DNA from: Escherichia coli
Lineage (GTDB): Bacteria > Pseudomonadota > Gammaproteobacteria > Enterobacterales > Enterobacteriaceae
Direction: 5' to 3' (one strand)
Assembly: GCF_013122565.1 (NCBI RefSeq)
Contig: NZ_CP053258.1
Length of the DNA: 64,000 nucleotides
Part shown: one piece after another, positions 1-64,000 of the stretch
How the letters are laid out: the number at the start of each line of letters is the position of its first letter
Numbering within the stretch: the stretch's first letter is position 1
Position numbers and translations under genes: made by a program
Notes under the pieces: generated by a model
What the model was told of the DNA's origin: nothing
Databases searched by the model: none
The model's input: only the letters and a program-made list of their open reading frames with translations

Positions 1-2
1 CG

Positions 3-707
3 CAAGGGCGCACGCTGATCCTCGGCGGCACCGGACCAATGGGACTGTTGGCGATTGATTATGCGCTGCATGGACCAGTTAACCCGTCGCTGCTCGTCAT
101 TACCGATACCGACAACGACAAATTGAGTTATGCGCGCAAGTACTATCCATCAGAACCGCAAACACTGATTCATTATCTCAATGCCGCCGATGCAGCATTT
201 GGTACGTTAATGGCACTGAGTGGCGGTCACGGCTTCGATGATATTTTCGTCTTTGTGCCTAATGAAGGACTGGTGACTCTCGCCTCTTCCTTGCTGGCGA
301 CAGATGGTTGCCTGAATTTCTTCGCCGGACCGCAGGATAAACATTTCAGCGCGCCAATTAATTTCTACGATGTGCATTATGCATTTACCCACTACGTGGG
401 CACGTCAGGCGGCAATACCGACGACATGCGCGCGGCGGTCAAACTGATCGAAGAGAAAAAAGTGCAGGCCGCAAAAGTGGTAACACATATTCTTGGGCTG
501 AATGCCGCGGGCGAAACCACGCTTGAATTGCCTGCCGTCGGCGGCGGCAAAAAGCTGGTGTATACCGGGAAATACCTGCCGCTGACGTCACTCACGCAGA
601 TTCAGGATCAAGCACTGGCGGCGATTCTGGCGCGTCATCAGGGGATCTGGTCCGGTGAGGCGGAGCAATACCTGCTCGCCCATGCAGAAGCAATTTCCCA
701 TGATTAA
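3..707 (+). CDS. Zn-dependent medium-chain dehydrogenase family protein, 3' portion only (5' end outside window); possibly a SorE-like sorbose-1-phosphate reductase
   Basis: Frame is open from nt 3 (..QGRTLILGGTGPMGLLAIDYAL..) to the stop at 705-707, with no start codon needed inside the window. GGTGPMG is a GxGxxG Rossmann motif as in the cofactor domain of MDR dehydrogenases. The SorE assignment rests on remembered gene neighbourhood (sor operon next to pepE in some E. coli), not on sequence identity. Confidence 0.55.
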   Translation, partial: QGRTLILGGTGPMGLLAIDYALHGPVNPSLLVITDTDNDKLSYARKYYPSEPQTLIHYLNAADAAFGTLMALSGGHGFDDIFVFVPNEGLVTLASSLLATDGCLNFFAGPQDKHFSAPINFYDVHYAFTHYVGTSGGNTDDMRAAVKLIEEKKVQAAKVVTHILGLNAAGETTLELPAVGGGKKLVYTGKYLPLTSLTQIQDQALAAILARHQGIWSGEAEQYLLAHAEAISHD

Positions 708-867
708 TCGCGCTACTTAACTCTGCATGTCGCTGGCTGGTCGCCGCGGCAACTTCGCGACCTGATGTGCGGCTGATTGCAGAAGCGGCACAATGTGCAC
801 GAGAAGGATAAAAAACATCAGCGCCTTAAGGGGCGCTCAAATTGGTAGCAAAGTGCACATTGTTTAT

Positions 868-967
868 GCCGGATGCGGAATGAAGCCTTATTCGGTCTAC
901 ATAATTTTGAAAATTCAATATATTGCAGTTATCTGGTAGGCCTGGTAAGCGTAGCGCATCAGGCAAT
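868..967. repeat. Pair of inverted REP-like palindromic units (BIME-like) between the dehydrogenase gene and pepE
   Basis: 868-900 tgccggatgcggaatgaagccttattcggtctac and 936-967 gtaggcctggtaagcgtagcgcatcaggca resemble the REP consensus (GCCGGATGCG..CTTATCCGGCCTAC) in opposite orientations. Confidence 0.5.
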
Positions 968-1088
968 GCTGTGTTTGTCATCAGTCTCAGCGCCCGGTGC
1001 AATACGTGACATCGTGAGCCATGTCAGTAAGTGGTTAAATTCGCAGTGGTAGCATTCCTTCCGTGATTTCTTGCTAACCGGAGAAGTA

Positions 1089-1778
1089 ATGGAACTGCTT
1101 TTATTGAGTAACTCGACGCTGCCGGGTAAAGCCTGGCTGGAACATGCACTGCCGCTAATTGCTGAACAGTTGCAGGGTCGCCGCTCAGCGGTGTTTATCC
1201 CTTTCGCTGGCGTAACGCAGACCTGGGATGATTACACAGAGAAAACGGCTGCGGTTCTCGCTCCGCTGGGTGTTTCTGTCACCGGTATTCATAGCGTTGT
1301 CGATCCCGTTGCCGCGATTGAAAATGCTGAGATCGTGATTGTCGGCGGCGGGAATACTTTCCAGTTGCTGAAACAGTGCCGCGAGCGCGGGCTGCTGGCA
1401 CCAATTACTGACGTGGTTAAACGTGGCGCACTGTATATTGGTTGGAGCGCAGGCGCTAACCTTGCTTGCCCAACCATTCGTACCACCAACGATATGCCGA
1501 TTGTCGATCCGCAAGGTTTCGATGCGCTGAATCTGTTCCCGCTGCAAATCAACCCGCACTTCACCAACGCGCTGCCGGAAGGCCATAAAGGTGAAACCCG
1601 TGAACAGCGTATTCGCGAACTGCTGGTCGTCGCGCCAGAACTCACAATTATTGGTCTACCGGAAGGTAACTGGATCACAGTGAGTAAAGGTCACGCAACG
1701 CTGGGTGGCCCGAACACCACTTATGTGTTTAAGGCTGGTGAAGAAGCGGTTCCGCTGGAAGCGGGTCACCGTTTTTAA
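1089..1778 (+). CDS. pepE: Peptidase E (alpha-aspartyl dipeptidase)
   Basis: ORF 1071-1778; translation from the internal ATG at 1089 ([29 protein letters not shown]...) matches remembered PepE; 229 aa. Confidence 0.9.
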
Positions 1779-1784
1779 ATGAAT

Positions 1785-1855
1785 TGCCGGATGCATGATC
1801 CGGCATCTTGTTCATAGTGCCTGATGCGACGCTTTACGCGTCTTATCAGGCCTAC
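1785..1855. repeat. Hairpin (gccggat-gcatg-atccggc) followed by a REP unit in the convergent pepE/yjbB spacer; likely bidirectional terminator region
   Basis: 1785-1805 tgccggatgcatgatccggca is an inverted repeat; 1819-1855 gcctgatgcgacgctttacgcgtcttatcaggcctac fits the REP consensus. Confidence 0.5.
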
Positions 1856-1867
1856 AGGGTCACGGTA

Positions 1868-3499
1868 TTAATACTCGTCCCGTCCTTCATCTTCATCCGG
1901 CTGTTCCAGCACACTGTAAGCCACCGAACAAAACAGCGAGTTCAGACGCTGCATATCTCCCAGTAAGCCTAAATGTAGCGAACTGGTTTCAATGCTCTGC
2001 ACGTTTTGCTGATGCAGGCGATCGACGTGGGCGTGGGAATAGCGGCGATTAAGAATGCGAAAGCGATGCTTGCTGCGGCGCAAACGACGGGCGCTGGTAA
2101 CATCACCAGAGAAGAAAACCGACATTGCCAGTTTTAAATTACTGAGCAATTGCTCATAGAGCGCATCCAGTTCCTTCAAGCCATCAAGCGAAAATGCCCG
2201 CCGTGCTGCCAGCGATTTATCGGCAATTTCGCTCCCCATGCGCTCGACGATATCGGAGGCCTGTTCAAGGTTGAGCGACATTTCGATGATCTCCGCCCAG
2301 CGGCGCGACTCTTCCTCCGCCAGCTCTTCTTTTGGCATCCGCGCCAGATACAGCTTAATGGCGGTATAGAGAACGTTGATATCATCTGCCAGTTTACGCA
2401 GCTCTTTCTCCTGCCGTGGCTCGCCGTGCATCACTTTATTCAGCCCTTCCATCATCTGTTCCATGGCGTCGCCAATGCGCAGGGTTTCGCGCGCGGCGTT
2501 CGCCAGAGCAAGCGTGGGCGTATCCAGCGCGCTGACATCCAGATGTTTGGGCCGTAGCTGGGTATCCAGTTCCGGTTCATCGCGAATAATCGTTTTGCAA
2601 AACCGTGCCATCGGGTCAACAAATGGCAGCATGACCAGGCAACGTACAAGGTTGTAGAAGACGTGGAAATAGATCACCAGTTCCGCTTTTGGCAATGACA
2701 ACTTCCCCATTGTCTCTGCCAGCAAATGGACAAACGGCAGGATAATCAGGCTACCCACCAGCTTAAACAGCAAACTACCCAGCGCGACACGGCGGGCTGC
2801 GGCATTGGCGGCACTGTTGTTGAGCATCGCCAGCAGGCCGGAACCGAGGTTAGCACCAATCACCAGACAGAGCGCCACGGGGAAGGAGATAATGCCTGCG
2901 GCGGTCAGAGTCGCAGTCAGCAGTACAGCAGCAAGGCTGGAGTAGCTGATAATGGCGAACATCGCGCCAATCAGCGCATCCAGCAGAATATCGCCGGTCA
3001 GCGAGGCAAAGATCACCTGAACGCCGTTTGCCTGGGTGATCGGCGTTACGGCCTGCACAATCAACTCCAGCGCCAGCAAAATCAGCCCAAGACCAATACC
3101 GACGCGGCCCAGTTGCCCGGCGCGTGACTGTTTGCGTCCGAGGAAAAAAATCACGCCGATAAAAATAAGTAACGGTGACAGCCAGGATAAGTCGAAGGTG
3201 AGAATACGCGCCATTAGCGCCGTCCCGACATCTGCCCCCAGCACAATGACCAGAGCCGGTGCGAGGGCTACCAGATCCTGAGCGACGAACGAGGTCACCA
3301 GCATGGTGGTGGCATTACTGCTCTGTACCAGTGCGGTAACGCCGATCCCCGCGCAAAAGGCGAGCGGCTTTTTTTCGACGCTCCGGCTAAGGACAGTACG
3401 CAAACGCGCGCCGAAGACGCGCATTACGCCGGTTCGAACAATATGAGTCCCCCAGACCAGCAGGGCGACGGCAGAAAGCAGGTGAAGCAGCGTTAACAC
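1868..3499 (-). CDS. yjbB: Na+/phosphate cotransporter-family membrane protein YjbB
   Basis: 543-aa ORF, hydrophobic multi-helix translation; position between pepE and metH as in K-12. Confidence 0.85.
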   Translation of the reverse strand: MLTLLHLLSAVALLVWGTHIVRTGVMRVFGARLRTVLSRSVEKKPLAFCAGIGVTALVQSSNATTMLVTSFVAQDLVALAPALVIVLGADVGTALMARILTFDLSWLSPLLIFIGVIFFLGRKQSRAGQLGRVGIGLGLILLALELIVQAVTPITQANGVQVIFASLTGDILLDALIGAMFAIISYSSLAAVLLTATLTAAGIISFPVALCLVIGANLGSGLLAMLNNSAANAAARRVALGSLLFKLVGSLIILPFVHLLAETMGKLSLPKAELVIYFHVFYNLVRCLVMLPFVDPMARFCKTIIRDEPELDTQLRPKHLDVSALDTPTLALANAARETLRIGDAMEQMMEGLNKVMHGEPRQEKELRKLADDINVLYTAIKLYLARMPKEELAEEESRRWAEIIEMSLNLEQASDIVERMGSEIADKSLAARRAFSLDGLKELDALYEQLLSNLKLAMSVFFSGDVTSARRLRRSKHRFRILNRRYSHAHVDRLHQQNVQSIETSSLHLGLLGDMQRLNSLFCSVAYSVLEQPDEDEGRDEY

Positions 3500-3718
3500 G
3501 AGTTCAGGTTCTCCTTATCGTTATATGTTCCTGAAGCAATTGAATGACCAAAGGACCGGAAACACGCTGACTGGCATCTTTACTGTGCCTTTTGACATTC
3601 GTTTTTCCGGCTAAGATTATTCCAGCCTGTTTCCAGTATAAGTGTTTCATATTAATAAAGAGACAGGGCACTCATTGAGCGCCCTGTTTGTTGTAAGGAA
3701 AAGTGACAGATTTGTGAA

Positions 3719-7402
<3,684 letters not shown>

Positions 7403-7564
7403 ACTTGCTCCCGACACGCTCAACCCAGATTTAATAAAAATTCAACAAACCATACTGGCATAAACGCATCTGTGGTAAAAGCAACCACTACCCAACATGA
7501 GATTTGTTCAACATTAACTCATCGGATCAGTTCAGCAACTATTGCATTAGCTAACAATAAAAAT

Positions 7565-7579
7565 GAAAATGATTTCCAC
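7565..7579 (+). promoter_or_regulatory. Candidate IclR autoregulatory operator
   Basis: gaaaatgatttccac is a near-palindrome resembling the IclR box, immediately upstream of the iclR start. Confidence 0.4.
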
Positions 7580-7601
7580 GATACAGAAAAAGGAGACTGT
7601 C

Positions 7602-8426
7602 ATGGTCGCACCCATTCCCGCGAAACGCGGCAGAAAACCCGCCGTTGCCACCGCACCAGCGACTGGACAGGTTCAGTCTTTAACGCGTGGCCTGAAATTA
7701 CTGGAGTGGATTGCCGAATCCAATGGCAGTGTGGCACTCACGGAACTGGCGCAACAAGCCGGGTTACCCAATTCCACGACCCACCGCCTGCTAACCACGA
7801 TGCAACAGCAGGGTTTCGTGCGTCAGGTCGGCGAACTGGGACATTGGGCAATCGGCGCACATGCCTTTATGGTCGGCAGCAGCTTTCTCCAGAGCCGTAA
7901 TTTGTTAGCAATTGTTCACCCTATCCTGCGCAATTTAATGGAAGAGTCTGGCGAAACGGTCAATATGGCGGTGCTTGATCAAAGCGATCACGAAGCGATT
8001 ATTATCGACCAGGTACAGTGTACGCATCTGATGCGAATGTCCGCGCCTATCGGCGGTAAATTGCCGATGCACGCTTCCGGTGCGGGTAAAGCCTTTTTAG
8101 CCCAACTGAGCGAAGAACAGGTGACGAAGCTGCTGCACCGCAAAGGGTTACATGCCTATACCCACGCAACGCTGGTGTCTCCTGTGCATTTAAAAGAAGA
8201 TCTCGCCCAAACGCGCAAACGGGGTTATTCATTTGACGATGAGGAACATGCGCTGGGGCTACGTTGCCTTGCAGCGTGTATTTTCGATGAGCACCGTGAA
8301 CCGTTTGCCGCAATTTCTATTTCCGGACCGATTTCACGTATTACCGATGACCGCGTGACCGAGTTTGGCGCGATGGTGATTAAAGCGGCGAAGGAAGTGA
8401 CGCTGGCCTATGGCGGGATGCGGTGA
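7602..8426 (+). CDS. iclR: Glyoxylate-shunt transcriptional repressor IclR
   Basis: ORF 7563-8426; internal start MVAPIPAKRGRKPAVATAPATGQVQSLTRGLKLLEW matches IclR; 274 aa. Confidence 0.95.
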   Translation: MVAPIPAKRGRKPAVATAPATGQVQSLTRGLKLLEWIAESNGSVALTELAQQAGLPNSTTHRLLTTMQQQGFVRQVGELGHWAIGAHAFMVGSSFLQSRNLLAIVHPILRNLMEESGETVNMAVLDQSDHEAIIIDQVQCTHLMRMSAPIGGKLPMHASGAGKAFLAQLSEEQVTKLLHRKGLHAYTHATLVSPVHLKEDLAQTRKRGYSFDDEEHALGLRCLAACIFDEHREPFAAISISGPISRITDDRVTEFGAMVIKAAKEVTLAYGGMR

Positions 8427-8442
8427 CATTTTCGCTTCTGAT

Positions 8443-10167
<1,725 letters not shown>

Positions 10168-10195
10168 TTAGCGCCCTCATCAAGAGCAAAGAATT

Positions 10196-10239
10196 GCCGG
10201 ATGCGGCGTGAACGCCTTATCCGGCCTACAGTCAGCAAC
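10196..10239 (-). repeat. REP element in the aceA-aceK intercistronic region
   Basis: gccggatgcggcgtgaacgccttatccggcctac is a near-consensus REP; a REP in this spacer is a classic feature of the ace operon. Confidence 0.8.
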
Positions 10240-10251
10240 GGTTGTTGTTGC

Positions 10252-11556
10252 TTAGAACTGCGATTCTTCGGTGGAGCCAGTTAGCGCGGTAACTGACGAC
10301 GTACCGCCCTGAATAATGGTCGTCACTTTATCGAAATAACCTGTACCCACTTCCTGCTGGTGAGATACGAAGGTATAGCCATCTTTCGCAGCGGCAAATT
10401 CCGGCTGCTGCACTTTCTCAACATAGTGCTTCATACCCTCGCCCTGGGCATAGGCGTTTGCCAGGTCGAACATGTTGAACCACATGCTGTGGATACCTGC
10501 CAGGGTGATGAACTGGAACTTGTAGCCCATATCCGACAGCTGCTGCTGGAAGCTGGCAATAGTTTTGTCGTCGAGGTTTTTCTGCCAGTTGAACGACGGC
10601 GAGCAGTTATAAGCCAGCAGTTTGCCTGGATATTTCGCGTGGATAGCTTGTGCAAAGCGACGCGCCAGTTCCAGATCCGGCGTGGAGGTTTCACACCATA
10701 CCAGGTCAGCATATGGCGCATACGCCAGGCCACGGCTGATCGCTTGCTCAATGCCCGCATGAGTACGGAAGAAGCCTTCACTGGTACGCTCGCCGGTAAT
10801 AAATTCGCTGTCATACGGGTCGCAATCGGAGGTGATCAGATCCGCCGCATCGGCATCGGTACGAGCAACCAGCAGAGTCGGAACGCCCGTCACGTCAGCC
10901 GCCAGACGCGCCGCAACCAGTTTCTGAATAGCTTCCTGAGTTGGCACCAAAACTTTGCCGCCCATGTGACCGCATTTCTTCACTGACGCCAGCTGATCTT
11001 CGAAGTGAACTGCCGCTGCACCGGCTTCAATCATCGCTTTCATCAGTTCAAAGGCATTCAGGACACCGCCAAAACCGGCTTCCGCATCGGCAACGATCGG
11101 CAGGAAGTAATCGACATAGCGCGGATCGCCCGGCTCAATACCCGCGGACCATTGGATCTGATCCGCACGGCGGAAGGTGTTGTTGATCCGCTCCACCACA
11201 GCTGGCACCGAGTTTGCCGGATAGAGCGACTGATCCGGATACATGCTGGCCGCCAGGTTAGCGTCCGCCGCTACCTGCCATCCCGACAGATAGACCGCTT
11301 CAATACCCGCTTTCGCCTGTTGCAGCGCCTGACCGCCAGTCAGTGCACCGAGGCTGTTGATGTAGCCTTTTTTCGACTCGCCATGCAGCAGACGCCACAT
11401 TTTCGCCGCGCCCAGTTGCGCCAGCGTGCATTCAGGATTGACTGAACCGCGTAATTTCACCACATCTTCCGCGCTGTATGGGCGAGTAATGCCTTCCCAA
11501 CGCGGTTGAGTCCACTCTTTCTGTAATTCTTCAATTTGTTGTGTACGGGTTTTCAT
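10252..11556 (-). CDS. aceA: Isocitrate lyase
   Basis: ORF 10252-11571; internal start [32 protein letters not shown] gives 434 aa. Confidence 0.95.
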
Positions 11557-11585
11557 GTGCAGATGCTCCATAGTTATGTGGTGGT

Positions 11586-13187
11586 TTACGCTAACAGGCG
11601 GTAGCCTGGCAGGGTCAGGAAATCAATTAACTCATCGGAAGTGGTGATCTGTTCCATCAAGCGTGCGGCATCGTCAAAACGCCCCTGGGAGAAACGTTCT
11701 TCGCCCAGTTCGCTGGCAATGACTTTCATCTCTTCGCCCAGCATCTGGCGGAACAAGGCTTTGGTCACCGGTTTGCCATTGCTCAACGTTTTTTGATGAT
11801 GGATCCACTGCCAGATTGAGGTACGGGAAATTTCAGCCGTCGCCGCATCTTCCATCAGGCCATAAATCGGCACGCAGCCGTTGCCGGAGATCCACGCTTC
11901 AATGTACTGCACAGCCACGCGAATGTTGGCGCGCATACCTTCTTCGGTGCGTTCACCATCACAAGGTGCCAGCAGCTGATCGGCAGTAATCGGCGCGTCT
12001 TGTTCGCGCAATACTTCAAGCTGATTTTTACGGGAGCCGAGAATGTCGTTGAATACCGCCATTGCCGTGTCCGCAAGGCCTGGGTGAGCGATCCATGTGC
12101 CATCGTGACCGTTATTGGCTTCCAGCGCTTTATCCGCTTTTACTTTGTTGAGCACCTGGTTATTACGCTCTTCATCTTTGCTCGGAATAAACGCCGCCAT
12201 GCCGCCCATCGCAAAAGCACCGCGTTTATGGCAGGTTTTAATCAACAGGCGTGAGTAAGCATTCAGGAAGGGTTTATCCATCGTCACTGCCTGTCTGTCT
12301 GGCAGGACGCGATCGGGATAGTTTTTCAACGTTTTGATATAACTGAAGATGTAATCCCAACGACCGCAGTTCAGACCAACAATATGGTCACGCAGCGCGT
12401 GAATGATTTCATCCATCTGGAACACGGCGGGCAGCGTTTCAATCAGCAACGTCGCCTTGATGGTGCCGCGCGGCAGATTAAAGCGATCTTCTGCATAGCT
12501 GAAGACTTCACTCCACCAGGCCGCTTCCTGCCAGGACTGGGTTTTCGGCAGATAGAAATAGGGACCGCTGCCCTTTGCCAACAGTGCCTGATAGTTGTGG
12601 AAGAAATAGAGCGCAAAATCAAACAGGCTACCGGGGATTGCCTCACCACGCCAGGTGACATGTTTTTCCGGCAAGTGCAGACCGCGTACCCGACAAATCA
12701 AAACCGCTGGATTGGGCTTGAGCTGATAAATTTTGCCTGCTTCATTCGTGTAACTGATGGTGCCGTTAACCGCATCGCGCAGGTTAATTTGCCCGTCGAT
12801 CACTTTGTTCCAGTCTGGTGCCAGTGAATCTTCGAAATCGGCCATAAAGACTTTCACATTGGCGTTCAGTGCGTTGATCACCATCTTGCGCTCAACCGGG
12901 CCAGTTATCTCGACTCGACGATCTTGTAAGTCCGCAGGAATACCACGAATTTTCCAGCCTGCATCACGAATGGAAGCTGTTTCCGAAATAAAATCAGGCA
13001 ACGTTCCGTTATCGATATCCTGCTGCTGCTGAATGCGCGCTGCCAGAAGTTTATTGCGTTGTGGCGTAAAATGCGTCACCAGCTCAGTCAGAAATTCTAC
13101 CGCTTCGGCAGTAAGAATTTGCTTCTCCTGCTCGCCATACGGCCTTGTGAAAGCCAGTTCATCGGTTGTTGTTGCCTGTTCAGTCAT
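11586..13187 (-). CDS. aceB: Malate synthase A
   Basis: ORF 11586-13205; internal start [32 protein letters not shown] gives 533 aa. Confidence 0.95.
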
Positions 13188-13287
13188 CGTGCAGCTCCTC
13201 GTCATGGATCCGAAAACTTCCCCACTGTGAACGAAGGATCGTTGTGCGCTTTTCGTTCAGCACAACTAAGACTACTCATTTAAAATG

Positions 13288-13313
13288 CAAAATCAAAAAC
13301 AATTTCCATTTTA
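13288..13313 (-). promoter_or_regulatory. IclR operator in the aceB promoter region
   Basis: Minus-strand sequence aaaatggaaattgtttttgattttg matches the remembered IclR box of the aceBAK promoter. Confidence 0.6.
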
Positions 13314-13385
13314 ATTAAAAATACTTGATAACTTATTGATAACAATATAAATAAAATTTATTCACCTACTGAGGTGCGTTTCGGA

Positions 13386-13412
13386 AATAAAAAAGGCACC
13401 CGAAGGTGCCTG
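13386..13412 (-). terminator. Intrinsic terminator after metA
   Basis: Minus-strand aggcacc-ttcg-ggtgcct hairpin followed by a T-run. Confidence 0.6.
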
Positions 13413-13455
13413 AGGTAAGGTGCTGAATCGCTTAACGATCGACTATTACAGAAGA

Positions 13456-14385
13456 TTAATCCAGCGTTGGATTCATGTGCCGTAGATCGTATGGCGTGAT
13501 CTGGTAGACGTAATAGTTGAGCCAGTTGGTAAACAGCAAATTACCGTGACTACGCCAGCTCGCTCGCGGTTTGTTTTGCGGATCATTGTGCGGGAAATAG
13601 TTATACGGTACTTCCGGGTCTAGTCCGGCTTCCACATCGCGGAAATATTCTTGCGCCAGCGTTTGCGCATCATATTCGGGATGGCCCGTCACAAAGGCAA
13701 TGCGCTTATCTTTGCTGGCAAACAGATATGCATCCCCTCCTTCCGTCTCTGCCAGAATTTCCAGATCGGTGTAATCACGAATCAACGCTGCCGGAAAGTC
13801 AGCATAGCGCGAATGCGGTGCCAGGAATGAATCATCAAAGCCACGCGTCAGAAGCGCATGAGGATGGAGAATATGATGCTCGTAAACGCCAGAGAGTTTG
13901 TCGGTGCGAGTTTGCTTAGGAATGCCGTAGAGGATATTGAGCGCGGCCTGTACCGCCCAGCAGACAAACAGCGTCGAGGTGACGTGATCTTTCGACCACT
14001 CCAGCACCTGTTTGATCTGCGGCCAGTAAGCGACATCATTAAACTCTACCAGGCCCAGCGGCGCACCAGTTACAATCAAACCGTCAAAGTTCTGATCCTG
14101 AATATCTTCAAAGTTACAGTAGAAGTTATTCAGATGCTCTGCGGGCGTGTTGCGCGACTCGCGGGAATCGATGCGCAACAGCTGAATATCGACCTGCAAA
14201 GGCGAGTTTGAAAGCAGGCGCAGAAATTGATTTTCAGTTTCAATCTTCTTCGGCATCAGGTTAAGGATAAGCACCTTTAGCGGACGAATTTCCTGACCAG
14301 ACGCACGAGAAGTTGTCATCACAAAGACGTTTTCTTCACGCAAGAAATTGACGGCGGGTAGCTCGTCCGGCACACGAATCGGCAT
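13456..14385 (-). CDS. metA: Homoserine O-succinyltransferase
   Basis: 309-aa [31 protein letters not shown]... Confidence 0.95.
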
Positions 14386-14415
14386 AACCTGATTACCTCA
14401 CTACATACGCTTATA

Positions 14416-14436
14416 CGTTTAGACATCCAGATAGCT
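14416..14436 (-). promoter_or_regulatory. Candidate MetJ boxes upstream of metA
   Basis: agacatcc/agatagct are tandem 8-mers loosely resembling the AGACGTCT met-box; metA is a known MetJ target. Confidence 0.3.
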
Positions 14437-14541
14437 GAAGATAACCAGAAAATTTGCCAATGTCGAGCCTGCATGTTGAAGGTGAGAAAGTTTCAAGGAA
14501 AAGACTACGTTAGAATATAAGAATGACTAAAAGGAGTGAAA

Positions 14542-14985
14542 ATGGTTATTAGTATTCGCCGCTCACGGTATGAGGAAGGGGAGGAACTCGTTGCGATTTG
14601 GTGTCGATCTGTCGATGCCACCCACGATTTTTTATCAGCAGAGTATCGGGCCGAGCTGGAAGAGCTGGTTCGTTCCTTTCTGCCGGAAGCACCGTTGTGG
14701 GTCGCGGTTAATGAACGGGATCAGCTGGTTGGGTTTATGTTGTTAAGTGGGCAGCATATGGATGCGCTGTTTATCGATCCTGATGTGCGCGGCTGCGGCG
14801 TGGGTCGGATGCTGGTGGAGCATGCGCTCTCGATGGCACCGGAACTGACAACCAACGTTAATGAGCAAAATGAGCAGGCGGTTGGGTTCTATAAGAAGGT
14901 GGGTTTTAAGGTTACTGGACGCTCTGAGGTGGACGATTTGGGGAAACCGTATCCGTTGCTGAATCTGGCGTATGTGGGGGAATAA
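14542..14985 (+). CDS. yjaB: GNAT-family N-acetyltransferase YjaB
   Basis: ORF 14536-14985; internal start MVISIRRSRYEEGEELVAIW gives 147 aa; acetyltransferase-like motif region (..LFIDPDVRGCGVGRMLVEHAL..) present. Confidence 0.85.
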   Translation: MVISIRRSRYEEGEELVAIWCRSVDATHDFLSAEYRAELEELVRSFLPEAPLWVAVNERDQLVGFMLLSGQHMDALFIDPDVRGCGVGRMLVEHALSMAPELTTNVNEQNEQAVGFYKKVGFKVTGRSEVDDLGKPYPLLNLAYVGE

Positions 14986-15012
14986 GCTGCCCCCTATCGT
15001 GCTATCGTGCCT

Positions 15013-15051
15013 GCGTAAGCTGGATAAGACGCGCCAGCGTCGCATCCGGCA
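15013..15051 (-). repeat. REP-like element between yjaB and the rrnE terminator
   Basis: Minus-strand tgccggatgcgacgctggcgcgtcttatccagcttacgc fits the REP pattern. Confidence 0.5.
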
Positions 15052-15065
15052 TTTTTTTCTGCGCC

Positions 15066-15098
15066 AATGCAAAAAGGCCATCCGTCAGGATGGCCTTT
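15066..15098 (-). terminator. rrnE operon intrinsic terminator
   Basis: aggccatcc-gtca-ggatggcct hairpin with a T-run on the minus strand, immediately after the 5S gene. Confidence 0.7.
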
Positions 15099-15109
15099 CG
15101 CTTAATTTG

Positions 15110-15229
15110 ATGCCTGGCAGTTCCCTACTCTCGCATGGGGAGACCCCACACTACCATCGGCGCTACGGCGTTTCACTTCTGAGTTCGGCATGGGGTCAGG
15201 TGGGACCACCGCGCTACGGCCGCCAGGCA
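15110..15229 (-). rRNA. rrfE: 5S ribosomal RNA (rrnE operon)
   Basis: 120-nt match to the remembered E. coli 5S sequence (TGCCTGGCGGC...GGAACTGCCAGGCAT) in reverse complement. Confidence 0.95.
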
Positions 15230-15323
15230 AATTCTGTTTTATTAACCCGCTTATCGCCGGTTAATGTAATCTGTATCAGGCTGAAAATCTTCTCTCAATC
15301 CGCCAAAACATCTTCGGCGTTGT

Positions 15324-18227
<2,904 letters not shown>

Positions 18228-18411
18228 TCACAACCCGAAGATGTTTCACTTCAGAGTTGCGAAAATTTGAGAGACTCACGAACAACATTCGTTGTTCAGT
18301 GTTTCAATTTTCAGCTTGATCCAGATTTTTAAAGAGCAAATATCTCAAACATCACCCGAAGATGAGTTTTGAGATATTGAGGTCGGCGACTTTCACTCAC
18401 AAACCAGCAAG

Positions 18412-18487
18412 TGGCGTCCCCTAGGGGATTCGAACCCCTGTTACCGCCGTGAAAGGGCGGTGTCCTGGGCCTCTAGACGAAGGGGAC
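18412..18487 (-). tRNA. gltV: tRNA-Glu (anticodon UUC) in the 16S-23S spacer
   Basis: Reverse complement equals GTCCCCTTCGTCTAGAGGCCCAGGACACCGCCCTTTCACGGCGGTAACAGGGGTTCGAATCCCCTAGGGGACGCCA. Confidence 0.95.
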
Positions 18488-18572
18488 GTATCAGTCTGCT
18501 TCGCAAGACGCCTTGCTTTTCACTTTCTATCAGACAATCTGTGTGAGCACTGCAAAGTACAGTTCTTTAAGG

Positions 18573-20114
<1,542 letters not shown>

Positions 20115-20297
20115 AAAAGTTTGATGCTCAAAGAATTAAACTTCGTAATGAATTACGTGTTCACTCTTGAGACTTGGTATTCATTTTTCGTCTTGCGACG
20201 TTAAGAATCCGTATCTTCGAGTGCCCACACAGATTGTCTGATAAATTGTTAAAGAGCAGTTGCGACGCGGCTTTAGCGCACTGTCGCGAGGTGGCGT

Positions 20298-20325
20298 ATA
20301 TTACGCTTTCCTCTTTCAGAGTCAA
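20298..20325 (-). promoter_or_regulatory. rrnE P2 promoter
   Basis: Minus strand TTGACT-16 bp-TAATAT. Confidence 0.7.
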
Positions 20326-20407
20326 CCCTGAATTTCAGGATTTTTCTCTTCAACCGAACCGGCTGTTTGTGTGAAGTGATTCACATCCGCCGTGTCGATG
20401 GAGGCGC

Positions 20408-20460
20408 ATTATAGGGAGTTCTCCGCAGGCCGCAATAGAAAAATTGCAGAAAAATGACTG
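20408..20460 (-). promoter_or_regulatory. rrnE P1 promoter with AT-rich UP element
   Basis: Minus strand TTGCGG-16 bp-TATAAT followed by a GC-rich discriminator (gcgcc); AT-rich tract upstream. Confidence 0.7.
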
Positions 20461-20606
20461 ACTGCTGCATTCCCCAGCAAAACCCCGCTTTATACCTTTT
20501 TACGCACAGAGTTATCCACAATCATCAATGTAATTTCTGTATTTTTCCCACGGTAACCACTGTCAAAATTGTGATCACCATTGAAAGAGAAAAATTCGCG
20601 AGCGTT

Positions 20607-20622
20607 GCGCAAACGTTTTCGT
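20607..20622 (+). promoter_or_regulatory. PurR operator (pur box) upstream of purHD
   Basis: gcgcaaacgttttcgt matches the remembered PurR box consensus (ACGCAAACGTTTTCNT) at about 14 of 16 positions. Confidence 0.7.
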
Positions 20623-20729
20623 TACAATGCGGGCGAAAAATAAGGATGCCCCGTTAGGGGCGTTAGCTGAGTTTTTCGCGAAAAATTCAGCTAACGCTCT
20701 CTGTAATAGTCAAATCCAGGGGATTTACC

Positions 20730-22319
20730 ATGCAACAACGTCGTCCAGTCCGCCGCGCTCTGCTCAGTGTTTCTGACAAAGCCGGTATCGTCGAATTCGC
20801 CCAGGCACTTTCCACACGCGGTGTGGAGCTGCTGTCTACAGGGGGCACTGCCCGTCTGTTAGCAGAAAAAGGTCTGCCGGTAACCGAAGTTTCCGATTAC
20901 ACCGGTTTCCCGGAGATGATGGATGGACGCGTGAAGACCCTGCATCCGAAAGTACATGGTGGCATTCTGGGCCGTCGCGGCCAGGACGATGCCATTATGG
21001 AAGAACATCAGATCCAGCCTATCGATATGGTGGTTGTTAACCTGTATCCGTTCGCCCAGACCGTTGCTCGTGAAGGCTGCTCGCTGGAAGATGCGGTTGA
21101 GAACATCGATATCGGCGGCCCGACCATGGTGCGCTCCGCCGCTAAGAACCATAAAGATGTCGCAATCGTGGTGAAGAGCAGCGACTACGACGCCATTATT
21201 AAAGAGATGGATGCCAACGAAGGATCGCTGACGCTTGCAACCCGTTTCGACCTCGCCATCAAAGCCTTCGAACACACTGCCGCCTACGACAGTATGATTG
21301 CCAACTACTTCGGCAGCATGGTTCCGGCTTACCACGGTGAAAGCAAAGAAGCCGCAGGCCGCTTCCCGCGCACGCTGAACCTGAACTTCATTAAGAAGCA
21401 GGATATGCGTTACGGCGAGAACAGCCACCAGCAGGCTGCCTTCTATATAGAAGAGAATGTGAAAGAAGCCTCCGTTGCTACCGCAACCCAGGTTCAGGGT
21501 AAAGCCCTCTCTTATAACAACATCGCCGACACCGATGCGGCGCTGGAGTGCGTGAAAGAGTTCGCCGAGCCGGCATGTGTGATTGTGAAGCACGCCAACC
21601 CTTGCGGCGTGGCTATCGGCAATTCCATTCTTGACGCTTACGATCGCGCGTACAAAACCGACCCGACCTCCGCATTCGGCGGCATCATTGCCTTTAACCG
21701 CGAGCTGGATGCGGAAACCGCGCAGGCCATCATTTCTCGTCAGTTTGTTGAAGTGATCATTGCGCCATCCGCCAGCGAAGAAGCCCTGAAAATCACCGCC
21801 GCCAAACAAAACGTTCGTGTCCTGACCTGTGGTCAGTGGGGCGAGCGTGTTCCGGGTCTTGATTTCAAACGCGTAAACGGCGGTTTGCTGGTTCAGGATC
21901 GCGATCTGGGGATGGTCGGCGCAGAAGAGCTGCGCGTCGTGACCAAACGTCAGCCGAGTGAACAGGAACTGCGTGATGCGCTGTTCTGCTGGAAAGTGGC
22001 GAAGTTCGTGAAATCCAATGCTATCGTCTATGCCAAAAACAATATGACCATCGGTATTGGCGCGGGCCAGATGAGCCGCGTGTACTCCGCGAAAATCGCC
22101 GGTATTAAAGCTGCCGATGAAGGCCTGGAAGTGAAAGGTTCCTCGATGGCTTCTGACGCGTTCTTCCCGTTCCGCGACGGTATTGATGCCGCCGCCGCTG
22201 CAGGCGTGACCTGTGTAATCCAGCCTGGCGGTTCTATCCGTGATGACGAAGTGATTGCTGCCGCCGACGAGCACGGTATTGCGATGCTCTTCACCGACAT
22301 GCGCCACTTCCGCCATTAA
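20730..22319 (+). CDS. purH: Bifunctional AICAR transformylase / IMP cyclohydrolase
   Basis: 529-aa [31 protein letters not shown]... Confidence 0.95.
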
Positions 22320-22330
22320 TGGAGCAATAG

Positions 22331-23620
22331 ATGAAAGTATTAGTGATTGGTAACGGCGGGCGCGAGCACGCGCTGGCCTGGAAAGCGGCCCAGTCGCCGC
22401 TGGTTGAGACTGTTTTTGTTGCTCCGGGTAATGCAGGCACTGCGCTGGAACCCGCGCTGCAAAACGTTGCTATCGGCGTGACCGATATCCCGGCGCTGTT
22501 GGATTTCGCACAAAACGAAAAGATTGATCTGACCATCGTCGGCCCGGAAGCGCCGCTGGTGAAAGGCGTGGTCGATACCTTCCGCGCCGCCGGGCTGAAA
22601 ATCTTCGGCCCAACCGCAGGTGCGGCCCAACTGGAAGGCTCAAAAGCGTTTACCAAAGATTTCCTGGCCCGCCATAAGATCCCTACGGCGGAATACCAGA
22701 ACTTCACCGAGGTAGAACCTGCGCTGGCGTATCTGCGTGAGAAAGGCGCGCCAATCGTCATTAAAGCTGACGGTCTGGCTGCCGGGAAAGGCGTTATCGT
22801 GGCGATGACGCTGGAAGAAGCGGAAGCGGCTGTTCACGATATGCTGGCGGGCAACGCGTTTGGAGATGCGGGTCATCGCATCGTTATCGAAGAGTTCCTC
22901 GATGGCGAAGAAGCGAGCTTTATCGTGATGGTGGACGGCGAGCATGTGCTGCCGATGGCCACCAGCCAGGATCACAAACGCGTAGGCGATAAAGATACCG
23001 GACCAAACACGGGCGGGATGGGCGCTTACTCCCCCGCGCCGGTAGTAACCGATGAAGTTCATCAGCGCACCATGGAACGTATTATCTGGCCAACAGTGAA
23101 AGGCATGGCGGCGGAAGGCAACACCTACACCGGTTTTCTCTACGCGGGCCTGATGATCGACAAACAGGGCAATCCGAAGGTTATTGAATTTAACTGCCGC
23201 TTTGGCGATCCGGAAACCCAGCCGATTATGCTGCGCATGAAGTCCGATCTTGTTGAACTCTGCCTGGCGGCCTGTGAAGGCAAGCTGGACGAGAAAACGT
23301 CAGAGTGGGATGAACGCGCTTCTCTCGGCGTGGTGATGGCAGCGGGCGGGTATCCGGGTGATTATCGCACCGGTGATGTGATCCACGGCCTGCCGCTGGA
23401 AGAAGTGGCAGGCGGCAAAGTGTTCCACGCGGGCACGAAACTGGCGGATAACGAGCAGGTAGTGACCAGCGGCGGGCGCGTACTGTGCGTCACCGCGCTG
23501 GGTCATACCGTAGCAGAAGCGCAGAAACGCGCCTATGACTTAATGACCGATATCCACTGGGACGACTGCTTCTGCCGGAAAGATATCGGCTGGCGCGCTA
23601 TCGAACGCGAGCAGAACTAA
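22331..23620 (+). CDS. purD: Phosphoribosylamine-glycine ligase
   Basis: 429-aa ORF, MKVLVIGNGGREHALAWKAAQSPLVETVFVAPGNAG... Confidence 0.95.
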   Translation: MKVLVIGNGGREHALAWKAAQSPLVETVFVAPGNAGTALEPALQNVAIGVTDIPALLDFAQNEKIDLTIVGPEAPLVKGVVDTFRAAGLKIFGPTAGAAQLEGSKAFTKDFLARHKIPTAEYQNFTEVEPALAYLREKGAPIVIKADGLAAGKGVIVAMTLEEAEAAVHDMLAGNAFGDAGHRIVIEEFLDGEEASFIVMVDGEHVLPMATSQDHKRVGDKDTGPNTGGMGAYSPAPVVTDEVHQRTMERIIWPTVKGMAAEGNTYTGFLYAGLMIDKQGNPKVIEFNCRFGDPETQPIMLRMKSDLVELCLAACEGKLDEKTSEWDERASLGVVMAAGGYPGDYRTGDVIHGLPLEEVAGGKVFHAGTKLADNEQVVTSGGRVLCVTALGHTVAEAQKRAYDLMTDIHWDDCFCRKDIGWRAIEREQN

Positions 23621-24942
23621 CGCGACAGTTTTGCCAATAGCGTTTTGCGAGTGATCCCTAACTGACGGGCGGCTTCGGTTTTGTTGCCGCCCGTTTTCTC
23701 CAGCGCCGCCAGAATCACCTCTTTTTCCACTTCCACCAACGGCTGAATATCCTGACTTTGCCCCAGCGGGATCGGCGTACTGGCAATCGCCAGCGGCAGC
23801 TCGCGTTCGGAAATATATTCCCCAGTCAGCAGCACCACCGCCCGTTCCACCGCATTTTCCAGTTCACGAATATTTCCCGGCCAGTCGTAATGAATCAACA
23901 GATCCATCGCCTGGGGCGTAAAGCCTTTTACCGCCTTGCGATTACGTTCAGCAAAGCGCTGAAGAAAATGGCCAGCCAGCAGAGGAATATCTTCCCGCCG
24001 TTGCCGCAGCGACGGTACTTCAATCGCCACCACGTTCAGGCGATAGTAGAGATCCTGGCGAAAACGCCCGGCCTTTACCTCTGCGGCAAGATCGCGATGG
24101 GTCGCCGCAATCAGCCGGACATCAACCGAAATAGTCTGGTTGCTACCGACACGCTGAACTTCGCGTTCCTGAATCGCACGTAGCAGACGCACCTGCATCA
24201 TCGGCGAGATATCGCCAATTTCATCGAGAAACAGCGTGCCGCCGTCCGCCTCAACAAAGCGCCCTTCCCGGCGTTTATCGGCTCCAGTAAACGCCCCTTT
24301 TTCGTGACCGAACAATTCAGATTCCAGCAAGGATTCGTTGAGTGCCGCACAGTTGAGCGTTACCAGCGGTTTTTCGCTACGTGCGCTACTGGCGTGAATC
24401 GCCCTGGCGACCAGCTCTTTACCGGTGCCGGAATCGCCGTGGATCAGCACCGTGGCTTCCGATGGCGCGACGAGGGCGATTTCACTGAGCAGGTGTTGCA
24501 TCGCCGGGCTTTTACCGACCATACCGAACTGGCTGGCAGTCACCGCAGGTGTTTCAGCATCAATACTGTGCGTATGCGCGAGCGCCTTTTCCAGCGTCGC
24601 CTGTAGGTTATCGAAATCCAGCGGCTTGATGAGATAATCCAGCGCCCCAGTTTTCAGTGCCTCTACCGCCGTCTCGACGCTGGAGTACGCAGTCATAATC
24701 AGCACCGGAATTGCCGGGTTTAACGCTTTGATCTCTTTCAGCGTGGCGATGCCGTCCATCTCCGCCATTCGCACATCGCAAAGCACAAGATCAAAAACCT
24801 GTTCCCGCACCTGCTCCAGCGCCTGTCGCCCGCTGTTCGCCAGCGCGACGTTATAGCCCCAGCCGCGCAGTAAAGCCTGCAAAATAGTGCAGTGGCTAAT
24901 GTCATCATCCACCACCAGAATATCGATATTATCGTGCGTCAT
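23617..24942 (-). CDS. zraR: Sigma-54-dependent response regulator ZraR (HydG)
   Basis: 441-aa ORF with receiver domain, AAA+ sigma-54 activator motifs (GESGTGKE, GAFTGA) and C-terminal HTH. Confidence 0.9.
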
Positions 24943-26315
24943 CCTTGTGGGTCCTTACGCGTAATATTGACCGGAAGCCAGAGGGTGAACGTTGCGCCTT
25001 TTCCCTCCTGGCTTGCGACCTGAATTGTACCACCGTGTTGTTCAACAATATTATGCACGACCGCCAGCCCCAATCCGGTGCCTTCGGCTTTGGTGGTGAA
25101 GTACGGAGTGAAGATGGCTTCAAGCTGATCTGCCGCAATTCCCTTACCGCTGTCGGTAACGCTGATTTTCACGCCCGCGCCGCTTTCGCTGGCCGTCACG
25201 CTAATCACGCCATGCTGACCAATCGCCTGAATAGCATTGAGATAGAGATTCAACAGGACCTGAGTCAGCCTGTCCGGATCGGCCTGAATTTCCGGTAATG
25301 TGTCGTTGTCGGTAAAGCGTAACTGGATCTCCCGGCTGTTTGCATCCTGGCTTACCAGCTGTAATGAGTGGTTAATCAGCGTGTTGAGATCCACCGCCTG
25401 CAAAGCCAGATGCGTTGGCTTAACCAGTTCCAGCAACTCGCTTACCACGCGGTTTAAACGGTCGGCCTCTTTCGCCATCACCTGCGCCAGTTGATGCGCT
25501 TCTCCCCCTGCAGGCGCGCGCTCGGCAAAGTATTTCGCCAGTCCTTTAATCGAGGAAAGTGGGTTACGGATTTCGTGGGCAACGCCTGCCGCAAGATGCC
25601 CCAGCGCCACCAGCTTCTCTTTGCGCTTCATTTCATCTTGTAGAAGCTGGCGCGAGCGCAGATAGCGGCGATACCAGAAGAATGACAATACGCTTGCCAG
25701 CAAGACCGTCGCCAGGGCGAAGAGGATAATCAGGGTGTTTCTCTGCTCACGATCTTCGGCACTCACAATATTACTGGCGTCGAAAGCGATGAAAATTGCT
25801 TGTGGTGTCGCGGCATACTGCTGCATATGGCGCATCCGGTGCATTCCAGCAGCAAACATCGGTTGAAACTGGCGATAAATTTCCAGAACAGGCTCGCCGT
25901 CTGCGCTATCGATCCGCCGCCATGCTTCTTCATCTCCCGGATGTAACTGCTGCATTTCCTGCGGGGAATAAAGCTGTTTTCCCACCATGCCGGAGTTGCT
26001 ATGCATCACGATTGTTCCTTGTTCATCCGTGACCGCAAACCAACGTACTCCAGGCTGCCCGGCCATTTCTTCCAGTAAGGCCTGCTGCTGCGCATGATGC
26101 ATGCGCATCCCCATGCCGACGCGCGAGCCGGATTCAAGAGCGCGAATAAGTACACTGCCTTTTTCCAGCAGCGTTTGTCTGGCGGCGGCAGTCTCGCGCC
26201 CATAATCGCGAATCACCGTCACCGCAAACAACCCCACCAGCCCAACAATGACCACGGGGAGGATCGCGCTTAACCATTTAGCTAAGGAGTCTTTAGAACG
26301 TTGCATAAAACGCAT
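24939..26315 (-). CDS. zraS: Sensor histidine kinase ZraS (HydH)
   Basis: 458-aa ORF with two hydrophobic segments and a histidine-kinase core (HEIRNPL H-box); overlaps zraR by 4 nt. Confidence 0.9.
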   Translation of the reverse strand: MRFMQRSKDSLAKWLSAILPVVIVGLVGLFAVTVIRDYGRETAAARQTLLEKGSVLIRALESGSRVGMGMRMHHAQQQALLEEMAGQPGVRWFAVTDEQGTIVMHSNSGMVGKQLYSPQEMQQLHPGDEEAWRRIDSADGEPVLEIYRQFQPMFAAGMHRMRHMQQYAATPQAIFIAFDASNIVSAEDREQRNTLIILFALATVLLASVLSFFWYRRYLRSRQLLQDEMKRKEKLVALGHLAAGVAHEIRNPLSSIKGLAKYFAERAPAGGEAHQLAQVMAKEADRLNRVVSELLELVKPTHLALQAVDLNTLINHSLQLVSQDANSREIQLRFTDNDTLPEIQADPDRLTQVLLNLYLNAIQAIGQHGVISVTASESGAGVKISVTDSGKGIAADQLEAIFTPYFTTKAEGTGLGLAVVHNIVEQHGGTIQVASQEGKGATFTLWLPVNITRKDPQG

Positions 26316-26346
26316 CTTCTTCTTTGCCTGCTCATCCCTTTCTGAC

Positions 26347-26362
26347 AGCAGAAATCATGCCA
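26347..26362 (-). promoter_or_regulatory. Candidate sigma-54 promoter for zraSR
   Basis: Minus strand tggcat-gattt-ctgct resembles the -24/-12 consensus TGGCAC-N5-TTGCA. Confidence 0.5.
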
Positions 26363-26413
26363 TCTTTTATCAGCGCTTACCCTGCGCTGTAACACAAAGG
26401 CTTAAGTTTCAAT

Positions 26414-26459
26414 GAGTAAAAATGACTCGCTACCCGCAGCAGGCGAGTCATTTTTACTC
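26414..26459. promoter_or_regulatory. ZraR enhancer-binding inverted repeat in the zraP/zraS divergent region
   Basis: gagtaaaaatgactcgc and gcgagtcatttttactc are perfect 17-bp inverted repeats separated by 12 bp. Confidence 0.7.
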
Positions 26460-26501
26460 GCCTATCACGCCAGATTGCCCGTCATATCAGCGTTTCATCG
26501 T

Positions 26502-26517
26502 TGGCACGGAAGATGCA
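26502..26517 (+). promoter_or_regulatory. Sigma-54 promoter for zraP
   Basis: tggcacggaagatgca: -24 GG and -12 GC with correct spacing. Confidence 0.7.
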
Positions 26518-26552
26518 ATACCCGAAGTAAGACAACCACTGGAGGATTAACC

Positions 26553-26978
26553 ATGAAACGGAACACGAAAATTGCCCTGGTAATGATGGCGCTTTCAGCA
26601 ATGGCGATGGGATCGACATCTGCATTTGCTCACGGCGGACACGGTATGTGGCAGCAAAATGCCGCGCCTTTGACCAGCGAACAACAGACAGCGTGGCAGA
26701 AAATCCATAATGACTTTTACGCTCAAAGCAGCGCACTGCAACAGCAACTGGTGACGAAGCGTTATGAATACAATGCCCTGTTAGCCGCGAACCCACCGGA
26801 TAGCAGCAAAATTAACGCGGTCGCCAAAGAGATGGAGAATTTGCGTCAGTCGTTAGATGAGTTACGGGTGAAACGGGATATTGCGATGGCTGAAGCGGGT
26901 ATTCCGCGCGGAGCCGGAATGGGCATGGGCTACGGCGGCTGCGGTGGTGGCGGTCATATGGGTATGGGCCACTGGTAA
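26553..26978 (+). CDS. zraP: Zinc-resistance-associated periplasmic protein ZraP
   Basis: ORF 26412-26978; internal start MKRNTKIALVMMALSAMAMGSTSAFAHGGHG (signal peptide) gives 141 aa; Gly/His/Met-rich C-terminus. Confidence 0.9.
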   Translation: MKRNTKIALVMMALSAMAMGSTSAFAHGGHGMWQQNAAPLTSEQQTAWQKIHNDFYAQSSALQQQLVTKRYEYNALLAANPPDSSKINAVAKEMENLRQSLDELRVKRDIAMAEAGIPRGAGMGMGYGGCGGGGHMGMGHW

Positions 26979-26979
26979 A

Positions 26980-27681
26980 TCAGAACGTTTTCTCGTTGGG
27001 TTGCCAGCGACAGAAATCAGAGTTTGCCACCAACAGTAATTGCGAACCTTCGGGCGCTTCCAGCCATGCCACGCTGACATCAACAGAAGAGCGGCTCTGG
27101 CGGCGCTCGATATGCGCTATCGCCTGCGAATCTAAATCAGGTTTAATGGTTTGCCCTTCGCAGGTGGTCACGGTCTGTTCCATCGCATGCCAGCGCCCCT
27201 GGCGCAGCACGACTCTCCCCTGACGTAAGGCATCGCTAATCTGGCGGATCTGATCAGCACGATAACGGTATAAATCGATTTGGTCGTTAGAAAGCTGCTG
27301 CTTTTCCCCATCGGATTCACGTTGCATAAAGCTCAGATCGCCGCGATCGTCAAAACGCGCGCGAATGTTCACCGGCGGTTTGCTGTAAACATTGATATTG
27401 ATGAGCGTAAGGTTATCGCCCTGCCAGCGATACTCTCGCGTGGTGGTATCGCCACTGCGCCACGGGCTAAACACGGCAAGCAGATGCACATTATCGCCGC
27501 TGTCTTTTCGCCAGATACGTACCGCGCCCTGGTCTTCAGCAAATCCACTGGCGGTAAAGGGAGGAAGTGAAGAGTTGTGACTACAGGCAGTGAGAAACAG
27601 AGCGCCTGCCAGCATCAATGATCGACGCCAGAAAGACAAAAGGGGTGAAACCACCCCTTCGTTAAAACTGTTCACTGCCAC
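26980..27681 (-). CDS. yjaH: DUF1481-family putative lipoprotein YjaH
   Basis: 233-aa ORF with a lipobox-like LTAC motif near the N-terminus; position between zraP and hupA; true start may be internal. Confidence 0.7.
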   Translation of the reverse strand: MAVNSFNEGVVSPLLSFWRRSLMLAGALFLTACSHNSSLPPFTASGFAEDQGAVRIWRKDSGDNVHLLAVFSPWRSGDTTTREYRWQGDNLTLININVYSKPPVNIRARFDDRGDLSFMQRESDGEKQQLSNDQIDLYRYRADQIRQISDALRQGRVVLRQGRWHAMEQTVTTCEGQTIKPDLDSQAIAHIERRQSRSSVDVSVAWLEAPEGSQLLLVANSDFCRWQPNEKTF

Positions 27682-27687
27682 GCAATC

Positions 27688-27960
27688 TTACTTAACTGCG
27701 TCTTTCAGTGCCTTGCCAGAAACAAATGCCGGTACGTTAGCTGCGGCAATTTTGATTTCTTTACCGGTCTGCGGGTTGCGGCCAGTACGCTCAGCGCGGT
27801 GGTTCACTTTGAAGGTACCGAAACCAACCAGTTGTACAGCATCGCCTTCTTTCAGAGACTCAGTAATTGCAGCCAGAGTGGACTCCAGAGCAGCTTTAGC
27901 CTGGGTTTTGGACAGTTCTGCTTTCTCTGCAATTACATCAATCAGTTGAGTCTTGTTCAT
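27688..27960 (-). CDS. hupA: DNA-binding protein HU-alpha
   Basis: 90-aa [93 protein letters not shown]. Confidence 0.97.
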
Positions 27961-28146
27961 AAGTTATCCTTACAATGTGTTTATCGCTTGCTAAGCATCG
28001 AGTGCGACGGAAATGCCAGAATAGCACTCTCCTGCATACACGCACCGATAGCCACTTTTTTTCGCCCCCCAAATGTAGACCAGACGGGGGGCGAAAGGGA
28101 AGACTCCAGGTACGACAAATCAGGCGTTAAATCACGTTTTCTGGTC

Positions 28147-28737
28147 TTATTGCTGAAAAATTATACCAATATTGCTCTCACCCGCCTCACGCAGGTCTGC
28201 CCTAAGGCCTTTTATCAGCTCGATATCGCGTTCTTCGCACTCAGCTAAAAGTCGGAATATTTCCCACTGAATGTCCCATTCTTGCTCTACAGCTGGGTTT
28301 TCTTTGAGCTCTTCATCGCTCATTTCGCGACCAGCCTGAGTCATTTCCAGCATCGCAACGGTCGTGATGGAGGTCTTACTCACTTCTACCGCGTGTTCGA
28401 GCGTTTCACCACTCAAACGCGAATGGACCAGTTCACTTAACGCCACGCAGGCATCGATTGCGGGATAAACGCCGTACAGATCGAAATCGTCGGCTGAAGG
28501 AATCGCTTCTTCAAATTTCTCCAGTTGGCTGTCGAAATTTACTTTTGCGTCTTTAACGGTCAGCGTTTCCCAGATGAGATCGAGAATACGACGGTAAATT
28601 TGCCCATCACCAAAACCGGTTTGCTGGCAGAACATGGCGTAATTGGGGTACATGCGTTCGCATAAGCAAGCCATGAAAGTGACATGCTGCCAGCTTTCCA
28701 GGCGCTCCAGACGCAGATGAATTGGGTTTTGTAACAT
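28147..28737 (-). CDS. yjaG: DUF416-family protein YjaG
   Basis: 196-aa ORF; conserved position between nfi and hupA. Confidence 0.75.
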   Translation of the reverse strand: MLQNPIHLRLERLESWQHVTFMACLCERMYPNYAMFCQQTGFGDGQIYRRILDLIWETLTVKDAKVNFDSQLEKFEEAIPSADDFDLYGVYPAIDACVALSELVHSRLSGETLEHAVEVSKTSITTVAMLEMTQAGREMSDEELKENPAVEQEWDIQWEIFRLLAECEERDIELIKGLRADLREAGESNIGIIFQQ

Positions 28738-28779
28738 GTTGAGTTCTCAAATACGGAAATTATCCGCAGTTTACCTGAA

Positions 28780-29451
28780 TTAGGGCTGATTTGCTGTATA
28801 GCGCACGAACGCCGGACGTTCCGAGGCCACCGCGTCCGCCCAGCGCGTTGGCTCCGGCAGACGATAGCCTTTCATGCAGCGTTGTACCCACGCCAGCGCG
28901 CTGTCCACGCTGACCCGATGGCCGGTAGCGATAAACAACGGGTTACAGCGCGCTTTGCTGCGCCAGACCCAGGCCAGCTGCTCGCCTTTATCCATCAGTG
29001 GGGCCAGCGCGCCCGGTTCGCTGGAGAGCGGTTCGAATTTACCGCAGAGCCGTTTTTTCGCCACGCCAATGGTCGGCACATCCACCAGCAAACCAAAATG
29101 GCTGGCAACGCCAAGACGGCGAGGATGCGAGATCCCGTGACCATCGACAAACACTAAATCCGGCTTTTGCGACAGCATCTCCCACGCTGCCAGCAGCGCA
29201 GGATATTCGCGGAAGGAGAGAAAACCTGGAATGTAAGGCATGGTGGTGGCGATGCGGGCCACTTTATACTCCACCAGCTCAAGCGAGGGGTATTTCAGCA
29301 GCACCATCGCCGCTCGCGTCACTTCTCCGCCCTGCTCAAACCCGACATCGGCTCCGGCGATCAGATCCGGTGGATCTTTATCGAGTTGATCCTCGCGGAT
29401 CACAGAAGAAGCCAGTTCGATTTGTTGAGCGCGTAATGACGCGAGATCCAT
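28780..29451 (-). CDS. nfi: Endonuclease V
   Basis: 223-aa [55 protein letters not shown]... Confidence 0.9.
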
Positions 29452-29607
29452 AATCGCTCCTTAGAGCCTGGTTCAACAGGCGTAATTGTTGAAGGCAGTT
29501 TGAGGCCGGACAGCGCGGAAAAACCGGAGCGTACACGTAGTACGTGAGGATTTTGAGCACTGCCCGGCCTCAAAATGGCAAATAAAATAGCCTGATGGAC
29601 CAGGCTC

Positions 29608-30672
29608 TTAGCGGTGATACTGTTCAGACAGTCGATGCACTGCCTCCACAAACACGCCAGCATGTTCTGGCGGCACATCCTGATGAATGCCGTGACCAAG
29701 GTTAAAGACATGACCTTCGCCGTGACCGAAACCTACAAGTATAGTCGCGACTTCTTCTTCAATGCGGGCAGGCGGCGCGTACAGCATCGACGGATCCATA
29801 TTACCCTGCAACGCGACTTTATTGCCCACACGGCGGCGCGCATCGGCGATGTCCGTTGTCCAGTCGAGGCCCAGCGCATCGCAACCGGTTTCTGCCATGG
29901 CTTCCAGCCACTGTCCGCCGCCTTTGGTAAACAGCGTGACCGGTACGCGGCGACCGTCGTTTTCACGCAGTAAACCATCAACAATTTTATGCATGTAATA
30001 AAGCGAGAACTGTTGATAATCGCGCCCGGTAAGCACGCCGCCCCAGGTGTCGAAAATCATCACAGCCTGAGCACCGGCTTTAATCTGCGCATTCAGATAC
30101 AAAGTGACGCTTTTCGCCAGTTTATCGAGCAGAGCGTGCAGCGCCTGCGGATCGGCATACATCATTTTTTTGATCACGGTGAACGCTTTGCTGCTGCCGC
30201 CTTCCACCATGTAGGTCGCCAGCGTCCACGGGCTGCCGGAAAAACCAATCAGCGGCACTTCGCCTTTCAGTTCGCGACGAATGGTACGCACCGCGTTCAT
30301 CACGTACCCCAGTTCATCTTCCGGGTCCGGAATTGGCAGTTTATCGACGTCAGCTTTGCAGGTGACTGGCGAGGTAAAACGCGGACCTTCTCCGGCTTCA
30401 AAATAGAGCCCTAACCCCATCGCGTCCGGCACGGTGAGGATATCGGAAAAGAGGATCGCCGCATCCAGCGGGTAGCGACGCAGCGGTTGCAAAGTCACTT
30501 CGCACGCCAGCTCGGCGTTTTTGCACAGCGACATAAAATCGCCCGCCTGGGCGCGCGTGGCTTTATATTCCGGTAGATAGCGACCCGCCTGGCGCATCAT
30601 CCATACTGGAGTGACATCAACGGGCTGGCGCAGCAGCGCCCGCAGATAACGATCGTTTTTAAGTTCGGTCAT
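29608..30672 (-). CDS. hemE: Uroporphyrinogen decarboxylase
   Basis: 354-aa [53 protein letters not shown]... Confidence 0.95.
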
Positions 30673-30711
30673 TTTGGCTGTTCCTTAGTGCGTCAGGCGG
30701 TCAGTGTATCA

Positions 30712-31485
30712 TCACTCATACTCTGCCCGACACATCGCCACCGTATCTTCTATCAGACGGCGCGCTACGGTGCCGGGCGGCGGGAGTAACGGCAAATCGT
30801 CATAGCGATACCAGTTCGCCTCGAGCAATTCTTTCGGGTCGATCACGATGTCGCCGCTGTCATATTCCGCCATAAACGCGGTCATTAAAGACTGAGGAAA
30901 CGGCCACGGCTGAGAAGTCACGTAACGCAAGTTTTTAACTTTAATTCCGCTCTCTTCCATCACTTCCCGCGCGACTGCCTGCTCGAGGGTTTCGCCCACT
31001 TCGACGAATCCGGCAAGTACTGTATGGACACCGTTACGATGGCGGGTATGCTGGGCGAGGAGGATCGAATCATCGCGACGGATGGCAACAATAATGCAGG
31101 GGGCGATTTGCGGGTAGTAACGCTCACGGCAATGGCTGCACAGCATCGCCCATTCGGTTTTGCTCGGATACATTTCATGCCCGCAGTAACCACAGTATTT
31201 ATGCGATCGGTAAAACTCCGCCAGTTGTACGCCACGTCCGGCCAGTTGAAACAGCCCAACATCGAGATCAATGACCTGACGTACCGACCCCATATCGTGA
31301 CGCCGCTGCTGTTGTATTAACCAAACAGGTTCCCCCTGCCATTCGCCGATTTGTAGTGCGCGCTGACCCACAAGATCGAAATTTGCCGCTTCGCCATATG
31401 GCAATTCTCCCTTCGGCAACCATAATTTTTGTTCATGGCTGACGACCCACCAGCCGTGATCTAATTTTTCAATTATACGATCCAT
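30712..31485 (-). CDS. nudC: NADH pyrophosphatase (Nudix hydrolase)
   Basis: 257-aa ORF with a Cys-rich zinc motif (CGYCGH..CSHC) and a Nudix box ([22 protein letters not shown]). Confidence 0.9.
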
Positions 31486-31579
31486 AGCTCTTGCACTACC
31501 TTTGCATCACTGGCATGTTTAACATGGTTTTTACATTTCTCACTGAGCAGTTTTTGAATACAAACTTGCGGAGTCAATC

Positions 31580-32056
31580 ATGCTTAACCAGCTCGATAAC
31601 CTGACGGAGCGCGTCAGAGGAAGTAACAAACTGGTTGATCGCTGGCTACATGTACGTAAGCATCTGCTCGTGGCTTACTACAATCTGGTTGGCATTAAGC
31701 CTGGCAAAGAATCGTACATGAGGCTAAACGAAAAAGCCCTTGATGATTTTTGTCAGAGCCTGGTCGATTACTTGTCTGCCGGGCATTTCAGTATTTATGA
31801 GCGCATTCTTCATAAGCTGGAAGGCAACGGGCAACTCGCGCGCGCCGCGAAGATTTGGCCGCAACTCGAAGCCAATACCCAACAGATTATGGATTACTAC
31901 GATTCCAGCCTGGAAACCGCTATCGATCATGATAATTACCTTGAGTTTCAACAGGTTTTATCTGACATCGGCGAGGCGCTGGAAGCGCGCTTTGTGCTGG
32001 AAGATAAGCTGATTCTGCTGGTGCTTGACGCCGCCCGCGTCAAACATCCTGCTTGA
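31580..32056 (+). CDS. rsd: Regulator of sigma D (anti-sigma-70)
   Basis: 158-aa ORF MLNQLDNLTERVRGSNKLVDRWLHVRKHLLVAYYNLVG... Confidence 0.9.
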   Translation: MLNQLDNLTERVRGSNKLVDRWLHVRKHLLVAYYNLVGIKPGKESYMRLNEKALDDFCQSLVDYLSAGHFSIYERILHKLEGNGQLARAAKIWPQLEANTQQIMDYYDSSLETAIDHDNYLEFQQVLSDIGEALEARFVLEDKLILLVLDAARVKHPA

Positions 32057-32109
32057 GTTCTGCGCTGTTAACGCGTAATTTACATTCAACGCCCCGTTTG
32101 TGGGGGCTA

Positions 32110-32205
32110 ATTTCTTGTCGGAGTGCCTTAACTGGCTGAGACCGTTTATTCGGGATCCGCGGAACCTGATCAGGCTAATACCTGCGAAGGGAACAAGAGT
32201 TAATC
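32110..32205 (+). promoter_or_regulatory. TPP (thi-box) riboswitch in the thiC leader
   Basis: ctgagaccgtttattcgggatccgcggaacctgatcaggctaatacctgcgaagggaa contains the conserved thi-box core (CTGAGA...ACCTGATC.GG.TAATGCC.GCG.AGGGAA); boundaries approximate. Confidence 0.85.
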
Positions 32206-32286
32206 TGCTATCGCATCGCCTTTGCGGCGATCGTCTCTTGCTTCATCCGTCGTCTGACAAGCCACGTCCTTAACTTTTTGGAATGA

Positions 32287-34184
<1,898 letters not shown>

Positions 34185-34185
<1 letters not shown>

Positions 34186-34820
34186 TGTATCAGCCTGATT
34201 TTCCTCCTGTACCTTTTCGTTTAGGACTGTACCCGGTGGTGGACAGCGTACAGTGGATCGAACGTCTGTTGGATGCAGGCGTACGTACTCTCCAGCTACG
34301 CATCAAAGATCGGCGCGATGAAGAGGTGGAAGCCGATGTCGTGGCGGCAATTGCGCTGGGCCGCCGCTATAACGCGCGATTGTTTATCAACGATTACTGG
34401 CGGCTGGCGATCAAGCATCAGGCGTATGGCGTCCATTTGGGGCAGGAAGATTTGCAAGCCACCGATCTCAATGCCATCCGCGCGGCAGGCCTGCGGCTGG
34501 GCGTTTCGACACATGACGATATGGAAATCGACGTCGCGCTGGCAGCACGCCCCTCTTATATCGCGCTGGGACATGTGTTCCCGACGCAAACCAAACAGAT
34601 GCCTTCTGCACCGCAGGGGCTGGAACAGCTGGCACGGCATGTTGAGCGACTGGCGGATTATCCCACCGTGGCGATTGGCGGTATCAGTCTGGCACGCGCG
34701 CCTGCGGTGATAGCAACGGGTGTCGGCAGTATCGCCGTCGTCAGCGCCATTACTCAAGCCGCAGACTGGCGTTTGGCAACGGCACAGTTGCTGGAAATTG
34801 CAGGAGTTGGCGATGAATGA
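34185..34820 (+). CDS. thiE: Thiamine-phosphate synthase
   Basis: ORF 34182-34820; ATG at 34185 ([29 protein letters not shown]) overlaps the thiC stop by 1 nt; 211 aa. Confidence 0.9.
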
Positions 34821-35568
34821 CCGTGATTTTATGCGTTATAGCCGCCAAATCCTGCTCGACGATATCGCTCTTGACGGGCAGCAAAAACTGCTCGACAGCC
34901 AGGTGCTGATTATCGGTCTTGGCGGGCTGGGTACACCTGCTGCGCTGTACCTGGCGGGGGCTGGTGTCGGGACGCTGGTACTGGCAGATGACGACGATGT
35001 GCATTTAAGCAATCTGCAACGACAAATCCTCTTTACCACTGAAGATATCGATCGCCCGAAATCGCAAGTCAGCCAACAGCGACTGACACAGTTGAATCCC
35101 GATATTCAACTGACGGCACTACAACAACGGTTAACGGGTGAGGCGTTAAAAGATGCGGTTGCACAAGCCGATGTGGTGCTCGACTGTACCGACAATATGG
35201 CGACTCGCCAGGAGATTAATGCCGCCTGCGTGGCACTCAACACGCCGCTTATCACCGCCAGCGCGGTCGGATTTGGCGGTCAGTTGATGGTACTGACGCC
35301 ACCCTGGGAGCAGGGGTGTTACCGCTGCCTGTGGCCAGATAACCAGGAGCCAGAACGTAACTGCCGCACGGCGGGCGTGGTTGGCCCGGTGGTCGGGGTT
35401 ATGGGCACTTTACAGGCACTGGAAGCCATTAAGTTATTAAGCGGTATAGAGACGCCTGCGGGAGAATTCCGACTGTTCGACGGTAAGTCGAGCCAGTGGC
35501 GCAGCCTGGCGTTGCGCCGCGCTACAGGTTGCCCGGTATGCGGAGGAAGCAATGCAGATCCTGTTTAA
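34813..35568 (+). CDS. thiF: ThiS adenylyltransferase
   Basis: ORF 34720-35568; internal start [40 protein letters not shown] gives 251 aa. Confidence 0.9.
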
Positions 35569-35752
35569 CGATCAACCGATGCAGTGCGCCGCCGGGCAAA
35601 CTGTTCACGAACTACTGGAGCAACTCGACCAACGACAAGCGGGCGCGGCTCTGGCGATTAATCAGCAAATCGTCCCGCGTGAGCAATGGGCGCAACATAT
35701 CGTGCAGGATGGCGACCAGATCCTGCTTTTTCAGGTTATTGCAGGGGGTTGA
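35552..35752 (+). CDS. thiS: Sulfur-carrier protein ThiS
   Basis: 66-aa ORF ending in GG (..LFQVIAGG), overlapping the thiF 3' end. Confidence 0.9.
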
Positions 35753-35753
35753 G

Positions 35754-36524
35754 ATGTTACGTATTGCGGACATAACGTTTGATTCACATCTGTTTACCGG
35801 CACCGGGAAATTCGCCTCTTCACAACTGATGTTGGAGGCGATCCGCGCTTCCGGCAGCCAGCTGGTGACGCTGGCGATGAAACGTGTCGACTTGCGCCAG
35901 CACAACGACGCTATCCTCGAACCGCTTATCGCGGCGGGTGTGACCCTGCTGCCGAATACATCCGGGGCGAAAACAGCGGAAGAAGCCATTTTCGCCGCCC
36001 ATCTGGCTCGTGAAGCGTTAGGCACAAACTGGTTAAAATTAGAGATTCACCCTGACGCCCGCTGGCTGTTGCCCGATCCCATCGAAACTCTAAAAGCCGC
36101 CGAAATGCTGGTACAACAGGGATTTGTCGTGCTGCCTTACTGCGGGGCCGATCCGGTATTGTGTAAACGTCTGGAAGAAGTCGGCTGTGCAGCGGTGATG
36201 CCGCTCGGCGCGCCGATTGGCTCGAATCAGGGACTGGAAACCCGTGCCATGCTGGAGATTATTATCCAGCAGGCCACAGTTCCGGTGGTTGTCGATGCTG
36301 GCATCGGCGCTCCCAGCCATGCCGCGCAGGCGCTGGAAATGGGGGCCGACGCGGTGTTAGTGAATACGGCGATTGCCGTCGCGGACGATCCCGTCAACAT
36401 GGCGAAGGCATTTCGTCTGGCAGTAGAAGCAGGCCTGCTGGCACGTCAGTCCGGACCGGGCAGCCGCAGTCATTTTGCTCATGCCACCAGCCCGCTGACT
36501 GGATTTCTGGAGGCATCGGCATGA
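35754..36524 (+). CDS. thiG: Thiazole synthase
   Basis: ORF 35496-36524; internal start [34 protein letters not shown] gives 256 aa. Confidence 0.9.
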
Positions 36525-37654
36525 AAACCTTCAGCGATCGCTGGCGACAACTGGACTGGGACGACATCCGCCTGCGTATCAACGGCAAAATGGCTGCTGA
36601 CGTAGAACGGGCGCTAAATGCCTCGCAACTCACCCGCGACGATATGATGGCGCTGTTATCGCCAGCCGCCAGTGGCTATCTGGAACAACTGGCCCAACGG
36701 GCGCAGCGTCTGACACGTCAGCGATTTGGCAATGTTGTCAGTCTTTACGTCCCGCTTTATCTTTCCAATCTTTGCGCTAACGACTGCACGTACTGCGGAT
36801 TTTCCATGAGTAATCGCATCAAGCGCAAAACGCTGGATGAAGCGGATATTGCCAGGGAAAGCGCCGCTATACGGGAGATGGGCTTTGAACATCTGCTGTT
36901 AGTCACTGGTGAACATCAGGCGAAAGTGGGGATGGATTACTTTCGTCGTCATCTCCCTGCCCTTCGTGAACAGTTCTCTTCACTACAGATGGAAGTGCAA
37001 CCGCTGGCGGAGACGGAATACGCCGAGTTAAAGCAGCTTGGTCTGGATGGCGTGATGGTTTATCAGGAGACATATCACGAGGCGACTTATGCCCGCCATC
37101 ATCTGAAAGGCAAAAAACAGGACTTCTTCTGGCGGCTGGAAACGCCGGATCGGCTGGGGCGTGCGGGGATTGATAAGATAGGCCTCGGCGCGCTAATTGG
37201 CCTTTCCGACAACTGGCGCGTTGACTGCTATATGGTTGCCGAACATTTGCTATGGCTGCAACAGCATTACTGGCAAAGCCGTTACTCTGTCTCCTTTCCG
37301 CGCCTGCGCCCGTGTACTGGTGGCATTGAGCCTGCGTCGATTATGGATGAACGCCAGTTAGTGCAAACCATCTGCGCCTTCCGACTGCTTGCACCGGAGA
37401 TTGAACTGTCACTCTCCACGCGGGAATCACCGTGGTTTCGCGATCGCGTGATTCCACTGGCAATTAATAACGTCAGCGCTTTTTCGAAAACGCAGCCAGG
37501 TGGCTATGCCGACAATCACCCCGAGCTGGAACAGTTCTCACCGCACGACGATCGCAGACCGGAAGCGGTTGCTGCCGCGTTAACCGCTCAGGGTTTGCAG
37601 CCGGTATGGAAAGACTGGGACAGGTATCTGGGACGCGCCTCGCAAAGACTATGA
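36521..37654 (+). CDS. thiH: 2-iminoacetate synthase (radical SAM)
   Basis: 377-aa ORF with a radical-SAM Cys motif ([10 protein letters not shown]); overlaps the thiG stop. Confidence 0.9.
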
Positions 37655-37769
37655 GACGGAATGTAAGAACGTAAATTTATTCCGAGCCGCTACGGAAGAT
37701 GAAAAACGCAAGGTTGTTGAAAGCGTTGTGTTTTTTTATGGTAGTGCCGTCAGCAGGAATGTTGTCCAG

Positions 37770-37812
37770 GGCGAAAAGCTTCTTCCTCGTTTCGCCCTGC
37801 CTTTCTTAAAAA
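37770..37812 (+). terminator. Candidate intrinsic terminator of the thi operon
   Basis: cagggcgaaa-13 nt loop-tttcgccctg (10-bp stem) followed by cctttctt, about 120 nt after the thiH stop. Confidence 0.45.
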
Positions 37813-37879
37813 TTCCGTAATGCAAAGTCTGAAGCCATCGCCTGTTGAGCAATGAAAGAGATCTGATTGTAATAGAGTA

Positions 37880-38070
37880 AATACTCAACTATGATAGAGA
37901 CGAAAATAAGAACACATGTTCTCATCTTCCAGGATGCAGCAGACTGAAGAAATTCAGACATCCCGCAACCTGCGATTATCGCAAGGTCAAGGCAAAGTCC
38001 GGTAATGGCGTTCTGAATACCAGAGATAATTCTCTGGCGAAACCCACCTTAAGGTGGGTTTTGTTATTTT
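37880..38070 (+). ncRNA. Candidate small transcript (about 190 nt) between thiH and htrC, bounded by a sigma-70-like promoter and a canonical intrinsic terminator
   Basis: Promoter-like TTGAGC-17 bp-TGTAAT at 37845-37873; terminator hairpin aacccacc-ttaa-ggtgggtt at 38041-38060 followed by ttgttatttt. Transcript ends are predicted, not observed. Confidence 0.35.
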
Positions 38071-38603
38071 GAGGGCTGAGGAAGCTGCTTATTTCTCAAT
38101 AAGTTGTAGGCAATGGTGAAAAATTTCACTGATTTACCTTTCTGTTTTTCAGAAATGGGATAAGCGCTAGTTACATGCAAACGGAGTTTTTTCTTTTCCC
38201 TGAAAGCCCTGAACGCAACAAAGTAAAATGCCTTATCTCCTCCGTCTAAGTCCACCTCAATCACGGCATAGCTACCATACCCGGCATGAATAACGTTGCT
38301 TTCTGGCAGCGCCAAAATAGTTCTTTTTAAGTGTGTGCGCGCTAAGTTATAACGGTGCTGGCAGAAGGGACGAGATTCTTTAGGCGCGTGGTACATTAAC
38401 GATTGTTTTTCTTCGTTCGTCTGATGTTCATAATCTTTTGTGAAGCAGTGAAGAGAGTAGGTAACCCAAAAGCGATACTCTAAAGGCTCTTTGCCCTCAT
38501 GATGCTGAACGTAGACAGCCTGATGAGCATCAAGAAATGATAAATCACGAATATCACCATCCGGATGTCCAAAAGGTCGCCACTTTTCCACTTCCTGTTT
38601 CAT
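38064..38603 (-). CDS. htrC: Heat-shock / stationary-phase protein HtrC (YjaZ)
   Basis: 179-aa ORF at the conserved position between rpoC and thiH; identity by context and length. Confidence 0.7.
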   Translation of the reverse strand: MKQEVEKWRPFGHPDGDIRDLSFLDAHQAVYVQHHEGKEPLEYRFWVTYSLHCFTKDYEHQTNEEKQSLMYHAPKESRPFCQHRYNLARTHLKRTILALPESNVIHAGYGSYAVIEVDLDGGDKAFYFVAFRAFREKKKLRLHVTSAYPISEKQKGKSVKFFTIAYNLLRNKQLPQPSK

Positions 38604-38767
38604 TCTCGTTCCTTAAGAAAGTTACACAGGAATAGTATCGAATCCTTGCCGAGTTTGACTCAATTAGTTCAGTTAGTTTCAGGATATTAGTCATCTCTAC
38701 ATTGATTATGAGTATTCAGAAATTCCTTAAATATTCTGACAAATGCTCTTTCCCTAAACTACCCCCA

Positions 38768-38795
38768 TAAAAAAACCCGCCGAAGCGGGTTTTTA
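38768..38795 (-). terminator. rpoC intrinsic terminator (bidirectional-looking hairpin)
   Basis: aaacccgc-cgaa-gcgggttt flanked by A-run and T-run, just downstream of the rpoC stop. Confidence 0.7.
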
Positions 38796-38815
38796 CGTTA
38801 TTTGCGGATTAACGA

Positions 38816-41800
38816 TTACTCGTTATCAGAACCGCCCAGACCTGCGTTCAGCAGTTCTGCCAGGCTGGCAGATGCGTCTTCTGCAGTCACCTGCGGTGCA
38901 GCCGGAGCTTCACCCGCAGCACGGCGACGCATACGATCCTGGTGGTACGCGTAACCGGTACCTGCAGGGATCAGACGACCCACGATAACGTTCTCTTTCA
39001 GGCCGCGCAGTTCGTCGCGTTTGCCCGCAACGGCTGCTTCGGTCAGCACGCGAGTGGTCTCCTGGAACGATGCCGCGGAGATGAAGGACTCGGTTGCCAG
39101 AGACGCTTTGGTGATACCCAGCAGATCGCGGGAGTAAGTTGCACCCACTTTGCCGTTCGCTTCCAGTTCGCGGTTTGCGATCTTGACGCGAGAGTATTCA
39201 ACCTGTTCGCCTTCCAGGAAGTCGGAGCTGCCCGCGTTAACGATGGTAGCTTTACGCAGCATCTGACGAACGATAACTTCGATGTGTTTATCGTTAATCT
39301 TAACGCCCTGCAGACGGTATACGTCCTGTACTTCGTTAACGATGTAACGAGTAACAGCATGAACACCACGCAGACGCAGAATGTCGTGCGGCGCTTCCGG
39401 ACCGTCGGAAATTACGTCACCACGTTCTACACGTTCACCTTCGAACACGTTGAGCTGACGCCATTTCGGAATCATCTCTTCGTACGGATCGCTACCGTCT
39501 ACCGGGGTGATAACCAGACGACGTTTACCTTTGGTTTCTTTACCGAAGGAAACGATACCGCTGATTTCAGCCAGGATTGCCGGCTCTTTCGGACGACGTG
39601 CTTCGAACAGGTCCGCAACGCGCGGCAGACCACCGGTGATGTCCTTGGTACCGCCGGATTCCTGCGGAATACGCGCCAGGGTGTCACCAGAGCTGATCTG
39701 TACGCCATCTTCCAGCTGAACAATCGCTTTACCCGGCAGGAAGTACTGCGCAGGCATATCGGTACCTGGGATCAGAACGTCGTTACCCTGAGCATCAACG
39801 ATTTTCAGTGCCGGACGCAGATCTTTACCACCTGCGGTACGTTCTGCGGAATCCAGAACCACCAGCGAAGACAGACCGGTCAGTTCGTCGGTCTGACGCG
39901 TAATGGTCTGGCCGTCGATCATGTCAGTAAAGCGTACAAAACCGCTTACTTCGGTGATAACCGGCATGGTGTGCGGGTCCCAGTTTGCAACGGTTTCGCC
40001 GCCAGCAACCTGTTCGCCATCGCCTTTTGCCAGTACCGCACCGTAAGGTACTTTGTAGCTTTCTTTGGTACGACCGAATTCGTCGATCAGTTTCAGTTCG
40101 GTGTTACGGGAAGTGATAACCAGTTTACCGCTGGAGTTCACAACCGACTTCACGTTGCTGAGCTTGATGCTACCTTTGTTTTTCACCTGGATGCTGGATT
40201 CAGCAGCCGCACGTGATGCCGCACCACCGATGTGGAACGTACGCATGGTCAGCTGTGTACCCGGTTCACCGATGGACTGTGCCGCGATAACACCGATTGC
40301 TTCACCCTTGTTGATGATGTGGCCACGCGCCAGGTCACGACCGTAGCAGTGCGCACATACACCAAAGTCGGTGTCACAAGATACAACAGAACGTACTTTA
40401 ACCGCGTCGACAGAGTTCTCTTCCAGCAGGTCACACCACTGTTCGTGCAGCAGCGTGTTGCGCGGAACGAGGATATCAGCAGTACCCGGCTTCAGAACGT
40501 CTTCAGCAGTTACACGACCCAGTACGCGATCGCGCAACGGCTCTTTAACATCACCACCTTCGATAACCGGAGTCATCATGATACCTTCATGGGTACCACA
40601 ATCGTCTTCGGTAACCACCAGGTCCTGCGCCACGTCAACCAGACGACGAGTCAGGTAACCGGAGTTCGCAGTTTTCAGTGCGGTATCCGCCAGACCTTTA
40701 CGAGCACCGTGGGTGGAGATGAAGTACTGGAGTACGTTCAGACCTTCACGGAAGTTCGCGGTGATTGGCGTTTCGATGATGGAGCCATCCGGCTTCGCCA
40801 TCAGACCACGCATACCAGCAAGCTGACGAATCTGTGCCGCAGAACCACGCGCACCGGAGTCGGCCATCATGTAGATGCTGTTGAAGGAAACCTGCTTCTC
40901 TTCCTGACCGTCACGGTTAATCACGGTTTCAGTTTGCAGGTTATCCATCATCGCTTTGGATACACGATCGTTCGCCGCAGCCCAGATATCGATAACTTTG
41001 TTGTAGCGTTCGCCCGCAGTTACCAGACCAGACTGGAACTGCTCCTGAATTTCCGCAACTTCTGCTTCTGCCTCGGAGATGATTTCGTGTTTCTTCTCCG
41101 GGATGACCATGTCATCGATACCAACAGATGCACCAGAACGCGCTGCATATGCAAAGCCGGTGTACATGATCTGGTCCGCAAAAATAACGGTCGGTTTCAG
41201 ACCGAGAATGCGGTAGCAGGTGTTCAGCATTTTGGAGATTGCTTTTTTACCCAGCGCCTGGTTGACGATGGAGTAAGGCAGACCTTTCGGTACAATCATC
41301 CACAGAATGGCACGGCCAACAGTCGTGTCTTTCAGGCTGGTTTTCGCTACTAATTCACCGTTAGCATCTTTTTCATACTCGGTGATACGCACTTTAACGC
41401 GCGCATGCAGAGAAGCCAGACCAGAGCGATACAGACGTTCTGCTTCTTTCGGGCCAGTCAGCACCATGCCTTCGCCTTTGGCGTTAACACAGTCACGGGT
41501 CATGTAGTACAGACCCAGTACAACGTCCTGAGACGGAACGATGATTGGTTCGCCGTTCGCCGGGGACAGGATGTTGTTGGTAGACATCATCAGCGCACGC
41601 GCTTCCAGCTGGGCTTCCAGCGTCAGCGGTACGTGAACAGCCATCTGGTCACCATCGAAGTCGGCGTTATATGCCGCACAAACCAGCGGGTGCAGCTGGA
41701 TAGCTTTACCTTCGATCAGTACCGGTTCAAATGCCTGGATACCCAGACGGTGCAGAGTCGGTGCACGGTTCAGCAGTACCGGGTGTTCGCGGATAACTTC

Positions 41801-43039
41801 GTCCAGGATATCCCAAACGACAGCTTCTTCGCGCTCAACCATTTTCTTCGCAGCTTTAATGGTGGTAGCAAGACCACGCAGTTCCAGCTTGCCGTAGATG
41901 AACGGTTTGAACAGCTCCAGCGCCATTTTCTTCGGCAGACCGCACTGATGCAGACGCAGGTATGGACCCACGGTGATTACAGAACGACCGGAGTAGTCAA
42001 CACGCTTACCGAGCAGGTTCTGACGGAAACGACCCTGTTTACCTTTGATCATGTCGGCCAAAGATTTCAGAGGACGCTTGTTAGAACCGGTGATCGCACG
42101 ACCGCGACGACCGTTATCCAGCAGGGCGTCTACCGCTTCCTGCAGCATACGTTTTTCGTTACGTACGATGATATCCGGCGCAGCCAGATCCAGCAGACGT
42201 TTCAGACGGTTGTTACGGTTAATGACGCGACGATACAGATCGTTCAGGTCAGAAGTCGCGAAACGACCACCATCCAGCGGAACCAGCGGACGCAGATCTG
42301 GCGGCAGTACCGGCAGAACGGTCAGGATCATCCACTCTGGTTTGTTACCAGACTGAACGAACGCTTCCAGTAGTTTGATACGCTTGGTCAGCTTTTTACG
42401 CTTAGTTTCGGAGTTGGTTTCGTTCAGCTCTTCACGCAGCTGTTCGCACTCTTGCTCCAGATCCATGCTCTTCAGCAGAGCCTGGATTGCTTCCGCACCC
42501 ATCTTCGCGTCGAATTCGTCACCGAACTCTTCCAGCGCGTCCAGATACTGCTCTTCAGTCAGGATCTGCTGACGTTCCAGGTTGGTCATACCGCCTTCAA
42601 TAACCACATAGGATTCGAAGTACAGTACGCGTTCGATATCGCGCAGCGGCATATCAAGCAGCAGGCCGATACGGGACGGCAGCGATTTCAGGAACCAGAT
42701 GTGCGCAGTCGGGGAAGCCAGTTCGATGTGGCCCATACGCTCACGGCGTACTTTAGTCTGGGTCACTTCAACGCCGCACTTCTCACAGATAACGCCACGG
42801 TGTTTCAGGCGCTTGTACTTACCGCACAGGCACTCGTAATCTTTTACCGGCCCAAAGATACGGGCGCAGAAAAGGCCGTCACGTTCTGGTTTGAACGTAC
42901 GGTAGTTGATGGTTTCCGGCTTTTTAACTTCACCGAAAGACCATGAACGGATCATGTCTGGCGAAGCCAGAGCAATTTTGATCGCATCAAACTCTTCGGT
43001 TTTAGTCTGCGCTTTCAGAAACTTTAATAAATCTTTCAC
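38816..43039 (-). CDS. rpoC: RNA polymerase beta' subunit
   Basis: 1407-aa [52 protein letters not shown]... Confidence 0.98.
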
Positions 43040-43115
43040 GGATTTGCTCCCGTCGGAGTTAGCACAATCCGCTGCCGGGTTTTACCCCGACAGCAGTGAC
43101 CTGTTTGAGCGAGAA

Positions 43116-46100
43116 TTACTCGTCTTCCAGTTCGATGTTGATACCCAGCGAACGAATCTCTTTCAACAATACGTTGAAGGATTCTGGCATGCCCGGCTCC
43201 ATCTGATGGTTGCCGTCCACGATGTTCTTATACATCTTGGTACGACCGTTCACGTCATCAGACTTAACGGTGAGCATTTCCTGCAGGGTGTATGCTGCGC
43301 CGTATGCTTCCAGCGCCCACACTTCCATCTCCCCGAAACGCTGACCACCGAACTGTGCCTTACCACCCAGCGGCTGCTGAGTAACCAGGCTGTAAGAACC
43401 GGTGGAACGCGCGTGCATCTTGTCGTCGACCAGGTGGTTCAGTTTCAGCATGTACATGTAACCAACGGTTACCGGACGCTCGAACTGTTCACCAGTGCGG
43501 CCGTCGTACAGGCGGATCTGACCGGAAGTCGGCAGGTCGCCAAGTTTCAGCAGCTCTTTAATTTCTGCTTCTTTCGCACCGTCGAACACCGGCGTTGCGA
43601 TTGGCATACCTTTGCGCAGGTTTTCAGCCAGACGCATAACTTCTTCATCGCTGAAGGTACTCAGGTCAACTTTCTGACGAACGTCAGCGCCCAGATCGTA
43701 CGCACGCTGGATGAATTCGCGCAGTTTCGCGACTTCTTGCTGCTGTTTCAGCATGGCGTTGATCTTGTCGCCGATACCTTTCGCAGCCATACCCAGGTGG
43801 GTTTCGAGGATCTGACCGATGTTCATACGAGACGGTACGCCCAGCGGGTTCAGTACGATGTCTACCGGCGTACCGTTTTCATCGTAAGGCATATCTTCGA
43901 TCGGGTTGATCTTAGAAATTACACCCTTGTTACCGTGACGACCTGCCATCTTGTCACCAGGCTGGATACGGCGTTTAACCGCCAGATATACCTTAACAAT
44001 CTTCAGCACGCCCGGTGCCAGATCGTCGCCCTGGGTGATTTTGCGGCGTTTCGCTTCGAGTTTCTTCTCGAACTCGTGTTTCAGTTCGTCATACTGCTCA
44101 GCCAGCTGTTCCAGCTGATTTTGTTTCTCTTCGTCGGTCAGGCCCAGCTCCAGCCAGCGATCGCGCGGCAGTTTGTCGAGCTTCTCAGCTTCAACGCCAC
44201 CGGCTACCAGCACAGCACGGATACGGCTGAACAGACCCGCTTCGAGGATCTGCAGTTCTTCAGACAGGTCTTTCTTCGCCTGTTTGAGCTGCATTTCTTC
44301 GATTTCCAGCGCACGTTTGTCTTTTTCTACGCCATCGCGAGTAAAGACCTGAACGTCGATAACCGTACCGGATACACCGTTTGGTACGCGCAGAGAAGAG
44401 TCTTTAACGTCAGAGGCTTTCTCACCGAAGATCGCACGCAGCAGTTTTTCTTCTGGGGTCAGCTGAGTTTCACCTTTCGGCGTTACCTTACCAACCAGAA
44501 TGTCGCCACCGGTCACTTCCGCACCAATGTAAACGATACCGGATTCATCCAGTTTGGAGAGCGCAGCTTCACCCACGTTCGGGATGTCAGCGGTGATCTC
44601 TTCCGGCCCCAGCTTGGTGTCACGGGACACACACGCCAGTTCCTGAATGTGGATGGTGGTGAAACGGTCTTCCTGAACAACACGCTCGGATACGAGGATG
44701 GAGTCTTCGAAGTTGTAACCATTCCACGGCATGAACGCTACGCGCATGTTCTGACCAAGCGCCAGTTCACCGAGGTCGGTGGACGGACCGTCTGCCAGCA
44801 CGTCGCCACGTTCAACCGGTTCACCCAGAGACACACACGGCATCTGGTTGATACAGGTGTTCTGGTTAGAACGGGTGTATTTGGTCAGGTTGTAGATGTC
44901 GATACCTGCTTCACCCGGATACATCTCGTCTTCGTTAACTTTGATAACGATACGGGAAGCATCCACGTACTGAACGACACCACCACGTTTAGCTACCGCA
45001 GTTACACCGGAGTCAACGGCAACAGCACGTTCCATACCAGTACCAACCAGCGGCTTATCAGCGCGCAGAGTCGGAACGGCCTGACGTTGCATGTTCGCAC
45101 CCATCAATGCACGGTTGGCGTCATCGTGTTCCAGGAACGGGATCAGGGACGCACCGACGGATACCACCTGCTGGGTGGATACGTCCATGTAGTCAACCTG
45201 GTCGCGGCTGAACAAGCTGGATTCGCCTTTGCTACGGCAAGTTACCAGGTCTTCTACGAAGTGGCCTTCTTCATCCAGGTTGGAGTTCGCCTGGGCGATA
45301 ACGTAGTTGCCTTCTTCGATAGCAGACAGGTAGTGAATTTCGTCAGTTACAACACCGTCGGTCACTTTACGATACGGAGTCTCAAGGAAGCCGTATTCGT
45401 TAGTCTGTGCGTACACGGACAGGGAGTTGATCAGACCGATGTTCGGACCTTCAGGGGTTTCGATTGGACATACGCGACCGTAGTGAGTCGGGTGTACGTC
45501 TCGAACTTCGAAGCCTGCACGTTCACGGGTCAGACCGCCTGGGCCGAGTGCGGAGATACGACGTTTGTGCGTAATCTCAGACAGCGGGTTGTTCTGGTCC
45601 ATAAACTGAGACAGCTGGCTGGAACCGAAGAACTCTTTCACTGCTGCGGAAATCGGCTTGGCGTTGATCATATCCTGAGGCATCAGGGTATCCAGATCGC
45701 CCAGAGACAAACGCTCTTTCACCGCACGCTCTACACGTACCAGACCAACGCGGAACTGGTTTTCCGCCATTTCGCCAACGGAACGGATACGACGGTTGCC
45801 GAGGTGGTCGATATCATCGACTTCGCCTTTACCGTTACGGATATCGATGAGCTTTTTCATAACATCAATGATGTCGTCTTTGCTCAGGATACCGGAACCT
45901 TCGATTTCTTCGCGCAGCAGAGAACGGTTGAACTTCATACGACCAACCGCAGACAGGTCATAACGGTCTTCGGAGAAGAACAGGTTCTCGAACAGGCTTT
46001 CAGCTGCTTCACGAGTCGGCGGCTCGCCAGGGCGCATCATGCGGTAGATTTCTACCAGTGCGCTCAGACGGTCGTTAGTTGGGTCGACACGTAAGGTTTC

Positions 46101-47144
46101 AGAGATATACGGGCCGTGATCCAGGTCGTTGGTGAACAGCGTTTCGATACGCTTGTGACCAGACTGGCTCAGCTTAGCCAGCAGATCCAGGCTCAGCTCC
46201 ATGTTCGCTGCGCAGATCAGCTCGCCGGTAGACTCATCAATATAGTCTTTAGCAACCACTTTACCTGCGATGTACTCAACCGGGACTTCGATCAGTTTGA
46301 CGTCGTCTTTTTCCAGCTGGCGAATGTGGCGCGCAGTGATACGGCGGCCTTTTTCTACGTACACTTTACCGTTAGCTTCGATGTCAAAAGATGCGGTTTC
46401 ACCACGCAGGCGTTCCGGCACCAGTTCCATCTGCAGCTTGTTATCACGGATTTCAAAGATAACTTTTTCAAAGAACAGGTCGAGGATCTGCTCTGTGGTG
46501 TAGTTCAGGGCGCGCAGAATGATGGTCGCAGGCAGTTTACGGCGACGGTCGATACGTACGAACAGGTTGTCCTTCGGATCGAATTCGAAGTCCAGCCAGG
46601 AACCACGGTAAGGGATGATGCGCGCGTTATACAGCACTTTACCCGAAGAGTGGGTTTTACCTTTGTCGGAGTCAAAGAAGACGCCCGGACTACGGTGCAG
46701 CTGGGAAACGATAACACGCTCAGTACCGTTGATAACAAAGGTACCGTTGTCTGTCATGAGCGGAATTTCGCCCATGTAGACTTCTTGTTCTTTAATGTCT
46801 TTTACGGTGCCTTCCGGCGCTTCGCGCTCATAGATCACCAGACGCAGTTTAACGCGCAGCGGTGCGGAATAGGTCACGCCACGGATTTGACATTCCTGGA
46901 CGTCAAACACCGGTTCGCCAAGGCGGTAGCTGACGTATTGCAGCTCGGAATTACCGCTGTAGCTCTGAATCGGGAATACGGAACGGAAAGCAGCTTCCAG
47001 ACCATACTGCCCTTCAGGATCTTGCTCGATAAATTTCTGAAACGAGTCAAGCTGGATAGAAAGGAGATAAGGTACATCCAGAACTTGTGGACGTTTACCA
47101 AAATCCTTACGAATACGTTTTTTCTCGGTATAGGAGTAAACCAT
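43116..47144 (-). CDS. rpoB: RNA polymerase beta subunit
   Basis: ORF 43116-47177; canonical start [35 protein letters not shown] is 11 codons inside the ORF-track start; 1342 aa. Confidence 0.98.
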
Positions 47145-47389
47145 AGGGTTCCTCAGCTCGCTGACAAGTCGACCCATCTGTCCATTGAGCGGACAGTTTG
47201 TGCAACACTATTTTGTTGACCGGAAAATGGAACACTTTCCGCAATGCCTGTTGCTATCACGCTTAAACCATTTCATTGCGATTTACACAGAACGGGCGTC
47301 CTGTCGCAGTATATTAAGTCGTCGATAGAAACAAGCATTGAAAGGCACAGCAGTAGTCAAACAGTGTGAAACGCTACTGGCGCCTTACA

Positions 47390-47422
47390 GCGCAAAAAGG
47401 CTGGTGACCAAAAAGTCACCAG
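47390..47422 (-). terminator. rplL-rpoB intercistronic attenuator (partial terminator)
   Basis: Minus-strand ctggtgac-ttttt-ggtcaccag hairpin followed by a T-run, in the 286-bp rplL-rpoB spacer where the rpoBC attenuator is known to lie. Confidence 0.7.
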
Positions 47423-47463
47423 CCATCAGCCTGATTTCTCAGGCTGCAACCGGAAGGGTTGGC

Positions 47464-47829
<366 letters not shown>

Positions 47830-47895
47830 TTAAATTGTTCCTGAATATCAGAATAAGTTTATACGTAAGCGAATGCGTTAAAAAGATAACTGCGA

Positions 47896-48393
47896 TTAAG
47901 CAGCTTCTTTCGCATCGCGTACAGCAGCCAGAGTACGAACCAGTTTGCCAGCCGAAGCTTCTTTCATGGTTGCCATCAGGCGTGCAATTGCTTCTTCGTA
48001 GGTCGGCAGAGTTGCCAGGCGGTCGATCTGAGACGCCGGGATCAGCTCACCTTCAAAGGCAGCGGCTTTGACCTCAAATTTTGCATTCGCTTTCGCGAAC
48101 TCTTTGAACAGACGAGCAGCAGCGCCCGGGTGTTCCATAGAGTATGCAATCAGGGTCGGACCAACAAACGCGTCTTTCAGGCACTCGAACGGAGTACCTT
48201 CAACAGCACGGCGCAGCAGGGTGTTACGAACAACACGCATGTATACGCCAGCTTCGCGACCTGCTTTACGCAGTTCAGTCATTTTATCTACAGTTACGCC
48301 ACGGGAATCCGCAACTACTGCAGACAGCGCGCCTTTGGCTACTTCGCTGACTTCAGCAACAATCGCTTGTTTGTCTTGAAGATTTAAAGCCAT
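47896..48393 (-). CDS. rplJ: 50S ribosomal protein L10
   Basis: 165-aa [53 protein letters not shown]... Confidence 0.98.
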
Positions 48394-48684
48394 TAGCTTT
48401 GCTCCTGGATGTTTGCCAGAGAAAATCTCTGGAACTCACTTCACTCCTCCAAACGGAGAGAGCGTCTTAATTACGGTGAGCAGAAACAAGCCAGAATATA
48501 AAAGAATAATCTTAGCGTTCTGTCACCGTCTACGCAGGGGATTAAGTTTCTTGCGAAACTCCTGCGGTCTTCGACGGAGGCCTGGATAGGCCAGGCTCCA
48601 ACGAACAAATCTTTTTAGCTGCTAACTTTCGTTAGCATACGTGGGGGTAAGATTGTAGACAAAATCACCGCCCACGTAAAGGCA

Positions 48685-49884
<1,200 letters not shown>

Positions 49885-49979
49885 TTACGGGCAAGGCCCA
49901 TAAAAACAAAAGGCGCGAAATTGTATTCCAATCTCGCGCCTTGTGCAACGATTAAATCGCCGCTTTTTTGATCGCTGGG

Positions 49980-50525
49980 TTAGGCTTTTTCAACCTGGCT
50001 GAAGTCCAGCTCTACCGGGGTCGCACGACCGAAGATAGAAACAGACACTTTCAGACGAGATTTCTCGTAATCCACTTCTTCAACAACACCGTTGAAGTCA
50101 GCGAACGGACCATCATTAACACGGACCATTTCACCCGGTTCAAACAGCGTTTTCGGACGCGGCTTATCACCAACCTGCTGCAGGCGGTTCATAATCGCAT
50201 CGACTTCTTTATCGCTGATTGGCGCAGGACGATCGGAAGTACCGCCGATGAAGCCCATCACACGCGGTACGCTGCGCACCAGGTGCCAGCTCGCGTCGTT
50301 CATCACCATCTGAACGAGGACGTAGCCAGGGAAGAATTTACGTTCGCTTTTGCGACGCTGACCGCCACGGATTTCAACCACTTCTTCGGTTGGTACCATG
50401 ACTTCACCAAACAAATCTTCCATGTTGTGTAATTTGATATGCTCACGCAGCGACGTTGCTACGCGGCCTTCAAAACCGGAAAACGCCTGAACGACGTACC
50501 AGCGCTTTTTAGGAGCTTCAGACAT
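49980..50525 (-). CDS. nusG: Transcription antitermination / termination factor NusG
   Basis: 181-aa [52 protein letters not shown]... Confidence 0.98.
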
Positions 50526-50526
50526 C

Positions 50527-50910
50527 TCAGAACCTCAGGCCAGTGATAAAGGATACCAGGCGAACCAGAATACCATCCAGTCCCCACAGGATCAGTGACA
50601 TTACTGCGGTAACCGCAGCCACAATCAGCGTGGTGTGCAATGTTTCCTGGCGAGTCGGCCAAATGACCTTACGGACTTCGGTACGCGCTTCACGGGCAAA
50701 AGCAACGGTAGCTTTACCTTTTGTCGTTAACAGCGCGACACCACCCGCTGCAGCAATCAGAATTACTACGGCCAGCGCACGCAGCGGCAGCATAATGTCG
50801 CGATAAAGATAGTTGCCGACAATCGCCACCAGGAGCAATGCCACCACAACGACCCACTTCATCGCTTCCAGGCCGCGCCCGCTTCCTTGAGCTTCGGTAT
50901 TCGCACTCAT
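50527..50910 (-). CDS. secE: Protein translocase subunit SecE
   Basis: 127-aa ORF with three hydrophobic segments; immediately upstream of nusG. Confidence 0.95.
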
Positions 50911-51080
50911 AAACCAACCTGTCAGAAGTTTTCTACAAACATTTTCACCCCGCGATCGCGAGGCAAACCAAATCGAAACGCGTATTAGCTTTTCGGATTA
51001 TACGCCCTCAACAGAGCCTGTCTCAGCAATGATTATGACAAAGAAAATCACTGATGAGCCAGGTTCTGGTACGAAAGCGT

Positions 51081-51109
51081 GCAAAAAGGGCATCAAATGA
51101 TGCCCTTTT
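51081..51109 (-). terminator. tufB operon intrinsic terminator
   Basis: aaagggcatca-aa-tgatgcccttt hairpin with flanking T-run on the minus strand, about 30 nt after the tufB stop. Confidence 0.65.
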
Positions 51110-51139
51110 AGTGCGCATTGCGTCAAATGTTATCGGCAA

Positions 51140-52360
<1,221 letters not shown>

Positions 52361-52438
52361 TCACCACATCAACCAGGCAACATGCCCGACTTGTTGAATG
52401 CAATAAACAGAAGGAAAAAACAGGGAGGAGAAAAGAAG

Positions 52439-52514
52439 TGGTGCTGATAGGCAGATTCGAACTGCCGACCTCACCCTTACCAAGGGTGCGCTCTACCAAC
52501 TGAGCTATATCAGC
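52439..52514 (-). tRNA. thrT: tRNA-Thr (anticodon GGU)
   Basis: Reverse complement GCTGATATAGCTCAGTTGGTAGAGCGCACCCTTGGTAAGGGTGAGGTCGGCAGTTCGAATCTGCCTATCAGCACCA. Confidence 0.95.
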
Positions 52515-52520
52515 ACATCT

Positions 52521-52595
<75 letters not shown>

Positions 52596-52711
52596 ATCCT
52601 GGAACTCGGCTACCTGATTTTCATTCTGCACTGAATATCGAGAGAAGCTCTCTTTATTCGAGCCGGTAAGCGAACTTATCGTCTCGGGCTACGCCATCGC
52701 GTGGCCGAAAT

Positions 52712-52796
<85 letters not shown>

Positions 52797-52804
52797 GGAC
52801 TTGA

Positions 52805-52880
<76 letters not shown>

Positions 52881-52894
52881 ATCAAGTAGCGCGC

Positions 52895-52923
52895 ATTCTA
52901 TGGAGACATGCGAGTTCATGCAA
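52895..52923 (-). promoter_or_regulatory. thrU-tyrU-glyT-thrT-tufB operon promoter
   Basis: Minus strand TTGCAT-17 bp-TAGAAT followed by a GC-rich discriminator (gcgcgc), about 8 nt upstream of thrU. Confidence 0.65.
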
Positions 52924-53240
52924 CTAAAAAATTGCATAATTTGTTTTGTTGGTCACATTTTATGCGACACGATGAAGAAACAGCCGAATGGAGGGCAGAT
53001 TAGCACACTTTTTCAACATGATGTGCTCAACAATGCGCTCCTGCTAAACCATAATTCTTTTTATCAGATGGAATATCTGTCACATTGCTTTTCAACGATA
53101 GCTTCCTGGGAGAGATTTTTTCTTATTATTCCTCCCCATCTGGTGTTACCCTCCTGCCCATTAACCCATTCAACAGAACTGTGACGCGCCATGGCAAATA
53201 TCGCTTTGCCGATAGAGCTATGACCGCCAGAAACATGCTT

Positions 53241-54191
53241 ATGAGTATAAAAGAGCAAACGTTAATGACGCCTTACCTACAGTTTGACCGCAACCAGTGG
53301 GCAGCTCTGCGTGATTCCGTACCTATGACGTTATCGGAAGATGAGATCGCCCGTCTCAAAGGTATTAATGAAGATCTCTCGTTAGAAGAAGTTGCCGAGA
53401 TCTATTTACCTTTGTCACGTTTGCTGAACTTCTATATAAGCTCAAATCTGCGCCGTCAGGCAGTTCTGGAGCAGTTTCTTGGTACCAATGGGCAACGCAT
53501 TCCTTACATTATCAGTATTGCTGGTAGTGTCGCGGTGGGGAAAAGTACAACCGCCCGTGTATTGCAGGCGCTATTAAGCCGTTGGCCGGAACATCGTCGT
53601 GTTGAACTGATCACTACAGATGGCTTCCTTCACCCTAATCAGGTTCTGAAAGAACGAGGTCTGATGAAGAAGAAAGGCTTCCCGGAATCGTATGATATGC
53701 ATCGCCTGGTCAAGTTTGTTTCCGATCTCAAGTCCGGCGTGCCAAACGTTACAGCCCCTGTTTACTCGCATCTTATTTATGATGTGATCCCGGATGGAGA
53801 TAAAACTGTTGTTCAGCCTGATATTTTAATTCTTGAAGGATTAAATGTCTTACAGAGCGGGATGGATTATCCACACGATCCACATCATGTATTTGTTTCT
53901 GATTTTGTCGATTTTTCGATATATGTTGATGCACCGGAAGACTTACTTCAGACGTGGTATATCAACCGTTTTCTGAAATTCCGCGAAGGGGCTTTTACAG
54001 ACCCGGATTCCTATTTTCATAACTACGCGAAATTAACTAAAGAAGAAGCTATTAAGACTGCCATGACATTGTGGAAAGAGATCAACTGGCTGAACTTAAA
54101 GCAAAATATTCTACCTACTCGCGAGCGCGCCAGTTTAATCCTGACGAAAAGTGCTAATCATGCGGTAGAAGAGGTCAGACTACGCAAATAA
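53241..54191 (+). CDS. coaA: Pantothenate kinase (type I)
   Basis: ORF 53085-54191; internal start [27 protein letters not shown] gives 316 aa; P-loop GSVAVGKST present. Confidence 0.95.
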
Positions 54192-54194
54192 TTT

Positions 54195-54225
54195 TCAGGG
54201 GAGCTAATGCTCCCCTTTCTTATTT
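54195..54225. terminator. Hairpin terminator between convergent coaA and birA
   Basis: aggggagc-taat-gctcccct followed by ttcttatttt. Confidence 0.6.
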
Positions 54226-55185
54226 TTATGCACTACGCAGGGATATTTCACCGCCCATCCAGGGTTTTATTATTCCATCCTGCTCAAGCAATAAAGCGCC
54301 CTGTTTGTCTATTCCGCGTGAAATGCCAAATATTTCTTTATCACCAATGATAAGTTTCACTGGGCGATTAATAAAATTATCCAGCTTTTCCCAGCGCGAA
54401 AGATAAGGTGCCAATCCTTCTTGTTCGAAGAGTTCCAGCGCCGCGCGTAATTCACGTATTAGCATGGCCGCCAACGTATTACGATCGAGATTGATCCCCG
54501 CTTCCTGCAGCGTGATCCACCCCTGATTAACGACACTCTCTTCAACACGACGCATTGCCATGTTGATACCGGCTCCAATGACTATTTGCGCCGCATCGCC
54601 GGTTTTACCAGTCAGCTCCACAAGAATGCCTGCCAGCTTGCGATCCTGCAGATAGAGGTCATTAGGCCATTTAACACGAACTTTATCTGCACCCAGCTTG
54701 CGTAATACTTCCGCCATCACGATACCGATAACCAGACTTAAACCAATCGCCGCCGCCGGGCCTTGTTCCAGACGCCAGAACATCGACAAATATAAGTTTG
54801 CGCCAAAAGGCGAAAACCATTTCCGACCCCGGCGACCACGGCCAGCCTGCTGGTATTCTGCAACGCAGGCATCGCCCGATTTAAGCTCTCCGATACGATC
54901 AAGAAAGTACTGATTCGTGGAGTCAATCACTGGCAGCACGGCTACACTACCGCCATCCAGCTGACCCAATATCTGTTTAGCATTAAGTAACTGGATAGGC
55001 TCAGGCAGGCTGTATCCTTTACCCGGAACGGTAAAGACATCAACGCCCCAGTCACGCAGTGTCTGAATGTGTTTATTAATAGCCGCCCGACTCATTCCTA
55101 ACGTTTCACCCAACTGCTCACCTGAGTGAAATTCGCCATTCGCTAACAGCGCGATTAATTTCAGCGGAACGGTATTATCCTTCAT
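54226..55185 (-). CDS. birA: Biotin-protein ligase / bio operon repressor BirA
   Basis: 319-aa [54 protein letters not shown]...; ends ..SLRSA at a TAA, two residues short of the K-12 ending I recall (..SLRSAEK). Confidence 0.93.
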
Positions 55186-56210
55186 GAAATCGTCTCCACT
55201 GCGCTAACTTCACCTGATGCACCAATAAAGCGAACTTCAGGCTCAAGCCAGACATTAAATTTTTCACCCACTTTTTGTCTTACATGGTGCGCCAGTTGCA
55301 CCACATCTTCGCTTTTTGCATTGTCTTCATTAATGAGAACTAACGCCTGTTGACGGTGCACCGCTGCACCACCCATTTGCATCCCTTTTAGCTGGCACTG
55401 ATCGATAAGCCAACCTGCTGCCAGTTTTACTGAACCATCCACCTGGGGGTAATTTGGTGCTGTTGGAAATTGTGCCAGTAATGCTTTAGCCGTTTCGGCA
55501 GACACAACAGGGTTTTTGAAGAAACTACCGGCATTGCCATTCACTTTTGGGTCAGGAAGTTTGGTGGTGCGCATATGACACACCGCATCAAATACTTGCT
55601 GTGGCGTTATTGTTGCAGGATCCAGACGAGTTAAGTCACCATACGTTAGTACAGGTTGCCACTCTTTTGGCAGACGCAGACCTACGGCTACAATGGCGAA
55701 GCGATCCTGGTATTCATGTTTAAAAATACTGTCGCGATAGCCAAAACGGCACTCTTTGGCAGTTAAGCGCACTTGCTTGCCTGTCACCAGTTCAACACAA
55801 TCAACATAAGCGCAAACTCGCTGTAATTCTACGCCATAAGCACCAATATTCTGGATAGGTGATGAGCCGACACAACCAGGAATTAATGCCAGATTTTCCA
55901 GACCTGGCATACCTTCCTGCAAAGTGTATTTTACCAGGCGATGCCAGTTTTCCCCTGCCCCCACATGTAAATACCACGCATCAGGTTCATCATGAATTTC
56001 GATACCTTTGATCCGGTTGATGATCACCGTGCCGCGATAGTCTTCCAGAAAAAGTACATTACTTCCTTCACCCAGAATAAGAGCGGGTTGTCCTTTTGCG
56101 GTTGCATGCTGCCAGGCATTGAGTAGTTGTTGTTCGTCTTCGGCACATACAATGTGCTGAGCATTATGATCAATGCCAAATGTGTTCCAGGGTTTTAAGG
56201 AGTGGTTCAT
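55182..56210 (-). CDS. murB: UDP-N-acetylenolpyruvoylglucosamine reductase
   Basis: 342-aa [57 protein letters not shown]...; overlaps the birA start. Confidence 0.95.
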
Positions 56211-56299
56211 AGCTGCTTTCCTGATGCAAAAACGAGGCTAGTTTACCGTATCTGCGGGGGGATGGCTTGTAGATATGATGACAGGAAAAGTTTGTAGAA

Positions 56300-56332
56300 A
56301 CGCAAAAAGGCCCAGTCTTCCGACTGAGCCTT
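56300..56332 (-). terminator. rrnB operon intrinsic terminator (single T1/T2-like hairpin)
   Basis: Minus strand ggctcagtcggaagactgggcc hairpin followed by a T-run, immediately after the 5S gene. Confidence 0.7.
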
Positions 56333-56344
56333 CTGCTTAATTTG

Positions 56345-56464
56345 ATGCCTGGCAGTTCCCTACTCTCGCATGGGGAGACCCCACACTACCATCGGCGCTA
56401 CGGCGTTTCACTTCTGAGTTCGGCATGGGGTCAGGTGGGACCACCGCGCTACGGCCGCCAGGCA
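56345..56464 (-). rRNA. rrfB: 5S ribosomal RNA (rrnB operon)
   Basis: 120-nt reverse-complement match to E. coli 5S rRNA. Confidence 0.95.
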
Positions 56465-56556
56465 AATTCTGTTTTATCAGACCGCTTCTGCGTTCTGATT
56501 TAATCTGTATCAGGCTGAAAATCTTCTCTCATCCGCCAAAACACCTTCGGCGTTGT

Positions 56557-59460
<2,904 letters not shown>

Positions 59461-59653
59461 TCACAACCCGAAGATGTTTCTTACGATTCATCATCGTGTC
59501 GCGAAAATTTGAGAGACTCACGAACAACTTTCGTTGTTCAGTGTTTCAATTTTCAGCTTGATCCAGATTTTTAAAGAGCAAATATCTCAAACATCACCCG
59601 AAGATGAGTTTTGAGATATTAAGGCAGGTGACTTTCACTCACAAACCAGCAAG

Positions 59654-59729
59654 TGGCGTCCCCTAGGGGATTCGAACCCCTGTTACCGCCGTGAAAGGGC
59701 GGTGTCCTGGGCCTCTAGACGAAGGGGAC
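59654..59729 (-). tRNA. gltT: tRNA-Glu (anticodon UUC) in the 16S-23S spacer
   Basis: Identical 76-nt tRNA-Glu sequence in reverse complement. Confidence 0.95.
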
Positions 59730-59814
59730 GTATCAGTCTGCTTCGCAAGACGCCTTGCTTTTCACTTTCTATCAGACAATCTGTGTGAGCACTGCAAAGT
59801 ACGCTTCTTTAAGG

Positions 59815-61356
<1,542 letters not shown>

Positions 61357-61537
61357 AAAAGTTTGATGCTCAAAGAATTAAACTTCGTAATGAATTACGT
61401 GTTCACTCTTGAGACTTGGTATTCATTTTTCGTCTTGCGACGTTAAGAATCCGTATCTTCGAGTGCCCACACAGATTGTCTGATAAATTGTTAAAGAGCA
61501 GTGCCGCTTCGCTTTTTCTCAGCGGCGCGGGGTGTGC

Positions 61538-61565
61538 ATAATACGCTTTCCCGCCACAGAGTCAA
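61538..61565 (-). promoter_or_regulatory. rrnB P2 promoter
   Basis: Minus strand TTGACT-16 bp-TATTAT. Confidence 0.7.
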
Positions 61566-61656
61566 GCATTTATTTTTGCTTTCTCTGCCGAAGTTCTCAG
61601 GAGAACCCCGCTGACCCGGCGGCGTGTTTGCCGTTGTTCCGTGTCAGTGGTGGCGC

Positions 61657-61710
61657 ATTATAGGGAGTTATTCCGGCCTGACAAGAGGAAATTTAAAATA
61701 ATTTTCCGAC
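61657..61710 (-). promoter_or_regulatory. rrnB P1 promoter with UP element
   Basis: Minus strand TTGTCAGGCCGGAATAACTCCCTATAATGCGCCACCA matches the remembered rrnB P1 sequence; AT-rich UP element upstream. Confidence 0.8.
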
Positions 61711-61729
61711 CGCGCAACATTCAACCAAA

Positions 61730-62587
61730 TCAGCCTAAAACTGCCAGTTTTTCGAGCGTTCCGAAGCCATAACGTTGTAAAACGGGCATTAATTGTTCAG
61801 CTTCTGGCGTCATTGCCATACAAAAGGCAATATTCGCATCGGCAGATTTTGCATCCGGAGCTTCATGTTCTAACAGCCAGGCCGTTCTGCGAGCAATCGC
61901 TGCGCCAGAATCCACCAGCCGGGTTCCCTCTGGCAGCACCTGTAACAGTTCTTCTTGTAGTAGAGGGAAATGGGTGCAACCCAATACAACGGTATCTGGC
62001 GGCTCTTTCATTCTTAACCACGGGCGTAGGATACGTTTTAGTGCATCCAGAGAAACATCTTCGCCATGCAGCTTCGCTTCAGCCAACTCAACCATCTCTG
62101 CCGAGCCCAGCATTTCTATCTGGCATTCATTAGCGAAACGCGCGATCAGCTCATGAGTATAAGAACGTTTAACTGTTCCGCGGGTTGCCAGTAATCCGAC
62201 AATGCCATTTGCCGTCAGACGTGCAGCAGGTTTAATCGCCGGCACGACACCAACAACCGGGAAGTCGAACTTTTCGCGTAATGCAGGAAGTGAAACGGTA
62301 CTGGCAGTGTTGCAAGCGACCACTGCCAGCGCAAGGGGATAACGTTCTTGCACCGCGGTGACAATTGCCACCACTCGCTCAACAATAAACGCTTCGCTTT
62401 TTTCGCCATACGGGAAAGCGACGTTATCGAAAGCATAAATGTAATGGAGATCCGGTAAGAGATGCCGGATCTCGTCATAGACCGACAACCCACCGACGCC
62501 GGAGTCAAACACCAGCACGGTGGGACGTGGTTCAGAAGGTGTAGCTGCCAGACAAGGTGTATTCCCGTCCTGCAGTTTGGTAGCCAT
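61730..62587 (-). CDS. murI: Glutamate racemase
   Basis: ORF 61730-62599; internal start [40 protein letters not shown] gives 285 aa; its 5' end overlaps the btuB 3' end. Confidence 0.93.
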
Positions 62588-64000
62588 AGACTGTCTCATA
62601 ATCTTTGTCGAACAGGTTGGCTATTTTACCACGAACTGTCAGGTGAGAGGTGACCGGATACGCAACCGCAAGATCCCACAAGCTCACACCGCCCATTTTA
62701 ACGGTTTGATAAGGATAAGATGAGTAATCCTTATCATAGCGAGTGCCTAAATACTGATAAGTAATACCCCAGTCGAAGTCATACAACTGCCAGTCGAGCT
62801 GGTATTTCACCTGCTGTTTAGCACGGCGTAACAACGGCGTGTCGGTAATTGCATTGCGCGCATCGACATAATCATAACTCACAGTATGCGTCAGTGGTCC
62901 GGTATCAAAATTGGCGGTCGCCTCGACGCCCTTAATCCGCGCTTTCCCTTCGTTGTAATATTTCAGGGTGTGATCATCATAATCGATCAAGTCACTGACA
63001 TCGTTACGATATCCGGAAATACGCCAGTTCACCCCAGCGGTTAAGCCTTCAAACGCGCCTTCCCACTGTTTGCTTTTCTCCGGGTCCAGATTCGGATTTC
63101 CGTAGAAGCCATACAGTTGCCCCAGATTTGGTGCCTTATAAGATGTCCCGTAGGAAGCAATGAAGCGATAACCTTCGATGAATTCCCAACCGGCGCTGGT
63201 TTGCCAGGTTCCATGACGACCAAACTGTGAGTTATCGTCGCTGCGTGCTGCGCCTTCAAAGGTAAAATCGCCGACTTGTTGCAGCCCGGTCAGATAGATG
63301 CCGGTATTACGTTGATCATATCCATCCTCAACATAACCTGTACCCGGCGTCGTAGTCTGTTTCTGCCAGTCGACACCCGCACCAATACTACCGTGACCAA
63401 CGATGACATTGTTTGCCCACTGGACGGTGTATTGCTTCATCTCATCGAGCGTCGCCGACGAATCATAACGACCATAATGGGGATCGTAGTTGTAATCTTT
63501 GCTATGGCTATAGCTGGTAATGAATTGTGATTTAATCAGTTCGCCGTTATAGCGCAGCCCGGCGTCCCAACTTTGGCTATAGAGTTTACGGGTATCGAGC
63601 AACGGTGAACCGGGAGAATAATACGCGTCATAATTGGTACGGTTATCATAGCCATAGCCGCGCACAAAGCCGCTCCAGGCATCAGTAAAGTTATGCTCCA
63701 GCGCGCCATAAAGCGTTTTACTTAAAAAACCATCGTTATCTGTCTGCGCTTGCGTTCCGGTATTACCATAGGCAACAACATCATAACCATGAGTATGGGC
63801 ATAATCGCCCAACAACGTTACTCGTGTCTTATCCCCCAGTTGTTGCTGTGTAGAGACATCATAGTTCTGGTAACTATTGCTTCCCCACCCTGCTGAAATT
63901 TCCGTTCCGGGTTCATCGCGCGTCGTGATGATATTCACCACCCCGCCTATTGCATCGGAACCATAAACGGCGGAGCGCGGCCCACGGATATATTCAACAC
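62532..64000 (-). CDS. btuB: Vitamin B12 / cobalamin TonB-dependent outer-membrane transporter, 3' portion (5' end outside window)
   Basis: Minus-strand frame open from the window edge to the stop at 62532; beta-barrel-like Tyr/Gly/Asp-rich translation ending ..TLSGSYTF; overlaps murI as in K-12. Confidence 0.9.

Follow-up and report, generated by a model that had tools for sequence, protein, structure and literature searches.

The start of a 64-kb Escherichia coli-like stretch: probable downstream end of an ancestral L-sorbose operon, with sdhL remnants and a BIME-1 element before pepE

The L-sorbose utilisation (sor) operon and its patchy distribution in Escherichia coli are already known, published and functionally tested. 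The Klebsiella pneumoniae operon, sorCDFBAME, adjoins rluF and lies upstream of yjbB-metH. The operon of strain CFT073 (c4981-c4987), whose sor proteins are 82-97% similar to those of Klebsiella, conferred growth on L-sorbose when cloned into DH5alpha, and Shigella strains that carry the sor operon yet do not use sorbose have been described in the same work (PMC2831201). In ST131, a delta-sorE mutant no longer converted sorbose-1-phosphate to sorbitol-6-phosphate and lost its competitive advantage, and delta-sorAM mutants have likewise been used to demonstrate sor function (PMC12817954). Across 44,208 genomes, sor was present in more than 86% of the genomes of each phylogroup except A (9.6%) and B1 (12.1%), and an additional gene, sdhL, was found only in ST648 among the sequence types studied (PMC12817954). 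In the pathway of these genes, the mannose-family sorbose PTS SorFBAM yields L-sorbose-1-phosphate, which SorE, an NAD(P)H-dependent medium-chain dehydrogenase, converts to D-glucitol-6-phosphate; SorD then oxidises the latter to fructose-6-phosphate, and SorC acts as activator or repressor of the operon.

Here we compare with these systems the beginning of a 64,000-nt stretch of DNA, referred to as a whole as the window. Nucleotides 1-1007 very probably represent the downstream end of a chromosomal L-sorbose utilisation operon, sorCDFBAME. The 297-nt spacer between sorE and the pepE region is, in all probability, evolutionary debris composed of the two ends of sdhL and a later BIME-1 insertion, and not a functional boundary. 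The features are as follows.

1 to 710, plus strand: 3' part of sorE, residues 176-409 of 409, in the frame from nt 3, with stop TAA at 708-710.
700 to 757, plus strand: 5' remnant of sdhL with a premature TAA at 718-720, located by blastn and tblastn against L008 (strain TUM12368).
758 to 811, plus strand: 3' remnant of sdhL, its final 18 codons, with stop TAA at 809-811.
790 to 863, plus strand: long imperfect hairpin, from repeat search and folding.
851 to 983, no strand assigned: BIME-1 with family-conserved flanks, from alignment to the K-12 pgm-ybfP BIME.
867 to 900, plus strand: Y-type palindromic unit (inverted REP, CTAC at its end), from alignment and folding.
901 to 935, no strand assigned: BIME-1 L linker, with an IHF-consensus-like core AATTCAATATATTG at 912-925.
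936 to 965, plus strand: Z1-type palindromic unit (REP, GTAG at its start), from alignment and folding.
1008 to 1088, plus strand: pepE 5' region common to sor-positive and sor-negative genomes, from K-12 homology.
1089 to 1778, plus strand: pepE, dipeptidase E, 229 aa, a conserved core neighbour, from NCBIfam and Pfam.

The right-hand side of this layout is conserved. PepE matches the NCBIfam equivalog NF003642 at 357 bits as well as Pfam Peptidase_S51, and yjbB and then metH follow beyond it on the minus strand. A pepE annotation lay under every megablast match of nt 1-1900 to E. coli genomes. Inspection of the K-12 locus showed rluF adjoining pepE on its upstream side, as the original prediction, made from the DNA letters of the window, had it.

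That prediction had also read the opening of the window as the C-terminal 235 residues of a medium-chain dehydrogenase with a GxGxxG motif, and guessed at SorE. The frame is indeed open from nt 3, and translation counts 234 residues, without interruption, before the TAA. The motif is present as GGTGPMG at fragment residues 8-14 (nt 24-44); it is the Rossmann nucleotide-binding motif and is invariant in 16 aligned SorE sequences. Pfam ADH_zinc_N matches the fragment with E=2.7e-7 and 31.0 bits, against a cut-off of 31.8 and with only half of the protein as query. Full-length SorE homologues contain both PF00107 and PF08240, and the latter, an N-terminal GroES-like domain found in all full-length relatives, maps upstream of position 1 here. 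A protein search upheld the SorE guess: the fragment is identical to RefSeq SorE WP_000858574.1 at 230 of 234 positions (98%) over residues 176-409, and proteins named L-sorbose 1-phosphate reductase are 95-98% identical to it in E. coli, 88% in Citrobacter, 86% in E. fergusonii and 81-83% in Klebsiella and Enterobacter (83% for the Klebsiella SorE P0013). More distant homologues, at about 61% identity, were found in Enterococcus and Streptococcus in a large protein collection. The fragment has the consensus residue wherever the other 15 homologues, which extend from Enterobacteriaceae to Enterococcus and Streptococcus, are invariant. The nearest solved structures to SorE are sorbitol dehydrogenases (E ~1e-9). 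No NCBIfam model matches the fragment, and full-length SorE reaches only sub-threshold IolM and Tdh models. A curated model specific to SorE appears not to exist, so the absent HMM match does not count against membership; it is by orthology to characterised proteins that the gene is named. The CFT073 operon is the orthologous locus, and the primer used to clone it, GCCAGCGACATGCAGAGTTAAGTAGCGCGA, corresponds in reverse complement to window 709-738 (PMC2831201).

Relatives of the window supply the picture of what precedes position 1. In a megablast search with nt 1-1900, 2865 of 5426 complete E. coli genomes gave full-length matches under which sorE, pepE and yjbB are annotated, while sor is absent from about 2560; the genomes without sor, K-12 included, match the window only from nt 999-1008 on. 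The 4.8-kb segment from sorC to sorM was found in 2866 of the 5426, essentially the same set as the genomes with sorE beside pepE. The suggestion that a sor operon ends beside pepE, together with the proposed search for a SorC-type regulator and mannose-family PTS components, was borne out in the close relatives examined: all have sorC, sorD, sorF, sorB, sorA, sorM and sorE, and L001, L011, L012, L016 and L021-L023 have the full operon with rluF. The upstream genes in these relatives encode a SorC-type regulator, SorD and the IIA, IIB, IIC and IID components of a PTS of the mannose/sorbose family, followed by a divergent rluF, and the gene order equals that of K. pneumoniae. Profile matches confirmed the PTS and regulator families, and SorD is a short-chain dehydrogenase that matches the sorbitol-6-phosphate dehydrogenase model at 501 bits. 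Judging from these relatives, an intact operon should lie just upstream of position 1, with about 5.3 kb more of sor genes and then rluF.

The visible part of sorE is cut by the edge of the window only, and its sequence has no sign of a broken gene. A contrasting reading is that sorE here is decaying or truly truncated, like sdhL, the lineage having lost the use of sorbose. Disruption of sorE does occur, as in the metagenomic relative L023, where the sorE call is shortened to 341 aa, and sor-carrying Shigella without sorbose use are on record (PMC2831201). The window shows no more of the gene than its C-terminal 57%, its neighbour sdhL is a scar, and, among nine haplotypes compared, two of the three sorE nucleotide changes unique to the window are non-synonymous (H222Y and D242G) against one synonymous. 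However, all 234 codons are open, both substitutions fall at family-variable positions, and no family-invariant residue is changed. The sdhL scar is old and common to sorbose-positive strains, and the CFT073 cloning primer covers 709-738 (PMC2831201). We accordingly give the decay of sorE a small chance of being right and retain the reading of an intact gene.

The spacer downstream of sorE is best understood by comparison with strain TUM12368 (L008), which has between sorE and pepE a gene of 270 aa annotated as 'shikimate 5-dehydrogenase', with an ATG that overlaps the sorE stop by 8 nt. This is intact sdhL (NCBIfam NF009202, 467 bits), and sdhL with an equal 8-nt overlap is found in Klebsiella, Enterobacter and Citrobacter. 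In the window, too, an sdhL remnant begins with an ATG placed in an 8-nt overlap with the end of sorE (ATGATTAA). Window 600-757 matches L008:2100-2257 at 90.5% and window 758-827 matches L008:2959-3028 at 88.6% (blastn); at the protein level, SdhL residues 1-21 and 254-270 match the window at 81% and 82%, respectively (tblastn). The first 19 and last 18 sdhL codons have thus been kept, and the junction at 757/758 corresponds to an internal deletion of 701 bp (L008:2258-2958). The deleted 701 bp are present in just 177 of 5426 E. coli genomes, and sdhL-intact genomes make up about 6% of the sor-positive E. coli; the deletion junction of the window is common to all eight of the other sor-positive haplotypes compared. 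At the Klebsiella locus, sdhL is intact and overlaps the sorE stop, and pepE is missing, whereas the window has the sdhL scar, the BIME-1 and then pepE. In ST648, sdhL adjoins the sor operon, and the window has its two ends at the equal position as a non-coding scar. The occurrence of sdhL with the same overlap in outgroup genera points to the scar as the derived state. That sdhL was an ancestral gene of this locus and that a single shared deletion left the scar is, taken alone, likely. A wider proposal is that sdhL was an ancestral eighth sor gene, coupled translationally to sorE through ATGATTAA and tied to sorbose catabolism, of which most E. coli retain the shared 701-bp scar; we put this forward tentatively and consider it somewhat doubtful.

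The sdhL tail is also part of the hairpin that the original prediction placed after the dehydrogenase gene. This structure is real: folding of nt 790-863 yields -26.7 kcal/mol (z=-4.17), a stability that none of 200 shuffles reached. Its outer arms, 790-800 and 853-863, are complementary at 11 of 11 positions, and an inner 6-bp hairpin spans 820-837. The tail of sdhL provides the left arm, while inserted sequence and the left flank of the BIME make up the right one. The first 23 nt of the insert pair with the sdhL tail to give the inner hairpin. In strain PapRG-04-4 the outer stem is mismatched. A T-run follows the hairpin on the minus strand only, so it does not form a canonical sor terminator, and no canonical plus-strand terminator was found between sorE and pepE. 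The fold of 705-1010 as a whole is marginally better than its shuffles (z -1.8). A search of Rfam over 600-1900 returned nothing above threshold, with sub-threshold matches of naRNA4 and ES036 to REP material.

The two inverted REP-like units that the prediction had noted next to the hairpin are real as well: a Y unit at 867-900 (CTAC) and a Z1 unit at 936-965 (GTAG), with a 35-nt linker between them. BIME-1, also called RIP or RIB, is an IHF-binding REP pair. The segment 851-983 aligns end to end, through flanks, Y unit, L linker and Z1 unit, with the BIME between pgm and ybfP in K-12; on this alignment, the REP pair is a complete BIME-1. Elements of this class combine one Y with one Z1 unit, occur as single copies about 140 bp long and are polymorphic among strains (PMC3333891, PMC1187871), and their long linker is conserved and often contains an IHF site (PMC3333891). 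The window element resembles them in its inverted CTAC/GTAG units, its long IHF-like linker, its single copy of about 130-140 bp and its strain polymorphism, and differs from a typical BIME-1 in that its Y unit is degenerate. This unit has accumulated four substitutions and a 1-nt deletion relative to the canonical K-12 copy, and it folds at -10.7 kcal/mol versus -21.3 for the K-12 copy. The Z1 unit has one difference from its K-12 paralogue and folds at -12.3 kcal/mol (z -2.6). The linker contains the 17-mer AATTCAATATATTGCAG, found a single time in the window against an expectation of 0.01, and the K-12 paralogue has exactly the same core AAATTCAATATATTGCA; the putative IHF core, as read from the letters, has one mismatch to WATCAANNNNTTR. 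A promoter-like match in the linker was at chance level. The RefSeq record of MG1655 contains no repeat features at the stretches examined and no independent BIME label.

The same element recurs throughout the species. Among the matches listed, every E. coli genome has from 21 to more than 40 places that match this stretch of 116-163 nt, and full-length BIME paralogues occur in sor-negative genomes too; the window copy is intergenic. The orthologous copy is present in about 2680 genomes, roughly the sor-positive genomes minus the 177 with intact sdhL. TUM12368, the sdhL-bearing sor-positive haplotype examined, has about 9 nt where the window has 828-990, and the BIME is missing there. IS1397 of strain 103 had been expected in the sorE-pepE BIME; this candidate was rejected, as the insertion sequence is located in the REP spacer between pepE and yjbB.

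Taken together, the hairpin and the BIME-1 could be a selected 3'-end module of the sor operon, serving as an attenuator or mRNA stabiliser, or as an IHF-bound insulator from pepE. Published work credits REPs and BIMEs with terminating transcription, stabilising mRNA and binding IHF (PMC3333891, PMC1187871), and here a strong hairpin (z -4.2) and foldable REP units follow a gene for which no canonical plus-strand terminator was found up to pepE. The BIME haplotype is moreover carried by about 2680 of some 2866 sor-positive genomes. This high frequency is, however, explicable by descent from one haplotype. The decayed Y unit, which folds less stably than its K-12 counterpart, the modest z of the 705-1010 fold, the stem mismatch in PapRG-04-4, and the missing BIME in the examined sdhL-bearing haplotype and in other genera all speak against selection on the module, which we consider rather unlikely. 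Debris from sdhL followed by an inserted BIME-1 remains the preferred account of the spacer.

The REP pair had been offered as the kind of arrangement seen at accessory-gene boundaries, and here the coordinates disagree. On the right, homology to K-12 restarts at nt 1008, 81 nt before the pepE ATG, which places the breakpoint at 1007/1008; the BIME has already ended by then, some 25 nt further left. On the other side, K-12 homology stops 35 nt upstream of the start codon of rluF. A sor-positive genome (L001:6682-13007) has 6326 bp between the two breakpoints, and K-12 has 95 nt. Because the BIME stops short of the breakpoint and is missing from the sdhL-bearing sor-positive haplotype examined, we regard it as an independent insertion. 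The 95 nt of K-12 have no detectable similarity to any sor-positive locus compared; only 11-12-mers were found when looking for a sor remnant within them or for these 95 nt in outgroup loci.

An accessory island had been predicted to begin just outside the window, and of this claim the presence/absence of sor among E. coli stands. The word 'island' is an overstatement given a normal GC content, no mobility genes and a locus common to four genera. The rluF-sorCDFBAME arrangement was found in the yjbD...yjbB-metH neighbourhood in E. fergusonii, Citrobacter freundii, Klebsiella variicola and Enterobacter hormaechei; in Mangrovibacter the sor operon is at a different location. GC ranges from 0.47 to 0.57 over the sor segment of L001 versus 0.48-0.57 in its flanks. 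In L001 the interval from rluF to pepE has no annotated integrase, transposase, other mobility gene or tRNA, and the junctions have no meaningful flanking direct repeats. Identity to E. fergusonii is 80.1% for sorE, 84.6% for yjbB and 95.1% for metH, and the corresponding values for Klebsiella are 74.5, 79.9 and 83.9%. Atypical composition, mobility features or direct repeats, and absence from the site in related species are the marks of a genomic island, and none was found at this locus. The adjacency to rluF in four genera, the normal GC and the lack of mobility genes therefore argue that the locus is ancestral and not a mobile island.

A horizontally acquired sor island between rluF and pepE, with the REP pair as its insertion footprint, would still account for several observations: the presence/absence polymorphism (2865 genomes with and about 2560 without, of 5426), the replacement of the K-12 site by 95 unrelated nt in place of a clean deletion, and the enrichment of BIME-1 in strain-specific 'loops' (PMC1187871). 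Against it, the rluF-sor adjacency extends over the four genera, and the divergence of sorE from the outgroups is just moderately above that of yjbB. GC is unremarkable, mobility genes and flanking direct repeats are absent, and the supposed footprint lies some 25 nt from the breakpoint and is absent from the sdhL-bearing haplotype examined. The phylogroup distribution, too, fits loss in A and B1 (PMC12817954). Horizontal acquisition as an island accordingly has a very small chance of being correct. The K-12-like state most likely reflects lineage-specific loss of the ancestral sor locus in phylogroups A and B1; since the origin of the 95 nt in K-12 is unexplained, we infer the direction of the event, gain or loss.

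The window itself looks like a natural, recombinant and unsampled E. coli-like lineage, as far as sequence comparison can tell. Complete E. coli genomes reach at best about 98% identity to it across 25 kb and 98.6% across nt 1-1900, and sampled E. coli strains share only about 97-98.6% identity with the haplotype, which has two unique visible amino-acid changes. Of the first 1100 positions, 6 have a letter that, among nine haplotypes, only the window shows. When the GTDB representative genomes were searched with a 40-mer that contains a window-unique SNP, no exact match was found. Contigs with an identical MetH differ from the window at 162 of 8433 positions, mostly third codon positions. Artificial recoding was entertained, with MetH identical in protein and different at 92 sites in DNA, and was rejected because SorE has amino-acid changes and only 6 of 1100 positions are window-unique; the third-codon-position pattern is a natural one.

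Two side observations concern the genes beyond pepE. The YjbB protein of the window is the commonest allele. Its exact MetH protein was found in 36 blocks, on contigs about 98% identical to the window in DNA.

For the biology of the organism, the strain is probably able to use L-sorbose, a trait with a patchy distribution in E. coli that is frequent in phylogroups other than A and B1 and has been tied in a recent study to the competitive fitness of high-risk clones. Beyond annotation these observations carry little weight, and their use lies in the recognition of the sdhL scar and BIME-1 insertion in the sorE-pepE spacer and of an ancestral locus probably lost in K-12, which helps the correct reading of sor presence/absence maps. 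If the account of sdhL given here is true, the published view of this gene as an ST648-specific addition would be reversed, and the sdhL scar, with the BIME-1 that came later, would constitute a new 3' untranslated region of the sor operon.

At the 3' end of sorE, the last gene of the L-sorbose (sor) operon, the window retains the remains of the shikimate-dehydrogenase-like gene sdhL, left by a deletion; they are listed here with other features.

Features of the window (positions in nt)
700-811, sdhL deletion scar, gene remnant
1785-1805, Y-like hairpin in the pepE-yjbB spacer
1818-1856, canonical Z2 REP in the same spacer
15112-20114, rRNA operon with spacer tRNAs
32109-32209, TPP riboswitch
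37902-38062, sroH
52442-52880, cluster of four tRNA genes
56347-61356, rRNA operon with spacer tRNAs

In the scar, 19 codons survive from the start of sdhL and 18 from its end, with 701 bp lost; the gene is intact in 177 of 5426 complete E. coli genomes as well as in Klebsiella, Enterobacter and Citrobacter, and it overlaps the sorE stop by 8 nt in every one of these cases. A 2025 paper describes sdhL as an ST648-specific feature (PMC12817954). pepE is absent from the sor locus of the outgroups (L003:10374-10913; L007:10226-12754), yjbB directly follows sdhL in Klebsiella, and a DUF2058 gene separates sorE and yjbB in E. fergusonii. The 95-nt sor-less site in the rluF-pepE spacer of K-12 (L002:3915-4009) has no detectable similarity to sor+ loci or to the fetched outgroup loci.

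Both spacers flanking pepE gave sub-threshold Rfam matches, namely ES036 (CssrF) sRNA at 903-943 (27.3 versus 37.6 bits), running from the linker into the first part of the Z1 unit of the BIME-1 between sorE and pepE, and naRNA4 in the pepE-yjbB spacer (1785-1856; 46.4 versus 59.5 bits), which in E. coli strain 103 (L009) harbours IS1397. The rRNA operons, TPP riboswitch, sroH and tRNA cluster are ordinary landmarks.

At 8427-10245, aceK directly follows iclR without an intervening arpA/espL4-type gene, a junction found in 1308/5426 genomes. The 3' segment of aceK is unusually divergent: among complete E. coli genomes, the closest match reaches 95.8% identity at the junction and 93–95% across 8448-10245.

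Over positions 1-25000, no complete E. coli genome exceeds ~98% identity to the window. The MetH protein matches a rare allele exactly, yet its DNA differs at 92 sites, 88 of which are third codon positions. These comparisons suggest an Escherichia coli-like lineage that has not been sampled.

What the first reader, a model, noticed from the sequence alone, without database searches (positions are those of the whole stretch)
14986..15109. No yjaA between yjaB and the rrnE 5S gene; a REP-like element occupies the site
Only about 125 bp separate the yjaB stop (14985) from the 5S gene (15110), and that space is filled by a REP-like palindrome (15013-15051) and the rrnE terminator. In K-12 I recall a small gene, yjaA, between rrnE and yjaB, which is another phylotyping marker. 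Combined with the missing arpA, this locus gives an arpA-negative, yjaA-negative profile from a single window.
Basis: partly seen in the sequence, partly recalled or inferred. Interest (0 to 1): 0.3.

Follow-up and report, generated by a model that had tools for sequence, protein, structure and literature searches.

The report
Ordinary yjaA-negative yjaB–rrnE spacer
The short gap between yjaB and the rrnE 5S gene really does lack yjaA, but this is the common form of the locus, found in about half of all E. coli and in related genera, and not a fresh deletion scar.

Summary
The yjaB stop codon ends at 14985 and mature 5S starts at 15110. The 124 bp between them hold one REP element (15015-15050) followed by a T7 run, and an rrn intrinsic terminator hairpin (15073-15098). 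K-12 has yjaA (b4011) at this site. The window has no yjaA and no arpA, and no binding sites for their typing primers.

The state is ordinary. Of 5,426 complete E. coli genomes, 2,594 carry yjaA and 2,821 carry this compact spacer. E. coli SBF45 has an identical 124-bp spacer. E. coli FDAARGOS_497 is collinear with the window across both the arpA-less and the yjaA-less junctions.

The "REP marks the deletion scar" reading is not supported:
- The two alleles are non-homologous cassettes. They diverge from the last two yjaB codons to about 9 nt before 5S, and each has its own terminator.
- The window's terminator matches K-12 rrnB T2 apart from two swapped flank bases.
- The layout of REP-like palindrome, then terminator, then 5S recurs in Salmonella, Citrobacter, Klebsiella and Pseudocitrobacter.
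- The yjaA cassette looks exchangeable. It is 99.6% identical between K-12 and E. whittamii, against 94% for the flanks.

An arpA-negative, yjaA-negative profile fits phylogroup F or G only if chuA is present, and chuA lies outside the window.

The parts
14542..14985 (+). yjaB (GNAT peptidyl-lysine N-acetyltransferase); the last two codons (GAA TAA) are already allele-specific, versus GCG TAG in yjaA-positive strains
   Evidence: tblastn 96.6% to K-12 YjaB; NCBIfam NF007807 equivalog at 271 bits and Pfam GNAT domains; alignment A1
14986..15109 (.). 124-bp convergent-terminator spacer between yjaB and rrfE: the yjaA-negative allele
   Evidence: >=80% coverage in 2,821 of 5,426 genomes; 124/124 identical in E. 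coli SBF45
14994..15009 (+). 8-bp tandem duplication, CTATCGTG x2; single copy in E. coli CV261 and Escherichia sp. E1V33
15015..15050 (-). single REP (repetitive extragenic palindromic) element; hairpin at 15019-15050
   Evidence: 2 mismatches to GCCKGATGCGRCGYNNNNRCGYCTTATCMGGCCTAC with 0 expected by chance; hairpin in MFE and centroid structures; sub-threshold naRNA4 hit
15052..15058 (+). T7 run directly after the REP hairpin; with the hairpin it forms a terminator-like 3' end for yjaB mRNA (inferred)
   Evidence: sequence; fold; a T-run is conserved in all yjaA-negative Escherichia spacers
15068..15109 (-). rrnE intrinsic terminator: hairpin 15073-15098 plus a U5 tail on the rRNA strand. 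The sequence matches K-12 rrnB T2 apart from two swapped flank bases, and it directly abuts 5S
   Evidence: alignment A2 with K-12 rrnB T1/T2
15110..15229 (-). rrfE 5S rRNA, the 3' end of the rrnE operon (23S 15324-18227, tRNA-Glu 18415-18487, 16S 18573-20114)
   Evidence: Rfam RF00001 at 15112-15227, 92.8 bits; K-12 alignment
   Evidence: tblastn; junction shared by 1,308 of 5,426 genomes; AceK.f primer site at 8822-8841 without an ArpA1.r site

Best explanation
This is the ordinary yjaA-negative allele of the yjaB-rrnE junction, a compact zone where two converging transcripts end. Reading rightward, yjaB transcripts meet a REP hairpin followed by a T7 run. From established REP biology, such a hairpin can act as a 3'-end or stabiliser element (inferred here). 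Reading leftward, the rrnE transcript ends at a canonical rrn terminator that matches K-12 rrnB T2 apart from two swapped flank bases and sits directly after 5S. E. coli has two alternative, non-homologous cassettes at this site. One is this 124-bp REP-plus-T2 cassette. The other is a ~520-bp cassette carrying yjaA with its own terminators, as in K-12 and B2 strains. Both are bounded by the same conserved flanks (the yjaB 3' end and the 5S 3' end) and can therefore be swapped by homologous recombination (inferred). The compact form is at least as old as the genus, since related genera share the layout, so the REP is a resident element and not the scar of a recent yjaA deletion. The window comes from E. 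coli sensu stricto that is arpA-negative and yjaA-negative. In the Clermont scheme (from my own knowledge of it) that profile means phylogroup F or G if chuA is present.
For: Shown: K-12 has yjaA at the site and the window has none. yjaA is in 2,594 of 5,426 genomes and the compact spacer is in 2,821, which together account for 5,415. SBF45's spacer is 100% identical. FDAARGOS_497 is collinear with window 999-16648 in one alignment at 97.0%, with no arpA and no yjaA. Alignment A1 shows the alleles diverge from the last two yjaB codons to about 9 nt before 5S, with different terminators. The window's terminator matches K-12 rrnB T2. Other yjaA-negative E. coli carry a T1-type hairpin or T1+T2 at the same place, always with the REP. 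A REP-like palindrome followed by GCAAAAAGSCCATCC-type terminator and 5S recurs in Escherichia sp. E1V33 and MOD1-EC7003, Citrobacter, Salmonella, Klebsiella and Pseudocitrobacter. The yjaA cassette is 99.6% identical between K-12 and E. whittamii, while the adjacent flank is 94.1%. The REP match and the terminator fold are statistically supported.
Against: yjaA homologues (65-66% aa) sit at the same site, next to the canonical terminator, in Kosakonia sp. S29 and Phytobacter diazotrophicus. One E. coli strain (HH45) has a decayed yjaA next to the canonical terminator. yjaA at this site is therefore also old, and an ancient loss cannot be excluded. Several outgroup contigs end within 20-130 bp of yjaB (E. 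albertii after 18 bp), so their state is inferred from where the contig breaks. Termination at the REP-plus-T7 is inferred only: the 80-nt fold has z=-1.05 and the simple terminator scan did not flag it. The rest of the genome could not be searched for yjaA or chuA.
Confidence: 0.9

Rival explanations
1. One reading: this lineage once had the K-12 arrangement, yjaA was deleted, and the REP marks or mediated the deletion junction.
For: K-12 has yjaA exactly here. REP and yjaA are mutually exclusive in every locus examined. HH45 shows that yjaA can decay in place.
Against: No remnant of the K-12 cassette survives: neither its CCCCGG terminator nor its yjaB-proximal hairpin. The allele boundary lies inside the last yjaB codons and just before 5S, which fits replacement rather than an internal deletion. 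The same REP at the same position is present in 2,821 genomes and in other Escherichia species, and REP-like palindromes occupy the equivalent position in four other genera.
Confidence: 0.04
2. Deep-history variant: yjaA was ancestral at this site in Enterobacteriaceae, was lost very early and repeatedly, and a REP later colonised the emptied spacer. The compact form would then be a very old, inherited deletion product.
For: yjaA is syntenic in Kosakonia sp. S29 and Phytobacter diazotrophicus. YjaA is 65-66% identical there, against 77-78% for YjaB and about 90% for MetA, which is plausible for vertical descent of a fast-evolving small protein. In HH45 and in those genera yjaA sits beside the canonical terminator.
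Against: The distribution is patchy even within a genus: Phytobacter massiliensis lacks yjaA while P. diazotrophicus has it. There is clear evidence of cassette transfer between species, at 99.6% versus 94%. Most sampled genera lack yjaA. The tools used here could not perform a phylogenetic reconstruction.
Confidence: 0.2
3. Assembly artefact: yjaA was lost because an rRNA-operon flank was collapsed or mis-joined in the source assembly.
For: rrn operons often break or mis-join assemblies. Many draft contigs end right after yjaB.
Against: The junction is continuous and identical to the one in the complete genome SBF45. It has the same architecture as thousands of complete genomes, and the whole 64 kb is collinear with K-12 apart from known indels.
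Confidence: 0.01

Closest known systems
yjaA-negative allele of the E. coli yjaB-rrfE locus (as in E. coli SBF45, L26, FDAARGOS_497; the negative state of the Clermont yjaA marker)
   Same: Same gene order (metA, yjaB, then rrfE), the same REP at the same position, and a canonical rrn terminator. The spacer is 124/124 identical to SBF45's, and the architecture is shared with 2,821 complete genomes.
   Different: Only allelic detail differs. The window has the CTATCGTG duplication and a T2-type hairpin, while other strains have a T1-type hairpin or T1+T2. The surrounding genes are only 97-98% identical to the best complete genomes.
K-12 / B2 yjaA-positive allele (rrfE-yjaA-yjaB, b4010-b4012)
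   Same: Identical flanks (yjaB body, 5S) and the same chromosomal position.
   Different: A ~520-bp cassette replaces the 124-bp one. It contains yjaA (NF041448 YjaA family), a different rrnE terminator (AAAACCCCGGYC...GGGGTTTT), no REP, and different final yjaB codons.
E. coli rrnB T1/T2 terminators
   Same: The window's rrnE hairpin and its flanks (CAAATTAAGCGAAAGGCCATCCTGACGGATGGCCTTTTTGC) match K-12 rrnB T2 apart from two swapped bases in the 5' flank (GCGAAAGG versus GCAGAAGG).
   Different: In K-12 rrnB, T2 follows T1 and a ~170-bp spacer. Here T2 directly abuts 5S, as if T1 and the spacer were absent. The dual form occurs at rrnE in MZ1211 and AR_0006.
REP (repetitive extragenic palindromic) elements of enterobacteria
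   Same: Matches the consensus with 2 mismatches, lies outside genes between convergent genes, and forms a hairpin.
   Different: It is a single REP, not a BIME cluster. It is followed by a T7 run, which gives it a terminator-like shape.

Membership tests
REP element | Match to the ~35-nt imperfect-palindrome consensus GCCKGATGCGRCGYNNNNRCGYCTTATCMGGCCTAC | tested here: met
   15015-15050 on the minus strand, 2 mismatches; 0 matches in 100 shuffles
REP element | Extragenic location and a stable stem-loop | tested here: met
   Lies 30 nt after the yjaB stop, between convergent genes. The hairpin at 15019-15050 is in both the MFE and centroid structures, although the 80-nt segment's z-score is only -1.05.
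REP element | Member of a dispersed multi-copy family in the genome | tested here: inconclusive
   It is the only strict-consensus match in this 64-kb window. Related REPs were seen in the K-12 aceA-aceK spacer and in a Citrobacter spacer, and there is a sub-threshold naRNA4 hit. The whole genome was not available.
Intrinsic (rho-independent) terminator, rrnB T2 type | G+C-rich hairpin followed by a U-run on the transcribed strand | tested here: met
   11-bp perfect stem at 15073-15098 with a UUUUU tail on the minus strand; dG -22.4 kcal/mol, z=-3.7
Intrinsic (rho-independent) terminator, rrnB T2 type | Sequence identity to the characterised K-12 rrnB T2 | tested here: met
   Alignment A2: the hairpin and downstream flank are identical, and two adjacent bases in the upstream flank are swapped
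Intrinsic (rho-independent) terminator, rrnB T2 type | Termination activity in vivo | not testable with these tools
   Would need Term-seq, 3'-RACE or a reporter assay
YjaA family stress response protein (NCBIfam NF041448) | An ORF in the window matching YjaA | tested here: not met
   tblastn with K-12 YjaA finds no hit in 64 kb. Neither yjaA primer binds with up to 4 mismatches. The two ORFs overlapping the spacer (112 aa and 117 aa) have no Pfam hit, and they overlap yjaB antisense and 5S respectively.
Clermont phylogroup F/G (quadruplex profile arpA- chuA+ yjaA- TspE4.C2-) | arpA negative | tested here: met
   No ArpA tblastn hit; iclR and aceK are adjacent; an AceK.f site is present without an ArpA1.r site
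Clermont phylogroup F/G (quadruplex profile arpA- chuA+ yjaA- TspE4.C2-) | yjaA negative | tested here: met
Clermont phylogroup F/G (quadruplex profile arpA- chuA+ yjaA- TspE4.C2-) | chuA positive and TspE4.C2 negative | not testable with these tools
   Both loci lie outside the 64-kb window, and no primer sites were found in it. The decision table comes from my own knowledge of Clermont et al. 2013; the primers come from PMC10132334 and PMC9914308.

The most novel reading that the evidence does not exclude
The yjaB-rrfE site holds a long-lived, trans-species presence/absence polymorphism. A yjaA cassette and a REP/terminator cassette would be kept as alternative alleles and shuttled between Escherichia species, and perhaps between genera, by homologous recombination anchored on the near-invariant 5S/rrn terminator and on yjaB. 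If so, the yjaA phylotyping marker reports the recombination history of one small cassette and not clonal descent.
Probability: 0.4. Interest if true: 0.25.

Novelty: already known. Interest (0 to 1): 0.06.

Why it matters
It matters little. Presence or absence of yjaA has been a standard E. coli phylotyping marker since 2000, and the negative state is carried by about half of sequenced strains. Three practical points follow:
- The window can be scored arpA-negative and yjaA-negative.
- The REP is not a deletion scar, so no recent event should be read into it.
- The yjaA cassette shows signs of transfer between species (E. coli and E. whittamii), which is a mild caution against treating the marker as strictly clonal.

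Tried and rejected
1. A hidden small gene in the spacer. The only ORFs overlapping it (14743-15081 on the minus strand, 112 aa; 14972-15325 on the plus strand, 117 aa) run antisense through yjaB or through 5S and have no Pfam hit. Rejected.
2. A known structured RNA in the spacer. A permissive Rfam scan gave only sub-threshold hits. The best was the REP-derived naRNA4, which merely restates the REP call.
3. A promoter in the spacer. None was found.
4. Identifying the strain. The exact YjaB sequence is on only 2 contigs in the large collection, and the one retrieved (GCA_052983875.1) is only 98.3% identical over 3.5 kb. The best complete-genome matches are 97.8-99.0%. The strain and phylogroup remain unassigned. 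A Shigella origin seems unlikely, because the 64 kb is collinear with K-12 without IS insertions, but this was not tested formally.
5. Literature on this junction. A full-text search for yjaA, yjaB and rrnE found nothing specific. The explicit Clermont decision table was not found in the papers I opened, so it is cited from my own knowledge.
6. I ran no further search on YjaA's wider distribution, because the 38 genome loci already answered the question of direction well enough.

Full report
**Observation**

The window carries aceB (11586-13205, minus), metA (13456-14385, minus) and yjaB (14542-14985, plus). These are followed by a complete rrn operon on the minus strand: 5S at 15112-15227 by Rfam, 23S, tRNA-Glu and 16S. 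Aligning K-12 puts the mature 120-nt rrfE at 15110-15229.

The gap contains these elements:
- An 8-bp tandem duplication, CTATCGTG x2, at 14994-15009.
- One REP element at 15015-15050. It has 2 mismatches to the Stern consensus, it is the only such match in the window, and 0 matches are expected from shuffles. The hairpin spans 15019-15050. There is also a sub-threshold hit to the REP-derived naRNA4.
- A T7 run at 15052-15058.
- An 11-bp perfect inverted repeat at 15073-15098, with folding z-scores of about -3.6 to -3.7 on either strand.

**K-12 comparison**

tblastn with K-12 YjaA and ArpA finds nothing in the 64 kb. iclR (7602-8426) and aceK (8449-10167) are adjacent.

I ran an in-silico PCR with the published Clermont quadruplex primers (sequences from PMC10132334 and PMC9914308). 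Only the AceK.f site (8822-8841) is present. The K-12 control yields the expected 211-bp yjaA and 400-bp arpA products. The window is arpA-negative and yjaA-negative.

**How unusual is it?**

It is not unusual.
- yjaA is present in 2,594 of 5,426 complete RefSeq E. coli genomes.
- The compact spacer is present at 80% coverage or better in 2,821. The two states together account for 5,415 genomes.
- E. coli SBF45 has a 124/124 identical spacer.
- The arpA-less iclR-aceK junction is shared by 1,308 genomes.
- FDAARGOS_497 aligns to window 999-16648 as a single 97.0% alignment and is annotated with neither arpA nor yjaA. The combined profile therefore already exists among reference genomes.

**Is the REP a deletion scar?**

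The evidence says no.

Alignment A1 shows that the yjaA-positive and yjaA-negative alleles part company within the last two yjaB codons (GAA TAA versus GCG/GTG TAG). They rejoin only about 9 nt before the 5S 3' end. Nothing homologous lies in between. The K-12 cassette has its own rrnE terminator (AAAACCCCGGYC...GGGGTTTT) and no REP.

The window's terminator, with its flanks, matches K-12 rrnB T2 apart from two swapped bases in the upstream flank, and it is placed directly after 5S.

Other yjaA-negative E. coli have a T1-type hairpin or the full T1+T2 pair at this spot, always with the same REP upstream. Variation of this kind among rrn operon ends would fit gene conversion, which I infer rather than show.

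In the 38 species-representative loci fetched with YjaB, the layout is yjaB stop, then a REP-like palindrome (CCGGATAAGGCG...CATCCGGC, same orientation), then about 20 nt, then a GCAAAAAGSCCATCC-type terminator, then 5S. This layout recurs in:
- Escherichia sp. E1V33 and MOD1-EC7003
- Citrobacter koseri
- Salmonella enterica subsp. diarizonae
- Klebsiella michiganensis and K. spallanzanii
- Pseudocitrobacter

. The compact REP-bearing spacer is thus at least as old as the genus.

**History of yjaA**

yjaA is not a simple recent insertion either. Homologues at 65-66% aa identity sit in the same place, beside the canonical terminator, in Kosakonia sp. S29 and Phytobacter diazotrophicus, while Phytobacter massiliensis lacks it. 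One E. coli strain (HH45) has a frameshifted, 89%-identical yjaA remnant next to the canonical terminator.

The K-12 yjaA cassette is 99.6% identical to that of E. whittamii, although the adjoining yjaB-metA-aceB flank is only 94.1% identical. This points to recent exchange of the cassette between species.

The best reading is two alternative cassettes at one site, swapped by homologous recombination on conserved flanks. The deep ancestral state is unresolved.

**Mechanism**

The spacer is a convergent termination zone.
- Shown: the structures and their conservation.
- Inferred: (a) the REP hairpin plus U-run ends and/or stabilises yjaB mRNA, which is established REP biology but was not flagged by the simple terminator scan; (b) the T2-type hairpin with its U5 tail terminates rrnE.

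**Phylotyping meaning**

By the Clermont 2013 table (my own knowledge), arpA-negative and yjaA-negative gives phylogroup F with chuA positive and TspE4.C2 negative. ST117 is now split off as G; see PMC6113867. TspE4.C2-positive would give B2, and chuA-negative would give an unassigned profile. chuA and TspE4.C2 lie outside the window, so no call can be made.

Sequence identity places the window in E. coli sensu stricto: 97.7% to K-12 and 98.4% to HH45, against 96.7% to E1V33, 94% to E. whittamii and E. albertii, and 92% to the SCPM-O-B-8794 lineage. No complete genome matches closely, however. The best matches are 97.8-99.0%.

**Verdict**

This is a known, common polymorphism of low interest.

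Noticed in passing
window 56300-56346 (downstream of the rrnB-side 5S, 56347-56462, minus strand): This rrn operon ends in a single hairpin that has the stem of K-12 rrnB T1 (GGCTCAGTCGGAAGACTGGGCC) inside T2-type flanks (CAAATTAAGCAGAAGG...CCTTTTTGCGTTTCTAC). K-12 rrnB has T1, a ~170-bp spacer and then T2. It looks like a T1/T2 recombinant or gene-conversion product.
   Followed up: partly
L006 4445-4965 (E. whittamii) versus L001 6161-6680 (K-12): The yjaA cassette is 99.6% identical between E. whittamii and K-12, while the adjacent yjaB-metA-aceB flank is 94.1% identical. YjaA is 100% identical at the protein level. This indicates recent transfer of the phylotyping marker between species.
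   Followed up: yes
L004 2432-2827 (E. coli HH45, NZ_CP116411.1): This is the only genome of 5,426 with a decayed yjaA: frameshifted, 89% DNA identity to K-12, annotated as a pseudogene. It is combined with the canonical T2-like rrn terminator and the yjaA-negative-type yjaB stop. It may be a relic of an older yjaA-plus-canonical-terminator arrangement like the one seen in Kosakonia and Phytobacter.
   Followed up: partly
L026 4463-4846 and L027 4462-4845: yjaA homologues (65-66% aa identity) lie at the syntenic yjaB-rrn site in Phytobacter diazotrophicus and Kosakonia sp. S29. Phytobacter massiliensis (L029) has an ultra-compact spacer with neither yjaA nor a REP.
   Followed up: partly
L044 3600-3640 (E. 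coli SBF45): The yjaB stop codon TAA is mutated to TCA, which extends the annotated ORF by 11 codons into the spacer (477 nt versus 444 nt). The spacer is otherwise identical to the window's.
   Followed up: no
L046 and L047 (E. coli MZ1211, AR_0006), yjaB-rrfE spacer: In these strains the yjaA-negative rrnE end carries the full dual T1 + ~170 bp + T2 terminator region (spacer about 283 bp), as in K-12 rrnB. STEC434, GPEC709 and FDAARGOS_497 carry a single T1-type hairpin. The terminator module varies while the REP stays constant.
   Followed up: partly
whole window; especially 8448-10245 (aceK): No complete RefSeq E. coli genome is close to this window. The best matches are 97.8% (1-11600 and 13400-15330) and 99.0% (22000-46000). 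aceK is only 94% identical to K-12's. The exact YjaB sequence occurs on only 2 contigs in the large collection. The strain belongs to a sparsely sequenced lineage or has a recombinant aceK-yjaB segment.
   Followed up: partly
window 14994-15009: An 8-bp tandem duplication (CTATCGTG x2) lies just after the yjaB stop. It is shared with L26, SBF45 and FDAARGOS_497, but is single-copy in CV261 and Escherichia sp. E1V33.
   Followed up: yes
window 47398-47459 (minus), 37902-38062 (plus), 32109-32209 (plus): Rfam gathering-level hits elsewhere in the window: 'Pseudomonas sRNA P26', sroH, and the TPP riboswitch upstream of thiC. StyR-44 also hits in both rrn operons, at 18235-18334 and 59468-59576. 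All are expected for this K-12-syntenic region.
   Followed up: no

Follow-up and report, generated by a model that had tools for sequence, protein, structure and literature searches.

The leader of the purH messenger RNA in Escherichia coli is, with very little doubt, a selected, single-copy RNA structure of the sense strand that is shared across Enterobacterales. Within the window (i.e. the whole stretch of DNA that was analyzed, 64,000 nucleotides), it comprises a GC hairpin (P1), a long hairpin that abuts it (P2), and a small hairpin over the ribosome-binding site (P3). The joint explanation that we prefer, in which this selected leader also serves as a post-transcriptional structural module, has in our judgment about an even chance of being correct.

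Architecture of the purH leader

All three inverted repeats fall between the PurR operator and the purH ATG (Table 1). This agrees with an earlier note on this DNA, which had placed the palindromes in the purH leader, 3' of the PurR box; they are also located 3' of the conserved -10 hexamer TACAAT. The GC hairpin given there as gcccc-gtta-ggggc (20648-20661) is exact, and is predicted at -11.5 kcal/mol. The 36-bp palindrome with one mismatch described at 20661-20696 is contained in a longer one (20660-20697) with arms of 19 nt, which are 95% complementary and have no spacer; the sole mismatch is G20671:T20686, and the stem of P2 accordingly includes G20671·U20686. A third inverted repeat over the ribosome-binding site is present as claimed (predicted -3.5 kcal/mol), at 20712-20726 rather than at 20711-20725. 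The earlier description of the first two palindromes as stacked is fair in that the last pair of P1 and the first pair of P2 are contiguous, but the two hairpins also share bases and compete. On the sense strand, P1 is followed by GUUAGCUGAG and P2 by CUCUCUGUAAUAG.

The P2 palindrome is one of the two longest local inverted repeats within the 64-kb window. By our own arithmetic, the chance that at least 18 of 19 arm positions match is about 2e-10 per position, and about 1.5e-4 such palindromes are expected in 64 kb with spacers of 0-10 nt.

Table 1. Features of the purH leader and of the surrounding locus, with positions in the window
Feature	Position	Strand	Description or basis
rrnE 16S rRNA	18573-20114	minus	
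PurR operator GCGCAAACGTTTTCGT	20607-20622		Motif match to PMC3159470
-10 hexamer TACAAT, purH promoter	20623-20628	plus	Adjoins the PurR box; conserved
GC-rich discriminator GCGGGCG	20629-20635	plus	Directly 3' of the -10
A-rich 5' end AAAAAUAAGGAU	20636-20647	plus	Single-stranded in all predicted folds
P1, GC hairpin GCCCC-GUUA-GGGGC	20648-20661	plus	Read from the sequence and found by repeat search
G-run, 3' arm of P1	20657-20660	plus	Alternative partner CUCU 20697-20700
P2, long hairpin	20661-20696	plus	16-bp stem C20661:G20696 to U20676:A20681, loop CGCG 20677-20680
P2 DNA palindrome	20660-20697		Arms 20660-20678 and 20679-20697; repeat search
Pyrimidine-rich linker CUCUCUGUAAUAGUC	20697-20711	plus	First four bases are the partner of the G-run
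P3, small hairpin AAAUCC-AGG-GGAUUU	20712-20726	plus	Over Shine-Dalgarno AGGGGA 20718-20723; repeat search
purH CDS	20730-22319	plus	ORF list; RefSeq names the matching E. coli gene purH
purD	22331-23620	plus	3' of purH; ORF list

The operator GCGCAAACGTTTTCGT is the reverse complement of the PurR motif published for purHD, ACGAAAACGTTTGCGC (PMC3159470). A PurR box, located at -53 to -300 nt relative to the purH ATG, is conserved in Enterobacterales and in some Vibrionaceae and Pasteurellaceae, and all loci with this box have a -10 that reads TACAAT, TAAAAT, TAGAAT, or TATAAT. Judging from the position of the -10, transcription of purH probably starts at about 20635-20636, which would give a leader of about 95 nt. 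The consensus scan does not call this promoter because its -35 is weak.

Conservation within E. coli and among close relatives

Of 5,426 complete E. coli genomes, 5,419 contain a 401-nt region around the leader, always at a single locus, and in 5,330 of these the 94-nt leader itself has at least 99% identity. Short queries return a second "place" per genome, which in the window is the palindrome matching itself on the opposite strand. With one locus per genome, dispersed repeats (REP/BIME, ERIC, boxC, and similar) are ruled out. Differences between strains cluster at 20528-20589, with 17 in the most divergent one (strain 110) and 0 at 20590-20800. A divergent Escherichia shows the three leader variants encountered, all structurally tolerable—i.e. 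20661 C>T, which retains a G·U pair in both hairpins, 20677 C>T, which lies in the apical loop, and 20644 G>A, which falls in the single-stranded 5' end.

Beyond Escherichia, the leader is more conserved than 4-fold degenerate sites taken from the first 600 nt of purH. Specifically, in Citrobacter, Phytobacter, and Pseudocitrobacter the leader is 0.92-0.97 identical to that of E. coli, against 0.68-0.74 at the 4-fold sites, and in other genera the values are 0.76-0.88 and 0.50-0.69, respectively. In the group with short leaders (15 sequences), the columns that vary fall in the loops of P1 and P3, in the apical loop of P2, and in part of the linker.

Covariation across Enterobacterales

We sampled 80 purH loci and based the alignment for P2 pairing on 32 Enterobacterales sequences. 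The check proposed in the earlier note, i.e. folding, conservation, and covariation, came out in favor of the structure, which is kept in relatives with covariation. The shared motif consists of the GC hairpin and CGUUAnCUGA ... UCAnnUAACGCUCU. It is present in Enterobacteriaceae and close relatives (Escherichia, Citrobacter, Pseudocitrobacter, Phytobacter, Kluyvera, Enterobacter, Cedecea, Pluralibacter, Superficieibacter, and a Klebsiella sp.), in Erwiniaceae (Pantoea and Erwinia), in Pectobacteriaceae (Brenneria), and in Yersiniaceae (Yersinia, Serratia, and Rahnella). The segment between the conserved arms ranges from 18 to >70 nt; its sequences are unrelated, and it is self-complementary in each genus.

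Pairing was counted over 22 pairs, i.e. 16 basal P2 pairs, including those between the G-run and CUCU, plus six P3 pairs. The P2 helix is paired in 91% of cells across the 32 sequences, and 7 pairs have both sides changed. None of 500 column shuffles reaches 4 of the 5 pairing measures, and 1 of 500 reaches the fifth (22 pairs, P2 and P3). In register, pairing over the 22 pairs is 86%, but drops to 30-50% if the partner columns are shifted by one to three positions. For example, 20666:20691 is G:C in 18 sequences, C:G in 7, U:A in 3, and U·G in 3.

Other pairs hardly vary. Those at 20663:20694, 20664:20693, 20665:20692, 20668:20689, and 20670:20687 are near-invariant; U20663, U20664, A20665, U20668, A20670, and the bases opposite them stay fixed, or almost so, from Escherichia to Yersinia, a range over which the tip of the helix turns over completely. 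GCUCU is likewise invariant or nearly so in 32 species. In our reading, the basal 12-16 bp of P2 and its flanks (the G-run and GCUCU) are under strong selection, with the tip left free.

The smaller hairpins are less constant. All 5 pairs of P1 are found in 18 of 31 species, with 13 distinct loops of 4-6 nt and one compensatory change (GCCUC/GAGGU, in a single locus, L012). P3 has its full 6 bp only in the Escherichia/Citrobacter/Enterobacter group (14-15 of 32), and its loop base is A, U, or C.

The same alignment bears on a DNA-level element, i.e. an operator for a dimeric repressor (e.g. RbsR) or a cruciform driven by supercoiling from the neighboring rrnE promoters, which we consider highly improbable. 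LacI-family operators have the reverse polarity of the T-run, CG, and A-run seen here. The palindrome is near-perfect over 38 bp, has an AT-rich center, and is located upstream of the rrnE P1 promoter region at a distance of about 260 bp; moreover, repression of purHD by RbsR has been reported (Shimada 2013, cited in PMC10912719). However, the center, where a dimer site would have its core, is the least conserved portion of the palindrome even within Enterobacteriaceae (TTTTTCGCGAAAAA, TTTTTAGCCAAGAA, and TTTTTAGAGAAAAA), the distance between the arms varies from 0 to >60 bp, and the G:C or A:T that symmetry of the DNA demands is replaced by G:T in half of the sequences. The variable arm spacing and hypervariable center rule out a dimeric DNA operator, including a LacI/GalR-type operator (PurR, RbsR) for P2.

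Folding of the sense strand

The leader RNA is predicted to be more stable than its shuffled versions (z = -3.5; 1 of 200 shuffles as good), and the pairs of P2 have probabilities of 0.94-1.0, apart from the two at the apex of the stem. When both strands are folded, the sense strand comes out as the more stable one in 29 of 33 species, with a mean advantage of 5.9 kcal/mol; the P-value of 2e-4 for this comparison is only indicative because the species are related. The one mismatch of the palindrome, G20671:T20686, is a G·U pair on the sense-strand RNA, and among 32 sequences this position is G·U in 15, A:U in 15, and G:C in 2. On the minus-strand RNA, by contrast, G:T positions, which are numerous among the conserved pairs, become C·A mismatches. 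Together, the G·U pair and the better fold in 29 of 33 species point to a structure of the sense-strand RNA, as opposed to a DNA operator or an antisense terminator.

These results also bear on the suggestion in the earlier note that the GC hairpin, followed by a T-run on the minus strand, insulates the divergent rrnE promoters from antisense transcription. In such a reading, P1 and the T-run, backed by P2, would form an intrinsic terminator that protects these promoters, and we find this very unlikely. The T-run is indeed there (ATCCTTATTTTT), a consensus scan flags 20661-20648 as terminator-like with the tail ATCCTTATTT, and the Escherichia/Citrobacter group retains a moderately U-rich tail. 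The first five bases of the tail, however, hold 0-3 U, the U-run begins 4-5 nt past the stem, and 9 of 17 species pass a lenient rule for the U-run. Besides the poorer folding of this strand and its C·A mismatches, an antisense promoter is neither known nor found, and the architecture persists in Vibrionaceae, in which an analogous hairpin is kept with no rRNA detected in the four loci scanned. Insulation of rrnE does not fit these observations.

Alternative pairing and the ribosome-binding site

When the G-run of P1 pairs with CUCU in the linker, P2 is lengthened to 20 bp. The pairs involved (G:C, G·U, G:C, and G·U) are found in 24-31 of 32 sequences, with G·U at the flanking pairs in about 30 of 32. 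In Brenneria, which has no P1, the extension pairs become A:U and A:U, and in Mangrovibacter a long helix with a different interior is closed by GGG:CUCU. The predicted energies of the competing states in E. coli are -33.2 kcal/mol for P1, P2, and P3, -31.9 kcal/mol for extended P2 with P3, and -33.3 kcal/mol when, with P2 extended, the released CCCC pairs with GGGG of the Shine-Dalgarno. Among 31 species, the P1 state and extended P2 are predicted to lie at most 2 kcal/mol apart in 23.

The choice between these states is central to a reading in which a partner acting in trans, be it a protein, a small RNA, or a metabolite (e.g. ZMP/ZTP or a purine nucleotide), binds the base of P2 and its flanks; binding would shift the balance between P1 and the P2 extension and thereby change translation initiation. 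We regard this as rather unlikely. It draws on the small energy differences in 23 of the 31 species, on the extended state that frees CCCC for the Shine-Dalgarno GGGG, and on the conservation of sequence, beyond pairing, at the helix base and in GCUCU. It also fits with gene function, as in other phyla purH is a classic target of the ZTP riboswitch, which enterics are not known to have. However, the near-equal energies may just reflect shared sequence, and masking of the Shine-Dalgarno by the leader does not exceed that of shuffled leaders. The P2 of E. coli is a perfect helix that offers no internal loop or junction for a ligand pocket, and no consistent long-range partner of the conserved arms was found in the translation start region or early CDS in nine species. 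There is also no CsrA CLIP peak and no Rfam riboswitch match (see below).

With the native leader, the Shine-Dalgarno is 0.35 unpaired on average, vs 0.29 when the upstream leader is shuffled, and it is more open natively in 22 of 28 (related) species; the effect is small and significant in no single species. The slightly more open Shine-Dalgarno suggests that the structure tends to hold the leader off the ribosome-binding site and not to mask it. An anti-Shine-Dalgarno switch, with the C-run or CUCU pairing to GGGG, is energetically possible, but was rejected because native masking is not above shuffled.

Distribution beyond the core genera

A covariance model was trained on the 32 sequences and searched against all fetched purH loci. 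In the window it finds a single element (97 bits), plus a 27-bit palindromic echo on the opposite strand. All its matches are located upstream of purH, in all the Enterobacterales genera listed above. Outside the training set, it also matches Mangrovibacter (35.9 bits) and Photorhabdus (26.8 bits); no match was found in the Vibrionaceae, Aeromonas, or Pasteurellaceae loci.

At the corresponding position, the Vibrionaceae leaders nonetheless carry a long hairpin that is analogous but differs in sequence, again with a conserved base and a variable tip, and 8 of its pairs show compensatory changes. A small hairpin in these leaders shows the Shine-Dalgarno in its loop. Vibrionaceae thus have an independently recurring, analogous architecture. 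No rRNA was detected in the locus, including 1.5 kb 5' of purH, in four Vibrionaceae and one Aeromonas. In Pasteurellaceae, the PurR box is found 53-62 nt before the ATG and the hairpin is absent.

Known elements and other candidates

As the earlier note had supposed, the leader does not correspond to a described element in Rfam 15 or in the literature searched. In the interval 20470-20730, no match at E <= 1 was obtained to Rfam 15, including the ZTP and purine riboswitches, and the curated Rfam families have no match in the purH leader of nine other loci. One sub-threshold chance match to the hairpin was obtained (mir-4716, locus L038, 560-619), with 35.4 bits vs a gathering score of 76. The literature searched, which left out the sequence papers of 1989-90 (PubMed 2687276 and 2192230), holds no described purH or purHD leader element.

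A sense-strand intrinsic terminator or attenuator was rejected, since no plus-strand site is called in the leader and the stems lack a following U-tract. The supplementary text of an E. coli Term-seq study (PMC7815308), which may fall short of the complete tables, makes no mention of purH.

Another candidate is a Nus site of the boxB-boxA kind that recruits NusB/NusE, as in the rrn and suhB leaders; this is extremely unlikely. Directly after a hairpin comes CGCUCU..., at a distance of 25-35 nt from the start codon, and at this place Erwinia has CGCUCUUA and Serratia GCUCUUUA, tracts that resemble the lambda and rrn boxA. However, when set against the published boxA consensus, GYTCTTTAANA, the E. 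coli tract GCTCTCTGTAA departs at positions 6, 8, and 9, and its T6C is half of the C4T/T6C double mutation that inactivates the suhB boxA. The likeness of the E. coli linker to boxA is limited to GCUCU, no species of the set matches the full consensus, and pairing with the G-run explains GCUCU at least as well.

The leader also has the GGA motifs expected of a CsrA-repressed message, with a CsrA-like AAGGAUG in the A-rich 5' end (20642-20648) and a second GGA inside the Shine-Dalgarno (20721-20723); the upstream GGA is missing in several genera. In vivo binding of CsrA, however, was not found, and this candidate was set aside: purH is listed as "No" for a CsrA CLIP-seq peak, the Edwards co-purification, the Kulkarni prediction, and the Sowa cross-link.

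Three more candidates involve the 5' end of the transcript and were rejected. Mimicry of the 5' end, in which GCGAAAAA (20633-20640) is complementary to UUUUUCGC in P2, is lost where the tip differs. A leader peptide, AUG CCC CGU UAG at 20645, has zero spacing from the Shine-Dalgarno-like AAGGA, and its AUG is missing in Cedecea, Enterobacter sp., ESNIH1, and others. Lastly, a 5'-terminal stabilizer of the ompA type is contradicted by about 12 unpaired nt between the probable start (about 20635) and P1 (20648).

How the leader may act

The preferred reading is that the leader is a self-contained, cis-acting, post-transcriptional structural module. From the 5' end, the transcript would present about 12 unpaired A-rich nt, then P1 abutting P2, and then the pyrimidine-rich linker with the ribosome-binding site. 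Stable local helices would lock this long leader and keep it from pairing with the ribosome-binding site, and the helix of about 20 bp would either block 5'-end-dependent attack by RNase E or undergo processing itself. As an outcome, the lifetime and translatability of the purHD message could be set independently of PurR. On the sequence evidence, this stability and insulation mechanism can be proposed only tentatively.

The half-life of the purH mRNA is 9.97 min, compared with 5.55 min for purK, 5.61 min for purN, and 6.55 min for purM in the same data set, a comparison that covers three other pur genes in one part of a 22-part supplement. The purH half-life is 9.97 min in the wild type vs 4.91 min in a csrA mutant. 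The long half-life of purH fits a role in decay or processing without proving it.

Processing could mean that P2 is an RNase III site, whose cleavage would remove the 5' part of the leader and alter the stability or translation of purHD, a reading we hold to be improbable. RNase III needs about two helical turns, i.e. about 20 bp or more of double-stranded RNA, and P2 with its extension has 20 bp in E. coli and is longer in most other genera. Moreover, many genera (16 of 32 sequences) share a conserved C·C or C·U mismatch at 20667:20690, and such internal mismatches are typical of single-strand nicking sites. Yet among the entries listed in part of an RNase III data set, the purH-rrsE region appears only for the rRNA leader site (K-12 position 4207874). 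The enzyme also has little sequence requirement, so that cleavage leaves the invariant base pairs unexplained.

The same pairs are a difficulty for the structural module that we prefer: a barrier or insulator needs a mere stable helix, and does not explain the invariant pairs at the P2 base. That the helix base is so strictly conserved suggests a partner that recognizes its sequence, and, with the pairs at the P2 foot unexplained by the module, such a partner stays a serious rival. In its most specific form, the base of the P2 helix would be a docking site for a particular protein, sRNA, or small molecule, and the leader a new cis-regulatory RNA of Enterobacterales that has an analog in Vibrionaceae; we see this as a long shot.

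Significance and comparison with known systems

In the best-studied bacterium, the purHD operon is a standard example of regulation by PurR, and accounts of its control usually mention operator and repressor alone. The conservation of the leader above synonymous sites, its covariation, and the independent Vibrionaceae analog argue for an additional layer of control, at the RNA level, over the AICAR/ZMP step of purine synthesis. The element, a conserved structured leader of an mRNA, could be proposed as a new Rfam family. If the docking idea were true, purHD would have a PurR-independent post-transcriptional response, e.g. to ZMP/ZTP or to one-carbon stress, that fills the role of the ZTP riboswitch of other phyla and shows how enterics tune the purH step.

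Several known systems resemble the leader in part. The put RNAs of HK022 are two adjacent stem-loops of the nascent transcript that modify RNA polymerase, and the purH leader likewise has two abutting hairpins right after the promoter; this resemblance of layout is a lead only, and purHD has no known internal terminator that needs antitermination. The rrn and suhB boxA sites with boxB share with purH a hairpin followed by a GCUCU tract close to the start codon, but the purH tract fails the consensus at critical positions. The ZTP (pfl) riboswitch has the same position in the purH leader and would provide the same kind of PurR-independent control at the same step; by contrast, the leader described here has two plain hairpins, with no pseudoknotted two-domain fold and no family match.

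The RNase III-processed leaders of pnp, rnc, and adhE are alike in having a helix of about 20 bp or longer, 30-45 nt before the start codon, and the single internal mismatch conserved in many genera of the purH leader adds to this likeness. They differ in that the purH leader is not homologous to them in sequence, and has no cleavage among the reported sites listed in the portion of the data covered.

Leaders that stabilize a message or hinder RNase E, as described for the ompA 5' UTR hairpins and by the RNase E scanning model, offer another parallel. The purH hairpin is not 5'-terminal as in ompA, with about 12 nt probably unpaired at the 5' end, and the sequence of its helix base is conserved, although a simple roadblock to RNase E would not need this. 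The two leaders are nevertheless alike in that stable hairpins in a long leader precede a single-stranded ribosome-binding region, the structure is conserved in enterics, and the message is comparatively long-lived (9.97 min for purH).

DnaA box between rrnE and purH

The region separating purH from the minus-strand rRNA operon rrnE carries a DnaA box (see table), and among Enterobacterales, 43 of 45 loci have the exact 9-mer ahead of purH and on the same strand, compared with only 1 of 37 other loci. This distribution of the 9-mer suggests that a DnaA site is conserved between rrnE and purH.

Sequence features around purH and elsewhere in the window
Feature	Sequence	Position	Strand	Remarks
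DnaA box, perfect consensus	TTATCCACA	20512-20520	+	Precedes the PurR box by ~87 nt
Direct repeat, 9 nt	GAAAAATTC	20589-20597 and 20680-20688		Read in the sequence
GC-rich discriminator	GCGGGCG	20629-20635		Between the -10 hexamer and the inferred start
Perfect 17-nt inverted repeat	GAGTAAAAATGACTCGC ... GCGAGTCATTTTTACTC	26414-26459		12-nt spacer; inverted-repeat search of the window

Surroundings of the purH promoter

Differences among E. coli strains cluster in a 60-bp patch (20528-20589) that lies between the rrnE upstream region and the purH promoter. For example, strain 110 has 17 differences within this patch and none in the following 210 bp. The patch could reflect either recombination or a relaxed spacer. 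The first copy of the direct repeat immediately precedes the purH -35 region, the second belongs to the long leader hairpin, in its 3' arm, and both are kept in Enterobacteriaceae. The GC-rich character of the purH discriminator is kept in relatives; discriminators of this kind are typical of promoters under ppGpp/DksA inhibition.

Two divergent ORFs further along the window, 24939-26315 (-) and 26412-26978 (+), have the 17-nt inverted repeat at their upstream ends; the repeat looks like a binding site for a regulator.

An analogous leader in Vibrionaceae

Vibrionaceae loci (L041-L071) have an analogous leader ~40-130 nt upstream of purH, for which there is no match in Rfam. Its long hairpin combines a conserved base (GGUMUUUNCCAAAA ... 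UUUUGGNAAAUAUC) with a variable tip and includes 8 compensatory pairs, and a small hairpin in the same leader displays GAGGAA, the Shine-Dalgarno sequence, in its loop.

rRNA sequences

The inverted-repeat search also finds identical 16-nt inverted repeats at 18339-18378 and 59581-59620, which mark a second rRNA operon within the window, ~41 kb from rrnE. Upstream of the rrnE 16S gene, the rrnE leader (20236-20468, -) gives a sub-threshold match to the Rfam family Ysr197 (116 bits against a gathering score of 167), and a similar match adjoins purH in Yersinia (L038, 56-301, -). The Ysr197 "sRNA" family appears to represent rRNA leader sequence.

What the first reader, a model, noticed from the sequence alone, without database searches (positions are those of the whole stretch)
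26316..26552. Intact zraP/zraSR divergent control region: perfect 17-bp inverted repeat flanked by two sigma-54 promoters
A perfect 17-bp inverted repeat pair (26414-26430 and 26443-26459) lies between opposed sigma-54 -24/-12 elements for zraP (26502-26517) and zraSR (26347-26362). This is the expected architecture of the zinc-responsive ZraSR system, so it is not novel. It is recorded because it is the clearest enhancer-type regulatory module in the window and confirms the locus is intact.
Basis: partly seen in the sequence, partly recalled or inferred. Interest (0 to 1): 0.2.

Follow-up and report, generated by a model that had tools for sequence, protein, structure and literature searches.

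The report
Known zraP/zraSR zinc-response enhancer, intact
This is the ordinary, already characterised switch region of E. coli's zinc/envelope-stress system ZraPSR: two binding boxes for the activator ZraR sit between two back-to-back sigma-54 promoters, all intact and unchanged from the textbook strain.

Summary
A perfect 17-nt inverted repeat (26414-26430 / 26443-26459) lies between TGGCACGGAAGATGCA (26502-26517, +, zraP) and TGGCATGATTTCTGCT (26362-26347, -, zraSR). It is the longest perfect inverted repeat in the 64-kb window, and shuffled sequence never gave more than 13 nt. Both promoter strings match, letter for letter, the sigma-54 ChIP-seq motifs reported for E. coli K-12 zraP and zraS. 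Published gSELEX and ChIP-exo work places ZraR on this spacer. In 13 sequences from Escherichia, Citrobacter, Salmonella, Kosakonia and [Enterobacter] lignolyticus, the two promoters and two 15-bp boxes (GRGTAAAAATGACYC) are 95-99% conserved. The rest of the spacer is 56-68% conserved. Box spacing is always 31 bp, three helical turns. zraR, zraS and zraP are full length with all their motifs.

Refinements:
- The conserved unit is the 15-bp box. The perfect 17-nt arm is seen only in some Escherichia sequences.
- Escherichia has lost about 11 bp, one helical turn, between box R and the zraP promoter.
- The neighbouring zraS carries a sensor-domain cassette only 58.6% identical to K-12's. The window's type is the majority type in E. 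coli (4183 of 5419 genomes).

The parts
23617..24942 (-). zraR: sigma-54-dependent response regulator (bacterial enhancer-binding protein), 441 aa
   Evidence: ORF. Pfam domains Response_reg, Sigma54_activat, AAA_lid_14 and HTH_8. 439/441 residues identical to the K-12-like ZraR. D56, [14 protein letters not shown] and LFLDE are present. Residues 141-441 match PDB 1OJL (ZraR) at E = 5.6e-178. The exact protein is E. coli WP_171460001.1.
24939..26315 (-). zraS: sensor histidine kinase, 458 aa, carrying the non-K-12 periplasmic cassette (about 25735-26215)
   Evidence: ORF. HisKA and HATPase_c pass the Pfam cut-offs; sCache_3_2 scores 26.3 bits, just below its 28.4-bit cut-off. The cytoplasmic part is 98.7% identical to the K-12-like protein, the periplasmic residues 41-195 only 58.6%. 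The divergent DNA block has sharp boundaries. Its type is present in 4183 of 5419 E. coli genomes.
26347..26362 (-). zraSR sigma-54 promoter, -24/-12 element TGGCATGATTTCTGCT. Predicted +1 is near 26336, giving a leader of about 21 nt.
   Evidence: Found. Identical to ChIP-seq motif OS39 (A)TGGCATGATTTCTGCT of K-12, 21 nt from zraS. 14 of 16 columns are invariant across 13 sequences. The +1 is inferred from the -12 GC position.
26379..26398 (.). Partly conserved block ACCCTG-N7-ACACAAA between the zraSR promoter and box L; function unknown
   Evidence: Alignments. It matches no IHF consensus and no sigma-70 consensus. There is no counterpart on the zraP side.
26414..26428 (+). ZraR box L (GAGTAAAAATGACTC). 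The 17-nt repeat arm runs on to 26430. The centre at 26421 lies about -85 from the zraSR +1 and about -106 from the zraP +1.
   Evidence: 12 of 15 columns are invariant across 13 sequences. Consensus GRGTAAAAATGACYC.
26429..26444 (.). 16-bp spacer between the boxes. Its sequence is free but its length is fixed, giving 31 bp centre to centre.
   Evidence: Mean identity 0.62 with 1 of 16 columns invariant. The length is 16 bp in all 19 sequences examined.
26445..26459 (-). ZraR box R (GAGTCATTTTTACTC on the + strand, the same box inverted). The 17-nt arm starts at 26443. The centre at 26452 lies about -75 from the zraP +1 and about -116 from the zraSR +1.
   Evidence: 14 of 15 columns are invariant.
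26502..26517 (+). zraP sigma-54 promoter, -24/-12 element TGGCACGGAAGATGCA. Predicted +1 is near 26527.
   Evidence: Found. Identical to ChIP-seq motif OS38 (T)TGGCACGGAAGATGCA of K-12 and to the Salmonella LT2 zraP site TGGCACGGAAGATGCAAG. 13 of 16 columns are invariant.
26541..26545 (+). zraP ribosome-binding site GGAGG, 7 nt before the ATG
   Evidence: Sequence. A GGAG/GAGG core is kept in the alignment.
26553..26978 (+). zraP: periplasmic zinc-binding chaperone and repressor of ZraS signalling, 141 aa
   Evidence: Pfam Metal_resist, E = 4.8e-23. 141/141 residues identical to the K-12-like ZraP.

Best explanation
The region is the shared enhancer and double promoter of the ZraPSR envelope-stress/zinc system of E. 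coli.

Proposed mechanism:
1. Two ZraR dimers occupy two 15-bp boxes (GAGTAAAAATGACTC and its inverted copy). The box centres are 31 bp apart, which is three helical turns, so both dimers face the same side of the DNA.
2. ZraS senses periplasmic Zn2+/Pb2+ or envelope stress and phosphorylates ZraR on D56.
3. The bound dimers then nucleate an AAA+ hexamer.
4. The hexamer loops over about 75-115 bp of DNA to reach sigma-54 RNA polymerase. The polymerase waits as a closed complex at the zraP promoter on the right (+1 near 26527) or the zraSR promoter on the left (+1 near 26336).
5. ATP hydrolysis and the GAFTGA loop convert the closed complex to an open one.
6. One enhancer therefore drives both the effector/feedback protein ZraP and positive autoregulation of zraSR.

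Status of each step:
- Shown here: the sequence elements, their identity to the K-12 elements, their conservation and geometry, and the integrity of the three genes.
- Shown by others in K-12 or Salmonella: sigma-54 occupancy, ZraR occupancy of the spacer, and zinc induction.
- Inferred: the assignment of one dimer per box, the +1 positions, the same-face logic, and looping without IHF.
For: Sequence elements and chance:
- The inverted repeat and both -24/-12 elements are at the stated coordinates.
- The repeat is far beyond chance.

Match to experimentally bound sites:
- The promoter strings are identical to the sigma-54 ChIP-seq motifs for zraP and zraS in K-12 (PMC4591121).
- They are near-identical to the experimentally bound Salmonella sites (PMC3844500).
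- ZraR binds this spacer: 81 of 86 gSELEX clones (PMC8249747), and ChIP-exo peaks lie upstream of zraP and zraSR with zraR-dependent expression (PMC7657598).

Comparison with K-12 and the E. coli population:
- The spacer differs from the K-12-like sequence at only 4 positions (26461, 26462, 26468, 26477), all outside the functional elements.
- The region is present in 5419 of 5426 complete E. coli genomes.
- The 58-nt enhancer core is at least 99% identical in 4356 of them.

Phylogenetic footprint in 13 sequences:
- Promoters 0.98-0.99 and boxes 0.95-0.98 identity, against 0.56-0.68 for the rest of the spacer.
- Box-to-box distance is invariant at 31 bp. Box L to the zraSR promoter is 72-73 bp. 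Box R to the zraP promoter is 73 bp, or 62 bp in Escherichia, a change of one helical turn.

Proteins:
- ZraR has all the enhancer-binding-protein motifs.
- It matches the hexameric ZraR crystal entry 1OJL.
Against: - No base-resolution footprint could be read here. Leonhartsberger et al. 2001 and Rome et al. 2018 are not in the held library, so assigning ZraR to these exact boxes rests on conservation plus my recollection of that paper's abstract.
- The sigma-54 consensus count in the window is not above chance.
- rpoN lies outside the window, so its presence is not shown.
- No sigma-70-like promoter was found that could supply the basal ZraSR needed to start positive autoregulation.
- No IHF-like site was found, so how the short loop is bent is unknown.
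- A partly conserved block at 26379-26398 is not explained by this model.
Confidence: 0.93

Rival explanations
1. The inverted repeat acts as a nucleic-acid hairpin: a terminator, an attenuator, another RNA structure or a cruciform, rather than a protein-binding enhancer.
For: The 17-bp stem with a 10-12-nt loop folds very stably, at -18.1 kcal/mol with z = -7.4.
Against: - It lies upstream of both predicted start sites, so neither promoter transcribes it.
- No T-run or terminator-like site exists on either strand.
- Across species the two arms change independently, without compensation. They match at 13-14 of 17 positions in several Citrobacter sequences and 15-16 of 17 in Salmonella, Kosakonia and [Enterobacter] lignolyticus. 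Each box nonetheless stays close to GRGTAAAAATGACYC. That is the pattern of two protein sites, not a selected stem.
Confidence: 0.02
2. The boxes are the operator of a different regulator, for example a repressor or another envelope-stress response regulator, and ZraR binds elsewhere in the spacer.
For: The ZraR binding data I could read (gSELEX, ChIP-exo) resolve the spacer but not the base pairs. A second partly conserved block exists at 26379-26398.
Against: - The boxes are the only strongly conserved non-promoter elements and co-occur with zraR in every sequence examined.
- Their dyad form, pairing at three helical turns and position about 75-115 bp upstream match enhancer sites of NtrC-family activators (established knowledge of glnAp2).
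- My recollection of Leonhartsberger 2001 is that the HydG footprint covers two inverted repeats in this spacer.
Confidence: 0.03
3. The whole module is a chance or decayed arrangement with no current function in this strain.
For: The sigma-54 pattern alone is not enriched in the window.
Against: - The repeat is beyond every shuffle.
- All elements are invariant relative to functional K-12.
- The genes are intact.
- The region is conserved in 5419 of 5426 E. coli genomes and across five genera.
Confidence: 0.01

Closest known systems
E. coli K-12 zraP-zraSR (hydHG) intergenic control region (Leonhartsberger et al. 2001; sigma-54 ChIP-seq sites OS38/OS39 of Bonocora et al. 2015)
   Same: - Same genes and same synteny.
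- Identical 46-bp enhancer.
- Identical -24/-12 strings and identical spacings.
- Only 4 substitutions in 237 bp, all in the unconserved stretch 26460-26501.
   Different: Nothing functional differs in the control region. The adjacent zraS carries a different periplasmic sensor cassette, 458 against 465 aa and 58.6% identity over residues 41-195.
Salmonella Typhimurium zraP / hydHG divergent sigma-54 promoters (Samuels et al. 2013, PMC3844500; Bono et al. 2016 review, PMC4987338)
   Same: - Same architecture.
- The zraP -24/-12 element is identical (TGGCACGGAAGATGCA). The zraSR element differs by one base in the spacer.
- The boxes are GGGTAAAAATGACTC and GAGTCATTTTTACTC, 31 bp apart.
   Different: In Salmonella, box R lies 73 bp from the zraP -12 element. 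In the window it is 62 bp, because Escherichia lacks about 11 bp there. The review lists the ZraR enhancer sequence as 'NK', not known.
NtrC enhancer of glnAp2
   Same: Two dyad-symmetric dimer sites about three helical turns apart lie about 100 bp upstream of a sigma-54 promoter. They nucleate an AAA+ oligomer after phosphorylation of the receiver domain. This comparison rests on established knowledge and was not tested here.
   Different: The box sequence differs (GAGT-N7-ACTC against TGCACC-N5-GGTGCA). The ZraR enhancer serves two divergent sigma-54 promoters. The sensor and signal are different.
FhlA-dependent hyc/hyp divergent sigma-54 region
   Same: Divergent sigma-54 promoters are controlled by one enhancer-binding protein from upstream activating sequences in the shared spacer. 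This rests on established knowledge; the FhlA targets are listed.
   Different: FhlA is not a two-component response regulator and its sites differ (CATTTCGTACGAAATG). I recall that region relying on IHF, whereas no IHF-like site was found here.

Membership tests
zraP-zraSR ZraR/sigma-54 control region | Lies in the spacer between divergently transcribed zraP and zraSR orthologues | tested here: met
   ORFs, Pfam domains and RefSeq annotation of syntenic loci. ZraP is 100% and ZraR 99.5% identical to the K-12-like proteins.
zraP-zraSR ZraR/sigma-54 control region | Two opposed sigma-54 -24/-12 elements (GG-N10-GC), each facing its gene | tested here: met
   Elements at 26502-26517 (+) and 26362-26347 (-). 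They are identical to the experimentally bound K-12 motifs and 98-99% conserved across 13 sequences.
zraP-zraSR ZraR/sigma-54 control region | ZraR-binding enhancer: two inverted-repeat boxes between the promoters | tested here: met
   The boxes are present, identical to K-12 and conserved with fixed 31-bp spacing. Published ZraR binding is resolved only to the spacer in the papers I could read. The base-level footprint paper is not held.
zraP-zraSR ZraR/sigma-54 control region | Cognate activator with a receiver Asp, an AAA+ sigma-54 interaction domain containing GAFTGA, and a Fis-type HTH | tested here: met
   Pfam domains. D56, [14 protein letters not shown] and LFLDE are present. Match to 1OJL.
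zraP-zraSR ZraR/sigma-54 control region | rpoN (sigma-54) present in the same genome | not testable with these tools
   rpoN lies outside the 64-kb window. It is expected, because the window is E. coli.
zraP-zraSR ZraR/sigma-54 control region | Zn2+/Pb2+-inducible transcription that depends on zraR and rpoN | not testable with these tools
   This needs reporter assays. It has been shown for K-12 and Salmonella in the literature.
IHF-assisted sigma-54 promoter | IHF consensus WATCAANNNNTTR between the enhancer and the promoter | tested here: not met
   No match with up to 1 mismatch anywhere in 26316-26552 on either strand.
Intrinsic terminator / RNA hairpin | GC-rich stem followed by a T-run, with compensatory changes between the arms | tested here: not met
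   No terminator-like site. Arm differences are uncompensated across species.

The most novel reading that the evidence does not exclude
The control region itself holds nothing new. The most novel reading concerns what it is wired to and how its geometry has drifted.

E. coli carries two ancient, sharply bounded ZraS periplasmic sensor cassettes, only 58.6% identical in protein, behind one invariant enhancer. The window has the majority type (77% of complete genomes), whereas K-12, the usual laboratory model for ZraPSR work, has the minority type. The two forms may therefore sense different signals or respond differently to ZraP feedback.

Two further features might tune the balance between the two promoters. 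One is the one-helical-turn deletion between box R and the zraP promoter, specific to Escherichia. The other is the unexplained conserved block at 26379-26398, which might bind an unknown factor.
Probability: 0.2. Interest if true: 0.45.

Novelty: already known. Interest (0 to 1): 0.1.

Why it matters
The finding matters little. It confirms that a well-studied regulatory module is present and undamaged in this strain, which is useful only as an annotation anchor.

Three small gains come from the checking:
- A base-level definition of the conserved ZraR box (GRGTAAAAATGACYC, two copies inverted, 31 bp apart). A 2016 review still listed this enhancer sequence as unknown for Salmonella.
- Evidence that helical phase, not absolute distance, is conserved between the enhancer and the zraP promoter.
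- A lead that most E. coli strains carry a ZraS sensor domain very different from the one in the usual laboratory model, K-12. This could matter for work on zinc sensing, envelope stress and zraP-based biosensors.

Tried and rejected
- **Primary papers.** Leonhartsberger 2001 and Rome 2018 are not in the held library. Two biosensor reviews give only spacer-level statements.
- **Sigma-54 consensus as a statistic.** The count is not enriched, 39 found against 39.3 expected, so I did not use it as evidence.
- **Sigma-70 promoter and terminator scan of 26250-26620.** Nothing found.
- **IHF consensus scan of the spacer.** Nothing within 1 mismatch.
- **Direct repeat TATCAGCG(C/T)TT (26368 and 26485).** It is not conserved outside Escherichia, so I dropped it as a candidate site.
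- **The block at 26379-26398.** It has no CpxR-like tandem GTAAA arrangement and no ZraR-like box, so it stays unexplained.
- **Genome-contig scan with ZraP alone.** It reached only Escherichia and Citrobacter. More distant loci came from exact-protein look-ups.
- **Literature search for a described zraS allele dimorphism.** The only zraS mention read (PMC8715431) is 'zraS_2', a gene cluster grouped with atoA/atoD, and says nothing about zraS sensor alleles.
- **Protein search with the window-type periplasmic domain.** It returned mostly fragments. No named donor outside E. coli exceeded about 75% identity; the best named hits were Salmonella bongori and Klebsiella fragments at about 73%. Unnamed fragments at 84-93% were not traced to an organism.
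- **Solved structures.** No solved structure covers the ZraS periplasmic domain.

Full report
**Observation**

The interval 26316-26552 is exactly the spacer between the zraS start codon (ends at 26315, minus strand) and the zraP ATG at 26553.

- The repeat finder reports arms at 26414-26430 (GAGTAAAAATGACTCGC) and 26443-26459 (GCGAGTCATTTTTACTC). They are 17 nt, 100% complementary and 12 nt apart.
- The arm has no other copy in the window even with 3 mismatches allowed.
- My own scan shows it is the longest perfect inverted repeat (loop 3-60 nt) in all 64 kb. The runner-up is 12 nt, and 60 shuffles peaked at 9-13 nt.
- As single-stranded DNA it folds at -18.1 kcal/mol, z = -7.4.
- The two sigma-54 elements are TGGCACGGAAGATGCA at 26502-26517 (+) and TGGCATGATTTCTGCT at 26362-26347 (-). 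Both have the canonical GG-N10-GC.
- The consensus pattern by itself is not enriched in the window (39 matches, 39.3 expected). The case for the promoters rests on other evidence.

**Identity of the locus**

- The flanking ORFs are ZraR (441 aa; Response_reg, Sigma54_activat, AAA_lid_14, HTH_8), ZraS (458 aa; HisKA and HATPase_c, plus a sub-threshold sCache_3_2 match) and ZraP (141 aa; Metal_resist).
- The 237-bp spacer is found in 5419 of 5426 complete E. coli genomes, always between genes annotated zraS and zraP. The synteny is hemE-nfi-yjaG-hupA-yjaH-zraP/zraSR-purD.
- The exact ZraR and ZraS proteins are on record as E. coli WP_171460001.1 and WP_171460002.1, from a 4.82-Mb contig.
- Against a K-12-like genome the spacer differs at four positions (26461, 26462, 26468, 26477). 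None touches a box or a promoter.

**Experimental anchors from the literature**

- Bonocora et al. 2015 list sigma-54 ChIP-seq sites OS38 TTGGCACGGAAGATGCA (zraP) and OS39 ATGGCATGATTTCTGCT (zraS). These are letter for letter the window's elements (PMC4591121).
- Samuels et al. 2013 confirmed sigma-54 holoenzyme binding at the Salmonella counterparts TGGCACGGAAGATGCAAG and TGGCATGATCTCTGCTTA (PMC3844500).
- Shimada et al. 2021 found the zraP/zraSR spacer to be the single high-affinity ZraR target by gSELEX, in 81 of 86 clones (PMC8249747).
- Choudhary et al. 2020 saw ChIP-exo peaks upstream of zraP and zraSR, and zraR-dependent expression under 1 mM ZnCl2 (PMC7657598).
- The paper that footprinted HydG/ZraR (Leonhartsberger et al. 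2001) is not held. From memory, its abstract places the site on two inverted repeats in this spacer. I treat that as a lead, not a result.

**Phylogenetic footprint**

I collected the region from further E. coli strains, E. whittamii, E. albertii, an unnamed Escherichia and five Citrobacter. Exact-protein look-ups added Salmonella, [Enterobacter] lignolyticus, Kosakonia, C. rodentium and C. freundii. Mean identity to the window in a 13-sequence alignment:

| Segment | Mean identity |
|---|---|
| zraSR promoter | 0.99 |
| Box L | 0.95 |
| Box R | 0.98 |
| zraP promoter | 0.98 |
| Inter-box spacer | 0.62 |
| Stretches between the boxes and the promoters | 0.56-0.63 |
| Two leaders | 0.60-0.68 |

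- The conserved unit is 15 bp, GRGTAAAAATGACYC, present twice in inverted orientation.
- The extra GC that makes the arms 17 nt and perfectly complementary is kept only in some Escherichia sequences.
- Outside Escherichia the arms differ from each other without compensation, matching at 13-16 of 17 positions. This argues for two protein sites and against a selected hairpin.

**Geometry**

- Box centres are 31 bp apart in all 19 sequences. That is 2.95 turns of B-DNA, so both boxes face the same side.
- The box L centre is 72-73 bp from the -12 GC of the zraSR promoter everywhere.
- The box R centre is 73 bp from the -12 GC of the zraP promoter in Citrobacter, Salmonella, Kosakonia and [E.] lignolyticus. 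In Escherichia it is 62 bp, and 61 bp in E. albertii. This is a loss of 11 bp, or one helical turn.
- The ancestral layout is thus almost two-fold symmetric, and Escherichia shortened one side while keeping the phase.
- With +1 inferred 12 nt downstream of the -12 C, the boxes sit at about -75 and -106 for zraP and about -85 and -116 for zraSR.
- No IHF-like site, sigma-70-like promoter or terminator was found in the spacer.

**Mechanism**

1. ZraS is activated by periplasmic Zn2+/Pb2+ or envelope stress, and phosphorylates ZraR at D56.
2. Dimers bound at the two same-face boxes assemble the AAA+ hexamer. The ZraR entry 1OJL matches residues 141-441 at E = 5.6e-178.
3. The hexamer reaches sigma-54 holoenzyme closed complexes at either promoter by looping.
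4. It remodels them through GAFTGA and ATP hydrolysis.
5. ZraP then feeds back negatively on ZraS (Appia-Ayme et al. 2012, as cited).

ZraR has D56, [14 protein letters not shown] and LFLDE. ZraS has HEIRNP, DSGKG and GTGLG. The assignment of one dimer per box, the +1 positions and IHF-independence are inferences.

**Rivals**

- A hairpin, terminator or cruciform role is disfavoured. The repeat lies upstream of both start sites, has no T-run, and its arms drift without compensation.
- Binding by a different regulator cannot be strictly excluded at base resolution. However, the boxes are the only conserved non-promoter elements and have typical NtrC-family enhancer geometry.
- Chance or decay is excluded.

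**Comparison and novelty**

This is the known zraP-zraSR control region, a member by every testable criterion. The one criterion resting partly on outside evidence is ZraR occupancy of the boxes, which the papers I could read resolve only to the spacer. rpoN presence and metal inducibility cannot be tested with these tools.

**Side observations**

- **ZraS sensor cassette.** The window's ZraS is 458 aa against 465 aa in K-12-like strains.
  - The cytoplasmic half is 98.7% identical, but periplasmic residues 41-195 are only 58.6% identical.
  - At DNA level a block at about 25735-26215 is 40-80% identical, with 98-100% identical flanks on both sides.
  - Among 5419 genomes, 4183 have the window type (at least 95% identity) and 1236, including K-12 MG1655, have the other type (60-80%, partial alignment). 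There are no intermediates.
  - The K-12 type groups with E. whittamii (92.6%) and E. albertii (83.3%). The window type is 57-67% identical to every other ZraS compared at full length.
  - No named hit outside E. coli exceeds about 75% identity.
  - I found no paper describing this. No solved structure covers the domain.
- **Conserved block.** ACCCTG-N7-ACACAAA at 26379-26398 is partly conserved, on the zraSR side only, and unexplained.
- **Annotation artefacts.** An in-frame, stop-free extension from ATG 26412 gives a mechanical 188-aa 'ZraP' ORF that runs through the enhancer. Database entries of 174-186 aa, and a 42-aa 'hypothetical protein' annotated over the enhancer in some RefSeq genomes, are likely artefacts of the same kind.

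Noticed in passing
window 25735-26215 (zraS periplasmic domain, minus strand): A sharply bounded sensor-domain cassette. Its protein is only 58.6% identical to the K-12 type, while the flanks are 98-100% identical. The window type is in 4183 of 5419 complete E. coli genomes and the K-12 type in 1236, with no intermediates. The K-12 type groups with E. whittamii and E. albertii. No named donor outside E. coli above about 75% identity was found, and no paper describing this was found.
   Followed up: partly
window 26460-26501: Escherichia lacks about 11 bp, one helical turn, between ZraR box R and the zraP sigma-54 promoter. The distance is 62 bp against 73 bp in Citrobacter, Salmonella, Kosakonia and [Enterobacter] lignolyticus. 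The zraSR side is fixed at 72-73 bp in all.
   Followed up: partly
window 26379-26398: A partly conserved block, ACCCTG-N7-ACACAAA, lies between the zraSR promoter and box L, at about -43 to -62 from the predicted zraSR start. There is no counterpart on the zraP side and no IHF or sigma-70 match.
   Followed up: partly
window 26412-26552: An in-frame, stop-free upstream extension of zraP starts at ATG 26412, inside box L, and gives a mechanical 188-aa ORF. Databases hold 174-186-aa 'ZraP' entries, and some RefSeq genomes annotate a 42-aa hypothetical protein across the enhancer. Because these lie upstream of the predicted start site, they are probably annotation artefacts.
   Followed up: partly
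window 26250-26620: No sigma-70-type promoter was detected in the spacer, although positive autoregulation of zraSR from a ZraR-dependent promoter needs some basal ZraSR. The source of basal expression is unclear.
   Followed up: no
window 20607-20697 (upstream of purH, ATG at 20731): GCGCAAACGTTTTCGT at 20607-20622 resembles the PurR operator as I recall it. It is followed by a 38-nt near-perfect palindrome at 20660-20697 (24-nt arms, 96% complementary), 33 nt before the purH start. This could be a leader hairpin.
   Followed up: no
window about 18406-19610 and 59648-60852: Identical pattern matches recur 41,242 bp apart (18406/59648 and 19595/60837). This is consistent with two rRNA operons bracketing the region. 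The 16S rRNA gene next to purH in the syntenic K-12-like genome supports one of them.
   Followed up: no
E. coli genome collection (not the window): Two of the 5421 matches to the zraP-zraS spacer are on records labelled plasmids, and 7 of 5426 genomes lack the region.
   Followed up: no

What the first reader, a model, noticed from the sequence alone, without database searches (positions are those of the whole stretch)
28055..28100. GC-rich hairpin with a 10-bp C/G homopolymer stem upstream of hupA
tttcgcccccc-N15-ggggggcgaaa (28061-28095) forms a stem with a run of six C paired to six G in the yjaG-hupA spacer. It lacks a U-run in either orientation, so it is not a canonical terminator. It sits in the hupA 5' region where promoter or UTR structure could act. 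Homopolymer stems are also slippage-prone.
Basis: seen in the sequence. Interest (0 to 1): 0.2.

Follow-up and report, generated by a model that had tools for sequence, protein, structure and literature searches.

The report
Inverted repeat straddling hupA promoter
The GC-rich "hairpin" upstream of the E. coli hupA gene is real as a sequence, but it lies across the already-mapped hupA promoter and transcription start, so it is ordinary promoter DNA and not an RNA structure in the hupA message.

Summary
The inverted repeat exists: TTTCGCCCCCC / GGGGGGCGAAA, 28060-28070 and 28086-28096, 11 perfect pairs with a 15-nt loop. About 0.2 such repeats are expected per shuffled window.

hupA and yjaG lie on the minus strand. 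The hupA start site is published at -105 from the ATG, which is window 28065. It is confirmed by dRNA-seq in E. coli and by the 5'-UTR primers used for Salmonella. This position is the last G of the G-run, inside the downstream arm.

In gene orientation:
- The upstream arm covers the last base of the -35 hexamer and the upstream spacer (-31..-21).
- The "loop" holds the -10 hexamer TACATT.
- The G-run is the discriminator plus +1.

The hupA mRNA therefore carries only six bases of one arm and cannot form the hairpin. Term-seq shows no 3' end behind it.

Across 79 Enterobacteriaceae sequences the two arms are conserved separately. There are no compensatory changes, and only 8 sequences keep the perfect repeat. 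Tract length is fixed in about 99% of roughly 5,400 E. coli genomes.

Verdict: a known promoter whose palindromic look is largely incidental. Interest is low. The strong conservation of the spacer C-run remains unexplained.

The parts
28086..28096 (-). Upstream arm of the inverted repeat in gene orientation (TTTCGCCCCCC). It covers promoter positions -31..-21: the last base of the -35 hexamer, then the upstream part of the spacer including the C6 run (-26..-21).
   Evidence: The repeat finder reports it. Positions are relative to the start site at 28065. The C-run has 96% column identity in 79 species, while the outer TTCG has only 80%.
28071..28085 (-). The 'loop' of the repeat (GTCTGGTCTACATTT). 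It covers promoter positions -20..-6: the downstream spacer, the -10 hexamer and the first discriminator base.
   Evidence: This is the most conserved segment. Column identity is 99.9% and 14 of 15 columns are invariant in 79 species.
28072..28077 (-). -10 hexamer TACATT (-12..-7). It matches TATAAT at 4 of 6 positions, including A2 and T6.
   Evidence: Read from the sequence. Its last T lies 7 nt upstream of the mapped +1. It is invariant in all species aligned.
28096..28101 (-). Probable -35 hexamer TTCCCT (-36..-31) with an 18-bp spacer. The same position reads TTCACA (5/6 match to TTGACA) in Kluyvera, Erwinia, Pantoea and Dickeya.
   Evidence: Alignments. This assignment is inferred. The consensus promoter scan did not call it.
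28066..28071 (-). Discriminator TGGGGG (-6..-1), which is G-rich. Five of these six bases belong to the downstream arm.
   Evidence: [quoted passage not shown] The G-run varies among species (GGAGGG, GGGAGG, GGAAGG, GGTAGG, GTGGGG) without compensating change in the C-run.
28065..28065 (-). hupA transcription start (+1, G). It equals MG1655 U00096.3 position 4200176 and U00096.2 position 4198199.
   Evidence: PMC2760140 lists hupA p1 at -105 for both the known start site (Kohno 1990, Claret 1996) and its own mapping. The dRNA-seq Table S2 of PMC4681348 lists FWD_(I)-4198199 with RegulonDB overlap YES. The Salmonella 5'-UTR primers begin GCGAAAAAAGTGG.
28060..28070 (-). Downstream arm of the inverted repeat (GGGGGGCGAAA). 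It covers -5..+6, so only GCGAAA (+1..+6) is transcribed from the hupA promoter.
   Evidence: CGAAA (+2..+6) has 99.7% column identity.
27961..28065 (-). hupA 5' UTR, 105 nt. The region near the RBS is the RaiZ/ProQ target.
   Evidence: Start site. The RaiZ target is described in PMC5391140. 79 of the 99 columns from +7 to +105 are invariant in 79 species. The fold from +1 leaves the first 10 nt unpaired and is unremarkable, z = -0.57.
27688..27960 (-). hupA coding sequence (HU-alpha, 90 aa).
   Evidence: ORF list and RefSeq annotation under the matches.
28147..28737 (-). yjaG coding sequence (DUF416, 196 aa). Its stop codon ends 50 nt upstream of the repeat.
   Evidence: ORF list, RefSeq annotation and Pfam PF04222.
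28114..28140 (-). Conserved upstream block AAAACGTGATTTAACGCCTGATTTGTC (-75..-49). It is a candidate activator region, since CRP and Fis are reported regulators of hupA.
   Evidence: Conserved. A fragment starting at CGTGATTTAACG and ending just before the ATG drives lacZ (PMC6047807). 'FIS activates the hupA gene' is stated in PMC9221221. The sites themselves were not mapped here.
27639..27660 (-). hupA intrinsic terminator. It is the only terminator-like site in 27600-28800.
   Evidence: The terminator scan finds it. It coincides with the strong Term-seq 3' end at MG1655 4200605.

Best explanation
The inverted repeat is the core of the known sigma-70 promoter of hupA. It is not a functional hairpin.

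Read on the minus (gene) strand, the layout is:
- -35 hexamer TTCCCT (-36..-31)
- 18-bp spacer TTCGCCCCCCGTCTGGTC
- -10 hexamer TACATT (-12..-7)
- G-rich discriminator TGGGGG (-6..-1)
- +1 G at window 28065, followed by CGAAAAAAAGUGG...

The upstream arm of the repeat is the last base of the -35 hexamer plus the upstream spacer. The 'loop' is the downstream spacer plus the -10 hexamer. The downstream arm is the discriminator, the start site and the first six transcribed bases. RNA polymerase melts roughly -11..+2 here and starts at the last G of the G-run. The hupA mRNA therefore contains only GCGAAA of the repeat and cannot form the stem.

Shown: the repeat, the start-site position in E. coli and Salmonella, the absence of a 3' end behind the repeat, separate conservation of the two arms without covariation, and invariant tract lengths.

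Inferred from established promoter knowledge: the G-run acts as a discriminator element. G two bases downstream of the -10 hexamer is the base favoured by sigma region 1.2. GC-rich discriminators also tune open-complex stability. This would help a promoter with a poor -35 hexamer and a long spacer.

The perfect 11-bp complementarity in Escherichia arises from two independently constrained G/C runs plus a variable outer part. That outer part is one C-to-T change away from the commoner TTCCG.
For: - Start site: hupA p1 is at -105 for both the known start (Kohno 1990, Claret 1996) and the DMTSS mapping (PMC2760140).
- Independent dRNA-seq lists start site FWD_(I)-4198199 with RegulonDB overlap (PMC4681348 Table S2). 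This is MG1655 v2 numbering and equals ATG minus 105.
- The coordinate map was checked against Term-seq rows for hupA.
- Salmonella 5'-UTR cloning and T7 primers begin at GCGAAAAAAGTGG (PMC5391140 appendix).
- TACATT ends 7 nt before +1.
- A fragment from -70 to just before the ATG drives lacZ (PMC6047807).
- Term-seq in three conditions lists no 3' end at MG1655 42001xx. It does list 4200253, 4200389 and 4200605.
- Conservation in 79 Enterobacteriaceae sequences: the loop with the -10 hexamer is 99.9% identical, the C-run 96%, the G-run 91% and the outer 5' arm 80%.
- Pair counting on 30 distinct sequences gives 0 pairs with changes on both sides. 79.4% of cells are paired, against a shuffled mean of 79.7%.
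- Only 8 of the 79 sequences have the perfect 11-bp repeat, and 47 of 79 have 3 or fewer contiguous pairs from the loop.
- Hairpin free energy ranges from -25.8 to -8.4 kcal/mol.
- There is no Rfam family.
- The sequence is single copy per genome.
Against: - The consensus promoter scan called no promoter in 27600-28800. The -35 assignment (TTCCCT, 18-bp spacer) is therefore weak and inferred.
- The spacer C-run and the invariant GTCTGGTC are far more conserved than sigma-70 spacers usually are. The promoter reading does not explain this.
- The C-run/G-run complementarity persists in Erwiniaceae and Dickeya. A role for a short GC pairing cannot be excluded.
- hupA is reported to be activated by DNA relaxation (PMC8301835). 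After isoleucine starvation its mRNA first rises about 1.6-fold before falling (PMC7066862 supplement; column meanings not verified). A simple 'GC-rich discriminator means stringent, supercoil-activated promoter' story is therefore not supported.
- The original mapping papers (Kohno 1990, Claret 1996) could not be read.
Confidence: 0.85

Rival explanations
1. The hairpin acts at the RNA level in transcripts that read through from yjaG. There is no terminator between yjaG and hupA. A -26 kcal/mol stem could end or protect the 3' end of yjaG mRNA, either as a U-less terminator or exonuclease barrier, or it could structure a long hupA leader.
For: - The stem is strong on the gene strand, -26.6 kcal/mol with z = -3.6.
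- It begins 50 nt after the yjaG stop.
- No other terminator-like site lies between yjaG and hupA.
- Some stem remains in most species, from -8 to -26 kcal/mol.
Against: - No 3' end at MG1655 42001xx and no Rho termination region there in Term-seq under three conditions.
- No U-tract.
- The loop of 15 nt is longer than in intrinsic terminators.
- No compensatory substitutions, and uncompensated G-to-A/T changes in many species.
- The 'loop' is the most conserved part, which fits a -10 element and not a loop.
Confidence: 0.06
2. The repeat acts at the DNA level. It could be a symmetric operator for a dimeric regulator. It could also be a supercoil-extruded cruciform recognised by a structure-specific protein such as HU itself, giving autogenous control at the hupA core promoter.
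For: - The repeat is centred on the core promoter.
- The C-run and G-run are both unusually conserved, even in Erwiniaceae and Dickeya.
- The single-stranded DNA fold is -14 kcal/mol, z = -3.9.
- The literature titles cited mention autogenous control of hupA and HU binding to cruciform DNA. This is a lead only.
Against: - The perfect repeat is confined to 8 of 79 sequences.
- There are no compensatory changes.
- The G-run is interrupted without any change in the C-run in Klebsiella, Salmonella, Raoultella, Kluyvera and others.
- A 15-nt unpaired centre makes cruciform extrusion energetically unfavourable (established DNA biophysics).
- Half-sites whose centres lie 26 bp apart are atypical for dimeric operators.
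Confidence: 0.04
3. The C6 and G6 runs form a slippage-prone contingency tract that varies hupA expression between strains or cells.
For: Homopolymers of 6 can slip. A few genomes show +/-1 lengths: 4, 1 and 7 genomes.
Against: - 5354 of 5388 matching genomes are identical over 69 nt.
- The variants make up 0.2% and are scattered.
- One inspected variant has -1 errors in three homopolymers at once, which points to an assembly artefact.
- The tract length is also constant across genera, apart from one C7 and one C5.
Confidence: 0.01

Closest known systems
hupA P1 promoter of E. coli (RegulonDB hupAp; Kohno et al. 1990, Claret & Rouviere-Yaniv 1996)
   Same: It is the same locus and the same start site, -105 from the ATG. 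It is a single sigma-70 promoter, reported to be regulated by Fis and CRP.
   Different: Nothing differs. The only addition is the observation that the core promoter is embedded in an 11-bp inverted repeat in Escherichia. I found no text describing the repeat, but the original papers could not be read.
Sigma-70 promoters with G/C-rich discriminators (rrn P1, fis and other growth-phase promoters)
   Same: The stretch between the -10 hexamer and +1 is G/C-rich (TGGGGG). The -35 hexamer is weak. The gene is expressed mainly in exponential growth and Fis is involved.
   Different: The spacer is 18 bp, not the short 16 bp typical of stringent promoters. hupA is reported as relaxation-activated. The ppGpp response is not established. 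The non-template G at -5 is the base that stabilises open complexes, whereas rrnB P1 has C at that position (established knowledge, not tested here).
Rho-independent (intrinsic) terminator
   Same: A GC-rich stem lies shortly after a stop codon.
   Different: The loop is 15 nt. There is no U-tract in either orientation. There is no Term-seq 3' end.
5' UTR stabiliser or regulatory hairpins (for example the ompA 5' stem-loop)
   Same: It lies upstream of a highly expressed gene.
   Different: The start site falls inside the stem, so the structure is absent from the mRNA. The first 10 nt of the real 5' UTR are predicted to be unpaired.

Membership tests
Sigma-70 core promoter (hupA P1) | An experimentally mapped transcription start at the element. 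| tested here: met
   Taken from the literature, not a new experiment. The start is at -105 by nuclease/primer mapping and DMTSS. dRNA-seq lists start site 4198199 in v2 numbering. The Salmonella 5'-UTR primers start at the same G.
Sigma-70 core promoter (hupA P1) | A -10 hexamer resembling TATAAT that ends about 7 nt upstream of +1. | tested here: met
   TACATT at 28077-28072 occupies -12..-7 and includes A2 and T6. It is invariant in 79 Enterobacteriaceae sequences and 8 further Enterobacterales loci, among them Erwiniaceae and Dickeya.
Sigma-70 core promoter (hupA P1) | A -35 hexamer resembling TTGACA at 16-19 bp spacing. | tested here: inconclusive
   E. coli has TTCCCT (2/6) with an 18-bp spacer. 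The same position is TTCACA (5/6) in other genera. The consensus scan reports no site.
Sigma-70 core promoter (hupA P1) | A DNA fragment containing the element drives a reporter. | tested here: met
   Taken from the literature. In PMC6047807 a fragment from CGTGATTTAACG... to just before the ATG, fused to lacZ, is active.
Stringent-type promoter (GC-rich discriminator) | [quoted passage not shown] | tested here: met
   TGGGGG, with 5 of 6 bases G.
Stringent-type promoter (GC-rich discriminator) | Direct inhibition by ppGpp/DksA and a short-lived open complex. | tested here: inconclusive
   The starvation RNA-seq series shows hupA rising about 1.6-fold and then falling (column headers not verified). 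The genome-wide ppGpp dataset is not held. Open-complex lifetime is not testable with these tools.
Intrinsic terminator | A GC-rich stem with a short loop, followed by a U-tract. | tested here: not met
   The stem is present, but the loop is 15 nt and the stem is followed by A7 on the gene strand and by AAAGGG on the other strand.
Intrinsic terminator | An RNA 3' end immediately downstream in vivo. | tested here: not met
   There is no Term-seq 3' end or Rho region at MG1655 42001xx in three conditions.
Structured cis-regulatory RNA in the hupA 5' UTR | The whole structure lies within the transcript. | tested here: not met
   +1 at 28065 lies inside the 3' arm, so only 6 nt of the repeat are transcribed.
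Structured cis-regulatory RNA in the hupA 5' UTR | Base pairs maintained by compensatory substitutions, or a match to a curated family. | tested here: not met
   0 of 11 pairs show changes on both sides, and the covariation score is no higher than in shuffles. There is no credible Rfam hit: the best is mir-4716 at 16 bits against a gathering score of 76.
Phase-variable homopolymer (contingency) tract | Tract-length polymorphism among strains. | tested here: not met
   5354 of 5388 matching genomes are identical. Variants at +/-1 number 4, 1 and 7 genomes. The inspected variant looks like a sequencing artefact. The G7 query was uninformative.
Dispersed palindromic repeat (REP/BIME-like) | Many copies per genome. 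| tested here: not met
   The median is 1 place per E. coli genome and the highest is 2.

The most novel reading that the evidence does not exclude
The complementarity between the spacer C-run and the discriminator G-run is conserved from Escherichia to Erwinia and Dickeya. It might be used at the DNA level. Under negative supercoiling, or during promoter melting, the repeat would form a hairpin or cruciform around the -10 element. This structure would be recognised by HU, or would otherwise gate open-complex formation. The result would be structure-based autoregulation of the gene for HU-alpha. A related possibility is that starting within a G6 run allows reiterative (slippage) transcription that senses GTP.
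Probability: 0.04. Interest if true: 0.55.

Novelty: already known. Interest (0 to 1): 0.08.

Why it matters
As it stands, this matters little. The hupA promoter and its start site have been known since 1990, and the analysis simply reassigns a "hairpin" to that promoter. Two general lessons follow. First, a statistically striking inverted repeat can be produced by two independently constrained promoter segments. Second, a consensus promoter scan can miss a real, highly active promoter. The only open point of some interest is why the spacer (C-run plus GTCTGGTC) and the whole 105-nt 5' UTR of hupA are almost invariant across the Enterobacterales families sampled. This suggests dense, still uncharted regulatory contacts on a major nucleoid-protein gene.

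Tried and rejected
- Rfam with permissive thresholds gave only noise: mir-4716 and HOTAIR, both far below their gathering scores.
- The sigma-70 consensus scan found no promoter in 27600-28800. The promoter assignment therefore rests on published start-site mapping, not on the scan.
- I first considered the perfect extended -10 (TGgTATAAT, 28167-28159) inside the end of yjaG as a possible hupA promoter. It would have put the hairpin in a 190-nt leader. The dRNA-seq table lists no start site there, and a fragment lacking it is still active.
- The terminator reading was rejected on anatomy and on Term-seq.
- The covariation test was negative.
- The slippage reading was rejected from about 5,400 genomes. 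The query with a seventh G on the window's + strand (a C7 spacer run in gene orientation) returned 'no match', probably because of the low-complexity filter, so it is uninformative.
- Attempts to read Claret & Rouviere-Yaniv 1996 and the Sanchez-Vazquez 2019 ppGpp dataset failed because neither is held. The ROSE in-vitro start-site supplement had no hupA entry.
- Literature searches for a hupA discriminator/ppGpp link found nothing specific.
- More distant relatives (Yersinia, Vibrio) could not be reached. The single genome scan returned only loci encoding YjaG at 90% identity or more, and the protein search listed only hits at 84% or more.

Full report
**Observation**

The window is E. coli chromosome read in reverse. 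hemE, nfi, yjaG (28737-28147) and hupA (27960-27688) all lie on the minus strand. The repeat finder confirms a perfect 11-bp inverted repeat with a 15-nt centre: TTTCGCCCCCC at 28060-28070 and GGGGGGCGAAA at 28086-28096.

As minus-strand RNA the element folds at -26.6 kcal/mol, z = -3.6. As DNA it folds at -14 kcal/mol, z = -3.9. Perfect repeats of this size number 8 distinct sites in the window, against 0.2 expected from shuffles. The sequence feature is real and non-random. It has no U-run after the stem on either strand, and the terminator scan ignores it. It matches no Rfam family. It is single copy per genome.

**Where transcription starts**

- PMC2760140 tabulates hupA p1 at -105 from the ATG. 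This holds for both the classical mapping (Kohno 1990, Claret 1996) and its own genome-wide method. With the ATG at 27960, position -105 is window 28065.
- I anchored window coordinates to MG1655 using Term-seq rows that carry sequence. The ATG is 4200281 in U00096.3, and the v2 coordinate is the v3 coordinate minus 1977.
- An independent dRNA-seq table lists a class I forward start site at 4198199 (v2), flagged as overlapping RegulonDB (PMC4681348 Table S2). This is exactly ATG minus 105.
- For Salmonella, Smirnov et al. cloned 'the hupA 5'-UTR' with primers that begin GCGAAAAAAGTGGCTATCG. This is the same G.

Position 28065 is the last G of the G-run, inside the downstream arm.

**Anatomy that follows (minus strand)**

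| Element | Sequence | Window | Promoter position |
|---|---|---|---|
| -35 hexamer | TTCCCT | 28101-28096 | -36..-31 |
| Spacer (18 bp) | TTCGCCCCCCGTCTGGTC | 28095-28078 | -30..-13 |
| -10 hexamer | TACATT | 28077-28072 | -12..-7 |
| Discriminator | TGGGGG | 28071-28066 | -6..-1 |
| Start | G | 28065 | +1 |

After +1 the transcript reads CGAAAAAAAGUGG. The upstream arm therefore covers the last base of the -35 hexamer and the upstream spacer. The 'loop' carries the -10 hexamer. The downstream arm spans -5..+6. The hupA mRNA contains only GCGAAA of the repeat. Folded from +1, its first 10 nt are unpaired and the UTR fold is unremarkable, z = -0.57. A fragment from -70 to just before the ATG drives lacZ (PMC6047807). 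The consensus promoter scan missed this promoter because the -35 hexamer is poor.

**Is the hairpin used by any RNA?**

Only read-through from yjaG could contain it whole. Term-seq in three growth conditions lists 3' ends at 4200253, 4200389 and 4200605, the last being the hupA terminator. It lists nothing at 42001xx and no Rho-termination region there.

**Comparative test**

A genome scan with YjaG returned 80 Enterobacteriaceae loci. Of these, 78 loci plus the window were aligned from the end of yjaG to the hupA ATG. Mean column identity by segment:

| Segment | Position | Identity |
|---|---|---|
| yjaG 3' end | coding | 90% |
| Upstream spacer DNA | -81..-37 | 86% |
| -35 hexamer | -36..-31 | 86% |
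| Outer 5' arm | -30..-27 | 80% |
| C-run | -26..-21 | 96% |
| 'Loop' | -20..-6 | 99.9% |
| G-run | -5..+1 | 91% |
| CGAAA | +2..+6 | 99.7% |
| Rest of the 5' UTR | +7..+105 | 98% |

The outer 5' arm varies (TTCCG, ATCTG, ATTGG, ATTAG and others), while its partner CGAAA never changes. The G-run carries GGAGGG, GGGAGG, GGAAGG, GGTAGG and GTGGGG variants opposite an unchanged C-run.

Formal pair counting on 30 distinct sequences gives 0 pairs with changes on both sides. 79.4% of cells are paired, against 79.7% in shuffles. Only 8 of the 79 sequences keep the perfect 11-bp repeat: the Escherichia sequences, one Citrobacter and two Enterobacter-like loci. In 47 of 79, 3 or fewer contiguous pairs remain next to the loop. 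Predicted stability ranges from -25.8 to -8.4 kcal/mol.

Eight further loci were fetched (Cronobacter, Atlantibacter, Mangrovibacter, Erwinia, Pantoea, Paramixta, Dickeya). They show the same core, GCCCCC[C/T]GTCTGGTCTACATTTGGGGGGC, with different flanks. The pattern fits conserved promoter elements, not a conserved helix.

**Slippage**

Over 69 nt centred on the repeat, 5354 of 5388 matching E. coli genomes are identical. Queries carrying tracts shortened or lengthened by one found 4, 1 and 7 exact genomes, from unrelated strains. The fourth query returned nothing, probably because of filtering. The one variant examined has -1 errors in three homopolymers within 69 nt, as expected of an assembly artefact. 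There is no phase variation.

**Mechanism**

Shown:
- The repeat coincides with the hupA core promoter.
- Transcription starts within the repeat.

Inferred from established promoter biology:
- The G-run works as a discriminator.
- G at -5 is the base preferred by sigma region 1.2.
- G/C-rich discriminators modulate open-complex formation.
- Both effects could compensate for the poor -35 hexamer and the 18-bp spacer.

I do not claim stringent or supercoiling control, for three reasons. hupA is reported as relaxation-activated. Its mRNA rises before falling in an isoleucine-starvation series. No direct ppGpp data could be obtained. Fis activation is reported in the literature.

**Rivals**

- A read-through RNA hairpin: about 0.06.
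- A DNA-level operator or cruciform, possibly read by HU: about 0.04.
- A contingency tract: about 0.01.

**What remains unexplained**

The spacer (C6 plus GTCTGGTC) and the 105-nt UTR are nearly invariant across the Enterobacterales families sampled. This is more than a plain sigma-70 promoter requires.

**Verdict**

- The feature is the already known hupA promoter, and interest is low.

Noticed in passing
window 27961-28059 (minus strand): The hupA 5' UTR is almost invariant. Mean column identity is 98% and 79 of 99 columns are identical in 79 Enterobacteriaceae sequences. This exceeds the adjacent yjaG coding end (90%). The RaiZ/ProQ target covers only about 30 nt near the start codon, so most of this conservation is unexplained. 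The predicted fold is unremarkable (z = -0.57).
   Followed up: partly
window 28078-28091 (minus strand, promoter -26..-13): The spacer of the hupA promoter (CCCCCC GTCTGGTC) is conserved at 96-100% from Escherichia to Erwinia and Dickeya. Spacer sequence is usually free to vary, so this suggests an overlapping regulator site or a sensed DNA conformation.
   Followed up: partly
window 27988 (= MG1655 4200253, minus strand): Published Term-seq lists an RNA 3' end inside the hupA 5' UTR, 28 nt upstream of the ATG, in one growth condition. It could be a premature termination or processing site.
   Followed up: no
window 28159-28167 (minus strand): A perfect extended -10 motif (TGgTATAAT) lies inside the last codons of yjaG, without a recognisable -35 hexamer. 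No start site is listed there in the dRNA-seq table consulted.
   Followed up: partly
window 28114-28140 (minus strand, -75..-49): A conserved block, AAAACGTGATTTAACGCCTGATTTGTC, lies upstream of the promoter and includes a CGTGA half-site. It is likely the CRP/Fis activator region reported for hupA, but it was not mapped here.
   Followed up: no
L082 about 1420-1545 (Dickeya fangzhongdai): An insertion of about 124 nt interrupts the otherwise conserved hupA 5' UTR in this species. Its nature is unknown.
   Followed up: no
window 26414-26430 and 26443-26459: A 17-bp perfect inverted repeat (GAGTAAAAATGACTCGC / GCGAGTCATTTTTACTC) lies upstream of the zraP-like ORF. It is the longest repeat of this kind in the window and is probably the ZraR enhancer-binding site.
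   Followed up: no
window 18339-18378 and 59581-59620: The same 11-bp inverted repeat (AATATCTCAAA ... TTTGAGATATT) occurs twice, 41 kb apart. By the coordinate map these fall in the two rRNA operons (rrnE and rrnB).
   Followed up: no
window 27600-28800: The consensus sigma-70 scan returned zero promoter-like sites, although a strong, experimentally mapped promoter lies in this interval.
   Followed up: yes

Follow-up and report, generated by a model that had tools for sequence, protein, structure and literature searches.

The stretch of DNA considered here (referred to below as the window) comprises 64,000 nucleotides of the Escherichia coli contig NZ_CP053258.1. On the minus strand of the window, the list of open reading frames, taken together with a comparison with K-12, gives the gene order rsd/nudC-hemE-nfi-yjaG-hupA, with hemE and nfi being separated by a spacer of 156 nt (29452-29607). 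Elsewhere in the window are found two rRNA operons (15112-20114 and 56347-61356), a TPP riboswitch (32109-32209), sroH (37902-38062) and REP-like sequences at 887-949, 1842-1855, 10216-10229 and 15015-15028. The features of the hemE-nfi spacer and its borders, together with the evidence used to assign each, are as follows.

29449-29451, minus strand: start codon (ATG) of nfi (ORF 28780-29451, which aligns with K-12 nfi)
29452-29460, minus strand: original 9-nt hemE-nfi spacer, including the nfi Shine-Dalgarno sequence (window compared with K-12)
29461-29463: nfi-side copy of the target-site duplication, reading TTA on the plus strand and TAA on the gene strand (window compared with K-12 and with other filled alleles)
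29464-29607: 144-bp element, most probably a MITE, of an Enterobacterales-wide family that is probably RSA/BEE95 (absence from the site in other genomes and presence of paralogous copies)
29464-29481: terminal inverted repeat at the family left end, GAGCCTGGTTCAACAGGC (sequence and repeat search)
29496-29577: inner long hairpin, with arms at 29496-29525 and 29548-29577 and a central palindrome at 29534-29546 (repeats and folding)
29579-29606, minus strand: terminator-like motif directly 3' of the hemE stop codon, consisting of the hairpin AGCCUGGUCCAUCAGGCU (29606-29589) followed by AUUUUAUUUG (consensus scan)
29590-29607: terminal inverted repeat at the family right end, GCCTGATGGACCAGGCTC (sequence, repeat search and conservation in the family)
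29608-29610, minus strand: stop codon (TAA) of hemE, doubling as the copy of the target-site duplication on the hemE side (ORF 29608-30672 and comparison with K-12)

In a preliminary description made from the sequence alone, the spacer was said to be filled in its entirety by a nested imperfect palindrome. A palindrome is indeed found there, although it covers 144 of the 156 nt, with the other 12 nt, on the nfi side, corresponding to the duplicated TAA and the original 9-nt spacer. On the gene strand, the latter reads GGAGCGATT in the window vs. GGAGTGATT in K-12. Both pairs of arms that had been listed are present, with the outer arms (gagcctggttcaacagg, at 29464-29480, and cctgatggaccaggctc) and the inner arms (tttgaggccggacagcg, at 29499-29515, and cactgcccggcctcaaa) each being complementary at 15 of 17 positions. 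The central palindrome cacgta-g-tacgtg is likewise found at 29534-29546. The coordinates given for the left arms were correct, whereas those given for the right arms were off by one, with the outer right arm lying at 29591-29607 and the inner at 29558-29574. In a repeat search, the inner arms extended to 30 nt with an 80% match (29496-29525 with 29548-29577) and the outer arms to 29 nt with a 79% match (29453-29481 with 29590-29618). The left terminal inverted repeat is itself a small palindrome, GCCTG-N6-CAGGC. The only ORFs that overlap the 144-bp element are short ones of the kind expected by chance.

When RNA folding of the spacer was predicted, as proposed in that description, values of -73.7 kcal/mol for the gene strand and -78.3 kcal/mol for the plus strand were obtained. 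Shuffled versions of the spacer gave means of -40 and -43 kcal/mol, respectively (z = -9.1 and -8.8), with none of 200 shuffles folding as well as the real sequence. The nested palindrome is real and lies far above chance.

Occupancy of the site and the dispersed family

In K-12 MG1655, the last position of hemE is 4198780 and the first of nfi is 4198790, such that the spacer is of 9 bp (junction caccgcTAAggagtgattATG). In the window, the junction reads caccgcTAA, then the 144 bp of the element and then TAAggagcgattATG. K-12 contains one TAA at this position while the window contains two, which flank the insert. Occupancy of the site was scored with a 461-bp query spanning it, with filled sites being those matched over the full query and all others being matched as two pieces covering 314 bp. 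Between hemE and nfi, the insert was present in 308 of 5,420 complete E. coli genomes (~6%) and absent from the other 5,112, with empty sites being 147 bp shorter than filled sites (314 vs. 461 bp). Within the element, filled alleles in other E. coli lineages differ from that of the window only at 29473 and 29476; in the flanks, they differ by 0.9-1.5%. Taken together, these differences point to a single old insertion that would now be found in several backgrounds. At the two positions, the window contains T (29473) and A (29476), whereas the other filled alleles contain C and C. The two terminal inverted repeats of the window copy match at 16 of 18 positions, as compared with 17 of 18 for the other E. 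coli alleles; given the better match of the latter, the window copy seems to have drifted slightly.

A search for other copies, also proposed in the preliminary description, was performed using the 156-nt spacer as query and returned 23,151 places in 5,425 of 5,426 E. coli genomes, with a median of five and a maximum of nine family copies per genome. Those E. coli copies found outside hemE-nfi share 60-90% identity with the window element, the closest being ~87-88% identical, while the closest copy in any organism, one from Photorhabdus, is 91-93% identical. In E. coli, six other loci with a copy were located, namely, cysP-ucpA, pheM-pheS, rlmL/ycbX, qseE-qseG, glnA-glnL and pyrH-frr, with occupancy of the glnA-glnL and pyrH-frr sites likewise varying between genomes. 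K-12 derivatives present six family places. Large plasmids of Pantoea, Klebsiella, Citrobacter, Salmonella and Enterobacter were moreover found to contain copies. When each species was represented by one genome, a pattern scan revealed genomic copies at at least 120 loci in more than 15 genera, including Citrobacter, Enterobacter, Klebsiella, Kluyvera, Serratia, Photorhabdus, Pectobacterium, Dickeya, Erwinia, Pantoea, Yersinia, Buttiauxella, Leminorella, Mangrovibacter and others. Orthologous sites can be shared across species, as in the case of cysP-ucpA in E. coli and a Citrobacter. No annotated feature was seen at the element among the E. coli matches listed, no repeat is annotated at the pheM-pheS copy in the MG1655 record and no annotation was found at the cysP-ucpA match in the K-12 derivative MFDpir.

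Several further observations on the family were made. Many copies separate neighboring genes that share a strand and are probably co-transcribed, such as pheM-pheS, Pantoea malF-malG, qseE-qseG and pyrH-frr (1148-1265 of fetched locus L141), with the TAA stop codon of the upstream gene being the target for several of the copies so placed. The pheM-pheS copy sits between the pheST attenuator (leader) and pheS. A longer variant of 200-207 bp, in which a nested GC-rich palindromic insert of ~60 bp occupies one fixed position in the 3' arm, was found in Salmonella (mglB-galS, 1201-1412 of locus L012), Citrobacter and a soil metagenome-assembled genome. Finally, a 234-bp contig in an assembly of Methylobacterium mesophilicum matches the window element over 132 nt with 87.9% identity, the same stretch and the same identity as seen with the E. 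coli cysP-ucpA copy; this contig probably reflects enterobacterial contamination of the assembly.

Most copies are 143-145 bp in length, begin and end as GAGCC...GGCTC and present 18-nt terminal inverted repeats, with these ends being conserved throughout the family and each terminus corresponding to a small palindrome of its own, GCCTR-N6-YAGGC. The termini of IS1031-group elements also begin with GAG. When the flanks of the 81 copies with automatically locatable ends were considered, identical 3-bp sequences were found on both sides in 44, these being TAA in 23 copies, TTA in 21 and nothing else. In the remaining delimited copies, it is mostly a single flank base that differs. As TAA and TTA are reverse complements, the element would enter a TWA target in either orientation. 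In Klebsiella indica TOUT106, at least 15 copies are present. The 15 that were delimited share a mean pairwise identity of 96% and all contain perfect flanks (TAA in eight, TTA in seven), suggestive of a recent burst of transposition in this species. At one K. indica locus (L120, ~1874-2170), two copies are found back to back, with one TAA in common. The duplicated TAA serves as the stop codon of an ORF of 100 codons or more in eight of 59 delimited copies and likewise in the copy of the window, with the Pantoea malF-malG copy offering an example. Insertions into stop codons are unsurprising, since TAA is both the target and a common stop codon.

Terminal inverted repeats, a target-site duplication of fixed length, a small, non-coding and multicopy body, and the existence of both filled and empty sites are the hallmarks of a MITE, and all are seen here. 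Of the identities offered in the preliminary description, that of a miniature palindromic repeat is the one borne out, by the dispersed copies, by a site that is empty in ~94% of E. coli genomes and by the 3-bp target duplication. In our estimation, the palindrome is very probably (at a probability of about 0.88) a mobile-element insertion of the MITE type, rather than a regulatory structure built for the hemE-nfi operon. According to this reading, the target of the MITE would have been the hemE stop codon, TAA, a triplet that was duplicated upon insertion, with one TAA copy still terminating hemE and the other adjoining the untouched nfi ribosome-binding site. The hairpin shape would then be a property of the repeat family and not of the hemE-nfi operon.

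We infer that the family is moved in trans by an IS5-family DDE transposase of the IS427/IS1031-like groups. The 3-bp TNA/TWA duplication of these groups is found here as TAA or TTA only. IS1237 duplicates TAA and IS1031-group elements recognise three nucleotides, with both belonging to the IS5 family (PMC2516522). This assignment draws on the duplication and the termini, with no autonomous partner presenting matching ends having been found. Specifically, in the 1.15 Mb of flanking DNA that was fetched, strict and relaxed patterns detected no matching ends paired at the spacing of an IS, the relaxed matches in the fetched loci being noise that was not accompanied by matching TAA/TTA flanks, and a blastn search of the plasmid collection with a 42-nt end (E up to 10) yielded no insertion sequence with a matching end. 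The end motifs to be expected of such a partner are GAGCCTATCCCA...TGGGATAGGCTC.

Predicted effects of the insert on the hemE-nfi transcript

hemE and nfi are reportedly co-transcribed, as Guo, Ding and Weiss are said to have described in 1997; a literature search on this co-transcription yielded nothing usable. The '+' orientation of the family corresponds to the plus strand of the window, such that a hemE-nfi mRNA carries the reverse complement of the element. With the insert, the distance between the hemE stop codon and the nfi start codon is 156 nt instead of 9 nt, and this transcript would contain a hairpin of high stability together with a weak motif resembling a terminator. As the two genes, formerly 9 nt apart, are now separated, translational coupling, if any, should have ended.

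The terminator-like motif was flagged on the minus strand by a consensus scan and consists of 29606-29589 followed by ATTTTATTTG. Such motifs were flagged at both ends of the element, pointing inward. As read in the mRNA, the element begins with 18 nt that are predicted to form a 5' hairpin of 6-7 pairs (-8.6 kcal/mol), with the U-run that follows being interrupted. The predicted inner helix contains 18 contiguous pairs and continues further (~20 bp), a length that in principle would suffice for RNase III. Folding also showed the nfi Shine-Dalgarno sequence, which is intact, to be predicted as partly unpaired. Scanning the minus strand for a promoter inside the element that faces nfi flagged none.

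It is possible, although we would not favor it, that the insertion has a measurable side effect on the expression of nfi or of the downstream gene yjaG, a proposal that is compatible with the MITE explanation. Partial termination, cleavage by RNase III, loss of coupling and protection of the hemE mRNA from 3'-exonucleases are all possible routes. The stretched stop-to-start distance and the inward terminator-like motifs speak for such an effect, as does the expectation that the 5' hairpin, which AUUUUAUUUG follows, would form ahead of the long-range pairing. The stem of a different repeat, a REP-derived one in K-12 GlnZ RNA, is moreover cut by RNase III in vitro (bioRxiv 10.1101/2022.04.01.486790). 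Still, the 5' hairpin is weak for an intrinsic terminator and its U-run is broken, and the nfi Shine-Dalgarno sequence is kept, with part of it predicted to be unpaired. Furthermore, qseE and qseG, which are neighbors on one strand, are separated by a copy in the same orientation; if these two genes are co-transcribed, this speaks against strong termination. Effects on nfi through loss of coupling, weak termination or RNase III cleavage can be described as plausible.

By analogy, the best model for what the insert may do to nfi would be the Correia elements (NEMIS/CREE) of Neisseria. These are similarly MITEs of ~100-160 bp that occupy operon spacers and contribute a long hairpin to the mRNA, yet their host, their sequence and their target duplication, which is TA, are not those of the present family. 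RNase III processes the Correia hairpins, which can influence how neighboring genes are expressed.

Constraint on folding and relation to other repeats

The preliminary description had called for covariation to be sought across orthologous hemE-nfi spacers. Covariation was not seen across those spacers but rather among the copies of the family. For this, 48 distinct family copies were aligned and the structure was predicted by RNAalifold, which returned the same nested hairpin, with 31 pairs. Compensatory double changes were found in 12 of the 31 pairs, with one pair, for example, being A-U in 23 copies, C-G in 16 and G-C in seven. In this alignment, in which the search pattern dictated part of the 3' arm and the copies are mutually related, 95.5% of the cells are paired and 117 are double-change cells, as compared with 39 in column shuffles, with the observed 117 being reached in none of 500 shuffles. 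When the partner was slid by 1-3 columns, only 2-21 double-change cells were counted. Local hairpins at the ends and the long-range pairing are both possible.

As the compensatory changes are spread over the body of the element, beyond what binding by a transposase would need, some selection on folding, or else hairpin repair, should also be at work. The orientation of those copies found between co-directional ORFs is unbiased (29 vs. 29), and so does not point to a role in host transcripts that depends on the strand. The constraint on folding is real and fits a symmetric property of a selfish element, acting either at the level of DNA or on either strand; repair within the hairpin could be the source of this constraint.

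These results bear on a second proposal, namely, that the hairpin is a functional module, for RNA processing or insulation or as a DNA structure, that is kept in operon spacers and 3' UTRs. Apart from the excess of double changes and the 12 compensatory pairs, the retention of copies at sites that are orthologous between species (for example, cysP-ucpA of E. coli and of a Citrobacter) and the presence of one copy inside the O111-type GlnZ sRNA (PMC9731577) agree with such a role. However, orientation is evenly split, the hemE-nfi, glnA-glnL and pyrH-frr sites are filled in only some E. coli genomes, and the burst in K. indica, with its near-identical copies and fresh duplications, is the behavior of a selfish element. 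In addition, covariation could also stem from hairpin repair or from the spread of a few master copies whose arms match, and the search pattern in part determined which sequences entered the alignment. We thus regard the functional module as rather unlikely.

Far less probable still is that a cis-regulatory RNA evolved in place, either as an attenuator or as an RNase III site through which nfi would be uncoupled from hemE. The very stable fold of the mRNA strand (z of -9.1), the hairpin and U-run directly 3' of the hemE stop codon and the ~20-bp inner helix that might in principle serve RNase III are what such a structure would present. These are outweighed by the ~94% of E. coli, including K-12, in which the spacer is of 9 bp and contains no such structure, by the same sequence being found with target-site duplications at unrelated loci in many genera, and by the lack of orientation bias in the family. 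Because the ancestral spacer was of 9 bp, the attenuator and the RNase III site put forward in the preliminary description are unsupported as the origin of the palindrome.

Lastly, membership in REP/BIME, REPIN (RAYT) or ERIC/IRU is barely conceivable, since, although the element is palindromic, intergenic and repeated, with a small GC-rich hairpin at each terminus, the ERIC core is absent from the window, REP tails lie elsewhere in the window, the element presents 3-bp TAA/TTA duplications whereas ERIC is flanked by TA (PMC3184786), and neither K-12 glnZ (REP) nor K-12 narS (ERIC-like) matches the family.

The preliminary description was correct in considering the palindrome to be neither REP-like nor in possession of the ERIC core. 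Matches to the REP tail (...CTTATCCGGCCTAC) are found at 887-949, 1842, 10216 and 15015, with none in the element, and the ERIC2 primer core gave no match anywhere in the window when up to three mismatches were allowed. REP/BIME and REPINs, the latter associated with RAYT transposases, resemble the present family in being short GC-rich hairpins in intergenic DNA but have a different consensus, with the GTAG tag not being conserved at the ends of the present family. REP and REPIN elements are not known to present a target duplication. ERIC elements are flanked by TA. ERIC/IRU (127 bp), like the present family, is enterobacterial, imperfectly palindromic, MITE-like, often co-transcribed and polymorphic between strains, yet the sequences are unrelated and the present family instead duplicates TAA/TTA. 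In Rfam, no family reached threshold, either for the element region (E up to 10) or for the whole window at gathering thresholds. The best Rfam match, over one half of the element, was to the Xanthomonas sRNA sX9 (29494-29545, minus strand; 31.7 bits vs. a threshold of 44; E 0.0011). This and the sub-threshold microRNA matches were taken as chance similarity between hairpins.

The family is probably that of the RSA/BEE95 repeats of enterobacteria. RSA repeats, reportedly named (RSA or BEE95) in the 1990s, are 152 bp in length and present in six copies in K-12. The family seen here is likewise dispersed, intergenic, palindromic, enterobacterial, ~150 bp in length and of low copy number, with K-12-type genomes containing six places; no difference between the two is known, the likeness being drawn from descriptions of RSA. 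As it is absent from K-12, the hemE-nfi copy cannot be one of the classic RSA copies. A literature search for an RSA reference sequence or a description of the element returned citations of the name in passages of PMC3751351 and PMC5604773. In the first, RSA is also termed BEE95, with Bachellier & Hofnung 1996 being cited, while the passage in the second refers to 19 RSA-like copies in Salmonella and to 'RSA-like' SPED repeats.

Two 3' UTR-derived sRNAs were noted in the course of these comparisons. A family copy is found within the ~230-nt 'O111-type' glnA 3' UTR, the source of GlnZ sRNA (glnA-glnL of E. coli S10, 1150-1480 of locus L137; also 11300-11520 of locus L048). This copy has been described only as a 98-nt insertion flanked by AGGUUCAAA repeats (PMC9731577). 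At the equivalent place, K-12 GlnZ contains a true REP. The 'large insertion' of K-12 GlnZ was considered as a family member and rejected, being a REP with no match to the family. The 3' UTR of K-12 narK, the source of NarS sRNA, contains an ERIC-like element (838-1021 of locus L140) and so represents another dispersed repeat embedded in a 3' UTR sRNA. The 170-nt insertion of K-12 NarS was similarly rejected as a family member, being this ERIC-like element and not matching the family.

In terms of mobility, the element behaves like the MITEs derived from the IS5 family (IS427/IS1031) and their eukaryotic counterparts, the Tourist MITEs of PIF/Harbinger, which also produce a 3-bp TAA/TTA duplication, have short terminal inverted repeats, are non-coding and present both filled and empty sites. 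Unlike these, the present family is self-complementary and covaries over its whole body and not at its ends alone. A speculative extension, to which we assign little likelihood, is that the family represents a bacterial counterpart of the Tourist MITEs that targets TAA/TTA, relies on an IS5-type transposase, is still active (in Klebsiella indica) and comprises a 144-bp hairpin selected for folding. Were this so, the copies found at stop codons and in operon spacers (hemE-nfi, malF-malG and qseE-qseG) and in 3' UTRs (O111-type GlnZ) would be ready-made modules for RNA processing or insulation, and such modules would rewire the expression of operons differently in different strains.

The hemE-nfi copy adds a new, strain-polymorphic example to a known kind of element, with nothing about it that is surprising for a MITE. 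Such a copy explains the 147-bp length polymorphism between the adjacent genes hemE and nfi, and the two alleles, with spacers of 9 and 156 nt, form a natural pair that could be used to address the effects of a MITE hairpin on translational coupling and read-through. More broadly, these findings describe an old and little-studied enterobacterial family in which TAA/TTA duplications are clear, compensatory evolution is strong and one species appears to have undergone a recent burst.

What the first reader, a model, noticed from the sequence alone, without database searches (positions are those of the whole stretch)
37655..38070. Candidate small RNA with its own promoter and intrinsic terminator between thiH and htrC
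The 409-bp convergent spacer between thiH and htrC is larger than a terminator needs. On the plus strand it carries a sigma-70-like promoter (TTGAGC-17 bp-TGTAAT, 37845-37873) and, about 190 nt downstream, a textbook intrinsic terminator (aacccacc-ttaa-ggtgggtt plus ttgttatttt, 38041-38070) whose T-run overlaps the htrC stop codon on the opposite strand. A separate hairpin at 37770-37812 could end the thi operon upstream of it. The predicted transcript contains only a weak 18-codon ORF (37891-37947, MIETKIRTHVLIFQDAAD) with a poor ribosome-binding site, so a non-coding RNA convergent to htrC is the more likely reading. I vaguely recall an sRNA (possibly SroH) reported near this locus in K-12 but cannot confirm that from memory.
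Basis: partly seen in the sequence, partly recalled or inferred. Interest (0 to 1): 0.45.

Follow-up and report, generated by a model that had tools for sequence, protein, structure and literature searches.

The report
Known sRNA SroH, paired with yjaZ
The candidate is the already-annotated E. coli small RNA SroH, whose function is unknown; comparison across genomes shows it is a highly structured RNA that moves between chromosomes, plasmids and phage-plasmids with its neighbour gene yjaZ, which suggests the two work as a pair.

Summary
The finding is real and already known. Window 37902-38062 (+) matches Rfam sroH (RF00372) over its full length at 201 bits against a gathering score of 80. It corresponds to ncRNA sroH (b4691) in K-12. 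TTGTAA-17-TATGAT (37867-37895) puts the start at G37902, the annotated 5' end, and is the promoter conserved in relatives. The 18-codon ORF starts inside that -10 element and is not conserved.

My preferred mechanism, an RNA-protein partner module, is inferred, not shown.

The parts
37902..38070 (+). sroH small RNA: annotated 161 nt, 37902-38062, with the U-rich tail running to about 38070
   Evidence: Rfam RF00372 models 1-161 at 201.1 bits, gathering score 80, E 1.8e-51. It is equivalent to b4691 at NC_000913.3 4190327-4190487. MFE -58.5 kcal/mol, z -5.57.
37867..37895 (+). Probable sigma-70 promoter of sroH: -35 TTGTAA (37867-37872), 17-bp spacer, -10 TATGAT (37890-37895). The start at G37902 follows 7 nt later.
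   Evidence: Promoter scan. It is in register with the annotated 5' end. It is conserved in E69 and, as TTGCAA-17-TATTAT/TATAGT, in L003, L006 and L007. Use of this promoter is inferred; it was not measured here.
37845..37873 (+).
   Evidence: Sequence. It was not reported by the scan. Its -10 becomes TGTAAG in E69. Its -35 is not conserved in plasmid copies.
37930..38066 (+). Conserved structured core of the SroH family. P1 outer 37932-37936/37959-37963. Invariant internal loop CAGCAGA 37937-37943. P1 inner 37944-37948/37953-37957. Junction helix J 37964-37966/38008-38010. P2 37968-37975/37979-37987. P2b 37991-37993/37997-37999. Invariant linker UUCUGAAUA 38011-38019. P3 38020-38026/38031-38037.
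   Evidence: Covariance model R1 matches 37930-38066. On 36 distinct sequences, 98.9% of cells pair, 22 of 38 pairs change on both sides, 0 of 500 shuffles reach this, and slid controls give 28-43% paired. RNAalifold result. P2 variation.
38038..38070 (+). Intrinsic terminator of sroH: stem 38038-38048 with 38053-38063, loop TTAA, then the U-rich tail. The tail overlaps the yjaZ stop codon (38064-38066).
   Evidence: inverted repeat I7. Three terminator pairs covary as AU<->GC/CG or CG<->UA. A PAP I study reports poly(A) tails at the 3' end of the SroH primary transcript.
38064..38603 (-). yjaZ (formerly htrC), 179 aa, the gene that travels with sroH
38654..38680 (-). SigmaE-type promoter candidate for yjaZ (GAAACT-N16-TCAAA)
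   Evidence: The only match in the 64-kb window, 0.12 expected by chance. A genomic SELEX study lists an RpoE holoenzyme binding peak in the rpoC/yjaZ spacer.
37820..38761 (.). The sroH-yjaZ cassette: about 940 bp, present or absent as a unit between the thi operon and rpoC
   Evidence: In LY180, 24 bp stand in its place. 3728 of 5420 matching E. coli genomes cover at least 80% of the query; every sampled partial match stops at query position 217-219, i.e. window ~37816-37818. No terminal repeats were found.
37701..37799 (+). Both are candidate thi-operon terminators.
   Evidence: Fold and inverted repeat I9. Both lie in the flank that is also present in cassette-free LY180.
37891..37947 (+).
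   Evidence: Its ATG lies within the -10 hexamer, upstream of the start at 37902. The leader is not conserved. The other internal ORF (ATG at 37934, 23 codons) is broken by indels in group B relatives.

Best explanation
Shown: the feature is sroH, a known, independently transcribed small RNA of about 161 nt with an intrinsic terminator.

Strongly supported by comparison: sroH is one half of a mobile two-gene module, sroH plus yjaZ. The module is gained or lost as a unit in E. coli and is carried on plasmids and phage-plasmids. The RNA is a compact seven-helix molecule with invariant loop and junction sequences, and it evolves much more slowly than YjaZ.

Inferred: SroH works as the RNA partner of the YjaZ protein, not as an antisense RNA and not mainly as a seed-pairing regulator. 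Most likely it binds YjaZ and restrains it, or is acted on by it. YjaZ is a RelE-like, putative RNase-type protein expressed from a sigmaE-type promoter. The pair would then be a stress or addiction-type module resembling an RNA-protein (type III-like) toxin-antitoxin system.

My probabilities: identity as SroH 0.98; functional coupling to YjaZ about 0.7; direct RNA-protein antagonism about 0.3.
For: Identity. Expression in the literature: TSS signals in E. coli and K. pneumoniae; strong stationary-phase induction seen on Northern blots; polyadenylated primary transcript.

Module:
- The cassette is present or absent as a unit.
- An Rfam sroH hit above the gathering score lies directly beside a yjaZ homologue in all 10 loci first fetched, whether chromosome, IncF plasmid, ColE1 plasmid or phage-plasmid.
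- Nearly all of 71 metagenomic instances with enough flanking DNA have a convergent yjaZ at 46-100% identity.
- Remote YjaZ relatives at 41-43% identity again have the RNA 4-14 nt from the stop codon.
- In two Vibrio plasmids the RNA lies upstream on the same strand, about 22-25 nt before the start codon.

Constraint: 99 core positions are 81-96% identical where YjaZ is 47-63% identical. The only cores with damaged conserved blocks are 2 of 4 copies whose yjaZ was replaced by relBE, against 0 of 30 linked copies.

Against: - No experiment links SroH to YjaZ.
- sroH deletion mutants are viable (cited), which argues against a potent toxin held in check only by SroH.
- The RNA survives without yjaZ in some loci. 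One lineage sits upstream of a superoxide dismutase gene with an intact core, and four plasmid loci carry relBE in the yjaZ slot.
- YjaZ relatives at about 32% identity or less show no recognisable RNA.
- SroH is enriched in Hfq PAR-CLIP and bound kbl mRNA in vitro, which fits an ordinary trans-acting sRNA.
- The metagenomic loci were selected with an exact 25-nt pattern in P1, which inflates apparent conservation there.
- The covariation alignment was fitted to the proposed structure.
Confidence: 0.6

Rival explanations
1. SroH is an ordinary trans-acting, base-pairing sRNA, possibly assisted by Hfq. It regulates host mRNAs in stationary phase or under envelope stress. Its neighbour yjaZ is only a passenger in the same mobile fragment.
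For: Hfq PAR-CLIP enrichment. In-vitro binding to kbl mRNA. CRP-linked stationary-phase induction. Envelope-stress sensitivity of the deletion mutant. Intact orphan copies without yjaZ. An invariant single-stranded linker, UUCUGAAUA, that could act as a seed.
Against: Tight adjacency to yjaZ is kept across chromosomes, plasmids and phage-plasmids and across a change of gene orientation. Almost the whole RNA is constrained, structure included, unlike typical seed-plus-terminator sRNAs. Overexpression gave no biofilm or motility phenotype. SroH is not an established Hfq client. Hosts as different as Vibrio, Serratia and Escherichia would have to share the target.
Confidence: 0.22
2. SroH controls yjaZ in cis. 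Convergent transcription and a shared bidirectional terminator cause transcriptional interference, or antisense pairing with a yjaZ 3' UTR that reads through the terminator.
For: The two genes converge with 1 nt between the RNA's annotated end and the yjaZ stop codon. The terminator stem has an A-tract on one side and a U-tract on the other, so it could act in both directions.
Against: In Vibrio plasmids the RNA is upstream on the same strand, yet the core is conserved. Cis-antisense pairing needs no sequence or structure conservation, whereas the core is 81-96% identical with covarying helices. The RNA persists next to relBE or an SOD gene. On the yjaZ strand only three U follow the hairpin.
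Confidence: 0.08
3. SroH regulates yjaZ in trans by pairing with its 5' UTR or ribosome-binding site, as in type I systems with separately encoded antitoxin RNAs.
For: Co-inheritance of the two genes.
Against: Duplex predictions between SroH and yjaZ positions -100 to +30 are no better than shuffled controls, with z from -1.3 to +2.2 in 8 distinct modules. The 10-nt match between the SroH linker and a site upstream of yjaZ is at chance level, lies upstream of the putative promoter, and is not conserved in E69.
Confidence: 0.04
4. The region encodes a small protein (the 18-codon ORF, or the internal 23/29-codon ORF), or the RNA is merely a processed 3' fragment of thiH read-through.
For: The ORFs exist. 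thiH is upstream on the same strand.
Against: The 18-codon ORF starts upstream of the transcript start. The internal ORF hits a stop after 5 codons in group B relatives. Every homologue, including plasmid copies with no thiH, has its own sigma-70 promoter. Two hairpins separate thiH from sroH.
Confidence: 0.03

Closest known systems
SroH (sroH, b4691; Rfam RF00372), from the 2003 E. coli 'RNomics' screen (attribution from my own knowledge; I could not open that paper)
   Same: It is the same gene. The match covers the full Rfam model, sits at the same position between thiH and yjaZ, and has the same ends.
   Different: Nothing differs in the window. What I add: Rfam annotates only the terminator hairpin, whereas seven helices are supported by covariation. 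The papers I read call its function unknown and do not mention the link to yjaZ or to plasmids.
Type III toxin-antitoxin systems (ToxIN, CptIN, TenpIN): an RNA antitoxin that binds a protein endoribonuclease toxin
   Same: A small mobile module made of one structured RNA gene and one protein gene. It is found on plasmids and phage-related elements. In Vibrio the order is promoter, RNA, terminator, gene, with no room for a second promoter. The protein has a putative RNase-like fold.
Type I toxin-antitoxin pairs with convergent, 3'-overlapping antitoxin RNAs (Bacillus TxpA/RatA, BsrG/SR4)
   Same: Convergent RNA and protein genes with abutting 3' ends.
   Different: Those toxins are small hydrophobic peptides and the RNAs overlap the toxin mRNA extensively. 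Here the protein is a 179-aa globular protein and the overlap is limited to the stop codon. The Vibrio arrangement is not antisense at all.
RelE/ParE superfamily toxins of type II systems
Stationary-phase, CRP-dependent Hfq sRNAs such as CyaR
   Same: Sigma-70 promoter, Rho-independent terminator, reported CRP dependence and stationary-phase induction, Hfq cross-linking.
   Different: SroH is almost entirely base-paired. It is conserved along its whole length rather than in one seed. It is horizontally mobile with a partner gene.

Membership tests
Rfam sroH (RF00372) | Full-length match to the covariance model at or above the gathering score of 80 bits | tested here: met
   201.1 bits, model positions 1-161, E 1.8e-51.
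Rfam sroH (RF00372) | Same genomic position as the founding K-12 gene: between thiH and yjaZ, convergent to yjaZ | tested here: met
   NC_000913.3 annotates ncRNA sroH at 4190327-4190487, between yjaZ and thiH. The window is 99.6% identical to K-12 over this region.
Independently transcribed sRNA gene | Own promoter in register with the mapped 5' end, conserved in relatives | tested here: met
   TTGTAA-17-TATGAT ends 7 nt before G37902. A sigma-70 promoter is visible by eye in each of the 11 copies aligned (at one of two distances from the core) and in both Vibrio copies. TSS signals are published.
Independently transcribed sRNA gene | A discrete transcript detected in cells | not testable with these tools
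   Literature only: Northern blot and stationary-phase induction; full-length and processed forms, poly(A) at the 3' end.
Type III toxin-antitoxin system | RNA antitoxin built of tandem repeats that the toxin processes | tested here: not met
   No tandem repeat in sroH. The RNA is a single seven-helix unit.
Type III toxin-antitoxin system | Toxin belongs to the ToxN/AbiQ, CptN or TenpN endoribonuclease families | tested here: not met
   No family in the Pfam-A library scanned matched, and there was no PADLOC match. Structural neighbours are RelE-like toxins and tRNases.
Type III toxin-antitoxin system | RNA gene upstream of the toxin gene on the same strand, separated by a terminator | tested here: not met
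   Convergent in the window and in all enterobacterial copies. This layout is met only in the two Vibrio plasmids.
Type III toxin-antitoxin system | The protein is toxic and is neutralised by direct binding of the RNA | not testable with these tools
   No experimental data were found. Viability of sroH deletions argues against strong toxicity at chromosomal expression levels.
Type I toxin-antitoxin system | Small hydrophobic toxin peptide whose mRNA is base-paired by the antitoxin RNA | tested here: not met
   YjaZ is a 179-aa globular alpha/beta protein. Overlap is limited to the stop codon. There is no complementarity to the yjaZ 5' region beyond shuffled controls.
Hfq-dependent trans-acting sRNA | Rho-independent terminator with a U-tail, plus a conserved single-stranded seed | tested here: inconclusive
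   The terminator is present. The invariant unpaired stretches CAGCAGA and UUCUGAAUA could be seeds or protein contacts. Hfq association rests on one PAR-CLIP data set whose authors say SroH is not an established Hfq target.
RelE/ParE toxin superfamily (applied to YjaZ) | Significant structural or profile similarity to the RelE/ParE fold | tested here: inconclusive

The most novel reading that the evidence does not exclude
SroH and YjaZ form a previously unrecognised kind of mobile RNA-protein module. It pairs a non-repetitive, seven-helix structured RNA with a RelE-like putative RNase. The two partners can be arranged convergently or in tandem. The module would act as a toxin-antitoxin, plasmid-addiction or stress/defence unit, with the RNA directly binding or being processed by the protein. 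That would give SroH, which has had no assigned function since its discovery, a concrete role and would define a new class of RNA-antitoxin system.
Probability: 0.27. Interest if true: 0.72.

Novelty: already known. Interest (0 to 1): 0.33.

Why it matters
As submitted, the finding rediscovers an annotated gene, so its main value is as a check: the first-stage reader can recognise a genuine sRNA from sequence alone.

The added value lies in the context. The papers I read still describe SroH's function as unknown. Its constant companionship with yjaZ on mobile elements, its strong structural and sequence constraint, and the Vibrio rearrangement turn "unknown sRNA" into a specific hypothesis that standard experiments can test. 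yjaZ is itself an uncharacterised gene whose heat-shock label was retracted.

If the pair proves to be a toxin-antitoxin or defence-like module, it would also explain why the cassette is missing from about a third of E. coli genomes and why tiny ColE1 plasmids carry it as their only cargo.

Tried and rejected
- The genome-contig scan with the single YjaZ protein reached only one close relative, so my one scan of that collection yielded little.
- The phage collection has no DNA or protein match to the cassette. Of 16 viral contigs sharing an exact 16-mer, only 2 carry sroH.
- PADLOC, PHROGs and the available Pfam-A library gave nothing for YjaZ. A profile search of PDB sequences gave only noise.
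- Alignment A5 contained two sequences I had edited by hand to equalise lengths. I discarded it and rebuilt the seed from unmodified sequences (A6).
- MAFFT mis-aligned the variable hairpin P2, so RNAalifold on A2 paired ACC with the wrong GGU. I replaced this with a model-based alignment.
- My first P2 parser crashed. The second skipped the five cores of the small-plasmid (L004-like) group and mis-set the boundary in six others, so I use it only qualitatively.
- SroH versus yjaZ 5'-region pairing is no better than shuffles.
- The 10-nt inverted match between the SroH linker and a site upstream of yjaZ is at chance level and not conserved.
- The cassette has no terminal direct or inverted repeats.
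- A 102-aa ORF overlapping a distant yjaZ-like gene in L110/L111 looked like a type II antitoxin position, but its translation is low-complexity and unconvincing.
- I could not open Vogel et al. 2003 under the PMC id I tried.
- Weak sub-threshold Rfam hits in the spacer (rnk leader, Hammerhead II, RsmY, P9) all sit on the terminator hairpin and are far below their gathering scores.

Full report
WHAT IS THERE. The window is Escherichia coli-like; over the thiH-yjaZ spacer it is 99.6% identical to K-12. A scan of the whole window against Rfam gives a full-length match to sroH (RF00372) at 37902-38062 on the + strand. The score is 201.1 bits against a gathering score of 80, with E = 1.8e-51 in the local search. 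The curated K-12 MG1655 record annotates ncRNA sroH (b4691) at the equivalent place: one base from the yjaZ stop codon and 247 bp from thiH. PGAP-annotated genomes list no feature here, which is why the spacer looks empty in most records.

CHECK OF THE OBSERVATION. All described features are in the sequence: the 409-bp spacer (37655-38063), TTGAGC-17-TGTAAT at 37845-37873, the terminator at 38040-38070 whose T-run covers the yjaZ stop codon (38064-38066), a perfect 10-bp hairpin at 37767-37799, and the 18-codon ORF at 37891-37947. A promoter-like hexamer pair is not significant on its own: 3 were found against 1.9 expected. The simple terminator scan found none. I think the stem extends to 11-13 pairs and absorbs part of the T-run, but I did not test that. 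The RNA as a whole is far beyond chance, and it folds with z = -5.6 against shuffles.

CORRECTION OF THE PROMOTER. The annotated 5' end is G37902. The scan reports TTGTAA (37867-37872), a 17-bp spacer and TATGAT (37890-37895), which places the start exactly 7 nt downstream. Phage-plasmid and Enterobacter copies have TTGCAA-17-TATTAT or TATAGT in the same register. The RNA is thus about 161-169 nt. The ATG of the 18-codon ORF sits inside the -10 hexamer, outside the transcript. An internal 23-codon ORF (ATG at 37934) hits a stop after 5 codons in many relatives. Two hairpins on the thi side (37701-37736, ending in a U7 run, and 37767-37799) lie in DNA shared with strains that lack sroH, so they belong to the thi operon's end.

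WHAT THE LITERATURE SAYS.
- SroH's function is described as unknown, and its deletion mutant is reported to be sensitive to envelope stress.
- Full-length and processed forms accumulate without poly(A) polymerase, and poly(A) tails were found at the 3' end of the primary transcript.
- SroH bound kbl mRNA in a single in-vitro test.
- Overexpression gave no biofilm or motility phenotype.
- Its abundance rises sharply in stationary phase, in a study of CRP-regulated sRNAs.
- It is enriched in Hfq PAR-CLIP, but the authors say it is not an established Hfq target.
- TSS signals were recorded in both E. coli and K. pneumoniae, where it is the least conserved of 34 shared sRNAs.
- It was already known to be missing from phylogroups B2 and D and from some Shigella.
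- yjaZ's original heat-shock designation (htrC) has been retracted.
- None of the passages I read mentions a functional link between SroH and YjaZ.

THE CASSETTE. Of 5420 complete E. coli genomes with a match, only 3728 cover at least 80% of the query. Every sampled partial match stops at window position ~37816-37818. In LY180, thiH is followed directly by rpoC, and about 940 bp (window ~37820-38761, containing sroH and yjaZ) are replaced by 24 bp. I found no terminal repeats. The same pair occurs elsewhere:
- on a 2462-bp ColE1 plasmid, as its only cargo;
- on IncF and other plasmids of Serratia, Enterobacter and Edwardsiella, and by BLAST on Klebsiella and Citrobacter plasmids, often beside a tyrosine recombinase;
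- between tail and baseplate genes of phage-plasmids, including viral contigs, one of which also carries the P1-type C4 RNA.
An independent survey lists htrC as a recurrent ColE1 cargo gene. All ten loci first fetched have an Rfam sroH hit above the gathering score directly beside the yjaZ homologue.

HOW TIGHT IS THE LINK? A pattern scan of metagenomes returned 71 loci. Nearly every instance with enough flanking DNA has a convergent yjaZ at 46-100% protein identity. The exceptions are informative:
- Four plasmid loci have a RelE/RelB-type pair in the yjaZ slot.
- Two have an IS transposase inserted in yjaZ.
- One chromosomal lineage has the RNA about 400 nt upstream of a superoxide dismutase gene.
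So the RNA can exist alone. However, the only RNA cores with substitutions in otherwise invariant blocks are 2 of the 4 relBE-associated orphans, against 0 of 30 linked cores (Fisher p = 0.011). That test is post hoc and ignores phylogeny.

In the other direction, YjaZ-family proteins occur on 577 plasmids. The family is small: 208 clusters at 50% identity among 1.84 billion proteins. Relatives at 41-43% identity again have the RNA 4-14 nt beyond the stop codon, scoring 78-80 bits with my model. Weak hits in the expected position occur at about 33-35% identity. Branches at about 32% or below show none.

The most telling case is Vibrio. In two plasmids the RNA has its own TTGACT promoter and lies upstream of the yjaZ-like gene on the same strand. 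Only about 22-25 nt separate its terminator from the start codon. A linkage that survives a change of orientation cannot depend on antisense overlap.

THE RNA ITSELF. Rfam annotates only the terminator hairpin. From 35 distinct cores I derived seven helices: P1 outer and inner, a three-pair junction helix, P2, P2b, P3 and the terminator. I built a covariance model from seven unmodified sequences. On 36 distinct sequences aligned to it:
- 98.9% of cells form standard pairs;
- 22 of 38 pairs change on both sides;
- every helix has at least one such pair;
- none of 500 shuffles reaches any observed measure;
- sliding the 3' partners by 1-3 columns drops pairing to 28-43%.
Caveats: the alignment is fitted to the model, and the metagenomic sequences were selected by an exact pattern in P1. 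Unpaired CAGCAGA (37937-37943), the CCGGUAA junction and UUCUGAAUA (38011-38019) are invariant or nearly so. Across 99 non-loop positions the RNA is 81-96% identical where the neighbouring protein is 47-63% identical. In E69, sroH differs at 3 of 161 positions while yjaZ has many substitutions.

MECHANISM. Shown: identity, transcription-unit anatomy, structure, mobility and linkage. Inferred: SroH functions with YjaZ. I rate functional coupling at about 0.7 and direct RNA-protein antagonism, in the manner of a type III toxin-antitoxin pair, at about 0.3.

Cis-antisense control is disfavoured by the Vibrio arrangement and by the strong sequence constraint. Trans pairing to the yjaZ 5' region is disfavoured by the lack of complementarity beyond shuffled controls. 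An independent trans-acting sRNA remains a serious rival at about 0.2, because of the Hfq cross-linking, the kbl EMSA and the intact orphan copies.

Membership in the known type III families is not supported. The RNA has no tandem repeats, the protein is not ToxN-like, and the genes converge in enterobacteria. Type I is excluded by the nature of the protein.

VERDICT. The finding is real, correctly interpreted, and already known, so its novelty is low. The mobile sroH-yjaZ module, the seven-helix structure and the orientation flip are not mentioned in any of the papers I read. They make the function of this sRNA, still listed as unknown, directly testable, and that is the reason for a moderate rather than minimal interest score.

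Noticed in passing
window 37820-38761: The whole sroH-yjaZ segment is a presence/absence polymorphism. About 31% of complete E. coli genomes (for example LY180) go straight from the thi-side flank to the rpoC terminator, with 24 unrelated bases in its place. There are no terminal repeats.
   Followed up: yes
L035, L061, L064, L073 (metagenomic plasmid contigs): An sroH-like gene with its promoter is followed by a convergent RelE/RelB-type toxin-antitoxin pair in exactly the slot normally held by yjaZ, next to the same tyrosine recombinase. Two of these four RNA copies carry substitutions at otherwise invariant positions.
   Followed up: partly
L069, L074, L087: A chromosomal sroH-like RNA with a large insertion in hairpin P2 and no obvious sigma-70 promoter lies about 400 nt upstream of a superoxide dismutase gene, with no yjaZ nearby. 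The host organism was not identified.
   Followed up: no
L013 1260-1436 and L014 1284-1440: In two Vibrio plasmids the SroH-family RNA is upstream of the yjaZ-like gene on the same strand, and its terminator ends about 22-25 nt before the start codon. The gene must therefore be expressed by terminator read-through or from a promoter inside the RNA gene.
   Followed up: partly
window 38654-38680 (-): A sigmaE-type promoter motif (GAAACT-N16-TCAAA) lies about 50 nt upstream of the yjaZ start codon. It matches a published RpoE SELEX peak in the rpoC-yjaZ spacer.
   Followed up: partly
L110 896-1204 and L111 538-846: A called 102-aa ORF overlaps the start of a distant yjaZ-like gene (32% identity) by 4 nt, the layout of a two-protein toxin-antitoxin operon. 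Its translation looks low-complexity and may not be a real protein. No SroH-like RNA is detectable there.
   Followed up: partly
L065 3361-3392 and 5823-5854: A 6.9-kb metagenomic contig assembled at about 3984x coverage carries two copies of the sroH-yjaZ module 2462 bp apart. That spacing equals the length of the small ColE1 plasmid pJX12-2, so the contig is probably a concatenated assembly of a small high-copy plasmid.
   Followed up: no
L015 2058-2195 (-) and L107 1406-1517 (-): Weak covariance-model hits (23 and 16 bits) lie convergent to distant yjaZ-like genes (33-35% identity), abutting the gene end in L015 and about 47 nt beyond it in L107. L015 is a P. aeruginosa plasmid and L107 a metagenomic contig. 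The L015 candidate keeps the junction motifs and helices but lacks the UUCUGAAUA linker.
   Followed up: partly
window 47398-47459 (-), 18235-18334 (-) and 59468-59576 (-), 32109-32209 (+): Other Rfam hits above gathering score in the window: 'Pseudomonas sRNA P26', two copies of StyR-44 beside the 23S rRNA genes, and a TPP riboswitch about 5.4 kb upstream of thiH (presumably the thi operon leader). I did not examine any of them.
   Followed up: no
Look-up of encoding contigs output for L105-L113: The precomputed annotations assign these proteins to Pfam PF27200 'YjaZ'. The Pfam-A library available to profile_search returned nothing for YjaZ, so the two resources appear to be different releases.
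   Followed up: no

Follow-up and report, generated by a model that had tools for sequence, protein, structure and literature searches.

Does the rpoB gene in this stretch of Escherichia coli DNA encode a rifampicin-sensitive RNA polymerase, or does it carry a resistance genotype? The rifampicin pocket of the beta subunit adjoins the RNA exit path. Resistance is usually caused by substitutions lining this pocket, in clusters I–III and at V146, most often at D516, H526 and S531, and the substitutions of clusters I–III lower the binding of the drug. The pocket lies near the active centre, and rifampicin blocks the growing RNA at a length of 2–3 nt (PMC5303731). The original prediction quoted a peptide of 32 residues of RpoB and held that cluster I was wild type. 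We analysed the whole stretch of 64 kb in which the gene lies (hereafter the window). On the evidence of its sequence, the window almost certainly contains an ordinary, intact chromosomal E. coli rpoB with the amino-acid sequence of K-12, and we expect the encoded enzyme to be sensitive to rifampicin.

We placed the coding sequence of rpoB, the gene of the RNA polymerase beta subunit, at 43116..47144 on the minus strand (1342 codons plus stop), using the open reading frame, the NCBIfam model TIGR02013 (the rpoB equivalog) and the identity with K-12 and E24377A. The open reading frame as listed spans 43116..47177 on the same strand and includes the quoted peptide as an exact match. The chance of such a match is (1/20)^32 per position, and it cannot be a coincidence in 64 kb. 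The longest reading frame starts at an ATG at 47177, 11 codons upstream of the one we selected. We rejected this start, because the ATG at 47144 fits the annotated start and length of the K-12 gene. The latter ATG has GAGCTGAGGAACCCT just before it and opens with the conserved N-terminus MVYSYTEKK, giving a protein of 1342 aa. This protein matched TIGR02013 with a score of 1990.8 bits (curated cut-off of 801.15 bits), with positions 1–1238 of the model aligned to residues 8–1339. When the protein was compared with the sequences of the PDB, the best match was the 1342-aa E. coli beta chain common to 353 entries (3004.6 bits). At the nucleotide level, megablast searches with rpoB gave matches in 5,420 of the 5,426 complete RefSeq genomes of E. 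coli, with a top identity of 99.8%.

The quoted peptide corresponds to residues 507–538 and was mapped, by exact string match and computation of the coordinates, to 45531..45626 on the minus strand. The approximate interval originally proposed for it (45530–45640) was right within a few bases at its low end, but its high end was 14 bases too far. The interval as given, which had no strand, is out of frame, and its translation on the minus strand therefore made no sense. We used the cluster limits described for E. coli, i.e., residues 507–533 for cluster I, 563–572 for cluster II and 687 for cluster III (PMC11084559, PMC5303731). Cluster I (45546..45626, minus strand) was identical to K-12 in DNA and in protein, with neither a nucleotide nor an amino-acid difference in codons 507–533, which agrees with the predicted wild type. 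The three residues that were said to be unchanged are indeed encoded as in K-12, and their codon coordinates were computed on the minus strand: Asp516 by GAC (45597..45599), His526 by CAC (45567..45569) and Ser531 by TCC (45552..45554). Comparison with K-12 showed that the other sites on this strand are also wild type. Cluster II (45429..45458) had zero differences, cluster III had the Arg687 codon CGT (45084..45086), and the codon of Val146 was GTT (46707..46709). We take position 146 to be the N-terminal rifampicin-resistance site.

The same residues set the protein of the window apart from RpoB mutants represented in the PDB. The mutants D516V (5UAH), H526Y (5UAQ) and S531L (5UAL) are otherwise the same protein and have single substitutions, whereas the window has Asp516, His526 and Ser531; the assignment of these entries follows Molodtsov et al. 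2017, as cited in PMC11364244. With the RpoB of the window as a query, the PDB sequence groups that include 5UAL, 5UAQ and 5UAH scored 3 to 4 bits below the E. coli sequence of the 353 entries.

Since every residue of the pocket is unchanged, the polymerase of the window should be drug-sensitive: rifampicin would bind the unaltered pocket of the beta subunit and stop the RNA from growing once it is two or three nucleotides long. A drug-sensitive polymerase is what established knowledge leads us to expect from this genotype. The wild-type genotype of rpoB concerns the target only, not the minimal inhibitory concentration (MIC) or resistance genes elsewhere in the genome. The outer membrane of E. 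coli cuts the uptake of rifampicin, and the MIC is therefore not fixed by rpoB alone. For wild-type E. coli, a rifampicin MIC of roughly 4–16 mg/L is expected. The alternative that fares best is that the strain is resistant by a mechanism that leaves the target intact, e.g., an Arr-type enzyme, efflux or reduced uptake, and that is encoded outside the window. Such mechanisms occur in Enterobacteriaceae, the 64 kb represent about 1.3% of an E. coli genome, and the rifamycin-modifying Arr ADP-ribosyltransferases are typically encoded in integrons or plasmids, which would lie outside the window. Yet, acquired rifamycin resistance genes are uncommon in E. coli overall, and none of the rifamycin-inactivating genes Arr, Rph, Rox and HelR was found within the 64-kb window. 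The window is collinear with K-12. It matches 42 proteins of K-12 (41 in full length, plus BtuB, which is cut by the end of the window), all of them as intact orthologues. Beyond these, the genes long enough to be called include only a fragment of sorE, its 3’ end (L-sorbose 1-phosphate reductase; 1–707, plus strand). We thus regard resistance by such a mechanism as unlikely and retain the reading of a sensitive target.

A second alternative is a resistance genotype that a short motif would miss, with the target changed not in cluster I but in cluster II, in cluster III, at V146 or by an in-frame insertion or deletion. The original prediction was based on the inspection of residues 507–538 only, and resistance sites are known at 563–572 and 687 (PMC11084559, PMC5303731). 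We compared the entire gene, base by base, with those of K-12 MG1655 (NC_000913.3, 4181245–4185273) and E24377A. The gene has 4029 nt in the window and in both references, and the alignment is gapless, with no in-frame insertion or deletion. There are 14 nucleotide differences relative to K-12 and 10 relative to E24377A, all of them synonymous, and the protein is 100% identical to those of K-12 and E24377A (1342/1342 residues). This refutes an altered target outside cluster I, to which we give a very low probability. The predicted absence of a resistance genotype from the classical hotspot thus holds, with 0 amino-acid differences over the 1342 residues of RpoB. The prediction had named a misread substitution in clusters I–III as the observation that would contradict it, and the alignment with K-12 and E24377A revealed none.

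The differences from K-12 and from E24377A were absent from codons 507–533, 563–572, 687 and 146. The synonymous changes closest to the clusters, relative to K-12, were at codon 489 (CCA>CCT) and at codon 574 (TCT>TCC, window position 45423). The RefSeq protein WP_000263098.1 is the annotated RpoB of E24377A, Nissle 1917 and CFSAN004176, hence the RpoB of the window has the same sequence as in these strains and in K-12. The RpoB of K-12 MG1655 (b3987, NP_418414.1), whose sequence is that of WP_000263098.1, is an identical protein of 1342 residues and occupies the same position in the operon.

Resistance mutations in rpoB are often accompanied by compensatory changes in rpoC. The rpoC gene of the window (38816..43039, minus strand) encodes a beta’ subunit of 1407 aa that is identical to that of K-12, with 26 synonymous differences between the genes. 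The identity of 99.93% given by tblastn arises only from the GTG start codon being read as Val. RpoC being identical to that of K-12, there is no sign of compensatory changes.

The genomic context of rpoB is also that of K-12. The genes rplK-rplA-rplJ-rplL-rpoB-rpoC are all present, in this order and on the minus strand, and their proteins are 100% or nearly 100% identical to those of K-12. Upstream of rpoB we found tufB, secE, nusG, rplK, rplA, rplJ and rplL, and downstream rpoC, yjaZ and the thi operon. The order tufB-secE-nusG-rplKAJL-rpoBC-yjaZ-thi is the one found at 4.175–4.196 Mb in K-12, in reverse orientation. The spacers that flank rpoB have equal lengths in the window and in K-12 MG1655 (319 nt for rplL-rpoB and 76 nt for rpoB-rpoC), and differ by two and one substitutions, respectively, next to the 14 synonymous changes of the gene itself. 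A terminator-like hairpin is kept in the rplL-rpoB spacer (47399..47424, minus strand), with one base of the loop differing from K-12, and the Rfam family P26 matches within the same spacer (47398–47459). This hairpin corresponds to the partial attenuator that is already known to precede rpoB. The conserved spacer and hairpin give nothing to suggest a silent or secondary copy. Sequence identity, gene integrity and gene context are direct observations of this analysis. That the rpoB of the window is a non-functional or secondary copy, with the working gene elsewhere, has a negligible likelihood: a small number of the 5,420 genomes of E. coli match rpoB at several places (at most three per genome), and plasmids have matches at two places in the whole E. 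coli collection, but here the reading frame is intact, the differences from K-12 indicate purifying selection (14/14 synonymous), and the gene belongs to the canonical rplKAJL-rpoBC operon, whose leader and attenuator are conserved.

Differences from K-12 were also found among the neighbouring ribosomal protein genes and their spacers. RplL (L7/L12; 47464–47829, minus strand) has the change Ala110Ser relative to K-12, which is the sole amino-acid change in tufB-secE-nusG-rplKAJL-rpoBC-yjaZ. The rplA-rplJ spacer (48394–48684, minus strand) has 291 nt in the window versus 412, with 142 nt of the K-12 and E24377A sequences replaced by the 21 nt GCTAACGAAAGTTAGCAGCTA at about 48616–48636. The replacement starts inside the TATAAT element of a promoter-like site (TTGTCT-17-TATAAT). 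Of two promoter-like sites that overlap here, the stronger one is lost. The 21 nt could fold into a hairpin with a 6-bp stem and the loop GAAA. The replacement seemed notable at first, but the short spacer is present in 1,777 of the 5,426 complete E. coli genomes, including O157:H7, Nissle 1917 and ATCC 11775, and the leader region of rplJ (L10) is thus commonly dimorphic.

Other differences from K-12 were scattered along the window. The 3’ end of sorE had a weak match to ADH_zinc_N (31.0 bits), just under the Pfam cut-off of 31.8. Here, as in strain JNE151685, a sor operon is located past pepE, in the interval that separates this gene from rluF, whereas K-12 lacks the operon at this place. 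The hemE-nfi spacer (29452–29607) has 156 nt versus 9 nt in K-12, and its spacing is the same in CFSAN004176. The approximately 147 extra nucleotides are imperfectly palindromic, their ends being inverted repeats of 10 nt (AGAGCCTGGT and ACCAGGCTCT) with a repeated TAAG on the flanks, and look like a small repeat element of the MITE type. The sensor kinase ZraS (24939–26315, minus strand) has 458 aa and is 85% identical to the ZraS of K-12 (465 aa, 7 gap positions), and its neighbours ZraR and ZraP are 99.5–100% identical to those of K-12. The 458-aa form is also found in CFSAN004176, hence ZraS shows an allelic dimorphism. The most divergent nucleotide segment was aceK (8443–10167, minus strand), with 94.1% identity to K-12 versus 97.7–99.1% in its flanks. 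AceK has 574 aa versus 578 in K-12, and the 3’ end of its gene adjoins the site where arpA is missing.

As for the lineage of the host, it had no close match outside rpoB among the 5,426 complete RefSeq genomes of E. coli, a collection that excludes Shigella; the best identity was 97.8–98.8%. By segment, and away from the highly conserved genes, the best identity in these genomes was only 97.9% for positions 1–15000 of the window and 98.8% for 21000–43000. The gene arpA is missing between iclR and aceK (8427–8442), where a junction of about 16–18 nt is left, and yjaA is missing from the interval (14986–15092) that separates yjaB from the 5S rRNA gene in the rrnE-equivalent operon. Both arpA and yjaA are markers in the Clermont phylogroup PCR scheme. 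The gene espL4, encoding a type III effector of the ShET2/EspL2 family, is annotated in this region in the best-matching strains, but the window has no room for it. Searches of the GTDB species representatives gave no exact match for the pattern of the aceK/iclR junction, nor for a 41-mer of rpoB with two synonymous changes specific to the window. Exact copies of AceK and ZraS turned up in a single Logan assembly, SRR11451224, and one of the contigs that carry them matches the window over 4780 nt with 100% identity.

We considered, and rejected, a cryptic clade of Escherichia as the source of the window. In the thi-hemE segment, the window is 98.55% identical to K-12, and therefore closer to it than Nissle 1917 is (96.8%), which places the lineage inside the diversity of E. 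coli. Shigella was rejected as unlikely, given that IS elements and pseudogenes are both absent from the window with its 42 genes, and that the exact proteins occur in one sequencing run only. The window comes from an E. coli lineage that is rarely sampled. We propose tentatively that this lineage is a deep branch of the species, in which case RpoB and RpoC would be invariant in amino acids even there. The unusual host lineage does not affect the finding of a wild-type rpoB.

Nothing suggests a new mechanism related to rifampicin, and the importance of the wild-type result is very small. It can serve only as a negative entry when the resistance genotype is reported: rifampicin resistance through the target is absent, and so is a compensatory change in rpoC. 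Both rpoB and rpoC were also confirmed to be intact, with no frameshift and no amino-acid change relative to K-12. As a housekeeping gene, rpoB has a wild-type resistance region by default, which was already known.
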